The position numbers were made by a program, and so were the translations under genes. From contig SMSO01000034.1 of assembly GCA_004764695.1 (NCBI GenBank), forward strand, positions 2,232,001-2,296,000: a stretch of DNA of 64,000 bases, given 5' to 3'. Positions 1 to 64,000 of the stretch are shown here, in pieces. The notes beneath the pieces are model-generated. The model made no database searches. It was given only the letters and a program-made list of their open reading frames with translations, and had not been told where the DNA came from. Source of the DNA: Schizochytrium sp. TIO01 (taxonomy: Eukaryota; Protista; Bigyra: Labyrinthulomycetes). Position 1 is the first letter of the stretch. Every line of letters begins with the position of its first letter.

Positions 1-2
1 CT

Positions 3-521
3 TGTAGGCCCAACACAAAGGCTAACCAAGGTGCCGAAAGCAGTGACAAGAATTTTGATGTGTTCTTATCCCATGCTTGGGGAGAGGATGCAAAAACTCA
101 CAAGCTTGTAAAACGTGTAAAGGACACGCTGGAAGAGAAACACTTAATTAGTTGTTGGTTCGACGAGGACCAGATTACCCATGGTGATGTAAAGCAAGCC
201 ATGGCAGATGGAATTTCGAAAAGCAAGGCCAGTATTATTTTTGTGACACGGCAATACATGGAAAAAGTGAATATGAAACCAGGCTCTCAGGACAACTGCT
301 GTCTTGAATTCAACTATATCACAAAGCGACATTCGGTTGCTATGATGATACCTGTGGTTCTTGAGTCTGAAATGAAAAACCAGAATCTATGGGACGGAGT
401 CTTTGGCATGACTTGGGGCAGCCCACTCTATGTGGATATGACGAAAGGCGGTGAAGAAATTGAAGTCAGAAGACTTGTTACTATGATTCAAAACGTTCTT
501 CAATCAGCTATTACTTGCTAG
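3..521 (+). CDS. TIR-domain protein (TIR_2-like), C-terminal part; 5' end lies outside the window
   Basis: The frame is open from nt 3 (CRPNTK...NFDVFLSHAWGED). TIR motifs FDVFLSH, CWFDEDQI, IIFVTRQY, NCCLEF (conserved Glu) and MIPVVLE are present. Confidence 0.85.
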   Translation, partial: CRPNTKANQGAESSDKNFDVFLSHAWGEDAKTHKLVKRVKDTLEEKHLISCWFDEDQITHGDVKQAMADGISKSKASIIFVTRQYMEKVNMKPGSQDNCCLEFNYITKRHSVAMMIPVVLESEMKNQNLWDGVFGMTWGSPLYVDMTKGGEEIEVRRLVTMIQNVLQSAITC

Positions 522-2044
522 CGCAACATCCAATTTGGAGGTTCAGATGAAGGTTCAGATTGTAAATATATAAACAAAACTTCCGCATTCTGCTTTTCTT
601 AAAATTTTCGGTATATAAAAAGTGACGGAGATAGGTGATGACATCACTGGACTAACTGTGCCTCTACAGAAAATAGATATTCGACGACTAGGCGCTCTCA
701 CTAGACAGAGGTAAAGAGCTTAAATCTTTTAGATCCTGAAAATGGGCAAGCCAAAACAATCACTGATGACTACGCCTTTTGCAAGCGCGTGTCGAAGACT
801 ACAAATCTTGATGACATGATCAAGGATGTTTGGTTTTCTCCAGATTTTATTTGCGAGGATCAAGAACTGGTATTCCATCCATAGCAGCTTGCAAATAAAC
901 GGATACCCTTTGCCTCAAAGATTGCTACTGCGAAACCAAAAGCTTACCACGCCTTCAGAACAAAAGCTTTACAGAGTAAGTGATATTTTTCATTCTTGGT
1001 TGAGCTGCAAAAAGTAGCATAGTACAAAATGAAATTAATTTTTTTTGTTTATTTTATTTGCTCCCAAAGTTTAAAATTTGTCTTTGTCGACTTACTCTGC
1101 GCGTGCCTTTGTAACCTTATTTCACGCTAGTCTTAGACATTGAGCTCCTGCAGAAATGGATTCGCAAAACCACAGTAGATTTTGAAAAAAATAAAATCTG
1201 TTTTTCCAATGATAAACCGTGTATATATAGACGTTTCGGACGGCGCGTGTCTTGATTGTGTAAAGTGCTGTTTTTGGCTTGCTTCTATGTAAATTGTTTG
1301 ATCGTCAACCCACACATAGACCGTCCCTCTGTAGCTAAATAAAGTGATAGACCTGTTGGCCATGGGCTAAACTCTGATCTTGCGTGTAATCAATATGCAT
1401 GAGTGAAGGGGTCCTCGGAAAGATCACTAACAGCATTATTTTATTAAAAATTTTGTTAACGAAAAAAGTAGACGCGTGCACGCGCTCCCTCATTTGGCAT
1501 AGACAGACTTGCTTCGAGTTCCCGGAAACCTTGCTTCAGGCGTTCTTTTACGCTAGAAGTTTACAACGGAGCCCTTGGTCCTGGAGAGTGTATACGCCAT
1601 TACGCCATAAACTGCATGGTCGATCGTGCTGCACACACTAGTCGTGGACACCATTGAAGCTTCAAAGTAGGGTAGAATCTACTAGTATTGCACTATACTT
1701 ATGTCTAAGCTAAAAGAGAATTGCATGTTTGGCTGTGTATGTAGCCGCCTATATAATTTTCTATTCACCTTCGAAAGACTGTATTGGTGTTCATAATCAG
1801 CCCAGATTTTACTCTAGTTCTTATTACTTGATAGATTTTAGTTTAGTTTTAAAAGTTTTTGTATCTAAATATGTATGTATTTCTTTTAATATACAAATAG
1901 TCTCTTCAAGTTCACCAAGCTCCTAAAGCAAAACCAAAACGCAAGGCATCCAACGCAGCGCTGTCTGTTTCAAGCACGGAAGTAAGGGGAGGCCGATTTC
2001 AGTCTCAACTTGAGAAGTAGCCCTCTCCAAAATAGCAAAAGACT

Positions 2045-3013
2045 ATGGGTAGCCACTACCAAGTAGCGACTCAGTTCATTGAGCATACTAATGAAGATCA
2101 GACAATTAAGAACAAATTGTTGAGTAAAGGTGTCCAGTACATCAAACAAAAGTTCATCACAGACTTGAAGGAGGTCAACGACTTAAGTAGTGTGGTAGTT
2201 GGTCTTTTTGAGTTTTTTTCAGGTCAAGAAGTCGACCTTGAAGTTTCCGTCGCTGGCCTTCTGGAACTCTTGGGGAATTCCGACATCTTAGACACTCTAA
2301 ATCTCCTGAGCTCTGCCGCCCCATTTGTGTCTGTGCTGACGTGGGCTGTCAACAAATCTTCGACTGCATGCTATACTAGTGGACAGTCTCAGAAACTGAT
2401 CGCAGCCTTAGGCCCATTATCTCAAGAGGAATATCACGATAAGTTTCTTGAAAAACTTTCTCGAGCTCTCCAAACTGTAGAGGATGAGAATAAATTGCCA
2501 CAAGCCAAAGAACAGTCAGCTCAACGCTCAACTGCTTTAGTGGAAGTGACCATGCAGGAAATCATGAAGTCTGTGGTTCAATTAGTCAAACTACAATTCC
2601 CTGGTAAGTTGGGTTTGAAGAAAAACCCTTCTTTCGCGAACAAGGTTATGCGATACATGAAGCTTTTTCTCTTTTCTGGAAGAAATGCGAGCGAGATAAA
2701 TCAGATCTCAGAAGAGTTGATAGCCTTGCTAGCATCACTACACTCACAGACTAGCATGCCACTGCTAGCAAGATTTGATTCGTTGTATGAAAAAATGATT
2801 TCAACTGCTAAAAAAGAAAAACTCCAACGTCTCGAAATGGTCCTGAAACTCCAAAAACTAGATGCTGAGAAAAAAGAATTAGAAATGCTCCTGGAAGCCC
2901 AAAAAGCAAAAGCTCTCGAAGGTGGAACATCCCACAATGGACGGCAAATATATATTGGTCCACGTGGTGGGAGGTATTATATAAATGGAAACGGAAATAG
3001 AACATACGTTTGA
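2045..3013 (+). CDS. Uncharacterised helical/coiled-coil protein with a C-terminal GPRGGxYY (PBCV basic adaptor-like) motif
   Basis: 322-aa ATG ORF with a coiled coil (KKEKLQRLEMVLKLQKLDAEKKELEMLLEAQK) and C-terminus GRQIYIGPRGGRYYINGNGNRTYV. Confidence 0.75.
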   Translation: MGSHYQVATQFIEHTNEDQTIKNKLLSKGVQYIKQKFITDLKEVNDLSSVVVGLFEFFSGQEVDLEVSVAGLLELLGNSDILDTLNLLSSAAPFVSVLTWAVNKSSTACYTSGQSQKLIAALGPLSQEEYHDKFLEKLSRALQTVEDENKLPQAKEQSAQRSTALVEVTMQEIMKSVVQLVKLQFPGKLGLKKNPSFANKVMRYMKLFLFSGRNASEINQISEELIALLASLHSQTSMPLLARFDSLYEKMISTAKKEKLQRLEMVLKLQKLDAEKKELEMLLEAQKAKALEGGTSHNGRQIYIGPRGGRYYINGNGNRTYV

Positions 3014-5270
3014 ATTAAATTAGGAAATTTAATATTTTAAAGTGCCAAAGGATGAGCTCACAGGAGCCTTTTTTGATATTGCACGTCCCTGTTTAAGTTG
3101 CTAATGTGTAATGCCTTAAACTTCGTGTTGGTCCAAGGAATGTCAATGCTCCTTTGAAGTAAACCTTGGCTTTTGATAAGTCTATCGGATGTTTGTAATC
3201 CATCATGTTTACTTGTATAGTCACGCGATTAATGAACTTGATGGCAAATTGCACACAGCAAATAATGTACTGCCGATTTTCTGTCTTTATCTCAAGCAAC
3301 GAGTTGATTGAACGTCAAATGTTTAGTTACCAATCAACTTCAATCTACAATATACTAGCAATATCAAATGATATTTCCTCGTTGCAAGTATATCTACGAA
3401 CTCATGTTAAAGTGTCTAGATATCAATGACCCAGCGAAAGTCCGAGGGACCTAGCATGTTCGTTGCTCGACCTTCAAAGTTCGAAACAAAGGTGCTTAAT
3501 CAGAATAAGTATCACCAAGTAAAACCACGCAGAGAGACTCTCTCATGTTTTTTTATCAATGCAAGTGACTGCAGGTGCCAGAGACGCCTTTCGTTTCCGA
3601 TATACGCTCTCACTCGTCAAAGGCTGCTCCTGTCAATCCTTGTCAATCCTTTGACTCAGTCTTGGCACCCGAGACTCCAATCGAAGCATGGCACTGAATC
3701 TAGTTTACAATTTTTCTTTTTTTAATTATCTGTGCAATCCCCCCCCCAAAAATAAAAATTGCTCAACTCCTTTTTTTCCTTTCTGTGTCTTTCAAAGGGA
3801 GCAAAAGTTGCAAGTGTCTGAATCTATGAGCAGATCTGTTTCTATGATCATCATATGCTTCAGAGGTCAGTACACCCTTGATTCCCAGGCCCTCCATGCT
3901 GTTCACGTCCACGTCGTTGTCGGTCCCCAGCTCCGAGTCCGTGATGCAGTTCGTCTCTTTGCATTTGCGCTTGACTCGCTTCTTAGAGTGTGACCCATAG
4001 GCTCGCTAGGTTCCCCACTCTGTCATCCAACAAGCCCAAGTTTATGAGCGCATCGTGTTCCTGTCAAGTCATTCGGACCAGCAATTTGCTTAGTCGGTCA
4101 GCGGCTTGAGTGCTTGAGTGTTTGAGCGTTTAACTGTTGGTCTGTTTGTTGAATTCTTCGATTGTTTGCCCCAACCTTTGGGCAGGGAGAATGACCTCCA
4201 TCAGCCCGTAGCACCTACCTACGCACTCCTAAGGTCCCGAATACGTGCAGTTGCAAGTCCAAGATGGAGCCCCGTCGCGCGTGCACAGAGAAAAGGCCGA
4301 CGAGGACTTTGAAGCAAGCCCCACAAACTCTGATCGGCGACGCCGTGGAGTTGTGGAGCCGCGGGAGCAGGCGGTCTCAGCTGCACGAAGCGATACAGCG
4401 GACTCCAGGCTCGCCAGGCAGCTCCCGTGGCCTCGCGCGACTTGCCTGCCTGAGAACTTGGGAGCTGATTCACCTAGTAGCCGGTCATTCAGAGCACTGC
4501 TACGATTCTGAAAAGAGCGACACTGATCATGGCGATGGCACATGCACGATTAACTGACTTGTGGCGGGATTGTGAAATGCTTGCTGCACTGCGATCAAAC
4601 CCGGCGACGGTTTGTTGATGACGACGAGCTCGAAAGCAGCTCGAGCGCCTCCTGCACAAGGTTTCTGCTTGCTTGTGTGAAAAAGCGAGCACCGTCGAGT
4701 TTCGCGAGTTTCACGGAGTTCCGGTCATTCTTGCAGCTCAACTCAACTCAGTTCAACTTGTCGTTGTGGGAATGTCTAAGTGAGCAGCGACTTGAGGCAA
4801 GCAACGCACCTGGTCTGGGCAAGGGAGTGGAGGCAGGCTTTTGAGCCATCGCGCGCCATCATGAAAGGCGACGGCTCGTGACTTTGATTGTTGGCAAGAT
4901 CATTGGTAACTGACTACATCAGGAATCACATTCGAAGCTCTCGTCACGATAGCAGTGGGTAGTTTTTGCTAATAGCTGCTAGTAGCTAATATTGATTTCA
5001 CAATACTAACGAAAGCCTTTACTTGGAATAAATAATAATGTCCAATTCGAGAGAGACACTTGACGCTTGAAACGCCGCGGCAAACCTCGATCAGAGCTCA
5101 GAGCTCGGGAGAAGCTTTGAGCAGAGGCGTACTCCAGCCGGCGAAGGAAGACTGCGGTCGCAGGTGGAAGCACGGGCGTGGCGGCTGCCGCAGAAGCCGC
5201 TGGGTTTGTGGTAGCAAGACCTCAGAACTTCCGGTGGGGTCAGGAAACTGAGTGTTTTCGACCACGGTCA

Positions 5271-5322
5271 CATCAGCTGAAAGCATCAGCTGAAAGCATC
5301 AGCTGAAAGCATCAGCTGAAGG
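5271..5322. repeat. 4 x 13-bp tandem repeat CATCAGCTGAAAG with palindromic core TCAGCTGA
   Basis: Units start at 5271, 5284, 5297 and 5310 (last unit ends AGG), about 100 bp upstream of the sulfatase ATG. Confidence 0.95.
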
Positions 5323-5419
5323 CACGGATATTGTACCGACGAGAGCGCGGAAGGGACAACCCGGATAAACAGGCGCCAAGCTAATTGCGCGCTTTGAAAA
5401 CACCTCAGAACTTGTTGAG

Positions 5420-7246
5420 ATGATGTCAAGAATGATGCTGGCGTGTCGCAAGATGCTCTGTCTGGCCGTGATACTGAGTGTATGGACCGGCACGAATCCC
5501 GTTGAAGCAGCAACAAGTGAGCAAAAGAACGTCTTGCTCATTTTGACAGACGATTTTAGAGCAGAGGCCGGCGTGTACGGCTCTTCGGACGTCAACACGC
5601 CTAACATGGACAGTTTTGCGGCTGAAAGCCTGCAGTTTAATCAGGCTTATACCCAGATCCCCAAGTGTGGACCAGAGCGTGCGTCTCTACTGACTAGCCG
5701 CAATCCAACTACAACAAACTATTATTACCACTCCAGCGGAAGAGCAGAGATCAAGACAGTAAAGACTGGCTTAAGCTTGCCCAAGTACTTTGAATCTCAA
5801 GATTATCTCACGATCGGGTCAAGCAAAATTTTTCATTTTGAGATTACAAACAATCGTTACTTTCAGCGCTTCCGCTGGCAACCTGTGCACATCAATGAAA
5901 CTTGCCTGAATTCCCCTGCTTTGTTTTGCGAGGCAGACGGGGAAAGCCAATGCCCTGATCGCCTCTCCATAGACTATGGTAAAAACCAGCTAGAGTGGAT
6001 CAAAGATAACCTCAATGGAGACCCCTTTTTCATGGCAATCGGTATCCGCCGCCCGCACATTCGGTACGAAGTCCCCTCATCAATTTGCACTCGCGAGACG
6101 GTAGACACTGCAGTGTCTAGTGTGCCAGTGCCAAACACCTTACCCCTTGACATTCCAGAGATTGCTCAACGAAAAGTTTGTACACCTATTTCTGAGTCTT
6201 CCGAGGTGACAGAAGCAGGGTCTAAATATGGAACCTCTAATTCCTCAGCTCCGTACGGCATAAACCTAGAAATGGAACCAGAGGTAACAAACATTATCCG
6301 AAATCGCTACTTTTGTGCAGTGAACTATATAGATGGACTCATTGGCGAGCTTCTTGACAAGCTTAAGGAACTGGGTTTCGAAAACAACACTATTGTCGCC
6401 ATTACATCAGACCACGGATTCTCTCTTGGCGAAAGCCAGCAATGGTGTAAAATGAGTCTCTTTGAACCTGCCGCGCGGGTACCTTTGTGGATCAAGGATC
6501 CTAGTTATTCATCCCTGTATGGTACTACCCATAATCAGCCTGTCGAGCTAGTTGACCTTATGCCTACTCTTGCAGACCTCGCAGGCGTTCCCATGTCTTC
6601 TGAAAAGCTTAATTCAGCAGGCATGGATGGGCGATCATTCGCATACATCTTGCGGGGAGAGAGTCAACCTGATGAGGATGGTTTAGAGGTATTATCAGGA
6701 GCCCCCTCTAAAGGCGGGTTTTCATTTTCTTATCCTCTTGGTGCTGCAGCATTTACCATTTCTCAGCGTTGTGAAGAAGCTGGGTGCGAGAGTGTGAAGA
6801 ATACCAAATTTGAAGCTATGGGATACTCTGTTCGCACAGAGAACTACAGATACACAGAGTGGCGCGAGTGGAAACGCAAGGGACTTTCGGGTGATTTTTC
6901 GAAAGGGGGTCTGATTGGAGCGGAGCTTTATGACTACTCTGATGCAGGAGAGGCTACCAATTTGTATGCTACAAACTCTTCCCATGAGCAAGCGCTCCTA
7001 CTTTCTGGCTACCTTCGTGCGCACTTTCGTGACTGCGGGAAGACTGATACTGGCAAGTTGATCAAAAAGAGATCACTTTGTAAGAGCCAAGGTACGCATT
7101 GTGTATATTATAAGAAGAGATGTCATTTCAAGGGTGACTGTGGTTCTATTGGCAAAGCATCCTCAAAAACATGTGAATCCTATGCGCATTGTCAGTGGAA
7201 GAATAGCTCATGTGTTGTAAAGGCCTCAGAACTACTCTTTGCGTAG
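5420..7246 (+). CDS. Secreted formylglycine-dependent sulfatase (iduronate-2-sulfatase-like) with a Cys-rich tail
   Basis: Signal-peptide-like N-terminus, NVLLILTDD, CGPERASLLTSR (CxPxR), KIFH, RRPH, TSDHG, RVPLWI, VELVDLMPTL, GYSVRTENYRYTEW. Confidence 0.92.
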   Translation: MMSRMMLACRKMLCLAVILSVWTGTNPVEAATSEQKNVLLILTDDFRAEAGVYGSSDVNTPNMDSFAAESLQFNQAYTQIPKCGPERASLLTSRNPTTTNYYYHSSGRAEIKTVKTGLSLPKYFESQDYLTIGSSKIFHFEITNNRYFQRFRWQPVHINETCLNSPALFCEADGESQCPDRLSIDYGKNQLEWIKDNLNGDPFFMAIGIRRPHIRYEVPSSICTRETVDTAVSSVPVPNTLPLDIPEIAQRKVCTPISESSEVTEAGSKYGTSNSSAPYGINLEMEPEVTNIIRNRYFCAVNYIDGLIGELLDKLKELGFENNTIVAITSDHGFSLGESQQWCKMSLFEPAARVPLWIKDPSYSSLYGTTHNQPVELVDLMPTLADLAGVPMSSEKLNSAGMDGRSFAYILRGESQPDEDGLEVLSGAPSKGGFSFSYPLGAAAFTISQRCEEAGCESVKNTKFEAMGYSVRTENYRYTEWREWKRKGLSGDFSKGGLIGAELYDYSDAGEATNLYATNSSHEQALLLSGYLRAHFRDCGKTDTGKLIKKRSLCKSQGTHCVYYKKRCHFKGDCGSIGKASSKTCESYAHCQWKNSSCVVKASELLFA

Positions 7247-8244
7247 TCATATACACGATGATCGTTTCTTAAGTTTATATCACCTCTGAATTTGAAACGT
7301 TAGCTGTGGAAACATAAGTGAATCTATATTTCATTTCCTTATGGGCGTTTTACTAGCTAAGTTGATAAATGATTTTTTTTATCTTGAATCGAAGTGACTT
7401 TTTAAATCTACATCTGCTTTCAACAACTGTTAGGTAGAGTATTTGGAGTCACGCCCACTTTACTTTCGTCCTCTCACTCAAGGTGCACTGTTTCTGTGGT
7501 AGTCGAAGTATATTGAGACTCGAAATTTCCGCTCAATACACATCAAATAGTCGGAGATTCTATCACAAAAACTAGATTGCATGTAGTAGCATGCATGACG
7601 TGTGTAATCATATCCCACCCCAAAATAACTACAGCCCGCACTCGAACCAGCAGGCTGCTTCGGTTTTAGGCATAAACTTCCGCTTGAGTGTAAATCCACT
7701 GCACCCGTTTTTCTTCCTTATGGCTTTGTGTTCTATTCCCGAATCTCATGGAGGAGAAATGAGTCATGTAAAACCAAAGATAGCATCACTGAGAACTGTC
7801 CATTTCACCTCTTGCTCGTCTTTTCTCATATTGTCGCAGGTTCCCCATAGACCACAATCGAAGTAGGCTGCAGATTTCTCTCTAGTTTTGCGTTTGGGGT
7901 TCAAGGTTCTCTTGCTTTTCCAGCCTGCCAACCAATCTTCGAACATCTGGCACATGTACAGTGCATAGGCTAGCTACCAAAAAGATTAATACCTATTGGT
8001 TCCTAGGCCTAAATTAAAATACACGGTGTCTTAAAACCCACACTCCAGCGTCTTAAAATACATACCAAGAGAGACGGACGCTACAGTTCTCAAACTGGAG
8101 CCTAGTCGGGAGCGCATTGCGAGCAGACCTTGCTCTTGAGGCCCAGCCTCTCGAGGCCCGGATCCTTGCTGATAGCCTTCTGCGAAAGTCCTCTCCTGGG
8201 CTTGAGACTCTACCTGCCTCGTTAGGGACGAAAGACAAGAAACC

Positions 8245-9807
8245 ATGGCCACCATGGCGACCAAGCTGCTCAAGCAGAGGTTCTCCACCTCAACGCAAGG
8301 CCTTTCCGAGAGTCTTCTCGCTAAACGCGATGCCATGGCAGAGCTTACAGGCGAGCTGGGGCAAATGCTGGCTGTTTTCGACCAATGGGAAAAAGTGATT
8401 GAAGTGCTTCATGACACAAACATGCGGTTTCACCATACACTGAAGGATTCGGACTTTGCGTTCGCGGGAAAAACAGAGGGTTTACATGGCGCTGGCGTGA
8501 ATGATGGTGATGTAGCGGAACAACTGCGACTCGCTAGTGCGTCAATTAAGCACAAGATGGCGATAATGTCCACGATTGACAAGTATCTTGCGGAATTACA
8601 GACGCTGTTTGCGTCCAAACAACGCGCAGAGAAAAAGTATCAGGAGGCTGTCAAAAAAGACTCTTATGCCGACAAACAGCGCAAGCTCAAAGATCAGTAC
8701 GAAGAGGCCGAGTGGAGATACCTTGAGGCTCTTGCAGAAACAGAAGGGTTTCTCGAATTTATAATTGAACAAACCCAAGGTGGAGGCGCTATTGGTCTTG
8801 CGAGGGCAGAGCTTAGCACGCTAAAGCTAGCACAAATACAACTTTTTGGCAACTGCCTTAATTACTGTCAAAAAACGTTCGAGGCTCAACCAGAGGCCTG
8901 GAAAGTAGGGATGCGTGACCAAGAGTGGCAGCTCTGGAAACAAGAGCGAGACATCAGCATTGCAGCCTTCAAATCAGAGTTTCTTGATCGTGCCTTGAAT
9001 GATGCATCCATGGGGTCGATGTCCTCCATGGTAGCTCGATTTGGCAATCGTCCTCGCAAATCTTCTGACTTTTCTATCTCAATGCCGTCTTTGCCTGCCT
9101 CGTTATCTAGACATTCATCTATCTCGTCACAACCAGGCTATGACGAGGCATCACCCCCTCGTACCCTGCAAAAATTCCCTTCCTCGCCCCTTAGTTCGCC
9201 AGGTTCAAGCTTACCGGGCTCTCCTCGGAGCCAAAGTTTTGTAGCAGACACATGTTTCAGCTCAAACACCGATACAGCCCCACCTCCCCCGCCACCCCCA
9301 CCTCTCTTGGCTGCGCCTAAGATTCGCTCTCAATCAGACGCCACACAGCCACTCCTCCGTCCAGCCTCCTTTACAGAAGGAGCCGCCACTCCGATTCGAA
9401 GAGGTTCTTCTCCACCAATTTCGTTATCTATGGGAGTGGCATCAAGCCAAGCGCCACCCCCACCTCCCCCTCCGCCCCCTCCCCCTCCCAGAACTGATCT
9501 TGCCAGTGAAAAGTCTTTAGAATCGCATTCTCTGAGTCTCGAGTCACTTGCCATTACATCTACTGGTACGGAGGAAGCTAGTAGTAACCAAAACCAGGAC
9601 GGGGGGCATGATACTGCGGAACAAGTCAATGAAGAGATTAAATGCGATTCTTCCATCCTCGCTCGCGTAAATTCAGGATTTCATGTTGGAGATATCGGTC
9701 AATGGAAAGAATATATCGACCGTGAATCTGGGTCCTCATTTTGGGTGAATGGGTCATTTACTGAAGTACGCGAAGAGCAGCCAGATGAAGCAGCCAGCGC
9801 GACCTAG
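8245..9807 (+). CDS. Coiled-coil (BAR-like) protein with polyproline tracts and a C-terminal WW-like domain
   Basis: 520-aa ORF: helical N-terminal ~250 aa, Ser/Pro-rich middle with two poly-Pro runs, and C-terminal GQWKEYIDRESGSSFWVN..P. Confidence 0.7.
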   Translation: MATMATKLLKQRFSTSTQGLSESLLAKRDAMAELTGELGQMLAVFDQWEKVIEVLHDTNMRFHHTLKDSDFAFAGKTEGLHGAGVNDGDVAEQLRLASASIKHKMAIMSTIDKYLAELQTLFASKQRAEKKYQEAVKKDSYADKQRKLKDQYEEAEWRYLEALAETEGFLEFIIEQTQGGGAIGLARAELSTLKLAQIQLFGNCLNYCQKTFEAQPEAWKVGMRDQEWQLWKQERDISIAAFKSEFLDRALNDASMGSMSSMVARFGNRPRKSSDFSISMPSLPASLSRHSSISSQPGYDEASPPRTLQKFPSSPLSSPGSSLPGSPRSQSFVADTCFSSNTDTAPPPPPPPPLLAAPKIRSQSDATQPLLRPASFTEGAATPIRRGSSPPISLSMGVASSQAPPPPPPPPPPPPRTDLASEKSLESHSLSLESLAITSTGTEEASSNQNQDGGHDTAEQVNEEIKCDSSILARVNSGFHVGDIGQWKEYIDRESGSSFWVNGSFTEVREEQPDEAASAT

Positions 9808-10495
9808 CTGCCGCTGACGTTCGTATTTCCTGCCTCATATGCACCTTCAAAATTAATAAAATATAAAAGAAGTTTTTCTAATATTAGTTTCTGACCAAAT
9901 TTATTTTGGTCTAATAAACACAAGATTGAAATAGAGCTGTCAGAGGCAATTGTTTTATGCCCACCGTTAACGAGACTTAAGAACTTTATCAGTCCTTTTT
10001 ATACGGCAACCGCACTTTGCTATGTGAATAAATGCAGGGCGTTTATGTAGCCTAAATTATAGTATATACTCGTAGACGCTAGTTTTCGCCAAGCAAGCAT
10101 GTATAACATGGTATTAACGGCTCGTGTAGACGTGTGAATCATCCCATGTACGGAAGATCAAGACCAAAATCAAGGTCAAAGCCTACAAAGTAAAGACCAA
10201 AGGAAAGGAAGACAAACAAATTTAAGACCAAACAGATAATAACCTCTGTTGTCGATGCCATCAAAGAGGCGTAATTGAGACCCTTGTTGCTGAACGTCAT
10301 CCTGAGAAACATTCAACATTCTCGTCCCCAAAACCTGATGGTAAGGAGATATTGATTTGCTTTTCCAAGAAGGTAAAAGAAAGAATTAAAAGAAATATAT
10401 AGACCTAATATTCTCAATTCTCTCTAATCAGTCAGATCAAAGGCATCCTCTTTGATATTTGTGGTCACAGTCGCAGAACTCGATCTGGCAAAAAT

Positions 10496-11944
10496 ATGTC
10501 TGACGACGACCCATTTGCAGAGTCCAGTGACAGCGAGTGCGAGAGTGGCGCTGCTACGGCCCGCCCTCGCCCTGCGAAGCGAAAGTTTGGAGGCTTTAAG
10601 CCTTCGTCTACTTCCTTAGAGTCAGAAGATGCTCGAGATCGTGTGCGGTCTCGATTACAGAACCTCAAAGCAGCAGATGCTGCGCGGCAAAAACGCCAAG
10701 TCTCAGAGGTGCGCCGAGCAAATTTTATGAGGTCCTCTACCCTTTCCGTGCGGAATTTAAGACCTGAAACAAGGCTTCGGGAACTCTACTCGCGGTTTGC
10801 AAAGTATGGCATCATTCATGCAATTTCCGTGGATATTCGTGCCAAAGGTCTCGAGGCGTACGCGGAAATTATTTTCGATCAGGTCAAGGATGCCGAGCGT
10901 GCTTTTCAGACAGAGCACAATCTCGCGCCCAACGGACGCAAACTTTCTTTCGCGTGGGTATCCACGCCTGGCGACCGTGAACTGGAGTTGCTCAAAGCTC
11001 GTTACATTGAACGCAAACGCGAGGAAGACCTCGAGGACGATCTTCTTGACGAAGACAATAATAGCGTGAGTGTGCATGGAAGTGGCATTTTAGACAAAAG
11101 AGAGGGCCCCAACTCGAGACACAGTTCTCAAGACTCGAGGAGTGGGCTACAACAGAGTTCGCTAACAGGTGCAGCTCTAGAACGTGCCAAAGATGATGTA
11201 TTTGCAGCACTATTACAACGAGAACGTCGTGAATTGGAGGCTTTGGTGGATAGCCTAGATGACTCTCGACAAAAAGTAGCTCGCGTAATGTTATACTGTC
11301 TTGACCATGCAGAAGCTGCTAAGGAATGCTATGAAATAATTGTATCCAAACTTTTAAACGGACCTGTACCCGAACTCTCCACGGCCCCTACATACCGAGC
11401 TCTGTATGTTCTATCTGATCTTTTATTTAACTCCAATGCGTCTGTTCCCAAGGCAGCCAAATATCGGGCTCTAATAGAAGGCGACTTGGGCCTTATTTTC
11501 GCACGCATGGGTAAACTCCATCGGCTGTATGCTAAAGAAAATGCATTCTCATCCCGCATCTTTGAAAGTCGTGTCCTTGCAGTTTTGCAAGGCTGGGAAA
11601 GGCGTATTACTTTTTCGTCACAATTTTTAGCTGGTTTGAAGTTTTGCTTTTACAATGATGTACTTTCTCCCCCACCATTGTCCTCTGACGATGTGAATAT
11701 TGTCCGTGCGTCATTGGGGAACTCACTTGATGAAGTGAAAGCCGCGTGCATGCGATTTGGTCTTCCTTTCGCGCAAAATGATACTCTCGAGTCTGCATTA
11801 TCTCGTTTGCATTTTGCACAGGAGCAAATCACTGCCCTAACGCAAGATTTTGATGAACCTTCTTATCCGTCTTCCATGGATGGAGAGTCTCTTACTGAGG
11901 CCGAGCTTATCGCCCTCGCGCGTGACGATGTCAACAATACTTAA
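10496..11944 (+). CDS. RRM + CID-domain protein, U2 snRNP-associated SURP protein (U2SURP/SR140)-like
   Basis: RRM (TLSVRNL...FAKYG...YAEIIF) followed by a CID (SRQKVARVMLYCLDHAEAA, LYVLSDLLFNS...KAAKYR, VLQGWE) and a DG-x-x-L-like tail. Confidence 0.75.
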   Translation: MSDDDPFAESSDSECESGAATARPRPAKRKFGGFKPSSTSLESEDARDRVRSRLQNLKAADAARQKRQVSEVRRANFMRSSTLSVRNLRPETRLRELYSRFAKYGIIHAISVDIRAKGLEAYAEIIFDQVKDAERAFQTEHNLAPNGRKLSFAWVSTPGDRELELLKARYIERKREEDLEDDLLDEDNNSVSVHGSGILDKREGPNSRHSSQDSRSGLQQSSLTGAALERAKDDVFAALLQRERRELEALVDSLDDSRQKVARVMLYCLDHAEAAKECYEIIVSKLLNGPVPELSTAPTYRALYVLSDLLFNSNASVPKAAKYRALIEGDLGLIFARMGKLHRLYAKENAFSSRIFESRVLAVLQGWERRITFSSQFLAGLKFCFYNDVLSPPPLSSDDVNIVRASLGNSLDEVKAACMRFGLPFAQNDTLESALSRLHFAQEQITALTQDFDEPSYPSSMDGESLTEAELIALARDDVNNT

Positions 11945-12245
11945 CTCACACATATTGAGAATGAAGTGATGAGAATTCGGAAATCTGATAAGTACTTAGG
12001 CCTTACGCAGCGCGTAATTATGAAATTCTCCAAAAGAAGGGTTGGATTCTTAAGTATGAAAAAAATGAGTGAGTGCTCAAAGTTTATTGTTAAAGTAAGA
12101 GTAATATGTGTAAAATCTATATGTATCATTTATCTATAGATAAAGACGTGGACAATGTAAGGGTCTTAATGCATCTTATGATTTGAGAAAGAGACGACAA
12201 CGAGTTATCGTTGCATTATTTGTACGAGGAAAAAACATCAAGCTA

Positions 12246-13937
12246 CTATGTTGTCTTGGCATGAGCTGCCACAGCTTGGGTGTTGGCTGTTTTTGATTTG
12301 CCTTGTTTTGCGAGTGCCTTTTCAAGTTGTTGAGCGTCTTCGATAGCCTTGCGAGCTTTACGCTTAAGAGCATCAACCCGACTTGAGGCCTCGCGGCACT
12401 TTTTAGTAAGATCGTCCGCCTTCTCACGAGCCTCTTGTGCTCTAAGTTCTGAGGCTTCATCATAACTTCGCAGCCCATTTGCGACGGCTTCTTGCTGAAA
12501 TGCCATGGCTTTGTACTGAGCATGCACCTTTTTAGCCTTCTCGACCTCATCAAAGATACGGTTGACATTTCGCCAAATTTTTTCCATTTCCTTGGAGGAC
12601 GGGAGCTTCTTGTCCCGTAAATCTGCTGGGCCATCAACGAAAGTCACATGTCTACCCGTGACTGTGCCCTCCGCCTCATCAGCCTTGTTATCGCTAGCGC
12701 CCATCTCTTCCTCTTCCAACGCGGCTGCTGCTGCCGGGGTAATCCAATACTTGACAATATGGTAGCCAATTTGTTTCCGTACAGAAGAATGACCTTTTGC
12801 ACCTGGCACACCACTTGCACGTTCACTAATGAAAAGAGCTAACAGGGCAATCACCGCCGTAACGTTCGGGCACAATAATAGGTCACCTCGCTGGGCTGCA
12901 ACAAATGAACCTGCGGCAAGAGTAATCACAATGCCGGTTGAAGTAATGCCCTTGATGAAGTTGGACCTGCCACCAATGATGTTTCGCAGAATTGTTACAA
13001 TTCCGAACGTCGTGCAAAACACTCCAGGTAATGATGCTTCAAACTGACCCATACAAGCCGGCAAGCAGTTAAGCTGAGCCAGTTCTTCCCAGGTTAGAGT
13101 ATGCTCCATCCAAGGGGCCATGAATGAGAGATCGACACCGTCTAAATATTTTGACAGAGAGTAAATCACAAACGTCAACGTGAAAAGTATTACCCCAGCC
13201 GTCGCGACAAATGAGACACCCTCAATGACACCTGCGCGGACAAGAATGTCGTGAACAATTAACAGCATGAAGCCTCCCCACAGAGCGAGTGGCAAAAGGT
13301 CTCTGAAAAGTGCTTGCTCTCCCTCTTGGATCACATTCATGAATGATGCTGCAAAGACAGCCGCTGCAACATTGAGATAGCGTACGTGCTTTGAGAAGGC
13401 AGAAAGTGCCAGAACAAATAAAGGGGCGAGAATACGAGCAGGGTAGTCATCGACAAGACCTGATTGAGCATTGCAAATGCACGTGAGAATGTAAACCACC
13501 AAAGCAAGAACTGGGCTCTTTTTAGACACAAGCCATCCCAAAAGGCAGGCCGTCGCAACGCTGGATACACCAGCTATTTTAAGTGCAGTTTCGGAGGACT
13601 GGAAGCTTACAAAAAGCTGGCTTGCGTCCAAGTGAACTCCAATCCCAGGCAAAAGCTTGGCAAGTTCATGAACCTGATGCAGCTCCATAATAGGTTTACT
13701 TGCTGCAGTCCCAAGCATTGAGATCACAAAAACCATGAGAAAAGGATCGCATTTCCTTGAGATCCACGCCGCAATGATAAAGATCCACACCGCTCGAAGG
13801 GCCAAGACAGCGTCTAGCTGCGGAAGGCCCGTTGCCACCATACTTGCGCCTGTAAGTTCTTGTGCGAAGGCCTCTGCCACCACTGTGCTGGTTGCGAGGT
13901 CACCTTCCGGCCTCACAGGGGGTTCCACCGCATCCAT
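12246..13937 (-). CDS. Uncharacterised multipass membrane protein with a C-terminal coiled coil
   Basis: 563-aa ATG ORF with many hydrophobic segments in the first ~370 aa and a charged heptad-rich C-terminus. Confidence 0.75.
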   Translation of the reverse strand: MDAVEPPVRPEGDLATSTVVAEAFAQELTGASMVATGLPQLDAVLALRAVWIFIIAAWISRKCDPFLMVFVISMLGTAASKPIMELHQVHELAKLLPGIGVHLDASQLFVSFQSSETALKIAGVSSVATACLLGWLVSKKSPVLALVVYILTCICNAQSGLVDDYPARILAPLFVLALSAFSKHVRYLNVAAAVFAASFMNVIQEGEQALFRDLLPLALWGGFMLLIVHDILVRAGVIEGVSFVATAGVILFTLTFVIYSLSKYLDGVDLSFMAPWMEHTLTWEELAQLNCLPACMGQFEASLPGVFCTTFGIVTILRNIIGGRSNFIKGITSTGIVITLAAGSFVAAQRGDLLLCPNVTAVIALLALFISERASGVPGAKGHSSVRKQIGYHIVKYWITPAAAAALEEEEMGASDNKADEAEGTVTGRHVTFVDGPADLRDKKLPSSKEMEKIWRNVNRIFDEVEKAKKVHAQYKAMAFQQEAVANGLRSYDEASELRAQEAREKADDLTKKCREASSRVDALKRKARKAIEDAQQLEKALAKQGKSKTANTQAVAAHAKTT

Positions 13938-15399
13938 TCTGATCCCTAATTTAGAAACCCAGTTTACTTAATTCAAATGTTGCACTGAGTACGCGCCTCT
14001 CGTGCGATTCTGTGTATTGACGAACTGCCTTTTTATCCGTATTAGATACTGTGAATAGATCGAGTATTCTGTCAGTCCAAGCAGGATTCCTTGATCCCGC
14101 TCTGCCGCCTTCGCAGGACTTCGCGCAACCTGCTCTAGGTCCAGTGACACAGTGTCCCCGGACGCTTCCGGACCTCAAGGCTATCAGCGCCAAAGCCGCA
14201 GTCGCCGCGGTCTCTTCGATTGAGGATTTGGCGACTCCCTTCGCAAAGTTATTGAATTGATTCATTTCTTTCTTTATCTTCTTATTACACCTATAGTAGG
14301 AGTGCTCTTTTTACCATCCTACAATTCGAGGCCTACTTCTACGGTTTATCGTAGAAGGCCTCTACTTCGCCGTCTTCTGTGGCGAGTCTCTGCCTCCTGG
14401 ACCAAGGCCTGTGCAAGATGTTGTGCCACGGAGCATGTGGGCGGCTTTGAGTGGTGAAAATACTGTCATAATATGCGTAGGGAAGCCAGCTTTCTGGCAA
14501 GTACCTTGGTGGGTGAATTGCATGCCTACAGCGCGAGAAATAGCGAAAACGCCGGAGCTCAGCGCACAGTTGATGCTGAGCAATTGCTTCTTTTCCTGAT
14601 GGTTAGTTTGTAGCAGTACTTAGATGAAAAGGTAACAGTTGCTCTTTTGATAGTCATAAATGAATGAAAAATTGTAAACAGGAGAAGAAAAGAAAAAAGC
14701 AAAGTAATAACAAAGAGGGATCATGAAAACGGAATCAAATCAACTTGAAGAAAAGAAGGAGAAGCACTACTGCACGCAATACCAGTGTGGAATACAAGTA
14801 AGCGTGAACGAATTACCATAACTTTTCTTTCTGTGAGCCGAAGCTTGGTGCAAAGCGAAATGAAGGTGGAGTTGAGCGGATGTTCAGAGTTCTCGGGACG
14901 TGTGCGCGAGCGACTTCGCTTTCTGCAAAACCCACGTTGACGAAGGTGGAATAGAACTAAAATCAGAATGGAAATGCAAGGAGTGAGGGTTTACAATCGA
15001 CACCTGCATAAACAGCGGGTGCTAATGTAGCCTTGAAGACCACACAAGCTTTTTGAAGATTGAATCTGATGCAGGTGAGATGAACTCCACGCTAGAATTA
15101 AGACACAACCAGAGCTCCCATGCAGTCATGCATTGAATTGAACGATCTTACTTGATTTGGGAGGAATCGTAATGGTTTATGCGAAACCTGAGATAGATAG
15201 AGAGAGAGGATTATAATGACGCGAAGCCACAATAAAGACCAAGAAGTAGGTACGTACACGTACTGTTAGTAGAGTCTTGACGAAGTTATTCTATTTGACG
15301 ATGTGTTTATGCAGTCAAACGAGTCCGGGATTAGAAGCGATGATCACTAGCCCTTGGGCTAGTTTAGCCTCGCAAGAAATCTGCATTAAAGGCAAGCAA

Positions 15400-16783
15400 C
15401 TACGCCTCATTGGCAGCATCAAAACGCTTGGCGTAGTTATAGGCACCAACTTCTTTGAGAAGTTGCTTGAACTCTGAAGACTCACGAAAACGAGCAAAGT
15501 TATCGCTGGCAATCAGATCCATAACTTCTCGTTTTGCGTCGGCGAACATGTCATAAGAATAATTCGCAGTGTGCATGCGTTGGGCAAGCTCATCAGAGAC
15601 TGTGGACCTGAGATTGATCTGGGAGCTCGCGTTAGGAACAATGTATTTGTAATATATAAGATCGGCCTGCTGTAAGAGAAGGCTATTCTTACGACGCGTC
15701 ACATCGTTTGGATCAAGACCAATGGCCTCGACCACAGACTTACGAATCCGGGCATCGATTGCCTCAAAGTGACTCACGGCAAGCAAGAAATCAATGTTCT
15801 CTGCAGCAAACTCCTTTTCGAAAAAAGGCCTCCAAATACTTGCGACCAATACTTGTGTTCAAAACGCTTTCCAAGGAGACACTAGGGCCTAGAACACGCA
15901 AAGAAATGGCTCCAAGAACAGCAGGTTCGCCAACTAAAAGACCGCGGAAGTCCCTGCGTGAACATTCCAAAGTGTGAACTTCTCCATCTTCAGAAACAAC
16001 CACGGTTGCAGAATGTGGCTGCGAAGTCACAAGTGATACCTCGCCAAAGGATTGTCCAGGTCCGATGGAGCGAACCTTTTTCCTGCCAACAAAGACTTCC
16101 ACTGTGCCTTTTGTAATCATGAAAAAATGGCGCGGCTTTGTCTCTCCCTTTTCTACAATAACTTCAAGTTTACGGTACACGTTTGGGCGTACAATTTCGG
16201 GCAGAAGATGCTTTCTGAGTGGGCTCATTTCCGCAAACATGGGATTCTGGCCCATTGTATTACGGGCAGTTAAGAGCTCCTCACTACGCGATTTAAAGAT
16301 GCTGTACACATTTGGAGCCACTTTTTTCATCGCAGCTGCATCGACGCGAGTAAATGAGAAAATCAATGTTTCTTTCATGGTCGCAGTTGTTGTACTGTGC
16401 TGGTGCTCCTTGTCCACCAAAAGAATTTCATTGAGCACCTGGCCCGCACCATGTGTCATAATTTCAATAGGAAGGCCCCACTCATTCTGAGCAGTAGCAA
16501 TAACCTCACCTTCAATGACTATTAGGACTCGGCCAGCAACTGATCCTTCGCGTCCAAGAATCTCATGCGGCAAGTATAGCTCTACCTGCATAAGCTCAGC
16601 TGCTCGCCTCAATTCATTGTCACCGATTCGTTGCAAAAAGTTTAGCGACCGAAGCCCTCGGGCGGTCTTTTCTGCGAATTGTTCGTGCTGGGGATCTTCA
16701 GAATGGAAGCCTCCCACTGCTGTTGCAACTCGAGCTTCAGCGGCTAAGAGCTCATCCGATTCGGATGATTGCATGCAGCCCAT
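15400..16783 (-). CDS. Putatively acylated protein with two cyclic-nucleotide-binding domains and an RGS domain; one +1 frameshift at ~15821-15826
   Basis: Start MGCMQSS at 16783. cNMP-fold motifs (FFMITKGTVEV, GQSFGEVSLV..PHSATV). The RGS signature SLESVL...GRKYLEAF|FEKEFAAENIDFL...IYYKYI...QINL...FARF is split across two overlapping ORFs. About 460 aa when joined. Confidence 0.85.
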
Positions 16784-17133
16784 TGTGATTTCTAAAGGTG
16801 CTAAAGTATTCCAGATACGAGATTGATTTTGCAATTAATCTCCTCTGGCTGATGCCCTCTTCGCGGCGCGAAGATGGGTCTTGACTTTTGTAGCACGTGC
16901 TAACAACTGGTTGCAATCCTAAAACCTTAATAGCACTCCAGAATCGCCACTTGCACAAGCGTCCACAACCACGTTAAATATCTCAACCAAATTGGAGTTT
17001 GCTTTTTGATATAAACACACGTCCCCTTGTCCTTTCACGAAACCTCGTTTGCCTCTGTTTCGGTGGTCTCGACGCAGCTCATTTATGTAGGTTTGCATCC
17101 CGCCTTACGCAGCGCGTTCAATTCCCAATACAC

Positions 17134-17275
17134 TATCGCCTATTATGAATGGGTTATACTCTACACAAGTGAAGTATCGGCCATTCTCCCTATAGTATTC
17201 CCCTCAATAGCCTACTTATATTTTTTCGAATCTACTCAGGGTGCGCACCGATCGGGATATCCCGACCTATCCCTC
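17134..17275. promoter_or_regulatory. Cluster of AGTRRRKTATA-like motifs in both orientations plus adjacent perfect palindromes, upstream of the cNMP-RGS gene
   Basis: AATGGGTTATA at 17148, AGTGAAGTATC at 17168, reverse-strand AGTAGGCTATT at 17206-17216. Palindromes GGTGCGCACC (17240-17249) and TCGGGATATCCCGA (17252-17265). Confidence 0.4.
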
Positions 17276-18790
17276 AATGGTATACTGTTATTTGTATGAG
17301 AAGCGAGATGCACAGAGAGGGATTTCCCGCTTATAGTTCCAAAAGGGCTGGCTAGTGTGGTCTTCACGTGCTTTCTACTTTCTTGAGTTCTCACGAGAGC
17401 GAGCCATCTTTTTCAAGTAGTCGGAGCACAATTCTTTCGGAAAACCTTATTTCAATTAAGACGAACGACTCAAAGTTGATGGAGATCTCAAAGGAACAGT
17501 AACTCACATTAGATACCTACCACACGTTTTCATACAATTTTAACATTCACTATATAGAATTACACATACCTTTACCCTTAAAGACATGACACGGATGGTA
17601 GTGCGACAGGATTCGATAACAGTTCATGAACCATGATGGCCGTATCTGCACAATTTGGTTGGTGCCGGTTGCGAGTCCTTGATTGGCCACTGGAAGAATT
17701 TGGAGATTAATATGCTACTAAAGTATGCATTGAGGACGGAGGCGTATACTGTGTTCGGGACGAAGGCCGTGGAAGCGCCACATTGGTGGTCTGGAAGGAG
17801 TTGAACGGTCCAAGAATAGGTATAACGGGTTATTTGTATGTCTTTAGAGTTGCGTTGTATGTGGCCAGGTACAATCTTCATCTGCACGGTTAGCAGTCTT
17901 GCTTACTTTGACAGGTATGTCTGCTGGGAGCTTGTCTAGCACTATAACCTCGCTCTTTTAGTGCCAAATGCAATGATGCTATGCGACGCAAACGAAGCAA
18001 AATTTGTGCGTTACCTGGTTTTCTCTATTTGTCTCTATGCCTCTCTTTATTTTCACGTGCTGCAAGGTCCTCACGAGCTGACTATCTTGACAAATATATT
18101 TTCCGTCCGTCATTACGATAGTTAGTGACAAGAAAATATTCAGATTCACGCTGAAGCATGCGATGGAAGGAAGCAACACACCTGTCTAGACCATCAAAGT
18201 AGCAAGGTTAGTCTCTGTATGTGGCCACAACGATAATGCCTTCCAAGGGTGGAGAAAGAAAGTTCATTTTGTGCTTTGATTAAAATTACTAGTAAGAAGA
18301 ACGGGATGGAGATGGCCAATCATTTCATGACAATCAACGAGATAATCCTAGCACAAGTTTTGAAGCCATACTCATAGAAAGTGGAAAATGATGGCATCAG
18401 TTTAAGTTTTATATACCTGCCTCTGAATAGCGGATTGATGTTACGTTTAGTAACTTAATACCTAGCTTATCACGTAGTGTCCTAGGAAGAATACAATCTA
18501 ATAGACGAATTTGATCTTTCCACATCCATCCTTCCATTTGGCGCAAAACCAACAACATATTATAGCGCAAGATGTTTGTCATAAAGTGCTACGATTGAGA
18601 ATTAGTCAACTCAATTGTACAGTCTGAACTATAAATAATGCAACAGAGTTGTGTATGTAGGCTCGTGCAAACATTTGGTTAAGATGGGGACTTCTTATGA
18701 TGCAGTTATTATTTTTGTAAGTTTCAAAAATGCCAGAATCACAGCTACTACCCTTCAAGCGAGTTCACGGCGCCTTTAACCCCATTGATT

Positions 18791-21152
18791 TTATGCAGAA
18801 TCATTGCCGGCAGCAATCCTCAGGGCAATTTCAGAGGTAACCTCGAGAAAAGCGAGAGCCACAGGGAAAGACTTGTTGTACGCGTTAAACGTATGGGCTC
18901 CTTCACGAGCCTTGAGGACTTCTGGTGTGATCGTTTTCCAATGATCTGTAAAGACTACGCGGGTTAAATCAATCCATGCCCAATCGAAGTCTTCACGGAG
19001 CTCCTGCAGCGTCGGTGCCTTTACACCAGGAGCAAAGGACGCTAAAGCCTTCTGCAAGCAGGTGTGGTAATGCTCAACAAGCGGCTGAATGGCTGAAAAA
19101 CTATCTACATCACCGCTAGCGGCAATAGAATAGGCAACATCTGCAGCAGCGATACCAAGCCCAGACCATTGAAAGTCAATAAGGCCAACATCCTCACTAT
19201 TTTCCTTAAAGAAAAAATTAGGTGATTTTGCATCACCGTGCACAATAGTCTGAATACGACGGCCCACTTTAATTGACTCGTGGTTTCCTTGAATTCCATG
19301 AGTACGAATAGAGGCTTCTTCCGCAAGATCACGAATCAGGCTTCCAAGACCGAGCATGTCCTGGTCAAGACCAAAACTTTCATGGATTCGGGCCCAAGTC
19401 GATATGATATGGTTGAGTTGACCTTTCGGTTGCTGGCCAAGGTGCCAATATGAGCCTGTTTCCCATAATTGAGGCGCGAGCTTGACTCCAGGGGCATTTG
19501 CAGGCTGTCCTTCGACCCAATAAAAGGCGTGAAAGTTTGCTAATGTCTCCATGCACAGCTGAAGCTGGTCTCTGTTAAGATAAGGAAACTGGAGCCATCC
19601 ATCTTCTTTGCGAAGGTCGGGCAGGAATACAGCAAAACGAGAGTCAAGGGGTACGTCAAAGCGCGGTTTTGTCTCGATACGATAGGGCAGAGCAAGACAC
19701 GGCTTCCCCTTGGCCATTTCTGCAAAAAGTTTGGTTTCTGGTGCTCCTACAAAAGCAAACTCTACGCCAGAGCTTTTTACGTCGCGTAAAATTTTGTAAG
19801 GAGTCACTTGGCTCTTCTTGATGGCAAAGGGCATTTCACGAAGCACAATCCGCTTGTAAAAAATCGATCCTGACGGGTAGCACTTAATACGGCATGCAGC
19901 ACTCTGTTTGTAACGCACCGCGCTTGATTCGTCTGCGCAGAAACCTGTTACTTCAGTTTGCAAAATTTCACCAAGTTTTTCCACTGTGAGGGGCTGGCCA
20001 TTGAGATCTCTCGCAACATCTAAGGCTTGCGCTGCGGGCTCCCCTTCTCCGTCAACTTGCAAGCCATAGAGTTTTGCGAGCTCAGGCATAGCACGAATTG
20101 AATCGCAAAGCTCCTCGTGAGATTGCTTGGCACGGGATTTATAATTTGGGCCGGTTGCAATCACACCAAAGCGATTCACTAATGTTGGCACGTTTCCGGT
20201 ATGCTCGATCGGGTGTCCAGCAAGTGTCGTGAGAAGACCGCCTTGTCCCTGGGCGGTCAGCAATGCTTCTGGAGCACACGAGTCCCACAGAGAGCTGGCC
20301 AAGTTGAACAGAGCTACATCCGCCTGGCCTGTCAGAAGGCGCAGAACCTTATTGCCGCATCCGCCCACAGAGATGTCATGGTCGGCTTTGATATGCGAAG
20401 CAGCAACCTCCTGCAAGAGTGCCTCCTTAATCTTGGCAGAGTTTGCAGCAACGACCTCCGTATCACCATGTGAAGATGAGCGCGCAAAGTCACTCTTATC
20501 TGCAATATCTAAGCCGTGCAGACTGCCACCAACGATTCCATAAAGACAGTGACCTTTGGCTTGAGAGGCGGTTTCGGCAGAGGCGCCAATTTTACCGTCG
20601 TGAAACGGCAAGTTCATCACTCCTGCCACAGGCCGACCACGCCATGCGATGCCAATGAGCGTCTGACAAGACATCAGACGTCCTTCAACAAATTCTCGAG
20701 TTCCATCCACGGGGTCCACGAAGACACATACCTCTTCAAAGTCAGCAGGGAACATATCCAGATCCGTGGTGCCCACAGGTGGTAGCTGAAGCTCAAGATC
20801 CTTGCCGGCCTGCAATTTCTCTTGAGTCGCCTGGGACTCCAACTTTGTCGAAGAAGACTCTGAGCCCTTGGAACTAATTTTCTTAATATCGTCCTCATCT
20901 TCTTCTCCGATGATTTGCAGGTTTGGTCCAAAGGTATCGCGTAGACCGTTCACCACAACTTGCTGAGCTCTTTGGTCGGCGACAGTGAGGTATGTTCGCG
21001 GGTCATCAGCATCTTTGAGGCTAGCATCGAGAGGTTTTCCAGCTTCGCGATCAGCCTGCACGCTTCGAATGACATTCCCCTGCTTCGCGGGCAAGCTCCA
21101 CGCAGCGTTTCAAGAGTTTGCCTAGCACTTGAGTGCCCGAATCTGTCTCCAT
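18791..21152 (-). CDS. Inositol monophosphatase-family (BPNT1-like) phosphatase fused to an APH/choline/ecdysteroid kinase-like domain; one +1 frameshift at ~21077-21080
   Basis: IMPase motifs LTVADQRAQ, IIGEED, FVDPVDGTREF, WDSCAPEA. Kinase motifs HGDAKSPNFFF and LIDFQW. The N-terminal helix METDSG...CVELAREAG joins NVIRSV after removing one G. Confidence 0.88.
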
Positions 21153-22250
21153 TTTCTGCCGCCGGCTACACTCCGTCGAGGTCGATGGCCTTTCACGGTT
21201 CTGCTTTCGAGTACAGCTCGAGGTAGTTTCTACAGACCCAGCAATGCACGTCAAGCCACTTTCCTCTACGCCGGACTCACGAGCAGTTGATAGATTTAGT
21301 AATCATGACCTTCACGATATCGAGTGACCAAGAGTTGTCTCGCAGTACCTATGGTTATATAATTATGATACTAGTAGTCGAGACATAGTGTTATATCCTG
21401 GCAATGCTGAAGCTGACGGAGGCTGAGGAGGCCCTTGGCTCAGCGAGTCGCTATAACGAGGTCGTTTTGAGGAGCTATTCGTTGATCTTTATCGCGATCT
21501 TTCTGCTGTAATATGACTCGAGAATTGGTATTGTAAGGGAAATGCAAAAGTATAGTTTGATTTTTTTTTCTTGGTTCATGGCATACTTCATCATCATGTA
21601 TACCTAATTTGCAAAGGTTTACGCAATGCGCGATGCATTATGGCAAGAAGAGGTCTTGGCTTTTTGAACATTCGAATCTGATATTCCAACATGCATAGGA
21701 CCTGGATTATATGCCACTGTTTAGCCTATTCACTGTGTCAAAGAAAAGGTCTTCAGTGGTTTTGAAACGCCATCCTATACCTAATTTATTGGATTTCTAT
21801 ATTAGATATGTGCGATTGTAATTCCTGTAAAGGTTTGGCTGCCGTTTTCATTCATGGGAAGGTACGACGCACTAATTCACTAGATTTCATTTACAGTCTT
21901 TCTTTCCAAGTTATTCAAGGATCCCTGCCATCGCCACCTTTCGTGTACTTGCTTCGTTACAACCTCTGCCTAATTCCCATCATCAAATGGACCTGATGGT
22001 CGCAACGATACCTTGGTGTAGTCGTGTGCCGAGGTTTTCTTCATTCGGATGCAATGTATTTTTTTAATTGACATACTTTTTAGTAAGCAGGGCCAGTAAG
22101 TACGTACTAGTAGGCCCAACGAGCAACTAAGTAACATTAGATGTGCAAGAAAATGCATCTCGATTTGGGAAGTCACCCACCCGGACTCTGTGTGGGCTGG
22201 CACGATGGCATGGTCTCTGATGTGCGTAGATCTCGAGGTTCTTTTGCATA

Positions 22251-22255
22251 CTTGC

Positions 22256-22296
<41 letters not shown>
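22251..22296. repeat. (GCTT)n microsatellite
   Basis: About 11 tandem GCTT units read directly. Confidence 0.95.
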
Positions 22297-23014
22297 GCCC
22301 AGGAAGGTAGCATCGGGGCCTCCGCATGATGCTTGCGATGTACTTTCCGACCGCCGTCTTGCTTCAGCACCAACTGCTTCTCCTGAAGACATTATGATAC
22401 CTACTTACTGCTACTGTTCTTTTCCAAAGTTTGATCAGTTGCGCAAGTATGGTACCTCTAAAATGGTCGCAGCAGATTCGCTGGCGTGAACGTAGTTTTG
22501 CTTTCGCTAAAGTCCACCTATCTGGCTGCAGATCTAACCGCGATCTTGACTCTTCTTGACGGACCCCGAGAGTCAAGTTGCGGGCCGTGCGGTTAAGTGC
22601 AGAGTTTACATAACCTTCAATTCAGCCCACGGAATCATTACCACTCTCGAATCGAACCATGACCAGCAGCACCTACATTCGTGTCTTGGTCAGCGCACAC
22701 CCCTATCTTACTTTACCAACCAGTGTGAACTGTGTAACATTGCGGCACGTGCAGGAATTAAAAAAAAATCACTAAGGGCGTCGTAGCAATAGCTTTGGGA
22801 GCACTCAATTAGTTGTTGGAATATCAGTGGTAAAATACAGCGGCCCTCCTGAAGCAACGCGTACTTCAGGGCAGAAGGGAACTTAAGGTTTGGTGGGCTG
22901 GCACCAGGGCAGCAAACTTGCAACTGCAACACGGGTAGGTTGCGATTGCAAAGTTTGTTCTGTTGCTTGCAGAGGGTACTGAGGTCTCGACAAGTCTGTA
23001 GCGGCGAGGAACAA

Positions 23015-24262
23015 ATGGCGCCGTCACCCACGGATTTGCTTCATGCGGCCATCACTACGGCTACGCTGGTGATGGCGTTATGGACCGTTCGCATGGACCT
23101 TAAATACTTTTATGGTTGGCAACAGGGTGCCTGGATGTTTAAGTTCACGCACTGGTCTATGACTTCAACTTTAGCTTATCTGGTGTTGTCATTCTTTGAC
23201 ATTCTAACAGGCTATGGCCCTCTGGGGCCTCCAAGGCGTTGGCTGCTGTTGACGACAACAGTGCTCGCTGTAGCTGTAGATACTGGATTCTTTGGTTTCA
23301 TCTTTCCCAAGAGACTTAATAATCCACCTTCAGACGAGCCCATTCTCTCTGTTACGTCGGCTCATAAACATGCTATTAACCTGTTGTGGATCCTTGCAGA
23401 TGCTGGCTCCCGTCCACATGCTTGGCCAGCGCCTGGAATATTGGCAGTAGAAATCACTATATTTACTTTCATTGTCCCTATGATCGTTACGACCGTGTTT
23501 TACCGTGTAGCCTCAATCCTTAAGGATGAAGAGACGGGCGCTGATCTACTGAACTTTGTTGGTGTTCCATTGCCTGACCCGGATGAAGAGTATGATGAAG
23601 ATGTGCAGCTGCGTGGAAATAACACTGCCATCCCTGGACATTGGATTTACGCAAGCTTCAAGCACCCGAAGCTCCGAACTCTGTTTGTACTCTCTCCATT
23701 GATTTATGGTCCTGTCAGTCTTGTGCTCTTGCTTTTAGCTCACAATGCGCTCAATGAAAAGGAACCTACCCAACTTATCACATTGGCTTTGATCCTCTTC
23801 ATCACCCCAGCGCTCTACTTGCCAGAGGTGTGGAAAAAGCACAAGGTTGAAATTATTGATGCCGTGAATGATGTAGCCACACAAGTCAGTAATATGGGTC
23901 GTGGCGCAAAATATTTGCTTGACTTGCTCATGGAATTTGCCGAAACCTACCATTCTCGGGCTCATACTGATGAGCTTCAAAGCGGCTTCGACGGAGTTCT
24001 TAGCATTGTTTCAGAGCTCACCCTTATGATGGGTGAAGATCTCGGAGCCATTTGGCATGATCTTGTACTGCTTGCAGAGAGAATTCATAGTGATGTCTTT
24101 GGTGATTTGTCAAAACATCTGAGGATTAACTTTACTGCCTCAGGAAGCGCCCAAGAGGAGCGCAAGAGCAAACGTCGAAGCAGCACCCGAAGCCATAAGT
24201 CGTCTTCAGTGTCTTCCCGTCGTCGCTCTTCAGCTCGCCCCGATGAAGGCTCAGCAGAATAG
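23015..24262 (+). CDS. Multipass membrane protein, FAR-17a/AIG1 (ADTRP)-like, with a C-terminal extension
   Basis: First ATG at 23015 (MAPSP). Hydrophobic helices with FKFTHWS (Thr), HKHAINLLWILAD (His) and HWIYASF resemble AIG1-family motifs. Confidence 0.55.
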   Translation: MAPSPTDLLHAAITTATLVMALWTVRMDLKYFYGWQQGAWMFKFTHWSMTSTLAYLVLSFFDILTGYGPLGPPRRWLLLTTTVLAVAVDTGFFGFIFPKRLNNPPSDEPILSVTSAHKHAINLLWILADAGSRPHAWPAPGILAVEITIFTFIVPMIVTTVFYRVASILKDEETGADLLNFVGVPLPDPDEEYDEDVQLRGNNTAIPGHWIYASFKHPKLRTLFVLSPLIYGPVSLVLLLLAHNALNEKEPTQLITLALILFITPALYLPEVWKKHKVEIIDAVNDVATQVSNMGRGAKYLLDLLMEFAETYHSRAHTDELQSGFDGVLSIVSELTLMMGEDLGAIWHDLVLLAERIHSDVFGDLSKHLRINFTASGSAQEERKSKRRSSTRSHKSSSVSSRRRSSARPDEGSAE

Positions 24263-25310
24263 TTGAACAGCTAAACTCTGTAATAGCTCAGCGCAGTCAT
24301 AGATTTATCTGGTTGGCGTAGTGAATTCATAATGCTTTTCAAGTCACAAATAATCATCTGAATAGTAGTAATAATTATACATCGTTTTACAAATTCCTCT
24401 ACATAAACATAATTTTCTAAAAGATATGCATTTTCTGAGTTTTCTATTCTCCTCTCTAACTTCTCTATAAATCTATGCTCGGTCAATTTTTGGTGAAAGG
24501 GGGCATCAGAAAAGGGCCCCAAGGAAAACTTAGATAAAGCAAAATAAGGTTTTTCATTTCAATCATTACCATGGATAATTTAAGAAAGGAATCAATGGGC
24601 GGGTAGTGAAGTGGAAACCTGGCATTGCGAAGACCATACATAGCCACGGTCCTCCGAAAACTAATACCTTGCTGGTTGCTTAGGTGTGCATACATCTACT
24701 CGATCAACCGGAAACCTTTGAAGCTTTTGTGCACAGTCAACAATGCTGAACGTTCTTTGAAAGCATACTATGCATGAGTATTGCATACATATAACATGCT
24801 GCGTTTCGAATATGTACTAAACAGGGATACATTGTACAGATTTAAAACTTGCAAAGACGATGCAACAGAAGTTGCACAAATAAGTCAAAACAGATATTTG
24901 ACTTAGACGCACAAGCTTCCTTTATAGTAGAAGGAATGGACGTGCATTGTTTATGACTGGAAGCGATTCGAATTGATTCATTGAAAGTAGCAACAACAGT
25001 GATTGAGACGATACAGAAAGGTCCAATCACACATTGGGTCTATTAAACGAAAGCTGGAGAAGAAAAAAACGTATGCAAGTATGGCAGTAGCCAGGCGTCG
25101 CAGGTATATGTCTAATTACACCACTGCAAATAGACAAATAAACAATTTAAGCGCACTACTCCTATCGCATGCTAGCAAAGCATGCGCCCCTTTCTCTCGT
25201 ACACATCCGAAAGCGCCCGCGCAAATAAGAAAGCGAGCTTGGATTTGAAAGGAAGGGTATTAAATACAAGACATGAGACGTATTGCTAGGTGATTCTAAG
25301 ACCCTTGCAA

Positions 25311-26369
25311 TTATTTCCGATAAAAGCCCTGGGTTGCTATGATAAGCATGACAGCAGTGGCATTGCAAGCAGTCACCATTGCATGCGAGAAGCGAACATC
25401 AAGACCAGCGATGAGCTTTTCACGCATACGTGAAGAAAGTGTAACCCAAGAGAACAAGCAGGGCATGGCAACGATTCCGCTGAGAATGGACCAGTCCGCA
25501 ATGCTGGTGTATCCAGATAGATGGAAAAGCACGTAAGCAACCGCAAGAAGCGCTGTAGCACCCAGAGTGAGGTCGAGTACCAAGTCACAGTTGGTATGCA
25601 TCGCGTGGTACGCAAAGGCAGTGCAGCTTGCACCAGCAAGCAGGAGTGTAAGGTCTCTCCACCCGAGGCTCCACACGGCAAAGATACCGGCAGTCTGGAA
25701 GGCATATCCAACCCAGAACCACCAGTGAGAGAAGTGGTGTCCCTGAAAGATAACGTCGTTCGAGGAGGTGACGACCACATCCTTGCTTCCCTTGAAAAAC
25801 TCGCGGAGGTTGCTGAAAAAGGTCCTTTCGACAACATCGCGCATCATAAATAAGCATCCAAGTGCAAACACGAGGCCATACTGAAAAGCCTCCCACGTGA
25901 AGAGCTCAAACGAAAGTTTGGATGCGGTTTCGGTGCGAATGTAGTCTGCCACGAGCACAGTGCCGCCTGCCGTAACGTAGTGCCAGAGAATGTGATAGAA
26001 GTCATAATTCTTGCTGCCCGGGAGATCACTTGCCACAAAGAGAAAGATTAACATGGGGAAGCTGATACCACAGCCGCCTACGAAGTCGTACCTGCCCTTG
26101 TGGATCGCATCAATGAAGCAGAGCGTGGACATTACAAAGAGTGAGCTCGCAAAGAGCGCATCAAGCCAAAGGTGAGAGTGTTCTGCGTGTACGTGGTACA
26201 TTGATGAACCAGCCGTCACAAACAGAAGGAGAACCGCCACATCCCACACGCCCATGCAAGCTGCGGCGCCGCTCGCTGCCACATACGCCCCATTCGACCA
26301 CAGCATGTGATCGCTCCATGAGCGAAACTCAGGCCTCTTCGCCACTCCCACGCAGCACGCACCGGCCAT
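25311..26369 (-). CDS. CREST-superfamily membrane hydrolase-like protein (TMEM8/ceramidase/PAQR-related) with a partly duplicated domain
   Basis: SSMYH (SxxxH), WLD and HILWH (HxxWH) lie in hydrophobic helices. The second half repeats a similar pattern (AFAYH...VLD). Confidence 0.7.
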   Translation of the reverse strand: MAGACCVGVAKRPEFRSWSDHMLWSNGAYVAASGAAACMGVWDVAVLLLFVTAGSSMYHVHAEHSHLWLDALFASSLFVMSTLCFIDAIHKGRYDFVGGCGISFPMLIFLFVASDLPGSKNYDFYHILWHYVTAGGTVLVADYIRTETASKLSFELFTWEAFQYGLVFALGCLFMMRDVVERTFFSNLREFFKGSKDVVVTSSNDVIFQGHHFSHWWFWVGYAFQTAGIFAVWSLGWRDLTLLLAGASCTAFAYHAMHTNCDLVLDLTLGATALLAVAYVLFHLSGYTSIADWSILSGIVAMPCLFSWVTLSSRMREKLIAGLDVRFSHAMVTACNATAVMLIIATQGFYRK

Positions 26370-26554
26370 GGTGACAAGCCACCTTCACGTCGCCAGCGTA
26401 ACTTTCGACTTCACCTCGGCTTCCCAATTCGGATTTGCTGCGATTCCTTCTCCAAGTTTTCACTTCATCACCGCAGTCGCAAACTCCGTCAATCCAATAA
26501 TCCGAATCATCTCAATCCCTATCTAACCCTTAAGCACTCCTACAGGGTCACTAC

Positions 26555-26712
26555 ATTTCATTTCATTCAATTTCATTCAATTTCATTCATTCATTCATTC
26601 ATTCATTCATTCATTCATTCATTCATTCATTCATTCTTTTCTTTTCTTTTCTCTCTCTGTATTACATTACATTACATTACATTACATTACATTACATTAC
26701 ATTGCATTACAT
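26555..26712. repeat. Compound microsatellite (TTCA)n-(TTTTC)n-(CATTA)n
   Basis: Tandem units read directly. Confidence 0.95.
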
Positions 26713-28792
26713 CGCACGCACTTCTTTTTCTGCCACTGTTCCTTTTTTAATGCTTGAAACCATCGCCTCTTTCGTCTGCGAGGGGGAAACCAGCCATCCA
26801 GACCCACGCTTTAAGCAAGCAGATCAACGCCGCGTGAGGCGACCCTCCTCAGGCCTCAAGCTGCTCGAGGTCTTCTCCAGATTGACTTGCTTTCTCGCAT
26901 TCCATTCTTGCTCATGACTGACTTTTGCGAATGAAGAGGACCAAAACAACATTTTCTTTCACTCTTTCACTCTTTCGCTCTTTCGAAGTCTCTGCAGCGC
27001 AGCATAGGACCCACCTACCCTTTACTAGCGCTCAGGGCGCCATCTTCGTGTCCCTTTTTTGCCTTTCGCCCTGTCAATAGATTTTGGCGGACCCGGTGTA
27101 TACAGCGTTATTTACAGGTTGAGTAGTGCTGGGTCCGGTGGGATATGGGGCGGCTCTGACATCGTTCGTCGTCATCAAAAACTTTTTCTTTCTTTCTTTC
27201 TTTTCTCTTTGATGGTTTCTTTCTTTCTTTCTTTTGGGTTATGAACATCAAAGTAATGATATTTTTTAATAGAAAGAAGCACTCAAAACTTTGAACAGAG
27301 ATTGAGAAACAACAGAGAAGAAACGAAGTGGAAAGAGGTTTACAGAATGACAGAATGAAGAAACGAATGACTCGGAATGAATGACATCTGTCGTCTGTTT
27401 GCTTCGAGGCTTCGAGAGATCAAATAGAAGACACCGTCGAACCGCTGAAGAACTCTTGGTCTGGGCAGCGACTCCTTTAAAGTAGTGCTGAAGCCACAAA
27501 GTTATGTTTGGTCTTTCATGTTTCAGGAATGCAAACGCCGCCAGCGAAGCTTCCGAGTGCCGCAGGCGAAGACCTTGGTCCCCGCCACTTGCGATGACGA
27601 GAACCCACGGCACGCAGAGCTCTTCTGCGTCCTGCCGTCTCCTCGCCAAGGCCAGCCAGCCGGCCAAGCTCAAGCTTCATCTCCTCTGGCTGACCCAACC
27701 AATACCGCGAACGCTAAGAGCGACCAACGGCGCATGGGAATTGCAATCGTCGCCAGGCAGAACTGCGACGCTACATGGTTCGACCTCGTGCGTAGCCGAT
27801 CGCTCGCGAGGATGGCCTCGGGCGGCAGCTGACGACAACCAGCTGACTCGTGCGAGCTCCTCGCTGCTCTGGGCGGCAGCGGCGTTACGCACAGGCTCAG
27901 CGAGCTGGGCGTCTCCAGGAGGACCTGGACCAGGTTTTCAGGAACGCTCGAGAGCGGTTTCGTGAGGCGCATCATCGAGCGCATCACCCGACTGGAGCAG
28001 GGCTGGCCAGGCAGCCAGCTGGCTAGCTAGGCGGTGCCTGCACCACCCACGGTGACGATGAAGATGGCCAACACTCACAACTGCTGCGAGCGGTGTTCGT
28101 CGCTCGGAAGAGCTTCGACGAGAAGGTACGCTCGTCAGCTTTGATTCATACAGATGGACAAAGAGTGCATCATCGTAGAACGCGGTAAGGTGCCGGTAGG
28201 GTTGGCGATCCTCGAGAGCTTTGGGGACATTCGCTCCAGTTCGACCGCTCGTTCGAAGGGCGTTCAAGGTTAGGTGTCAGCACTGGACAGAACAAGGGAG
28301 AGCATCGGCAGAAATGAGTTTGTGTGCGTGTGCGAATAGGTTGAAGTTGCTTTAACGAGCGAGGCTATGCGCTGTCTCTCTGGACCCCTCGAGCTAGATG
28401 GGCTCTTGGAACGCGGAGTTAGATAGTGTTGTTAAATGAATTCAGAAATGATGTGGAGGAGGATCGATACCGCCCGGTACAGCGAATTGAGAGGCGGGTA
28501 GCGCACACAGCGTCTGGTACACACATGTGTTTCGAAAGAAAAGTTGGAGGCTTGAAATCATAGTGTCGCAGTTTCGACGCTGGGGTGATGAGCAGTAGAT
28601 TGAGCGTGAGTCGAGCTAACACACGCAGGGGCATGAGAGGCATGGAGATGAGCTCTTAATACGGAAAAGAAAAGAAAAGAATAGAATAGAAAAGAAAAGA
28701 AATCTGAATAAATTAGAAAGAATAGAATTTTGTTGACCCAGAGGCCATTTTTTCGAAAACAACTAGTGAAAGAAAAAGGAAATCTTCGCAAA

Positions 28793-31606
28793 CTACATGA
28801 AACCCTTCTCCTGAAGATTTTCTGTTACAGCAGCCTGCTCTTGCCTGATGGCTTCTTCTGCATCACGGAAAAAACTCTTAAAGCGCGATGACGCTTGCAT
28901 AATAGTCCACTCGCACTGTGCACTGAGTAAATTGGCCTGTTCAATAGTGAGAGCAGGTTCAATTATTTTGCCTTTCTTTTGGCCAAATGTCTTGTACAGG
29001 GGAAATTGCGGGAAAAGGCCTTTGCGACCCTTATCGATTTCTTCTGTAGTCTCGCGAGGGAGCTGCAGCTCGAAGTTGCGAACCTTTTCGAGGTATACCC
29101 ACATAACGGTGACTTCATAGTCGCCCTTGATTCCCCACCACTCGTTGTGCAATACATCTAGAGTCTGTTCTGCAATGAGAGGTTCTCCCAAGAGCTTGGC
29201 TTGCTGAAGTTGCTCAAGCAAACCAATAATTTTCTCCTTACGAAAAACATGGTTGTGTGCAAATGTGCCGAATTCGCCTTTCATTGGCACCTCGATGCCA
29301 AAGAGTGGGAGAATGCTCGATTGGGACCAGTCCTCGTATTCTGGTAAGAAGGCCTCAGCACCATCAAATATAGTGGATTCCTCTTCAAAGTACATGGAGT
29401 CCTCCGGATCTTCTTCATCATCAGAGACCAGGGACTGAAGATCGTCAAGCACTTGTCGTGAAATACGCACACTGCCGCCATTGCTGCCGTTGCTTCCGAC
29501 ACTTTCAGCGCCGAGACTCTTGCGGCTTTTCCGGACGATGCGACGCACAGACTTACGGATAGACGGTAGACGACCCGACTTTGTTCGCTTTCGATGTGGA
29601 TGAAGGGGCACAGGAATCTCGCTATTCACAAATACGCAGATGCGCTTGACACGCCGCTGCAACATGGCAAGGATACCGAGGTTATCAATAGTTCCGCCAT
29701 CAGCAAAATCCATGTCTTCAACATCCTCAGGATTTGGACCAACTTCAGAACCCTCGCGATCGCGGTGGAGATGCACGCTTGGGGTCCAGAACTTATTGCG
29801 TGGGTTAAGACGCTCCATCATTTTAGAATTCTTGAACACAAAAGCTGGAGCATGGCTTGAGATACCTACCACATGGCGTAAGGTCAACGGACGATCTGGC
29901 GCGGCCACAAGGACTGTGCGCTTTGAAACACCTTGGTGCACCTCTTCTTCGTGGTCCTTGACGAGGCTCTCGAGTGTGGTAAAGACATCCTTTACGAGCT
30001 CTGTTGCAGCGTTGGTAATGGCAATCGCTCCATTCTTGAGACCATCACTCAATGAGGGTCGTTTGGATGTATTGCCAGCTCCGGGGAGCGGCGTTTCTGA
30101 ACCGAATGCGAAAGAGTCAATCATATTGCCTCCAATAACAACATCCTCGTGACGCGTTTGATCTGACAAACCACGGAGATGTACGCGATGCTTGAAAGGA
30201 GAACCTGAGTACATTGGCGTGAACTGAATAGGGAACAGGTCGCCCGCGCGAGCCCAGTCAGGACCGAGAATTGCAGCATTTGCCAACCAAAAGGGGCGGT
30301 TTCTGTGGGCCATTCTAATTTGCGCCATGTTAAAGTTTTGTACGTTCATTGTTGCAGCCATGTCAGGGTGGCCAATTGTGCAATCGTCATTGAGGCCAAA
30401 AGGCTCTAGGTAAATGTCTCCAACAGAACGCTCCCACCATTCATGCCAATCAGTAGACCAAAAAATGGCTTCTGCTCTGCGCCAAAGATCTGTTACCGCA
30501 GGTTGAAGAATTGGTGCATGCACTTTTTCAGAAAGTTGGAACATGTTGAGATCATCGAACCGAGTACGTCTACCAAGCAATTCATCATCGCTCGCAGCAC
30601 CAGATTCGTAAAAGGTGTATATTGAGGTTGCCCATGCAGACCCCGAAACAGAACTAATATAGTTGATATCATGGGAGTTCAGCAGACGTAAGTTCTGCAA
30701 AGCACGAAGATAACCTGACGTGGCCGTGTGAGAACGAGCGCCACCACCTGAAAAGCAAATCGCAGTGTAGTTCTGAACTCCAATTTCGGCCTCAGGAAAA
30801 GTACCAGTTGGACCCACGTTGTAGACTGTAGCATGCAAAAATGTTACATGCGAAAGTGTGTCCACCCATTGCTTTGCGGATTCGTGGTCAACTGCTGACC
30901 ATGCATAGAACTCACGACCCTTGTGACGCTCCTGCGCTAATGGCTTGATATAAATTCGAAAAGTATTTGAATCAGGCGATTCAAATTCTACTCGTGAAAT
31001 GTCTACGAAAGGAATCTTCTTCGACGAAACATTGAGGATCATATGGCGAGTTTTGGCATAAATCAATGCTCCTCCGCGCATGTCAATTGCAGCAAACTTG
31101 TCATGAAACTGGCGATCGCGCATGGGAAAGCATCCGCATTGCGTTGGAACTTCCCATTCTCCCTTCTTAAGATATCCTTGCACAAGCCAATCAGAAGGGG
31201 ACTCTTTCAGACCAGTGAAACGCTGTGATCGAGGCTTTCGTCGCAAGTTAAAGCCCATGTGGTGCAGGAGAGGGTCATGTTCACTAGCTCCGTGCACATC
31301 GTCGGCCTTGTCATCAGGCTTTGAGTCATCTTCGTTCTGACTGTTAGCACTTTCTTCCCCATCGGCCTCAGTCAAAAGGGTTTCCAAAGGCATTTTCAGT
31401 TGCCAGCTCTTCAACAAGCTTTTGCCTTTGGACCTTCGCGTGAGTCTAGTCTCCTCATCATCATCCATAAACAAGTTCTCTCCAGTGAGGTCCGCCTCGT
31501 TTATGGCAAGAGACCTTTCTGATACAGAAGTTCTCCTCCTCAGCGAGAAGGTAATCTTTTTCTTCTTCTTTCCCGCTGTGCTTTTCAGCTCCTCTGTCTT
31601 CGCCAT
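28793..31606 (-). CDS. PH-domain + cytosolic phospholipase A2/lysophospholipase-family protein
   Basis: PH-like region (VQGYLKKG...ESAKQWVDTL). Catalytic motifs FSGGGARS, SSVSGSAW (nucleophile Ser) and FADGG..DNLG. Confidence 0.85.
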   Translation of the reverse strand: MAKTEELKSTAGKKKKKITFSLRRRTSVSERSLAINEADLTGENLFMDDDEETRLTRRSKGKSLLKSWQLKMPLETLLTEADGEESANSQNEDDSKPDDKADDVHGASEHDPLLHHMGFNLRRKPRSQRFTGLKESPSDWLVQGYLKKGEWEVPTQCGCFPMRDRQFHDKFAAIDMRGGALIYAKTRHMILNVSSKKIPFVDISRVEFESPDSNTFRIYIKPLAQERHKGREFYAWSAVDHESAKQWVDTLSHVTFLHATVYNVGPTGTFPEAEIGVQNYTAICFSGGGARSHTATSGYLRALQNLRLLNSHDINYISSVSGSAWATSIYTFYESGAASDDELLGRRTRFDDLNMFQLSEKVHAPILQPAVTDLWRRAEAIFWSTDWHEWWERSVGDIYLEPFGLNDDCTIGHPDMAATMNVQNFNMAQIRMAHRNRPFWLANAAILGPDWARAGDLFPIQFTPMYSGSPFKHRVHLRGLSDQTRHEDVVIGGNMIDSFAFGSETPLPGAGNTSKRPSLSDGLKNGAIAITNAATELVKDVFTTLESLVKDHEEEVHQGVSKRTVLVAAPDRPLTLRHVVGISSHAPAFVFKNSKMMERLNPRNKFWTPSVHLHRDREGSEVGPNPEDVEDMDFADGGTIDNLGILAMLQRRVKRICVFVNSEIPVPLHPHRKRTKSGRLPSIRKSVRRIVRKSRKSLGAESVGSNGSNGGSVRISRQVLDDLQSLVSDDEEDPEDSMYFEEESTIFDGAEAFLPEYEDWSQSSILPLFGIEVPMKGEFGTFAHNHVFRKEKIIGLLEQLQQAKLLGEPLIAEQTLDVLHNEWWGIKGDYEVTVMWVYLEKVRNFELQLPRETTEEIDKGRKGLFPQFPLYKTFGQKKGKIIEPALTIEQANLLSAQCEWTIMQASSRFKSFFRDAEEAIRQEQAAVTENLQEKGFM

Positions 31607-34214
31607 GATGCCTCCACGAGCTCACGAGCTTGCACAAATCGACGGGTATTCGCTCCACGGTATTAACTAGTTTTAATGTGCTCCTGGGAGCAACCGAGGC
31701 AAGCAAGGGCGACTGAAGTAGTTAGTAGACAAAGCTCACGCGCAGAGCCGTCGCAGCAGCAGCAGCACTTGCAAGAAGGTTTCCTCGATCTGCCCAGCTC
31801 AAGCTCGCCAGCCAGCCAGCCAGCCAACCAGCCAGCCAGACTCCTACGTTCTCCGAGGTCCACCAAAACAGGTTCTACATACAATCAATTTCCCCTCGCG
31901 CAGTCTTTTGCAATTTATAAAACACTCGCCTCCGGACTCCCGCTACTTCTTCACCAACTTGTGCTCCAAAACTTTATAGTAATAGGTACCTTTAACAATT
32001 CATCATCTCCAAAAGCGTCGCAAAGTGAGAATCATCAAACAAATGTGGGAACCCACTTTCTCTACCTCCTTAGCCCCTTCTATCATTTACTCTAAGTATC
32101 ATACACGCGTCTTGTAGTTTCTAAGAGCACCCCCTTTGAAAATCTTCTTAAAAGAATTTTGAAAAGAAATTGCTATAGGATTCATATAGTTTTTGTATAG
32201 CGCACCTAGTGTGCACCGTGTGCGGCACGCGCGAAGAGGTAATATTCAGGCTACTTAAATATGGTGTTGTTATTATGAGTGAAATACAAAAGTCTTTAGA
32301 TTGAAGGAGAAGCAATACCTACATGATGACAATTAAACCTTCAAGTTGAAGGAAATCGTTCGTGCTTTAACATTCAAGCTGGCGCCTTTGACATCCAGTA
32401 CTGCTGGCATTCGTACGAAAATGAGTTGAGAAGACCTTGCCTTGTATGTTGTCTGCTCGGACAGCTTTGCCTTACCGCAGAGCAATTACAGGAGGGTATC
32501 ACGAAGAATAACAGCCATTGTTTGCTCGGCTTGTTTGTCGGAATTACCTGAATAGAAATAGACTGAAAACACGTTATACCTAATCGATTGACAATTGTTA
32601 GCTCGGCTGTACTACGCCAGGAAGTATCTTGTTAAGAATGATGTACTGCGGCTAGCAAACCTTCATGCTCACGGACCCATGGCGTCCTGTCAGTACCGTG
32701 ATGTGCACTAGCAACGTGTGTACTACGGTGTCATTTGTGCGAGAGAAGCCAACTTCCTACTACTGTCAGCCCATGGCTTTCATAAATTGTCAGCAGCCTG
32801 ACACTCATAATTCACTTGCATAGTACTATATTACTGTTTTAGCATAGTGGTGGCTCGCAATGACCACGCATCATGAAATAGCTCCAGCTCTCTAATGCTC
32901 GAACGAACAAAGCATGTTTGCCCCGGGCCCTGAGTACGTAGTAGTAGTAGTTGGTGAGGCAGGTTACCTCACGCTTGAGAGTTCATTCACTTGACGGCTA
33001 TCACTCGCCCCCTTTCAGATGGTAGCGCACACAGCACCAATCTGCGAATTTCGACATTTTAATTTCCTGAATCTGCTAACTCGCGTGCGAGGGAAATCAT
33101 GGACCACTTCTACTCTGACACTGCCCTCCGGATCCCCTCGTTTCTATGTTATCTAACCTGGCACATGTTGAAGTTGCATAACTAGGCCTAGTACTAGTAT
33201 TAGGTTTTTGGTAAATTACCCATGTCACGGTTATTGTATGGTGGGGCCATCCATTGTGGTCGACTATTTCATGAATATATTCAACCATTGTTTTCACCCC
33301 TCTGTATGTCGTATGCAAATTACTGTCGTCCGATAGCAAACGACTGGTCTATAACTCACTCTTTTGTGTACCATAACTTGTGCCAGATGATTTAAGAAAA
33401 AAGCACTGATATTTGTTGAACTCTTACATACATATAGAGTTTAACAGTGCTGGGCTAGAGAAGCAGCCGCAATACACCAGCAGAATATTGCATGACTTGT
33501 CAACATTTCGAAACCTTGTACGTCTTGCAGTATAATAAACGAAAGGAATATGCCAATCAAGAATTCAATATAGGGTTCCATTTTACACCGCTTTTGCCCA
33601 CTTAATATAGCAATCATGACGATTATAGAAAACTTTTGCATTGCACCTCTGGGATCTAATTTGGAGTATGTACAAGAAAAATAAAGAACCAAGATAGTAC
33701 TACAACTTAATATAAGGCACCCTTTCTATGACTTGTGTTTTGTGGTGTGTCTCATGTGGTTTTACTCTACTCTAGTGTACAGAAGCGTCATCGCAATAAC
33801 AAACGGGACGTTCCCTCTTTTCCCAGCGCGCCCAAAACACTGAAGCGTAAAAAATAATGATGTTTAGGTGGCAATTCCCAACAGTATAGTGAAACCCTTT
33901 TACTTGGGGTTTGCATCATCATAAAAATAGAAACTCTCTCATACCTAGACGGCGTTGTTTTGTTTAAACGTTTGGTAATTAATTACCGTTGTTCATCATG
34001 GCTTCTCCCAAAAGGTGTGTACCAGGTACACACTACATGCCTACTAGCAGCGGATAGGAAAAGCCTTTTTAACATTGTGAAACGTCAAAGAAAACAATAG
34101 AAGTACAGAGACAAGGTGTCTCTAGTACATAACATCAAATGGTCTCGTAATCCATCATTTCGCAAATACGAGCCTTTTCATGAGAGCTGCAACGAAGCCT
34201 CTGTCCCTGTGATC

Positions 34215-36525
34215 ATGGGAGCGCCTCTCGTTGTCTCATTTGCGTTGGCGCTGGCATGCGTCCATGCATGCGTTGGTAGTCCACTCCTGGTGCAGGTAGC
34301 GGAACTGTCTCGTCGAGCAGCAATTGCAAAAGGTACCAGTACTTTGGCACCAGAAGATGCGCTTTCCGTTTTGCACAGCGCAGCCAGCACCAACTCTCGA
34401 TTGAGTGATGAACTTGAAAGCCTTCTTTTCAAGTCATTATGGTCCGAGGATGGGGAGAACTTCGATCACTTTGATATAGTATTCGAAGACCGAAGAACCA
34501 TGGGTATCATGTTCGAAGAGCTTCGGTCTGGCGGCCTCGGTGTAAAACAACTTTCTCCGCAAGGATACGCACAGCAAACTGGGCGTGTAAAACCAGGTGA
34601 TCAGCTTGTGGCCATCAACCTGGAATATGTGCAAGACATGCCAATCATTGTAAGTTAAGTTTTTGACGCGCATTTTAAAATTTGGCGTTTGCCCCATGTT
34701 ATACTGACAAGCTGTCTGTGCTTTTGTCCATTATTAAAGGATGTCGGAGATCTAATTACTGAAGGTGCCTATCCCAAGGTATATAGATTCAGAAGGAAGC
34801 GTCCTGACCAAAACCCTCAAGCAAATTCTCAACAAACACAACACAAAGCCAACGAGGGACAACAAGGGCCACCTAGTAAGGCTTCCGCAAAATTAAAGGG
34901 GAAAACTTGTCACCAAGCATGGTGATGGCACATTCAGTGTTCAAGTGGTAGATCTCCAAAATCTTGGACTTTCAATTCTTGATGACCTCTCAATTTCTGG
35001 CGTGAAACCACAAAGCCCATTCCATCGCATTGTACAGGTCGGGGACCACCTTGAGGCTGTAGATGGTGTCAATGTCGTAAATGAACAACTTGCGGATGTT
35101 GTTCGACGCATTAAGTCTGCTACGCCACCCTTTATGTTGAAATTGAGATATGATGAGGAACGAGATTTTGAAGACTCGTCAATACCTGCACAAAAATCTT
35201 CAAAGAGTACCGCTAACGACAGTGAAGCTGATGATGAAGATGGGCCACCAACACACCTTGGCGCAGAGGGAGAGCTTGTAATTACCTCGCCACCAATTCT
35301 GGCGGGTGCAAAGTATCCGATTCAGTTTGCTACATTTGGTGAGGCTTCTACTTGCGAAGAACGAAACATAAGCATGCATGTAGATGCTGTAAACTCAGGG
35401 CGTCTTGGCATGGGATGTTCGCGTTCTGGGCCTGCAGAACCATACTCTTTAGCCAATAGTGTTGTTTTTGTTTTACGTGGAGAGTGTACATTCGTCACGA
35501 AGGCTCGTAACATCAACAAGGCTGGAGGTCAAGGCATGATTGTTGTGACGCGAGACTTTGAGCCTGTTACTACGATGCCTGCTGGCGCTGGTGAGCTACG
35601 GCTCGGGCCTGTTCAAGGTCCAGCAGCAATGATCTCCTGGAAGGATGGCGACGGTTTACTTGGACTTTTACGCAAAGGGCTACTACGTGCCAAAATTCGT
35701 GGCCCACATTGCTCTGATGATGATGCGAGACCAACATCCATGACATCAGAGGATAATGACGGTGAAGAATTCGCAATCGAAGACCTTGGCGAGGGTCGCA
35801 CACGTAAAAGACATAAAATGACAGATGGCGTAGAGCTTTTACTCTGGGACTCAGTATCAGGAGAAACCTATCATGAAATTGGAGTTCTTGGCCAGATTGG
35901 TGGCTTTAAGTATGCAGACTATCCGACTGTATCACTTGCAGAGCCCAAAGTGGCTGCTTTTGCCCCAGGAAATGGTTTAGGATGTGAAGCTTTTGCAAAC
36001 GCTGCTGACTTCCAAGGTGCTATTGTGGCTGTATATCGAGGTGAATGTTCATTCGGTGACAAGGCTGTGAACATCCAGAAGGCAGGTGGTATCGGTATGA
36101 TTGTGATCAATACCGATCCAGGGCTGAATAAGCTGTATCCTCTCATGGTTCCTCCTGATATGGAAGCTGCTGTTAAAATTCCCGGTATTATGATCAGCAA
36201 GGAGGCAGGAGTGCGACTACGGGAACTCCTTGTCCCTGAGGGAGGCGAGGCAAATCAAGTTGATCAGTTTGGCATGCCAGTAAAGCTTGCCCCGCCACTT
36301 ATTATCGCAAAGTTCTTTCGCAAGAGCTTTTATTACTGCAATCGCAATAAAGGTATTCTATGCGGTACCACGTAAATCTTAATTACGGAAATTGAATTTT
36401 TATGTACAAATAGGAATACTGATCACTACCATGTACTTTTCGAGGAATGTCTTCTTTTTTGTTTTAGCACTTACGCAGAGGTGGCAAAAGAGGAGGGTGC
36501 AGGAGGTCTAGAAATGCCTGAATGA
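34215..36525 (+). CDS. Secreted protein with two PDZ-like and two PA (protease-associated) domains; spliced, with one +1 frameshift at ~34898-34905
   Basis: Signal peptide MGAPLVVSFALALACVHACVG. PDZ motifs VKPGDQLVAIN and VQVGDHLEAVDG. PA motifs VLRGECTFVTKARN..KAGG and VYRGECSFGDKAVN..KAGG. Exons 34215-34649, 34740-36371 and possibly 36468-36525; otherwise the CDS stops at 36375. Confidence 0.8.
34650..34739 (+). other. Spliceosomal GT-AG intron (90 nt)
   Basis: GTAAGT donor, TACTGAC branch-like site, TAAAG acceptor. Removal gives in-frame ...DMPII|DVGDLI, completing PDZ1. Confidence 0.85.
36372..36467 (+). other. Probable second GT-AG intron (96 nt)
   Basis: GTAAAT donor overlapping the ORF stop, TACTGAT branch-like site, polypyrimidine tract and TTTTAG acceptor. 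Splicing adds TYAEVAKEEGAGGLEMPE*. Confidence 0.5.
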
Positions 36526-36778
36526 AATGCTGGTAGATATTTGGATTAGCACTATGCGAGATAATAGTAGTCAGAAAACGTATGAAAGCATGTGTTTATT
36601 TTTATTGTATGTAGATAGATGTACGAGAGCAATATTTTGGAATTGCTTCTTGTTCGTTTCCGATGGATAACATCGACAACGAAAGCCGGACCTAGTATTG
36701 TTGCTGGAGCTGCTATTGCTGCTGCTGCTGCTGCTGGATGTGAGAGTACTGTGCCTTTGAGATACTACTCTACTAGAA

Positions 36779-37822
36779 CTAGTTTGTGAACATGTACTTG
36801 TTGGATGAGCTGAACGAGGGTCCAAAGACAGCCTCATACTGGAGCTTCTGGGCCTCTGCTGCACGGACTGTGTTTTCCATAAGCATCGAGGTGGTCACTG
36901 GACCAACACCACCGGGCACAGGGGTAATCCACCCAGCCACGTTAAGGCAAGAATCCATATCTACATCACCAACAATAGACTCCTCACCAGTCTCGGGGTC
37001 CTTGACAGGGTTGATACCGACATCGATGACAGCACAGCCAGGTTTGAGCATATCGCCGCGAATCAGGTTGGCCTTACCTACAGCCACGAAGACGGCATCA
37101 GCCTTGCGAGTATGCACAGAGAGGTCACGAGTCATGTGGTGGCAGGTCGTGACGATGGCTTGTTCATTCATGAGCAGAAATGAGATTGGTTTACCAACGA
37201 TCTCGGAGTGACCCACCACAACGCAGGAAAGGCCCTTGAGGCTACGTTCAGGTCCACTAGCAAGGCTTGTGGATTTGAGGCACGCCACAGCTGCCTTGGC
37301 GGTACAGGGGACAAGGTCTGACTCATCATAGACGACGTTGCCAATGGATGTCGGGTGCATTCCCTCGACATCCTTAAGAGGGTGGATTGCATTTTGCACG
37401 GCATCCGGGGACAAGTGAGGCGGGAATGGTCTCTGCATGATGATTCCAGTGACTCTAGGATCTTGGTTGATTTGCTCAAGCACGCTGACAAAGTTGGGGG
37501 AGCTCACCTCAGCACTGACGGCAAGCTCTTCAAAGACGATGCCGCATTTCTCGGCAACCCTGCGCTGATTCTTGACATACCATGCAATCGCGGAGTCCTC
37601 TTCGTCGACATCTTCGACATCAGGATTGACCACAACTGCGTGGGAGTACTTCTTCTCCAAACTCGCCGGGAGCTCGCTGGCCTCTGCCTTGAGCGACTTC
37701 TTGAAGACCACTGAGACCAGCTTCGGCTGCCACCCCGCCGCCGAGAGGCTCTTCACCTGCGCAGTGACCGTGCGCCTGCTCTGCAGCGCAATCTGCGTGC
37801 CACGAATAAGCTTGTGCGCCAT
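36779..37822 (-). CDS. folD: Methylenetetrahydrofolate dehydrogenase/cyclohydrolase (FolD family)
   Basis: Likely start MAHKLIRG at 37822. KDVEG, PCT, VVVGHSEIVGKP, IDVGIN, GDVD and TPVPGGVGPVT motifs. Confidence 0.93.
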   Translation of the reverse strand: MAHKLIRGTQIALQSRRTVTAQVKSLSAAGWQPKLVSVVFKKSLKAEASELPASLEKKYSHAVVVNPDVEDVDEEDSAIAWYVKNQRRVAEKCGIVFEELAVSAEVSSPNFVSVLEQINQDPRVTGIIMQRPFPPHLSPDAVQNAIHPLKDVEGMHPTSIGNVVYDESDLVPCTAKAAVACLKSTSLASGPERSLKGLSCVVVGHSEIVGKPISFLLMNEQAIVTTCHHMTRDLSVHTRKADAVFVAVGKANLIRGDMLKPGCAVIDVGINPVKDPETGEESIVGDVDMDSCLNVAGWITPVPGGVGPVTTSMLMENTVRAAEAQKLQYEAVFGPSFSSSNKYMFTN

Positions 37823-38489
37823 TATCCTTAAGAAACCTCGCGCCCCGGGACGTCCACGGCCCTCGAGCACGACAGCTTTATGCAAATCGCAAATTGCAAT
37901 TGACTTCTTCGATGACGCAAATTTTATCACTTTTCTTCTCCAAAGTTCACTTCTTTTCCCCATATTATCCCATAGAAGATGCTGTTCTTTCTCTTTTTCT
38001 CTTTAATTGTCATCATCCATAAAAACTTTAACTTTATTCTCTCTTCGGTACTTCATATTCATTACCACATATCCTTAATTCTATAATTATCATCACTTCA
38101 GTCAGTTATTCTCATCGACGGAATCGACGTTGAGGCCTGAGCACGATTGCTTCGCGAGATCAGGAATGAGCACTGACGATGGCATTGGGTGACACGCTTA
38201 TTCGTTGATTGAGTCATCGATTGAGTCATTGATTCATTCATTGATTCATTCATTGAAACCACTTTCCTTCGGCTCCTTTCCATTTCTGCAGCATCTTTTC
38301 AGTCTTTTTTTATAGAATTTTATAAAAACATCCCGCGCTGTTTCCAAGTTGACTTCAGGGGGGTAATCTGTGAAGATCTTTGTAATTCCTGCGCGTTCTG
38401 CAAAGCTATGGCGAATGTTTGAATTCTAATATAGTCTCACAATACACCCCTCCCGTTCCCACACGTTCCCGCGTGAGCCGGTGTCCACA

Positions 38490-38813
38490 AGTGAGTTATA
38501 CGGTTAGAATACAGTAGAGAATACAACCCTCATAAAGTGAGTTATGCTCGAGATATACAGTGGGGTATACGCCTTGTCTACTGTGGGGTATGTGGTAAGT
38601 CTACAGTAGAGTATAGAAATGTATTGAAGAAGGGTATAGGCGCTGTAAGTGGAGTATTCTTGAGTGTAAGTAGGTTATAGGGGCGCTAAAGTGGGAATCA
38701 CAGCCCACGCACGGTAGCAAGTTGACTATGTTGCAACTGCAAGTGAGTTATAGGATAGCTACAGTGGGATATAGGATATTTGAATGGGTTTTACAGTTTA
38801 CAAGTGGGTTATA
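38490..38813 (+). repeat. Phased array of 15 degenerate 11-bp motifs (consensus AGTRRRKTATA) with variable spacers
   Basis: Motif starts at 38490, 38513, 38536, 38559, 38582, 38605, 38628, 38648, 38669, 38690, 38720, 38742, 38763, 38783, 38803. Confidence 0.85.
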
Positions 38814-38923
38814 GCTTGGTGTCACGATGGCGGAGGACATAGGTTAGGTGATACTTGGTCGTCGTCGATGGCGCAGAGTATCTTGAAATCAGAGCAAAAC
38901 CGCAGGGCTTGGCTCCATAGACG

Positions 38924-40795
38924 ATGTTTGGCAAGGCCAGCGATGTGTCAGGTGGCAAGGAGAGCAAGCTGAATGGCAAGGCCGTGAAGGGCCTGGTGGC
39001 CACGCTGTGCAAAGCGTTCAAGCCGGCGACTGCAGAAGATCTCAAGGACAAGCTTGGTTTTCACGCCAAAGCTGACGTCTTTCAGAGCAAGCTGCCGAAC
39101 AAGGCTGTCATCTACGGTGTGGGCAAAAAGGGTGAAGCGGACTACTGTCTGCTTTTTATTGATGTCAACGGCCGTGGAGATGTCTTCTACCCGACCGTAG
39201 ACGCGCTCTGGAAAATGCCCTCGCTGTTGCCCGAACTTGTGGTGCACGCGCCTGTGAGCAAATTTGTCGTGGGCAAAAATGCGGATGTAATGCTCCCTGG
39301 CGTTGTTCGTGAGGTCGAGGAAAGAGTGGCTGGATCTTGCTTTGGAATTGGCTCTGTTTATAAGGGTCAGCGCAGGGCTCTCCGTGCCCGTGGTAACCCG
39401 TGCCCATTCGCCGTTGGCGAAATGCTCGTGGATAAGGAGATGATCTATCACGGGGGGTTCCGGGGTAAAGGTATGCAAGTGCTGCATCGCTACGGGGACC
39501 AGCTTTGGGCACTTGGCGGTAAGCATAAACCGAATGAGGGTTTTCTTGACGATCATATTGTGGCCACGGAAACTCTTGCAGATTCATCTGATGATGAGGA
39601 CAACGGCGATGATGATGAAGAGGGCCAAGACGCCTGGGACGAAGGAACCGCACAAACCCAAGCTTCGATGCCCCCTTCAGTGCCTGCGGCTGAAGCTGCT
39701 GAAGGAGAACAAGAATATGGAAATAAAGATTTAGTAGAAGAGAACAATGCGGAGGACAATACTACGGAGGAGGAAGAGGAGCCATTAGATATGAATACTT
39801 TGGTTGAGCAGACGTTTTTGCAAGCGTTGAAGAGACATATTAAAGACCGCGAGCTTCCCATGCTGGTAAACCAGTTTTTCTCAAACGTACTGCTGCCTTG
39901 CAGGCCGAAGAATGTTGTCTTGAACCTCAAGCAAACCAAATATAAGAAAGTGGGTGTGTTCATGCATGCAATGGAAGCGAAAGGGATCATCTCACTGCAG
40001 GACAAGGGTAACGGTGTTGAGGCCCTTAAAGATGTCTATCGTGAAGCTCCAGAGCTGCGCGAGTTTAAGCCATGGCCTAAGGAGCAAGAGTTTCAATTTT
40101 CCTCAGAGGAAGACCAGGATGCTCAAGGTTCAGGGGGCAATGCGCACGGCCGCGTTATCATCGAGGAGCGTTGGAAACTCACCGGGAACAAAGCATTGAA
40201 GGAGGTGCTTGCAGATGCCCAGCCCACAAAGTCGCAGCAAGGTTACCTTACTGCTAAGCAAATTCGAGATGCTGTTCTTTCGTATGCAGACAAGCATAGC
40301 CTAGAGGACGTCACGAACCGCCGCTTTATTTTGCTCGATGGAACCTTAGCAGATGCTCTTTACCCGGCCAAGAAACGCAGCAATGGCGAAAACCCGCCTC
40401 TCAAACTTGAGAAGGGTCAGCTTGCTGACCTCCTTATGCAGCGCATGCAGGTAGGACACGAAATTACCTTTCCTGACGGGACTCGAACTAAGTTTAAGTC
40501 GGGTCCAGCACCAAAGATCAGCGTTCTAGAAGAGCAACGCCAGGGGCGCAAATTTGTTACTCGTGCCTGGGGCCTTGAGGTCTTCGGCCTCGATGCAGAG
40601 ACCATTGCTCGTGATGCACAGCTTAAGTTCTCTAGTTCCTGTACAACACAGCCACGGCCTGGTAATACGACTGCAATTGAGGTCGTCATCCAGGGCAGGG
40701 TTTTACGAGACCTTGCTGCTATGCTTGCTGCTCAACACGGGCTCCACGAACAGAAACACTTCCAGACTGTTGACAAGTCGGGTCGACCCAAATAA
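38924..40795 (+). CDS. EIF2D: Eukaryotic translation initiation factor 2D (ligatin)
   Basis: MFGK start, YPTVDALW, pre-PUA/PUA (NADVMLPGV, HRYGDQLW), KQTKYKKV, SWIB-like region and C-terminal SUI1 (RQGRKFVT...EVVIQG). Confidence 0.93.
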   Translation: MFGKASDVSGGKESKLNGKAVKGLVATLCKAFKPATAEDLKDKLGFHAKADVFQSKLPNKAVIYGVGKKGEADYCLLFIDVNGRGDVFYPTVDALWKMPSLLPELVVHAPVSKFVVGKNADVMLPGVVREVEERVAGSCFGIGSVYKGQRRALRARGNPCPFAVGEMLVDKEMIYHGGFRGKGMQVLHRYGDQLWALGGKHKPNEGFLDDHIVATETLADSSDDEDNGDDDEEGQDAWDEGTAQTQASMPPSVPAAEAAEGEQEYGNKDLVEENNAEDNTTEEEEEPLDMNTLVEQTFLQALKRHIKDRELPMLVNQFFSNVLLPCRPKNVVLNLKQTKYKKVGVFMHAMEAKGIISLQDKGNGVEALKDVYREAPELREFKPWPKEQEFQFSSEEDQDAQGSGGNAHGRVIIEERWKLTGNKALKEVLADAQPTKSQQGYLTAKQIRDAVLSYADKHSLEDVTNRRFILLDGTLADALYPAKKRSNGENPPLKLEKGQLADLLMQRMQVGHEITFPDGTRTKFKSGPAPKISVLEEQRQGRKFVTRAWGLEVFGLDAETIARDAQLKFSSSCTTQPRPGNTTAIEVVIQGRVLRDLAAMLAAQHGLHEQKHFQTVDKSGRPK

Positions 40796-41220
40796 ATCAT
40801 TTAAGACATTGTACATTCTTCGCTTCTGTGTTTCTTGTTCGACCTCTGAAGAGATTGAGAACTGCTCGACAATAAAATGTCTACAACACATGCATTTCTA
40901 AATTTTATAGAGTCCCTGGGGTGTAATATATATATATATTGAGTAATCTCGTTTATTGTAGTCCTAAGCAGAGCATCGCCGTGTGTTCGGATTGAAATAT
41001 AATATATTTAGTTCGTGATTTTTTACATATATAATGGACAAAACTTGTTCATTGAGTTCTATCCGTAAAGAAAGCTAGGAGAAGACCATAATAAAAGTAC
41101 AGAAGACTTGAATCTCAGAAGATATAGTACGAAGTATTTTGAAGGATCCAACAACAGAAAACCCAATAGGCGAAAGCAAGAGGGGGGGGAGAGAGAGATA
41201 GTATCTCCTACATAGTTTCC

Positions 41221-43209
41221 TTAAACGTTGTCCGGGGTGCGACCAAAACCATAGTTTCGCAGACTGCCCTGGCGTGTGCCATAAAAAATGCCATAACCAA
41301 CCTGTGGGTGGAAGGTTGCGATATTGATATCGTCGTCGGCGTGCTCAATTGAGCGCTCAAAAACAATCTCATCATCTCCGGGAGATGTACGATAGAGAGC
41401 AGCAATTCGGTGCATCTCAGTTGGTGCATCCCTGTCAAGCCGTAAGCCATAGCCCAGCACAATGAGCTCCTGAGTTGGGCTGAAACGGATCGAAGTGATA
41501 CCTCTTGCAGCGCTTCGCTCGAGTATTCCCTGGGAAAGAACTTCACCAAGTCGGCCTGGCTCTAGATTAACAATCACAATACGATATACGCTCTCACTTG
41601 TCATCGCTATACGGAGCCGCTCAAATCGGCTAGTGGCTCCAACTGCACCAATCCGTCGCACTGGGTGAACAGGTTGTTGCTCAACCGTACTTGAGTTATT
41701 GGAGCCGGTTGCTGACGTGGCTCTCGCAAGCTCTGCATTTGTACGGCGCATTTTAGGCGGGCTCTCAGAAGCTTGATGTCTTGAAGCTGCTCCACTCGCC
41801 CTTCCGTGGGTTTCTGCTGAGGATTGTTGCGTTGGTGCAGGTCTGGTGTGATTGTGAGAAGTCACGAGTTGGGGCTGTTCCTCTTTCAGGTTTAAGGAAT
41901 CAACTCGTTGTGCAATAGATGCTAGACCTGGCGCATGCGAATTTGCGGATGTATTAGACCCTCCCCGTGAAATTTGCGCTAGATGATCCTGGAGGTGCTG
42001 CTGATTGCTCTCTGGGCGGGGCGTTCGATTGTCCTGGTTTTCACCAGAGCCACTTGAATCAGAGGCTGAAAGTAAGGGGTTTTGCTCAATACGCGACGAA
42101 AGAGCCTCGTGAACAATAGCGCAAAGTTTAGTACCACAAGGTGAGATATGGAATCCGCCGTCATTGTAGAGTACAGCATGGGAGACTATTGTTTTAGGAG
42201 GGCGCACTGGGGAAAGATGAGCGTTCCTAGTTAGGAGCCATTGGGGTACCGAGTTCGCGACGAACTCAAAAGTCTGTAACTGCACGGTGATCTCCTCCCT
42301 CCGATTAATGTAATGCACTGCGGATGGAGGCCCAATTGAAGATGCTACACCGACCAGCATGGAGTTTCCAGAAGGTGTAAACCCAACACAGCGCACATTA
42401 CGTTGCATCTGCATGAGACATGTTGCGTCAGCGCCAGTTTCATAATTCCAGAAGTAAACCCGCCGGCCGGCAGCAAGAATGAGCCAGGGATGCTTGGGAT
42501 GAAATGCGAGAGAGACAATTTCCTTGTGCAAATAGCATAAATGTTCGCATTGTCCGTCACGGAGGTTCCATATCCGGGCCTCGCGGCCAAGACAACCTGA
42601 TGCCAGAATCATTGGATCTGTAGGGTGAAATTTGACTGTCCACGGCGTTCGTCTATGCCCGGCAAGCGTCTTCCAGAGATCCCCAGAGCCAACCTTGAAA
42701 ATTTTTACAGTGTGATCACCATGGGTGGATGCCACCAGTTTACCATCTGGTGAATGTGCAACAGATATTGTGCTTCGTGTAGGTTCGTCTGTGGGCATTG
42801 TGCGCAGGCGCCCAGCCGTTGACATTGAGGCAGATTCGACCCAACGCTCCAAAGCACCATTATTGCGTGGTTGCAAGCAAACCCCCCGGTTTGATAATGA
42901 GGCTTGCTCTCTGGACTGCAAGAGGTGAAAGATATTTGATCTATTTGCAAATGCCCCTGGCCTAACCAGATGATTTCGCCGCCGCGAAGCAAAACGTGCT
43001 GTACACCAGGAAGAAAACCCTCGCGGGCACCTTGGGGATTCCAGCACGAAATTTTCGGAGTGCCCTTGCCAAGGCTGCAATGGACCTAGTGCCGGTGATG
43101 TACATGCGCAAAGATATGAGCCATCCTCATCTTCCCCAGATCCCGCAGCGCATGCTTTGCACATTGGGACTCTGTGGAGTGCCGAAGTTGGTGACCGGGG
43201 TCTCTTCAT
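41221..43209 (-). CDS. AMBRA1-like split WD40 protein
   Basis: ASTHGDHTVKI, GHRRTPWTVKFHP..PMILASGCL, then a disordered insert, then C-terminal WD blades (ITSIRFSPT...LGYG, INIATFHP..G.GIFYGTRQG). Confidence 0.85.
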   Translation of the reverse strand: MKRPRSPTSALHRVPMCKACAAGSGEDEDGSYLCACTSPALGPLQPWQGHSENFVLESPRCPRGFSSWCTARFASRRRNHLVRPGAFANRSNIFHLLQSREQASLSNRGVCLQPRNNGALERWVESASMSTAGRLRTMPTDEPTRSTISVAHSPDGKLVASTHGDHTVKIFKVGSGDLWKTLAGHRRTPWTVKFHPTDPMILASGCLGREARIWNLRDGQCEHLCYLHKEIVSLAFHPKHPWLILAAGRRVYFWNYETGADATCLMQMQRNVRCVGFTPSGNSMLVGVASSIGPPSAVHYINRREEITVQLQTFEFVANSVPQWLLTRNAHLSPVRPPKTIVSHAVLYNDGGFHISPCGTKLCAIVHEALSSRIEQNPLLSASDSSGSGENQDNRTPRPESNQQHLQDHLAQISRGGSNTSANSHAPGLASIAQRVDSLNLKEEQPQLVTSHNHTRPAPTQQSSAETHGRASGAASRHQASESPPKMRRTNAELARATSATGSNNSSTVEQQPVHPVRRIGAVGATSRFERLRIAMTSESVYRIVIVNLEPGRLGEVLSQGILERSAARGITSIRFSPTQELIVLGYGLRLDRDAPTEMHRIAALYRTSPGDDEIVFERSIEHADDDINIATFHPQVGYGIFYGTRQGSLRNYGFGRTPDNV

Positions 43210-44949
43210 CACAACTTTGATTGATTCTTTATTTGGGGGGGGGGAGGGAAAGGATCACCTAACGTTGTATCTATCCCCGTGTTCTTATATTTACTTTCGG
43301 CAGTTATCTGAAAGCTAGTGCTCCTCGCAATATGTGTATTGTTCTTGACACCTTGAAAACGGGCTCACGCAAACCACGATCTCCACAATCTTGGTCCCCA
43401 GCAGGACACAGAGATATAGAGACTGATAAAAGTGAGTTTATCTAACGAAAGTTAGAGTGATTGATCTATCCCTGGGCGTCTACGACTCGCTCGGCCGCCG
43501 TATCACCGCGCTCGCTCGTGCTTGGTCACTTGCGAGACGCTTGCTTCGTCGTTCTCGTTATGGATTTACTCGCTCCGGATCCTTCGGGTAAATAGCGCTC
43601 TTAAGAGGTTATATTAAATGTTTTTATTTAGTCGAGCTATTTTTCACCTGTTTTTAGTAAGAATTATATACAGTAAATCTTTTTGAATATACCTTTATTA
43701 CCCCCTTGTCGGCTTATTTAAAACTCCCACACTCACCCGTGATCCAAGGTTAACTAGGATAATTACAAAGGAAGGAACGGGTTGAGAATGGGGCTAAGAT
43801 AGGAGTTTTGTCAATTCGGAGGCTGTTGCGGGTCTTTCTTTCTTTCTTTTCTTTCATATCTTTCTTTCATGTATAGAGAGATCTTAGATATATGTAATAG
43901 TTAAGCAAATAGTAGTACGTCTCTTGGCAATGTTCTTTGCAGAGAATTTTGCGATTAAGCAATTGGCGCGAACAACACGGCACCTAGGAAATCGAACTCA
44001 CTCGCGAGTTGTTTTTTGCATTGAACGCATTTCTTTGTAGGAACGCGCCATGCAAACTGACCGAGGATACATGGCCAGATGCATGGCCAATCATTTCATA
44101 TATAAAATATTCCACAGGAGTGTAAATCTTCGGTTCGATCCGCTTGGAAGGTGTTGCTGTACTGGTGAATAGATTTCTCAGGGGATTGTTATCTTTGACC
44201 AAATGCAAGAATATCGACAGCCATATCGCTCAATGAGAAAGTCGAGGCTTTGCAAATTGATGAGAACGTTGGCTCCGCAAGATACTGGTGAGTGAGTCAA
44301 ACACTTGGGTAAACTTGTAACTCCTGTAATGCTATGACCATGGAACTGGAATTAGTATCTAGAAGAAGAGTTTAGCATACGCTTTAGAGAGGAAGAGCCA
44401 TTACGCGGCGCGTATTTTCAGGAATGTGCCCATTACTGCCGGTAGCAAGAGTTGTATGCTTAGAGTTGTACGTCTAGCTTCTATTTAATTACATTTTGGC
44501 TTCTAGAGCATTCATCCCAGATAAAGGTTGATCCGATACATTCACGCAAGCAAGAACAAGAAAGGAAAAATAGGAAAGGGAACAAGAGCGCATTATGATT
44601 ACGATGCGGTAGAGAAGGAAAAGAAGACATCAAAATTTGGGGCAAAATCATCACAGAGACTTTGAAGACATCAAATGTATAAAATGCGAGTTGGAGATGA
44701 CGAGGATGAGCCCGGAAGAAGCTTTGATGAACTCTGAGAGTTAAGCAAAGAACAAAACAACAAATAAGAAGCATCTGTCTAGCTTGCCTCTCCCGACCTC
44801 AAATCTCCCTAACCACAAGTGGTGGTTGTCTCACAGCTGTTGGTTGTTGTGACTCTTAAGTAGCGAGACAGTCAGTCAGTATGTTGTGCGTATAAGGTGA
44901 AGACACGCCTCACGCACGTGCAAGTCCTCCTAAGTAGTACGCACTGAAT

Positions 44950-47900
44950 TTAGGCGAGCTTCTCAGAGGCAAACTTGACAGCGAGGTCAACGCAGGTAGC
45001 AACGTTGGCAACGCCTTGGCCCTTGCCGTTGAAGGTACCTCCCTTGCCACCGCCCTTGGCGCCACAGGGTGCACCAGCATCGGTGACCCAGGCCTTGACG
45101 TCGAGCTTGGGGCTGAGCTCATCAGGTACATAGGCAGAGAAGAGCACGCTGTCTGCTGCCTCGTTGGCCTGGATCAGAAGGAGCGCCACAGGGGTGCTCT
45201 TGAGCTTCTTGTTGGCGTCCTGGATAATCTTGGCGACGTTGGCACTGGCATCCTCGACAGTCTGCACAAGGAATCCCTTGTCGGCAGCAGCCTGGGTGGC
45301 CTCCTCGATAAGAGTGGCCACAGCCTTCTGCTGTGCCGCCTTCTGCAGCTCGATCAAGCGCCTCGAGAGTCCCTCGACGGCCATCTGGAGTTCGTGCTTC
45401 TCAGTCACAGAGATCACCGCCTGGGCAACATCGTTGGAAAGGCTCTTGAGGTGATCAGAGAGGGCGACATCCGAGAGACCTGCCGCCTCTTCAACGCGGG
45501 CGCGAAGTGCCTCGGCGTCACGGGCCGCCTTGTATGCAGCTTCGCCAGTAACACAGACGACACGGCGGATACCCTTTGCAAGGGCACCTTCGGAGACAAG
45601 AGAGAAGGCGCGAGCCTCAGAGCTCTTGTTAAGGTGAGTACCACCGCAGAGCTCGATAGAGTAGTTGCCCCACTTCTCGTTGAGCGGGTCGGCGATCACG
45701 TCCTCAACCTTGGGTCCGACAGAGACAACGCGAACAGGGTCCGGGTAGGTCTCTCCGAAGACGGCTCTGAGAGAGCTGATGCGTCTTGCGTCGGCAAGAG
45801 GCACAACTGCGGTGTGGACCGGGAGAGATTCGGCGATCTGGTCGCGAACAATCTTCTCGGTGAGAACAAGCTTCTCAAGAGGTACGGCCTTCTGGGAGTT
45901 GAAGTCAAAGCGAAGCTTGTCGTTGGAGACCATGGATCCCTTCTGGTCGACATCGGGTGCGACTGCCCTGCGAAGAGCAAAGTTGAGGAGATGGGTGCTG
46001 GTGTGGTTCTTGGCGAGGTCACTACGGCGGTCGAAGTTAACACGGCAGTCAACCTTGTCACCGACCTTGATCACATCGCGAGCCTCACGGTTCACGTTCT
46101 GGGCATCATCGTCTTCGTCCTCATCCTCGGACCTCTTCTGCACAACTCCAGCGTGGACCTTGAAGCCCTTGCTGGACTGGCAGTCGGTGACGGCGACACG
46201 GATGTCAGTACCGGGGATCTCGAGGAATCCGGTATCGGCAAGCTGGCCACCAGATTCGTAGTAGAAGTTGGATTTGTCCACGATGAAGCCAAACTGCTTA
46301 CCTTCGGCACAGTCCTCAAGGGTCACCTGCTCCACAAATCCTTCTCCGTCAAAGATGGCCTGCACAGTGGCACCCTCAACATCAGTGTACCACTGGTACA
46401 CCTGAGAGTGGTCGGTGGGTCCTACGTTGAGAGTGTCCTCGAGGTAGGAGGTCTCCTTTGCCTCAAGCATGCGAATGCCCTTGCCGTTTCCGGAAGATCC
46501 AGTGGCCTGGGAGGCCTCAACGTGCTTCTGCAAAGCAGCGTTGTAGCCCTCAATGTCCACGGTGAGGCCAGCCTCCTCTGCCATGAGCTCAGTAAGATCG
46601 ACAGGGAAACCCATGGTCAAGTAGAGAAAGGCAGCGACCTTGCCGGGGATAATAGAGCTACCTGCTGCCTTAACCTTTTCGGCCTCCTTCTGGAAGCGGA
46701 TGGTTCCCTTGCGGAGTGTGCGAGCGAAGGTCTCTTCTTCGTCAAGGATAACCTCGTAGATGAGCTGCTCCTTCTCGCCAAGCTCGGGGAAGGCCTCGCG
46801 CATTTGGGCAACGAAAATGCTCGAAAGCTTCGCGAATGCTCCACGCGGCATGTTGAGCTTCTCCTGACCGTAGCGAACGGCACGGCGGAGGATGCGTCTG
46901 AGCACATATCCACGGCCTTCGTTACTGGGGAAGGCACCGTCAGCAATAGCAAAGCTCAAGGTACGGATGTGATCAGCACACACGCGGTAGGCCATGTCGA
47001 TGTTGCCGACATCAGCGGCACCCATCTTGCCTCCGTAGGCCGGCACGTCAACGGCGACCTTTCCGATGGCGTCAAGAATGGGGGTGAAGACGTCAGTGTC
47101 GTAGGCCGAAGTCTTCTTCTGGAGTGCCATGGCGAGACGCTCAAATCCCATTCCGGTATCCACGTGACGCTCGGGCAGGGGCTCGAGGGTTCCGTCCGCC
47201 TTGCGGTTGAACTGGATGAAGACGAGGTTCCAGATCTCAGTGACCTCACCACCGTATGCGTCATCGTTGACAAGGTGTCCAGCTTCGCGGTTTCCAATGC
47301 GATCATAGTGGATCTCACTGCACGGTCCGCAAGGGCCAGTGTCTCCCATCTCCCAGAAGTTATCCTTGGCATCGAAGGGAAGCACGTGGCTCTCGGGCAG
47401 GTACTGCAGCCAAAGCTCGCGTGCCTCGTCATCGCACGGCACGTTGTCATCACCACCGAAGTAAGAGGCGTAAAGGTTATCCGGGTTCAACTTGAACTCC
47501 TTGGTGAGAAGCTCCCAGGACATGGCAATGGCCTCCGCTTTGAAGTAGGATCCGAAACTCCAGTTTCCGGCCATGAGGAAGGACGTAAGGTGAGTTCCGT
47601 CGCGACCGCAGTCGTCAAGATCGTTGTGCTTTCCACCAGCACGGATGCACTTCTGGAGGTTGACAGCGCGCTTGAGCTTGGACATGGAGGTGTTAGGGTC
47701 GGCCTGTCCGAGGAAGAGAGGCTTAAACTGGTTCATACCGGCGTTGGTGAAGAGCAGAGTGGGGTCGTTGTGCGGCACGACGGGGCTGCTGGGCCAGAAT
47801 GTGTGGTCATGGTTGTCAGTGAAGAACGAGACAAACTTGTCACGAATCTTCCACTCAGGCCACTCCACGCCATCGGCGCCGTCACCAGGTTGCTGGAGCA

Positions 47901-48069
47901 TCTTGACCTCAAGTCCGAGACGCTTAGTCTTGCGGTTGTTAAGTCCGAGAGGAACCTCGCGGGCGAGAGCCACGAGCTGCTTGTCCTTGGCGCGAACCTC
48001 GGCCTGAAGAGCCTCCACCTGAGCTTGCAACGCGGCCACCTGGTCCTCAAGAGACTGCGAGTCGCTCAT
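44950..48069 (-). CDS. AARS: Alanyl-tRNA synthetase (eukaryotic type) with an N-terminal coiled-coil extension
   Basis: DPTLLFTNAGMNQFK, QKCIRAGGKHNDL, NFWEMGDTGPCGPCSEIHYD, DTGMGFERL, ADHIR, editing motifs NHTSTH and ELCGGTH, GGGKG. First ATG at 48069. Confidence 0.98.
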   Translation of the reverse strand: MSDSQSLEDQVAALQAQVEALQAEVRAKDKQLVALAREVPLGLNNRKTKRLGLEVKMLQQPGDGADGVEWPEWKIRDKFVSFFTDNHDHTFWPSSPVVPHNDPTLLFTNAGMNQFKPLFLGQADPNTSMSKLKRAVNLQKCIRAGGKHNDLDDCGRDGTHLTSFLMAGNWSFGSYFKAEAIAMSWELLTKEFKLNPDNLYASYFGGDDNVPCDDEARELWLQYLPESHVLPFDAKDNFWEMGDTGPCGPCSEIHYDRIGNREAGHLVNDDAYGGEVTEIWNLVFIQFNRKADGTLEPLPERHVDTGMGFERLAMALQKKTSAYDTDVFTPILDAIGKVAVDVPAYGGKMGAADVGNIDMAYRVCADHIRTLSFAIADGAFPSNEGRGYVLRRILRRAVRYGQEKLNMPRGAFAKLSSIFVAQMREAFPELGEKEQLIYEVILDEEETFARTLRKGTIRFQKEAEKVKAAGSSIIPGKVAAFLYLTMGFPVDLTELMAEEAGLTVDIEGYNAALQKHVEASQATGSSGNGKGIRMLEAKETSYLEDTLNVGPTDHSQVYQWYTDVEGATVQAIFDGEGFVEQVTLEDCAEGKQFGFIVDKSNFYYESGGQLADTGFLEIPGTDIRVAVTDCQSSKGFKVHAGVVQKRSEDEDEDDDAQNVNREARDVIKVGDKVDCRVNFDRRSDLAKNHTSTHLLNFALRRAVAPDVDQKGSMVSNDKLRFDFNSQKAVPLEKLVLTEKIVRDQIAESLPVHTAVVPLADARRISSLRAVFGETYPDPVRVVSVGPKVEDVIADPLNEKWGNYSIELCGGTHLNKSSEARAFSLVSEGALAKGIRRVVCVTGEAAYKAARDAEALRARVEEAAGLSDVALSDHLKSLSNDVAQAVISVTEKHELQMAVEGLSRRLIELQKAAQQKAVATLIEEATQAAADKGFLVQTVEDASANVAKIIQDANKKLKSTPVALLLIQANEAADSVLFSAYVPDELSPKLDVKAWVTDAGAPCGAKGGGKGGTFNGKGQGVANVATCVDLAVKFASEKLA

Positions 48070-48283
48070 GTGCGGAGCGGAGTCGCCTTCGTTTCCGAGC
48101 ACGTCGGGCTAGAGAGCGAGCGGGCGGCGAGCAGCGAGCGATCGATCGATCGACAGCGATCGATTGCGATTTGATATCAACTTAGATCATCTGTTTCATT
48201 CCTACGGACTCTTACCCATACCCTACTGCCATCTACCCACTCCTACTTAAGCTACTCTCTCCTTTATCCTATTACTCTTTCAA

Positions 48284-48367
48284 TCTTTCTTTCTTTCTTT
48301 CTTTCTTTCCAATCGATCATTTTCTTTCTCTTTCTTTCAAGTTATCCCTTCTTATTATCCCTTCTTA

Positions 48368-48400
<33 letters not shown>

Positions 48401-48504
48401 TTATTATTATTATTACTATTATTATTTCTCTCTGTGTCTCTTTTTAGACTTCTCTCCCCTTTCGCTCTTATTAACTCACTACTACAGAAAGAAAAGAGTT
48501 TTCG

Positions 48505-48589
<85 letters not shown>

Positions 48590-48742
48590 TTTCTTTTCAA
48601 CTCCTTCTTCTTTCAACCTAATAACATTGAAAATCATAACGAAGTCAAACCTTCTCATTCTGCTCTTTAGACGAACCTCCGCAATAACAAACAAACAAAC
48701 AAACAAACAAACAGAAAGAACTTAAAAGAAAGAAAGAAAGAA
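48284..48742. repeat. Compound microsatellite block (TTTC)n/(TTC)n/(TTA)n/(AAAC)n upstream of AlaRS
   Basis: Tandem units read directly. Confidence 0.95.
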
Positions 48743-50821
48743 TCGCAAATCAGGCGAAGAATCGCAGCTTTAGATGGGCTAGACCAGCTTGGAGCTGGTG
48801 GCGTTCCTCACTCCACACCATGCATCGGCTTGCCATTCCTATCTCATGAAATGAAGATGTGCGCAATAGCCACAGAGAATCACAAACACCTTTCCGTGCG
48901 TGAGTTGTATTTCTTTTTTTGGTGTAGATCAACTGTTTCATGTTTTACATCCATCGCTTGTAATCGCTAGGACTCTCTTATCTCCAGTTAGCACTTACTG
49001 CCCATCAATCGATTGACCAACACCCTCGCTTTGGCAGCGAACAGAGCTTCTTTGGCCAGGGCCAGCGTCGATAAAGGCTGAGAAGAGGGTTCGGGGTGCC
49101 TGCCTCACGCACTTCTGCAGGCTTGCCAGCTTGCCTTCACGCCTGGGCTGCTGCTCCCTGGCCTGCTTCGTGTTGGCTGCCTCGTTCTTGGCCGCTCGTT
49201 GCTGCTTTTGCAAATCTTCTTTCTTTTTGTTACCACGAACAAAACCCTTTTTCATTCATAGGTGTATCAAAACGAAGCGAGCGAAATGTGTGCTACTTCG
49301 TACGTAGACTCTACAGTAGCACCTCCTTCTGTAATCTTTTCGCAGCTCAGCAGGTCGTGCTATGATTTGGGTGATCTCTACTGACGCTGATTTCATTTGT
49401 CCGCTCTGCCATCGCCCAGAGGTTACAGCATAACACCTGGTCAAGGGACGCAGAGCTCCTGGATAGATTTAATTGACTCACGTACTTGGCATTGATTTCA
49501 TGACGCATCGAGTCCTTCACGACTGCTTGGGTTGAAATGAACTCATCGAAATGCACTACCAGTGGATACGTTCTGGGGTGAGATTTTAGTATTTGTGCTT
49601 TTCATCGTAATGCCGTATTGGATTGTGCTGGGTACAAAAAGTAGCATGCCAGCGATGCAGGGATGTCTGTGTGAGCTTTTGTAGAGTTCGGCCTTATTTC
49701 TTCTTGTTTGTTTACAGAATGATAAAACGCTGTTCTGTTAATTGTGTTGAACTCGTTTCATCGTGAGATCTTAATTAGAGATTTAACGAGACCTTCAAAA
49801 CAAAGTGACCTGTATCCCAATTGGAAAATATGGCAAAAAACGAGCTTTTCAGATTTGATTTGATGTCTCACCCACTCCAATGGAAACACCTGCCTCGCTA
49901 CATCTCTGTGATCTGGTTTGCTATTTAAGAAGACTTTTTTAAATTGGGAAATCTGAATCTCGGACCAATGTCTTTCAACCACGAGCGCCAGATCTATTCG
50001 CAGGAGTTATGGCTCGCATGCTAGTCCTCACAACTTACACAGAGTTTGGAAAGGTGACATCATAGCAATTTTTCATAGTCAAATCTCTCTGGAATGAAGA
50101 CCTTATCGATTGTTTCGACGAAGTACGTAGTTATAAATCGTATTTTCGGGAGTCGAGTCTTTTTACTTTCACGAATGATAGATATGAAGTAACTTCTCAC
50201 ACTCGCTCTGCCCCAATTTTAACTCAAAACAGAAGAGAACCTTTACAATGTGCTTCTTCAAAAGAGAAGGCACTGAGCTAAGTCCAAGCTCTGGCAACTG
50301 AGTGATTCGTGTGCTCTATTCTCCTCATCTGTGTACTATTGGGGAGGTTTTAAAGTAGAACTCAACATTCATGTCCCAGGGTCTTCGAAAAGAATACCTC
50401 ATTTCATTTCCTTCTGCATGTGTTTTGTGTCTTTCGATGTTTTAGGTACAAATATGATTCATAATTATAAAAAGTTATCATCAATAAGCATGTTTATCTT
50501 TCTGAAAAGAAAACGTAGAATAAAGAAACAATAGGCATTTCTCATTTCATAGCAAAGGCAGCTTTTGACAATCTCTCTGCAAAGCGTTGCTCTGTGATGA
50601 TCAGATCAGCGTCTGAACATTCCAGCGTTTAGACAGAGTTTGTAATGCTTCCGAGGTCCCCAACGCAAGCACGTGTTCTTTCGCGGACACGATTTGACCG
50701 TGACTATAATATAAAACCAGAAAAAGCTATTGCACATTCAACGAACTATTCAAGAATGATCCAAATAAGCCCAGCTACTATTTACTCCAAGGATACTTTT
50801 ATTTTTATTTATTTATTTTAA

Positions 50822-50842
50822 ATATATATATATATATATATA
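50822..50842. repeat. (TA)n microsatellite
   Basis: About 10 TA units. Confidence 0.9.
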
Positions 50843-52904
50843 TACCATAACTTGAAGTAATAAAAAATAAACAGCGCCCCAAAATAAAACAAAATAAAAG
50901 GTACCCTATTACTATTTCCTTTTATCTGCTAAGAAGAACTTTAAAGAACACAGCCTCTGCGTTCGATATCCTGGCCTCAACATTGTGAGCAGTGGTATAA
51001 ATCAATATCCATCCATGGCCACCAAAGAAGCTGCCGGCAAAATAATGATATCTCCAAAACCATTTATTAGCCAGCTCTTCGCAACTCGGAAGGGCGTGCA
51101 CGCTTTGTGGCGGCTCTCTTTGCACCACAACCACGAGAAAGTCACACACGTATTTCATAAATAACCAATTATACTTAACACAATGTGCGGCTGTCATTCA
51201 CAGAACAGGAGTATCTAATCGGAGCAGCACTCTCTTGGAACCATGAACTTCTTATTAAGTTTTTTCATGATTCTTTCATCGAGTTTTCACAATCATAATA
51301 CCAATGGCTGGTACAATAGGCAATAGTTGATGAATCCCCTGATCCATCCATGCATTCTATTGCCTATCATTAATATATTCAAAGTAATGACGACGCACTC
51401 TTCAAAGCTCGCGCGTTTTCTAATTGGAGTTTGATGCCTTTTCCATTTTTTATTTTTTTTAATTCAATTAATTTATATATGAAGAATTAAACGTTTTTGT
51501 TTTTCTCGAAGGAATACGTAATCGAATACTACTGGATATAGCTAAGAATCTTGTTCTTCGTAATACTCACTAGGTTAGTCTTAATTCAGGCCAAGTTTTG
51601 TAATTCTTGTCATAACCTATGACTTACTTCAACGTTGGTTTCCGTTCAACGCTGAAGCAAGCAGATCATAGCAGCTGTTGGAATGTCCGTGTTCTAGCGA
51701 GTGAAGAACAACAGGAAACCATGATGTGATGGGCTATCATCTCGTTCAACTAGGCTGGGATTTGATTGGGGTTGAAAGTTGTGTTTGACTGCTTTATGAA
51801 TCACCACAGAAAAGGGACTACAGCTACAAGTACTAGCGCGAGTTTTGGTGCGCTGATTGATTATGAGTATTGTTTTTAGGTTTCCTTATAACAAACATCT
51901 TTTGCGATAGGTTTTGTTGACTCTCGTGTACGCACAGAATGGGCACTAGATCTTAGTTTTAAATAAATTTCATGCCTAGCCCATGATTGCGTCCTGAAAC
52001 AGACTTCCCATAAATCAGTTGCCTTCTGCAATCGTGTATTTGCTGCTATGGTGCCTTGCAGGATTAAAAGGGTATTTAGTATTTTCAGTTATTTAATTTA
52101 TTAGCACTAAACTCAGGTGCGATAACTCCGATTGTTTAGAGCACCGGCATTATTGACACTCGTCAGCTCTTGGCTTGATATATTAAAGGCTGGCGCTTGG
52201 TAGATCTTCAAATATTTTTTTCTAAGCAAGGAAAGAATGATGTAGATACCTGGGTATCTGCAACCTGAGTCACTATGAGGCTACCTGTATCATTCTCATC
52301 AGTTTGAGACTAAGACTACATATACACTTCAGTATTAAGTAAAGGAAAGATAAGAGTTAGCATGCATTTGGAAGAAAAAACCTAAAAATTGAATTGCAAC
52401 AAGCCTCTGGGCGAGCTGCATTTCCCAAAGAAACCTTTAGAGTGTCATTCAGAGGTATCTTTGTGAAGGATTTGGAGGCTTCTCGAGTATAAAAGAATCA
52501 CTGTGCTCCTTAAAGCATCGCCACTATAATCGTGATAGTAGCTGAGGTAGTGAAATAAAACAAGTTGTAGCTTAATTGACTTTTTTTTATTGTTGGGAGC
52601 GAATACACGATTGGGAGCAAACAAAAGTTTTACTACAAAGAGTACTGCTCTACTCCAGTTAAATACTTCCTGGCCCTAAACCCTAAAAAGAGAAAACTGG
52701 TGTCCCTGTTTATCTTCATTATTCTGGAGTCGAGCGCCTGGTCGGAGAGCAGACCCCTAACTTCGCAACACTCGCAAATCAAACGTCAAACTACCTTGGT
52801 ACTACGCCTCCCTCATTAACACTGCACGAGTACAACCAAGAAGTTGAATTGCTACAGCAAGTAACTAGCGGTCTTGAAGGCTTTCAAGAATTGTTGACTT
52901 GGTA

Positions 52905-53654
52905 ATGGAGGGATTTTTATCTAACTTATTCACAGCTTTAATTGGAGCTGTGATAGGCTATGCATTTGGTGCTACCAAAGTGTATGTTGAGAACTTTCAA
53001 GATCGAAAGTTTTCTGTGCTTTTTGGCGAGGAATATGCTAAGTATCATGAGGCCATTACCTTCCTCTTGCTTCCCGAGGCTGAACCCCATAGTGGTAGCT
53101 CTACTCCTCCGAGTCAACAAAGAGGACTCGTTCTTGAAAGAGATTTTCGAAAGGCTCTAGAAGATCGCGTCAAGACCTACCACGCACGTTACGGCCCCCA
53201 TTCAGAGAATGACGTATTTGCCCGCCTCGATAAAGCTCGCAGAGCAGTCGATTTGTACATCAACAAGGTTGAGAATGTGGTCAAGGATTCACAGAGCTGG
53301 TTGGTTTGTGTGACGTGCTGTACCTGCTGTAAGCCGAATGGTCTTTCTAAGATGGAGGAAGAGAAGGTAATTAGGGTGTATTTCCGCTATCTCAACACAG
53401 TAAAGAAAATGTATAATGTTTTCTATTTCGATTCAGACGGGGAGCCTAGAACAAGTCAATCGGGACCCAACGATAATCAGACTATTGCGTTTCCTGAATG
53501 CGAAAAAATCTATAAGCTCTGGGAACAAAAGATCCAAAACTCAGCCACCCAAGCCGGATCTACATATGCTGAAAATGATGAACGTAGAGCATTATTAAGT
53601 ACTGTTGATACAAGGTCCTGCAAATATTTAAACTTTTGCTTCTGTCGCTTCTGA
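52905..53654 (+). CDS. Uncharacterised protein with an N-terminal membrane anchor and a Cys cluster
   Basis: About 249-aa ORF (ATG at 52905) in AT-rich DNA, with hydrophobic LFTALIGAVIGYAFGA and CVTCCTCC. Confidence 0.7.
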   Translation: MEGFLSNLFTALIGAVIGYAFGATKVYVENFQDRKFSVLFGEEYAKYHEAITFLLLPEAEPHSGSSTPPSQQRGLVLERDFRKALEDRVKTYHARYGPHSENDVFARLDKARRAVDLYINKVENVVKDSQSWLVCVTCCTCCKPNGLSKMEEEKVIRVYFRYLNTVKKMYNVFYFDSDGEPRTSQSGPNDNQTIAFPECEKIYKLWEQKIQNSATQAGSTYAENDERRALLSTVDTRSCKYLNFCFCRF

Positions 53655-54671
53655 TTATAGATTTTTAATAAAAAATTAATATGCTGCGCTATGATTCAGA
53701 GTTTTGGGGTGATCTTCATTCAACTTCCTGTATTTACATAACTGTAAGATTGCGTTTGTACAAGCAGCACGTAGAACTCAACTTTTCAACATAAAAGGTA
53801 AACCCAAACAGTAGTTCTCGCAAAGAAAGAAATATCAATCAATTAAAGAACACAATTAAGTAACAAGATCTATTACCGATGTGATAATACAAAACAAAAT
53901 GGATATTGAATGAAAATGTGTGCAGTAGTTGAAAAGTTATACGTACAACAATAAGTCATGCTTAGTGGGCGGTGCGCTTGGTGAAAATCGAGGCCGGGCA
54001 AAGCGCTAAAAATGACCCTTGTCTGGTGTATTCTGACAGTTTGGTAGAAACACAAAGATGAGGACTGAATACATGACGAGAGAGGTAATATTTAACGGCT
54101 GATTTTGCGGAGCACTAGATAAAGAAAACAAGGTGAGGTAGGTATTTCTTGGAAATATTATATCGGACAAAGCGAGATAGGCGATGAGGTCCACAGCTCG
54201 CACAGGCTAGCGTGCTCCTTTTCATTTCTGTGAATGCAGTTTCGGTGTATGAAGAGTCACCCTTTATTTGCAGATGCGTGCGTTTTCTCGTAATAAGGAG
54301 GGGAACTTTCCCCCCCCTTTCTCGGCATACATTCTTGAAATCTCATGAGGCGCAAGATACGAGAAAGGAGGAGAAGAACAAAGAGATAGCAGATCTACAG
54401 GATCAATGCAAGCATTAGAAATAAGGGGCGAGACGAGACAGCAAACAACATTTGCCCCAAGAATTCTATTTGGTTTGATAGACTGCATACCTACGACAGC
54501 ATTACAGTCCCCAGCCAAGGGGGAAATACACTGAGAAATGAATGGAGAAACGAAGCCACTAGGTGGAGAGTAAGCGCATGGACAGAAATGGTACATGGAA
54601 TCATGATCAAAAATACCACAGAATGCCATGTACACTATAGAGAGGCAGCAGTTGCATTCTCTGTGTGACTC

Positions 54672-56663
54672 TTACCATTTTAATAGAGTTTTGTACTCGG
54701 GATCATCGACATCCAGGTGACGATGATTAAGAAAGGTGCCAGTGTGTTCCTCAAGATTAATGTAGTCAAGGATCCGCAAAAACTTTTCCACAGCGTCTGA
54801 AGGAAGCATCCAACCGAAATCAGGCGTTGCACGCGGACCGAGCCACTGCTTTAAGGTATCAGTGCATACGCCACCGGGGTTGTATGCAGCAACAAGAATA
54901 CCCTCGTGTTTGAATTCTTGGGCCATGACCGAGGTACCCATATTGAGCGCTGCTTTAGACATTTTATACTCGTAATGGCCCTTAGCCTGTCCACCACAGC
55001 AACCCCCGATTGATCCGGCAGCAGAGGAGATATTAATGATACGCCGGCCACGACTCCTCCTCATCAGCGGCAACATTAAACGGGAGAAGAGAATGGGCCC
55101 AGCGGCGTTGGTAACTAAACTCTCAATGAGCTTGTTCGCACGCACGCAACGGAGGCCCGTGGGCCGGGTCATAGAGCCAGCGTTGTTGATGAGCAGGTCG
55201 ACGTGTGAGGTTTCGCGACGAATGGTTTCAACGGCAAGTTTCATGCTTTCTTCGCTGCACTGATTAAACTTGACGATGCGGATGACACCAGGTCTTTCGA
55301 TGGAAAGCTGCTCCAGCATTGATGCTTCACTAGGTGTGCGGACAAGCGCGAAAATCTTGTCAAAGCCCTCCTTACGCCAAGGTCCTAACCATGAAGACAT
55401 GGGGCCGTCAGCGGGGCGCATAAGGGATTCGACCATGGCAAGACCGAGACCACGATTCGCACCGGTCACCACGCATACTCGGTGATAGCCAGCCCACTTG
55501 CGCGAGTCTTCCTTTACAGGATGCTCTACCAAGGGATCCGCTCCTGGAGCCTTGCTTTCTTCTCCGTTGCCAGGTGAAAAGCTGCTGTCGGATGCGATGC
55601 GAATCGCAGAACGACTTGCGATAGGGTACTCTCCACGGAATTGCTGAGTGCTTGAATTCCTTAATTCTCCATTTGCTGTTGAAGGGCAAACTGGCATTCC
55701 TGCAGACTTGGCCTGCTTACCCAATTCCATTTGTACGCCTGCCATCCACCTTGCTGGGCAGTCCGATCCTACAGAAGCACTGTCTTCTTGACCATCGCTG
55801 CTGTTGCTGCTGCTGTCTGATGCGTGGCGACGATCTTGTGGTTGTTGTTGCTGCTGTTGACTTTTATTTGGCTGTAGACGCTGCTGTTGACGTTCGCCAC
55901 ACCCATGATCCGTAGTCCTATAGGACTCAGCGTTCACAAAATCAGTCAAGTTGATACTGTTACTGGCCTTGAACATTTGCAAGTTCTGTTGTTGCGGCAG
56001 GCCAACTTGGCGAGGGGGTGACTGCTGCATGTCCGCTTTGATGTTTCCGCCCCCCGGTTTGGTCTCGTTGCAGGCTCCATTCTCGATCGACGATTTCTTC
56101 TGTTCAGAGCAGCACCTCCTTCGGGCGCTCGGTTCTTGGCATTCGATCTGCCGAGCTCCTCCAACGGGTCTCCCAGACCTTGTGCGCAGCTCGCAAGGCG
56201 TGGATGCCGTCGATGTGTCGTCCGCCTCGTGTTCCTCCTCATCCAATTCCTCCAGCGGCAGCGAGAGCGCCGTGGGTTTCACGCCTCGGGGGTTCTCTGC
56301 AATATTGGCGTAGTTTTGAGCGGCAACAACTGGCCCATGCTCGCGGCTTAGTGGAAAGCCGAGTGGGTCGGCGCTTGCGCCGCTGACGTTCGATCCAGGG
56401 TTCAAAGTTGTTCGAGTTATTTCTCCATCATCTCCGCGTGCCGCCTGCGAGCACCGCTTGCCGCAGACGCGCGGGCAGTCTCGCTGCATCGCGTCTTCGA
56501 GGCCTCTCTCGAGTTCTCGCTTTGCAGCTCCGCCGCCGCCTTCGGAAATTCCGGCACTTGCGCCGATGTGCGCGCCTCCCCACAGCCGTCCCACAGCCCT
56601 GCACACTGGGTCCTCTGTGCGCTCCGCTCCCAGCTTCTTTAATCCCCACACCTCCGCAACCAT
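54672..56663 (-). CDS. Short-chain dehydrogenase/reductase (C-factor/CsgA-like) with a long low-complexity N-terminal region; start uncertain
   Basis: VVTGANRGLG, DLLINNAG, INISS..GS, YKMSKAALN, NPGGVCTD. Confidence 0.85.
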   Translation of the reverse strand: MVAEVWGLKKLGAERTEDPVCRAVGRLWGGAHIGASAGISEGGGGAAKRELERGLEDAMQRDCPRVCGKRCSQAARGDDGEITRTTLNPGSNVSGASADPLGFPLSREHGPVVAAQNYANIAENPRGVKPTALSLPLEELDEEEHEADDTSTASTPCELRTRSGRPVGGARQIECQEPSARRRCCSEQKKSSIENGACNETKPGGGNIKADMQQSPPRQVGLPQQQNLQMFKASNSINLTDFVNAESYRTTDHGCGERQQQRLQPNKSQQQQQQPQDRRHASDSSSNSSDGQEDSASVGSDCPARWMAGVQMELGKQAKSAGMPVCPSTANGELRNSSTQQFRGEYPIASRSAIRIASDSSFSPGNGEESKAPGADPLVEHPVKEDSRKWAGYHRVCVVTGANRGLGLAMVESLMRPADGPMSSWLGPWRKEGFDKIFALVRTPSEASMLEQLSIERPGVIRIVKFNQCSEESMKLAVETIRRETSHVDLLINNAGSMTRPTGLRCVRANKLIESLVTNAAGPILFSRLMLPLMRRSRGRRIINISSAAGSIGGCCGGQAKGHYEYKMSKAALNMGTSVMAQEFKHEGILVAAYNPGGVCTDTLKQWLGPRATPDFGWMLPSDAVEKFLRILDYINLEEHTGTFLNHRHLDVDDPEYKTLLKW

Positions 56664-57216
56664 CCTGCGGAATCAAACTTTAGGGGAACCCGCGCCCTTC
56701 CCCGGCCACTAGCGTAACAACTATCTGGGTCCTAGCTCGCCCGCTCTCTTCTCTTTGCCCGTCGTCGTTTCGTTCGTCGGTTTTAAGAGGTGCTTTGGTG
56801 TTCACTCGCTCCGAGTTAATGGAGTTTGGTTGAACTCGTCGCAGCAGTGGCGTCGGTCACCACGATGCGCGGTATATATCGCTCGACAATTCCGCGGCAG
56901 AGTTTGGGGTTTGCTGCAGCTCCGGCCGAGCTTTTGCTCTTCTTCTACATCGGTTAGCCTTCGCAGCTGAGCCTCTCTCGTTTCCCTGTTCTTTCCGCGC
57001 GTTCTACTCCCTATACTACCACCCAGTTACGGACTCCTACCATAGCCTGGCCTCGCTGTTCTTTTCTTCTGTCCTCTCATCGTCTTTTCTAAGTGTAGTA
57101 CTAATTATAATTAGCACATCGTATGTAAATTAACTAACCTGAAACATCTTTTGATCTCCTTATTACGCGTTATGTCCATCGACTTTAAACGATCTGTTCA
57201 ATGATTGAAAGAGCGA

Positions 57217-57520
57217 CAGAAAGAAAGAAAGAAAGAATGAAGGAATGAATGAACGAATGAATGAAGGAATGAAACCTCGGCCTCGAGAGAACCCTTGTAA
57301 TTAGGCGGCTCCGAAGAGGAATCTCCGGCAGCCACCATGTCGTGTACGCAGTCTCTGGCGGCCTCGTGCCGTCGGCGCTGCTCCTTCTCCAGACTCGCAG
57401 CGGCTTCGGCGCAGACCTTTGAGGTCCCGTTCGGCAAAGCTCTGCGTTTTCCCGTTTGTTATTTGTTGTTTGTTTGTTTGTTATTTGTTATTCTTTCTTT
57501 CTTTCTTTCTTTCTTTCAAA
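57217..57520. repeat. (GAAA)/(GAAT) and (TTTG)/(TTTC) microsatellite patches
   Basis: Tandem units at 57217-57272 and ~57455-57520. Confidence 0.8.
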
Positions 57521-58299
57521 GCTCTTTCTTTCAAAGTTCTTTTGAAAGGAACGATTGAAAGAAAGGAAGTATTGAATGAATTCCTCACTTCCCTATTAAC
57601 TCCTTACTGCCTTTAAAAACAAAGTTAAAACATTATTAAAAATAAACTCCTACCAGTTAACGTAATGGGCACTACCCCCCTTCTTCCATGGTCACTGTAG
57701 CCGCGCGAAGAGTAACACTAAAGATAACACCAACCATAACGATAGAGATAACAATGGGTGAGTGAAAATAGAAGTGCCTTACATGAGAAACAGCGAAAAG
57801 ATAACAAAGAAGATAACAGTACGGCGAAACCCACCTCTATGGCCCTCATGACCCTGGGGTTCATAACATCTCAACTTATGTGGCAGAGGGAAAGTGTTCT
57901 TCAAAGTTTCTTTGGCTGTTATAAAAATCTTATAAAATAAAATAGTTGATTTCAAAATATCATAATTATTATCATGAGAACAAACGTCGGTATTTCTGCT
58001 CTTTACTGCGCTTTCACTGCGGTGGCCGCTCTCCTTCGCGCAGGAAGCGGAAGGCGGACCAGGCTCGCGAGAACAGAGGATGCAGCACACACGTAAACCT
58101 CTGCTTCTCTCCGCGAAGACCACCATCTCAGGTGTCTGCGACGTCGTGTTCGGCCAAACTTGAGATGGGAGACGAAAGGCTCTTTCAGTCGAAGCGAGGG
58201 AGCGCTATGTAACCTATAGGAGTGTCCTAACGGGGAAAGGACTACAACAGTTGTACTATGGGAGGCAAGTAATACGAAGAAAAGGAGCTGCGGGAGTCG

Positions 58300-59230
58300 A
58301 GAACGACCTTGGACCGCATAGGATGAGGTTACCCACAGTGATGGCTGCCTGTGTTGTGGTGGTCGCTTGAGAAGGAAAGATGGAGCCCCAGTTTCAAAGA
58401 AGTTGGTGCTGACAATGAACTTCGTTCGCATGGGCTTGAAGAACTCTGCTTGCGAGTTGGAGTTGAGGGACTTGAATTGGCCAAGGGCTGTGTCGGAATG
58501 CATCGTAGAGCGATGATATCGATACGGAATCCAGTTGGCCTGGAACAAAAGTGTAGCCAGCGAGCACTTCTTCCACCGCGGATGTTCCAAAGTCCCAAGC
58601 AGGGCTCGGCGGAGCAGGGCTCAACTCCGAGCTCCTGGCTGGCTGCGCTTACTTGGTCGGCGATGAGAGCACTAAAGCCGCTCGCAACCTCGCTGGTGAG
58701 ATGGACATTGGACACCGTGGAAGAATAAGTCTTGACGCTGCGTCTTTCAAAGGGCCACACGCTTTGGGCAGCGAAGAATGCTCTCTGGCCTGGAGATAGA
58801 CGCCTAGGTGTCGGATATGTTCGCTGGACCTCCGGTTTTGATAGTGATTGAAGATGACAATGGACGTGCTGTGCTTTGGTGAATCATGTAAGCAGCGCAG
58901 ACGAAAACGATAGGCTCTGCACGTCGCGGGCAAGTTGGATACGAACCATAGTTCGATTATTGGCTGGCACGCTGGAGACTCCCACACTACTTATAATTGC
59001 ACCTCGGTCATCATCCGAGGAGCTATAACCGTGATTGGATTTGGAGAAACAATGGCGAGTGTCACGACGTAACGAGTGAGTTGTATTCTGATCTTCCGCG
59101 AAGCCTAGCATCGCTGCTGATCATGCAGCCGTGCGTAGTTGCGATTCCTATGAACATTAACATTCTTCGAAGCTGGTTAGTAGGTAGCGATGCAATGCCT
59201 CAACAGAGAGATGTAAGAGGATTTCGTGGA
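58300..59230 (-). mobile_element. Probable decayed non-LTR retrotransposon (LINE) reverse-transcriptase fragment
   Basis: Collinear RT-like remnants in shifting frames: LLHLSVEALHRYL (~59183-59220), GIATTHG..ISS then MLGFAED (~59090-59111, FADD-like) and EHIRHLGVYL (~58795-58824, YLG-like). Boundaries approximate. Confidence 0.5.
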
Positions 59231-60429
59231 AACAGTACGAGTAGGTTTACTGCTACACGGGGTTGGTACCGAACCGTCCGAAGCAAACTGCTCGGCTTCT
59301 TCCAAGTCTAAGGACTCCCATTCAAGTCAGTGATGGGTACTGGCAGATCGATAACAACCACTGTGAGACCTTAGCGATATCCTTATTTAAAATAGGAGCA
59401 TTAGCTACAGTAAGAAGTACTTCATGATATAGATTAGTGCCTCTACACCCTCAATTTGTAGCCGAGCTATGATGCAAAGCTAATGGACTTGTTCTAGTTT
59501 AACCTACATACATTTGTACTAGTGTGCTGGTTGGACTATCGTCCTGGATTGTGGCTTCATCTTGCCTATCGCGTGCCGTTCTTTTCTAAGAAATTACAAT
59601 TGGAGACCGAAGCGATGTAAATGCCTCCATTCACTGAACAAGATCAAGTTCTTAAAGTTTAACTTTAGGGGAAGCTGCCAATTCAGGAATCATGAAGTTG
59701 ACGAAAGTACGATTGACTTGAGACTTCGATTAGTGGCAGCTCTTCTGGTATGGAAAATATAATTTTACTAGAAACACAACGACACGAGTCATTGTAAAAC
59801 CACGTTGTTTACTTTCCTCATTCCACGTCTTCCCAGTCATAATGAATGAGAGCATGCCTCATAAACATTACGAAAACGGCATCTTTCGAAACAGGAAGAA
59901 AAAACTCAGCACCATGGGCATGAAGATCATGATTTTATTTATCAAAGAATCCAATGCATAAGTCGAGAAGCGTATTAAACCCCTTCGCTTTTCTTTACCT
60001 TGTGGCGAAATATTTTGCCAGCCCAAGTTCTGCTCTACCTAGCATCTCCAAACAATCCTTTATTTAATTAAATAAGTGGCTGGTATTTTCACAAGAGCCA
60101 CATGTAATACGGAGCTTCATTCACTACAATAGGAGGTAGGCAAACCCATACTATTAGATATCAAGACGTTTTCTCTCACGAAGAAATAAACCCGATGTTC
60201 GCTCTAGCTATACAACAAGCAAATTATTACAGCAGCCACCCGACCCAGCTCGCTTTTCCTTCTCGTTCTCGGTGGCAAGCTAGCGTCCACCATCTGGTCT
60301 CTGCCTCTGTTTGCGACAAGGCTTCAGGCGCCGCTCAAGCTTTGCTCTAGCTACTACCCAAGTGCTTCATCTCACACATCGACCGCAACGATCTCTTGAA
60401 GAGGGAAAGGAAGGGATACTTTCTAACAA

Positions 60430-60917
60430 GACCCACGTTCTCTTTCATTCAACGCCTCTCCTGAGCTCCTCTTGAAGCAGGCAAGGGGGGTAGGTACCTA
60501 CCTACCAAGCTAGCCTCCCTCCTTCCTTCACCACGCCAAAGTCTTGTCCTCATCGGTGTCGATGCCTCAAAAGCAACTTTGCACAGGCGTTCGAGCGCGT
60601 TCGCAATGGCCACCCTCTTTTCACCAGCCTCCTCAGGCTTCGCCAGAGCCCACAAGTTCGCTCAACTTCGACCTCGACTTGCCATCACTGTAACGCATTC
60701 TATGAGTGGCCTGGCAGCTCACGCGTGTGCCACAAGATTGACCAAGGTTGGTGACAATCCGTGCGCACACGTACTTCCCAAGCCGAACTCGAGCTGGAAT
60801 TGCCTTCGAACGAGGGATCGAGCATGTCAACCTTCGCTCGGCCTGGTCTTTACCAAGGCAATCTATCACCTTCATCTTGACCGGAACAATCTCATCGCCT
60901 CCGCCACCAGTACCTAG
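60430..60917 (+). mobile_element. Probable decayed LINE ORF2 C-terminal fragment (zf-RVT region)
   Basis: SFIQRLS*APLEAG at 60441, CPH at 60545, and KAIYHLHLDRNN at 60855-60890, resembling the IYxIWxERN C-terminal motif. Confidence 0.45.
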
Positions 60918-62099
60918 CTAGGATTGTATCAATCTATCTGTCCACAAGTTTCACGCACGAATTGCATTCTGTATAAAACTTAATGTAATGTGTGGGTGTG
61001 CACTCTACTTCACGAAGATGAATGCAATGAGCGCCACGAAATGAATGAACCAAGCCGAGTGAGCGAGCTGCTCGAGCACTCTCTTGGCCAGAGGCGAAAT
61101 CAAGGCCGCCGTGAAAGGCAACATCCTCAGGCTGGTCCGCCACCGAACCTGCCAACCTCGGACTCGAAGTTATCCTTGAGTGCGCAAGGCCTGAATAGTT
61201 TAGTTCTTTCTGACGTGTTGAAGCAATCGCGGCGCGTACCTACCTCTTACTTCTTATCTAGGGACTACTTCGTTCGATGATATTTTCACAATTTGCATTT
61301 TACACATATCCGCTGCTACAAGTTTTACTATATCTTCACTAGCACGTCGTGCTCCAAAAATCGATTCAAGAGAAATCAACAGAAGCCGCGACGGCCTCTG
61401 TTCTGTGCACGAGCACGCTTTCGGCGATCCTCGGAGCATATCCCTGAATGTGGCAGAGGCTGTAATATGAGGTTATAAAAAGCTGTGAAATCCTATGAAA
61501 AGCCATGAAGAGATATGAAAGCGAAGAGTTGTGAAGATCAGATCAGATCAACGAACGATTGTTTCGTAGTTCCAAAATCCATGAGTGAAAACTCTTTTGA
61601 TAGGTAGAAATTGGCTAAGCCCATGTAAGAGTTCCGTCCGTATCAAAGGATTAAAGGAGCTAGAAACAAAAGTTTCTCTTAGTGGAAAGGAGAGAAGAAA
61701 TGCGCGGGAATCGCGTGGAAATTACAGGAGGCTGTGGCGGTCGACCTCGAGCAAACCCAGATTACCTGAGGCCCACGCGAATCGAGTGGCGTGGCACAGG
61801 CGCAAACTGAGCGCAGAGAAAGCCTCCTGTACTTGGAGCTGAGTCTCGCGACGCTGGTGACAGTGTGTGCTGATTTGGACTGGACCGGGACCCAGCCGAG
61901 AGCTTCGCAGACGCTCACGAAGGAAACTTGTAGTTTGAACTCTTGTTACAAAGTCTCAACAGCGACAGCTTCGCCCAAAGCAAGCAAGACGGTAAAGCTT
62001 GATCTTGATCAAGCCTAAAACACCAAGGTTGAAAGCCTTGCCTTGAGATTCGTAGAAAGTCTTTCGAGTTAGGTACAACGCTGAGTCGCATAGCTGAAA

Positions 62100-63590
62100 A
62101 TGGCAAAATCATCCTCTTCATCAGGCCGAGGCCCATCCGATTCTATCGTGGATGCGAACCGCAAATTCGTGCGCCAGGTTTCTGAACTTCTCAAGGGTCT
62201 TGAAGAAACTGGTGCTGGCCTGAGCAAGTCTGCGCAGTCTCGGCTCGCGCAGCTTCGCTCCAACATCCAGGAGCAGCAAGATGAAGTTCTACCGCGTCTT
62301 GCCTCAACAATCAGCATGCTTGAGGAGCGCCGTGATGGCATTAGCGAACGTGCGAAGCCTGTGGTGCGTCGCGTAGTTACTGGCCGTGAGGAAATGTCCA
62401 TCCACGATTGGCTCAACAAGTATACGGTGGTGAAAACCATGGACAAGATCACTTATGTCGTGTCCATTCTATTCTTGCAGGCCACGCAGTACATGTCCAT
62501 GCGCTTCCCAGAATACTTTCGTTTCTACTTTGCCTTGGCAACCGTGTTCCTTCTGTCTGCTCGTGTGTACATGTACGGCAAGATGAACATGCAGTACTTC
62601 TTGTATGATTACTGTTACCTCACTAACCTTCTCTGCGTCATTAATGCCTTGGTGCAGCCAAACAACGCCTTCTTTTGGCAAATCAACTTTGTTGCAGCTA
62701 ATGGTCCTCTTATGTGGGCTATTGTGGCATGGCGTAACAGTCTTGTGTTCCATGACATTGACAAAGTTACCAGCACCTTCATTCACTTTGCCCCGGCACT
62801 TTTGACTTACACTACGCGCTGGAACTTGCACCCTTCGCCTATGTGCCCTCCAGGGTCAAACTCTTGCTCTCTTAATACTATGACCGCCTTTGTTGTGCCA
62901 ATGATTGTTTACATTGCCTGGCAGGCGATGTACCTCATCATCACTGAAAAGGTTGACCGCGCAAAGTTCCAACAGGATCCTTCGCTCATGACTAGCCTTC
63001 GCTGGATTGTGCGCGACAAGAAGAATTCTGTGCATCACCTCATGGTCAAGGTTGGTCGCGACCTTGGCCTTCTTGGCGCCGAGGAGGAGCTTGATCTTGA
63101 TCGCAGACCCGCAGTGCCCATCGGACTTTTTGTGACCTTTCAGCTCATCTTCACCATTCTTACATTCTTGCCGGCACCGATCTTCTTCATGTCGCAGTTT
63201 GCTCACCGTCTTTTGATTATTTGTGTGGGTATTGTCGCCCTCTGGAATGGCGCAGGCTTTCTTTTTGAAGTTTTTGTCAAGCGCTATGAGGACTCTCTCC
63301 AAAAGCGCTCGAGTCAGCCTCGCGATAGCAAGCTTCAACGCAAGTCTTCTTCTTCTTCGGAACGCCGTTCTTCTCAGTCAAGCTCCAAGGGTGATTCATC
63401 GTCAGGTGCCCGTGCAAAGGGATTTTGTGCTGCTCCTAATGCTGCCGACCGTGAAGAGCTCAAGAAATCTCTTCTGTCAGAACATCCTATTCAGGAGTCT
63501 GATGAAGAAGATGATGATGCTCAGTATGAAGATGCGCCTGAGAGCGACGATGAGCATGATGACAAGGACAGCAGCCGTAATCGCAAGTAG
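62100..63590 (+). CDS. GPC1: Glycerophosphocholine acyltransferase (Gpc1/DUF2838 family)
   Basis: QYFLYDYCY, GPLMWAIVAWRNSLVFHDIDKVTSTFIH, WQAMY, TSLRW and WNGA motifs, with multiple TM helices. Confidence 0.9.
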   Translation: MAKSSSSSGRGPSDSIVDANRKFVRQVSELLKGLEETGAGLSKSAQSRLAQLRSNIQEQQDEVLPRLASTISMLEERRDGISERAKPVVRRVVTGREEMSIHDWLNKYTVVKTMDKITYVVSILFLQATQYMSMRFPEYFRFYFALATVFLLSARVYMYGKMNMQYFLYDYCYLTNLLCVINALVQPNNAFFWQINFVAANGPLMWAIVAWRNSLVFHDIDKVTSTFIHFAPALLTYTTRWNLHPSPMCPPGSNSCSLNTMTAFVVPMIVYIAWQAMYLIITEKVDRAKFQQDPSLMTSLRWIVRDKKNSVHHLMVKVGRDLGLLGAEEELDLDRRPAVPIGLFVTFQLIFTILTFLPAPIFFMSQFAHRLLIICVGIVALWNGAGFLFEVFVKRYEDSLQKRSSQPRDSKLQRKSSSSSERRSSQSSSKGDSSSGARAKGFCAAPNAADREELKKSLLSEHPIQESDEEDDDAQYEDAPESDDEHDDKDSSRNRK

Positions 63591-64000
63591 AAATACACAT
63601 ATCTTGACAATCTATCATAATGCAGGCTGATAAGCACCAACAGGCGTTGGGTTTGGTCTGGTGGCGTGTGAGTGCATGATTTTATATCCCTTACTTTAGC
63701 TCCTTGTGCCAACTATTCAATTATTTTTATACTTTACTTGTATCTATGCTCTTGATGAGCAGGTCTTCAATTTTGACTAAAAATATTCACTTACATTTGC
63801 ATTTTTTCTCTTACCCTAGCGGAATTGGAGAGTTGGAGAGTTAATGTTTGCCTTTTAAAAAGTTGTCAGGGAAAATATCTTGAGCTCTCAATACTCCAGT
63901 CAATGTCTGCATTTCAGCATTACATATCTATACTATTCTTTAAATACACTCTTTCGTTGTATCAATTACACATTTTTTTAATATATTTGATCAAGAAGAC

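Follow-up and report, generated by a model that had tools for sequence, protein, structure and literature searches.

Helically phased arrays of a short bipartite motif form a dispersed family of candidate promoter elements in Schizochytrium sp. TIO01

Introduction

Clustered and phased sites for DNA-binding factors are an established concept. The 21-bp repeats of SV40 carry Sp1 GC boxes between the divergent early and late promoters, and Gal4 sites occupy the divergent GAL1-GAL10 promoter in yeast. In Plasmodium falciparum, SPE2 arrays located upstream of subtelomeric var genes are bound by the ApiAP2 factor PfSIP2. The Su(Hw) array of the Drosophila gypsy insulator, with 12 degenerate sites in ~350 bp, lies inside a retrotransposon and has a boundary function, and the iterons of plasmid and viral origins (R6K, pSC101) are direct repeats of 17-22 bp that bind the initiator cooperatively. 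In plants, the promoters of genes related to translation carry telo-boxes, or short interstitial telomere motifs, and fungi have Tbf1/Teb1 sites.

The cis-regulatory DNA of thraustochytrids, a group comprising industrial producers of DHA and ecologically important marine decomposers, is almost entirely uncharacterized. Here we describe a 15-copy array of a short motif in a 64,000-nucleotide stretch of the Schizochytrium sp. TIO01 genome (hereafter the window), together with the genome-wide family to which it belongs. The array was first noticed from the sequence alone, and that description is referred to below as the original prediction. The novelty lies in the unusual regularity of this instance; the principle itself is not new.

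Results and Discussion

Anatomy of the array upstream of eIF2D

The array is located between the divergent genes encoding a FolD-type enzyme and eIF2D (Table 1). As originally predicted, it consists of 15 motif copies, every one on the plus strand, with successive start-to-start intervals of 23 (six times), 20, 21, 21, 30, 22, 21, 20 and 20 bp. Six copies match AGTRRRKTATA exactly and the other nine carry one to four mismatches, all within 324 bp of non-coding DNA. The number of exact matches expected in the whole window is 0.25, while eight are observed, a total reached in none of 100 shuffles. When scored with a matrix derived from the array copies, 12 copies obtain 13-20 bits and copies 10, 11 and 14 are weak (8.6-9.9 bits). 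The 11-mer is mostly preceded by CA, AA or AC at positions -2/-1, which agrees with the flanks first described, and is usually followed by a G. Elsewhere in the window, a weak mini-cluster (PWM ~11.7) is found at 17148-17216, where two plus-strand copies 20 bp apart and one minus-strand copy lie in intergenic DNA upstream of a minus-strand gene starting near 16834.

Table 1. Positions in the window of the array, its flanking genes and the associated transcript boundaries.
Feature	Position	Strand	Remarks
FolD-type methylene-THF dehydrogenase/cyclohydrolase CDS	36779..37963	-	Pfam THF_DHG_CYH; divergent neighbour
Intergenic stretch holding the array, without transcriptome-like contig	37971..38874	.	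Three public runs (X1, X3, X12) from three studies
Array, 15 phased copies of (C/A)A-AGTRRRKTATA-G	38490..38813	+	20-23 bp start-to-start, single 30-bp step
eIF2D transcriptome-like contig 5' ends	38875..38908	+	Three studies: 38875, 38903, 38908; approximate mRNA start
eIF2D/ligatin CDS, 623 aa	38924..40795	+	Pre-PUA, WH_eIF2D, SUI1 domains; co-oriented, downstream of array

The spacers measure 9-12 bp, with a single one of 19 bp, and they do differ among themselves as had been claimed: their mean pairwise identity is 0.24-0.29, against 0.25 expected from base composition, while that of the motifs is 0.69. Likewise, when the array is compared with itself at shifts of 21, 23 and 46 bp, identity rises at the motif positions only. 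With motifs 69% alike and spacers at the random level, the array is not a uniformly decaying minisatellite, and the spacers do not align as a uniformly diverged 23-bp unit, the outcome that the original prediction had named as speaking against it. Tandem Repeats Finder does not call the array, because the whole units are too dissimilar. Three of the spacers (1, 4 and 5) share 58-67% mutual identity, and a 46-bp register is visible across the first six units, which suggests that part of the array arose through unit duplication; the likeness of these spacers would represent the trace of older duplication events. The initial statement that the array is unlike an ordinary decaying minisatellite therefore stands as far as random spacers and a retained motif are concerned, but it needs qualification in that arrays probably grow by tandem unit duplication, the motif alone being retained by selection afterwards.

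Flanking genes, transcripts and strain variation

The distance to eIF2D was correctly given as about 110 bp, the last motif ending at 38813 and the ATG standing at 38924 with 110 bp between, and Pfam confirms FolD as the divergent neighbour, its ATG being located 527 bp from the array. If contig ends are taken as approximate transcription starts, eIF2D transcription begins 62-95 bp past the end of the array, as seen in the RNA-like contigs. On the other side, the FolD contigs of three transcriptome-like runs end at 37889-37970, these again approximating transcript ends. The 15-copy array is thus absent from assembled mRNA and is clearly upstream DNA, not 5' UTR. The FolD-side half of the intergenic region also contains a compound microsatellite of TTGATTGAGTCA, ATTGATTC and TCAT units (38205-38256), at which the Logan contigs of a DNA run break.

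In the DNA assembly of another strain (run X22), the array is covered without indels, and its copy number at the eIF2D locus is the same in the two strains compared. Six SNPs lie inside the array, one in a weak motif copy (38517) and five in spacers (38526, 38531, 38549, 38572 and 38759), a bias towards spacers that is suggestive and, by simple arithmetic, not significant alone (about p=0.1). Just upstream of the array, eight SNPs relative to the same strain are crowded into 24 bp (38405-38428), a far higher density than within the array.

A genome-wide family with a strict spacing rule

The original prediction implied that the array was unique and proposed scanning the genome for motif clusters with a 20-23 bp periodicity. 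Such a scan of the 64-Mb genome (37 contigs), using reversed patterns as control, reveals instead a dispersed family. AGTGRGTTATA occurs 269 times against 52 for its reversed control, and AAGTRRRKTATAG 394 times against 57. Exact direct pairs with a gap of 8-12 bp, that is with motifs 19-23 bp apart, number 89 against one in the control, and triplets with up to two mismatches number 100 against six. An exact pair is present at no fewer than ~80 distinct loci genome-wide. Within this family of at least ~80 arrays the eIF2D array is the longest example seen, and its five overlapping triplets are the highest number for any locus among the matches listed.

The spacing between motifs obeys a strict rule. 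When the permitted gap was opened to 0-30 bp, 116 direct pairs were obtained, of which 89 have a gap of 8-12 bp and most others a gap of 29-30 bp, the latter skipping a degenerate middle copy. Among 100 direct pairs listed, none has a gap of 13-19 bp and one has a gap of 0-7 bp. Inverted pairs are rarer and equally constrained: nine of the 13 divergent pairs (control 0) have a gap of 15-17 bp, and eight of the nine convergent pairs (control 0) a gap of 3-5 bp. Simple arithmetic on these gaps gives, for direct, divergent and convergent pairs alike, a distance of 20-22 bp from the T of one AGT to that of its neighbour, with outlier distances near 11, 32 and 43 bp. The recurrence of AGT half-sites ~21 bp apart in three arrangements implies a same-face rule of about two helical turns. 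The rule holds regardless of orientation, with the AAGT half of the motif as its centre, and therefore points to DNA geometry, the proteins lying on the same face, and away from an RNA product.

For a closer view of the family, 38 other arrays were taken with 3.5-kb flanks, and the context statistics given below rest on these loci. In their 129 motif copies, information is confined to positions -2 to +11, the consensus reading A-A-G-T, three purines, K and T-A-T-A-G, with 1-2 bits at the motif positions and <0.2 bits in the spacers. Same-strand neighbours are 19 (4), 20 (21), 21 (20), 22 (12), 23 (9) or 24 bp (1) apart, followed by 41-43 bp, a distribution that is biased as the 38 loci were picked by an exact pair at a gap of 8-12 bp; the open-gap count given above is free of this bias. 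The arrays usually comprise 2-4 copies and occasionally 5-8, which makes the 15 copies at eIF2D exceptional.

An all-against-all blastn comparison of the 38 loci retrieved no common flanks, spacers or terminal inverted repeats beyond the motif pairs and simple repeats. Flanks and spacers being unrelated, the arrays do not constitute a dispersed transposon or MITE family. In two arrays (C33:944087-944160 and C36:790829-790881), adjacent 21-bp units are identical, spacer included, and represent recent unit duplications, which shows that growth by unit duplication is ongoing. Some divergent gene pairs are separated by mirror-image arrays. At one such locus (L045:3446-3614; contig C36, about 665146-665314), with four copies on the minus strand and four on the plus strand, the flanking divergent genes encode an ankyrin protein and a RAB3GAP2-like protein.

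Genomic context and neighbouring genes

Gene calls around the 38 loci were based on ORFs of at least 150 aa and are crude, and the intergenic class was restricted to arrays with both neighbours within 1.5 kb. By these ORF-based calls, 12 arrays of this class lie between divergent genes, three between tandem genes and none between convergent genes. The motif points in the same direction as the nearest gene start at 24 loci and in the opposite direction at 10 (p=0.024; 34 loci, crude ORF-based calls), and for gene starts within 400 bp the corresponding ORF-based numbers are 14 and 3 (p=0.013). The orientation bias towards gene starts is thus moderately significant. The distance from array to ATG for starts within 400 bp ranges from 14 to 372 bp, and in divergent regions the array is not consistently closer to the co-oriented gene. 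At a distance of 75-225 bp, the flank upstream with respect to the motif direction has an AT content of 0.54 and the downstream flank one of 0.43 (p=7e-5), an asymmetry that is expected if the arrays point into gene starts. Beside the arrays themselves an AT-rich tract is absent in the 38 loci, AT content there being flat or lower than further out. Along one contig (C30:1119664-6606400), seven consecutive plus-strand arrays are followed by six minus-strand arrays. Taken over all contigs, neighbouring arrays have the same orientation in 35 cases and different orientations in 29 (hand count), giving no significant indication of orientation domains on the Mb scale.

The annotated neighbours of the arrays include eIF2D, an eIF2B-family subunit, NSUN2 and aquarius, and further SNF2, MRG, two JmjC proteins, a CNOT4-like and a CCR4-like protein, Tim44, an M16 peptidase and RAB3GAP2. 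Others are HisH/F, a Cys/Met PLP enzyme, an OPT transporter, a folate-receptor-like protein, an aldehyde dehydrogenase and a cation-efflux protein, and an inositol polyphosphate kinase and a piggyBac-like DDE protein are also found. No convincing functional coherence and no clear regulon emerge among these annotated neighbours, and genes for chromatin, RNA and translation are loosely overrepresented (those from eIF2D to the CCR4-like protein in the above list). The piggyBac-like protein is encoded by an 843-aa ORF (L033:4000-6531; C13:2562699-2565230) with a DDE_Tnp_1_7 domain, located 473 bp downstream of a 3-copy array, and may be a domesticated transposase. At four loci (L016, L020, L023 and L027, central 4 kb), arrays occur without any ORF of at least 120 aa within ~2 kb, one of them (L020) having two arrays 700 bp apart; these surroundings may represent intron-rich genes or non-coding regions.

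Telomere repeats, CRISPR and searches beyond this genome

Contig ends of this genome carry TTAGG telomere repeats, in agreement with a report on Aurantiochytrium limacinum (10.1101/2023.06.15.545109). Seven nt of this repeat, TAGGTTA, recur in the commonest motif variant, AGTAGGTTATA, which accounts for 22 of the 129 copies (~17%). A telo-box or interstitial telomere identity, which would call for at least 1.5 telomere units, was rejected as a general explanation, the 7-nt overlap being limited to one variant and the invariant AGT and TATA not being telomeric. Near the arrays, no enrichment of the telomere-like 8-mer AGGTTAGG was found. Two TTAGG units do occur as TAGGTTAGGT at 38840-38849, 27 bp past the array and ~30 bp before the start of the longest eIF2D RNA contig. 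A CRISPR array consists of near-identical repeats of at least 23 nt with spacers of at least 26 nt, in a prokaryotic context with cas genes. This identity was likewise rejected for the present array, with its degenerate motifs of 11-13 nt and spacers of 9-12 nt on a eukaryotic nuclear chromosome.

A protein search with eIF2D retrieved, apart from the identical protein, a single metagenome protein with 44% identity. Scanning metagenomes with the pair pattern gave perfect tandem repeats and chance matches, and no arrays with unique spacers. The matches of a viral scan were dismissed as chance resemblance, being AT-rich giant-virus metagenome contigs with a perfect 19-bp tandem repeat lacking unique spacers; the repeat unit begins TAAGTGAATTATAG (L172:3077-3653, also L182, L194, L197, L211, L217 and L220). 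Rfam gave no match in the intergenic region of the window or in the 38 loci. In the literature, motif strings were found in unrelated papers only, and thraustochytrid promoter and ATAC-seq papers do not describe the motif. The view that this is not a described element is in keeping with the searchable literature, in which no account of the motif was found. Its core GTGRG resembles the CSL/RBP-J site; a search for the LAG1-DNAbind domain gave no match in this genome, the control genomes being equally silent.

A candidate platform in promoters

The element is real and non-random, and it is probably functional. The explanation that we favor, with a probability of roughly 0.6, is that the arrays are helically phased clusters of sites for a putative sequence-specific factor, acting as an upstream promoter element. 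Each unit would constitute a 13-bp bipartite site (AAGTR ... TATAG) for a putative sequence-specific DNA-binding protein, and a spacing of ~21 bp, or two helical turns, would bring the bound proteins to one face of the DNA, where cooperative contacts are possible. A platform of this kind, located 60-400 bp ahead of the mRNA start and in many cases flanked by divergent genes, would make chromatin accessible and/or stimulate transcription of the gene beside it, in this instance eIF2D. An asymmetric site of 12-13 bp would suit, for instance, a multi-finger C2H2 protein or a two-domain factor, although this is speculation. The motif is conserved at many unrelated loci where the spacers are not, and the array at eIF2D lies upstream of the transcription starts marked by RNA-like contigs, gene starts at the other loci being ORF-based. 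The core of the original prediction, that proteins bind cooperatively to a platform with a period of about two helical turns, is supported by the retention of motif and spacing and not of spacer sequence, the binding as such being inferred. It is further strengthened by the hundreds of copies, the strict 19-23 bp phasing, the promoter location and the polarity towards genes. Among the options first listed, a transcription-factor array fits best.

The same geometry would be compatible with a platform serving a non-transcriptional role, either as replication origins recognized by ORC or another initiator in an iteron-like manner, or as a boundary or insulator between divergent genes. Direct repeats at about two helical turns are typical of iterons, the 21-bp same-face phasing is kept in three orientations, divergent intergenic regions are preferred (12 of 15) and the neighbouring genes lack a common function. 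This role is nevertheless considered unlikely. The ~80 distinct loci with an exact pair are a lower bound, and the true total would decide whether the density fits that of origins. However, the AT-rich unwinding tract and the initiator (rep) gene of an iteron-type origin are not seen, the annotated neighbours being ordinary cellular genes. Moreover, the polarity of the arrays follows the nearest gene start and the flank composition, as expected of a promoter element and not required of an origin, and chromosome-scale orientation domains are not evident. A bolder version holds that the arrays are not factor sites for transcription at all but sequence-defined chromosomal landmarks, marking origins by an iteron-like array or insulating divergent gene pairs as boundaries, and must be considered decidedly unlikely. 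If it were true, this stramenopile would join the small number of eukaryotes, budding yeasts aside, in which origins or boundaries are specified by a readable DNA code.

Other readings fare worse against the same observations. Short motifs in direct and inverted order are typical of the ends of CACTA/hAT-type transposons, and the mirror-image 4+4 array together with the array upstream of the piggyBac-like DDE gene could recall subterminal repeats of a DNA transposon or MITE, or sites of a domesticated transposase. Such an origin as mobile-element relics or targets is highly improbable: blastn among the 38 loci shows neither shared terminal inverted repeats nor shared internal sequence, the motif would have been eroded along with the spacers, which carry no information, if old copies had decayed uniformly, and the arrays are restricted to promoter regions. 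Equally improbable is the notion that the single units or the entire array are transcribed as such, with TATA-plus-initiator modules in repeated form or as the template of short processed RNAs. Every unit does contain a TATA followed about 14 bp later by CA/AA-AGT, and the units share one strand and are directed towards the gene. Yet 14 bp from TATA to the next unit is too short for the usual Pol II start, the phasing kept in inverted pairs reflects DNA geometry, and the small-RNA template proposed initially finds no support, the contigs of all three transcriptome-like studies leaving the array uncovered and Rfam being without a match. Finally, a neutral, decaying 23/46-bp minisatellite without function would account for the likeness of spacers 1, 4 and 5, for the 46-bp register over the first six units and for freshly duplicated identical units elsewhere (e.g., C33:944108-944160, C36:790829-790881). 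In a neutral minisatellite all positions of the unit diverge alike and the repeat is locus-specific, while here motif and spacer identities differ sharply, a strictly phased motif with unrelated spacers recurs at ~80 or more loci, and the two strains show no copy-number difference at eIF2D. This last reading is extremely improbable and already contradicted.

The arrays thus offer a countable regulatory element, with a 13-bp motif, a strict two-turn rule in three orientations and at least ~80 loci holding an exact pair. The putative factor, its cooperativity and its effect on transcription become directly testable through this family, the 15-copy array at eIF2D being the best natural substrate. 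The element is also a candidate building block for synthetic promoters in Aurantiochytrium/Schizochytrium.

Comparison with known systems

Each of the systems introduced above shares some traits with these arrays. As to telo-boxes, the variant AGTAGGTTATA overlaps the telomere repeat and eIF2D is a translation factor, but the telomere-like variant is carried by ~17% of the copies and the invariant parts of the motif are not telomeric. The likeness to iterons is one of geometry only, as direct repeats at about two helical turns, since iterons belong to extrachromosomal replicons and are accompanied there by an AT-rich unwinding element and by a rep gene, features not found with the arrays. The gypsy Su(Hw) array is similar in length and copy number and likewise consists of degenerate ~12-bp sites with non-conserved spacers; it differs in its mobile-element context, for which there is no counterpart here, and in its boundary function, a role which is only a candidate for the present arrays. 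Closer in several respects are the SPE2 arrays, also found in a protist and composed of a bipartite short motif in regular spacing, strand-oriented and upstream of genes. SPE2 is, however, subtelomeric, tied to one gene family and to heterochromatin, while the arrays described here are dispersed along chromosomes beside diverse housekeeping-type genes. As in the SV40 21-bp repeats and the Gal4 clusters, several copies of one site are located upstream of a start, often serving divergent genes, at a spacing of ~21 bp that would place factors on one face of the helix, and the site alone is conserved. What distinguishes the Schizochytrium arrays from these is a new motif, present in up to 15 strand-coherent copies, and a phasing rule that recurs at ~80 or more loci.
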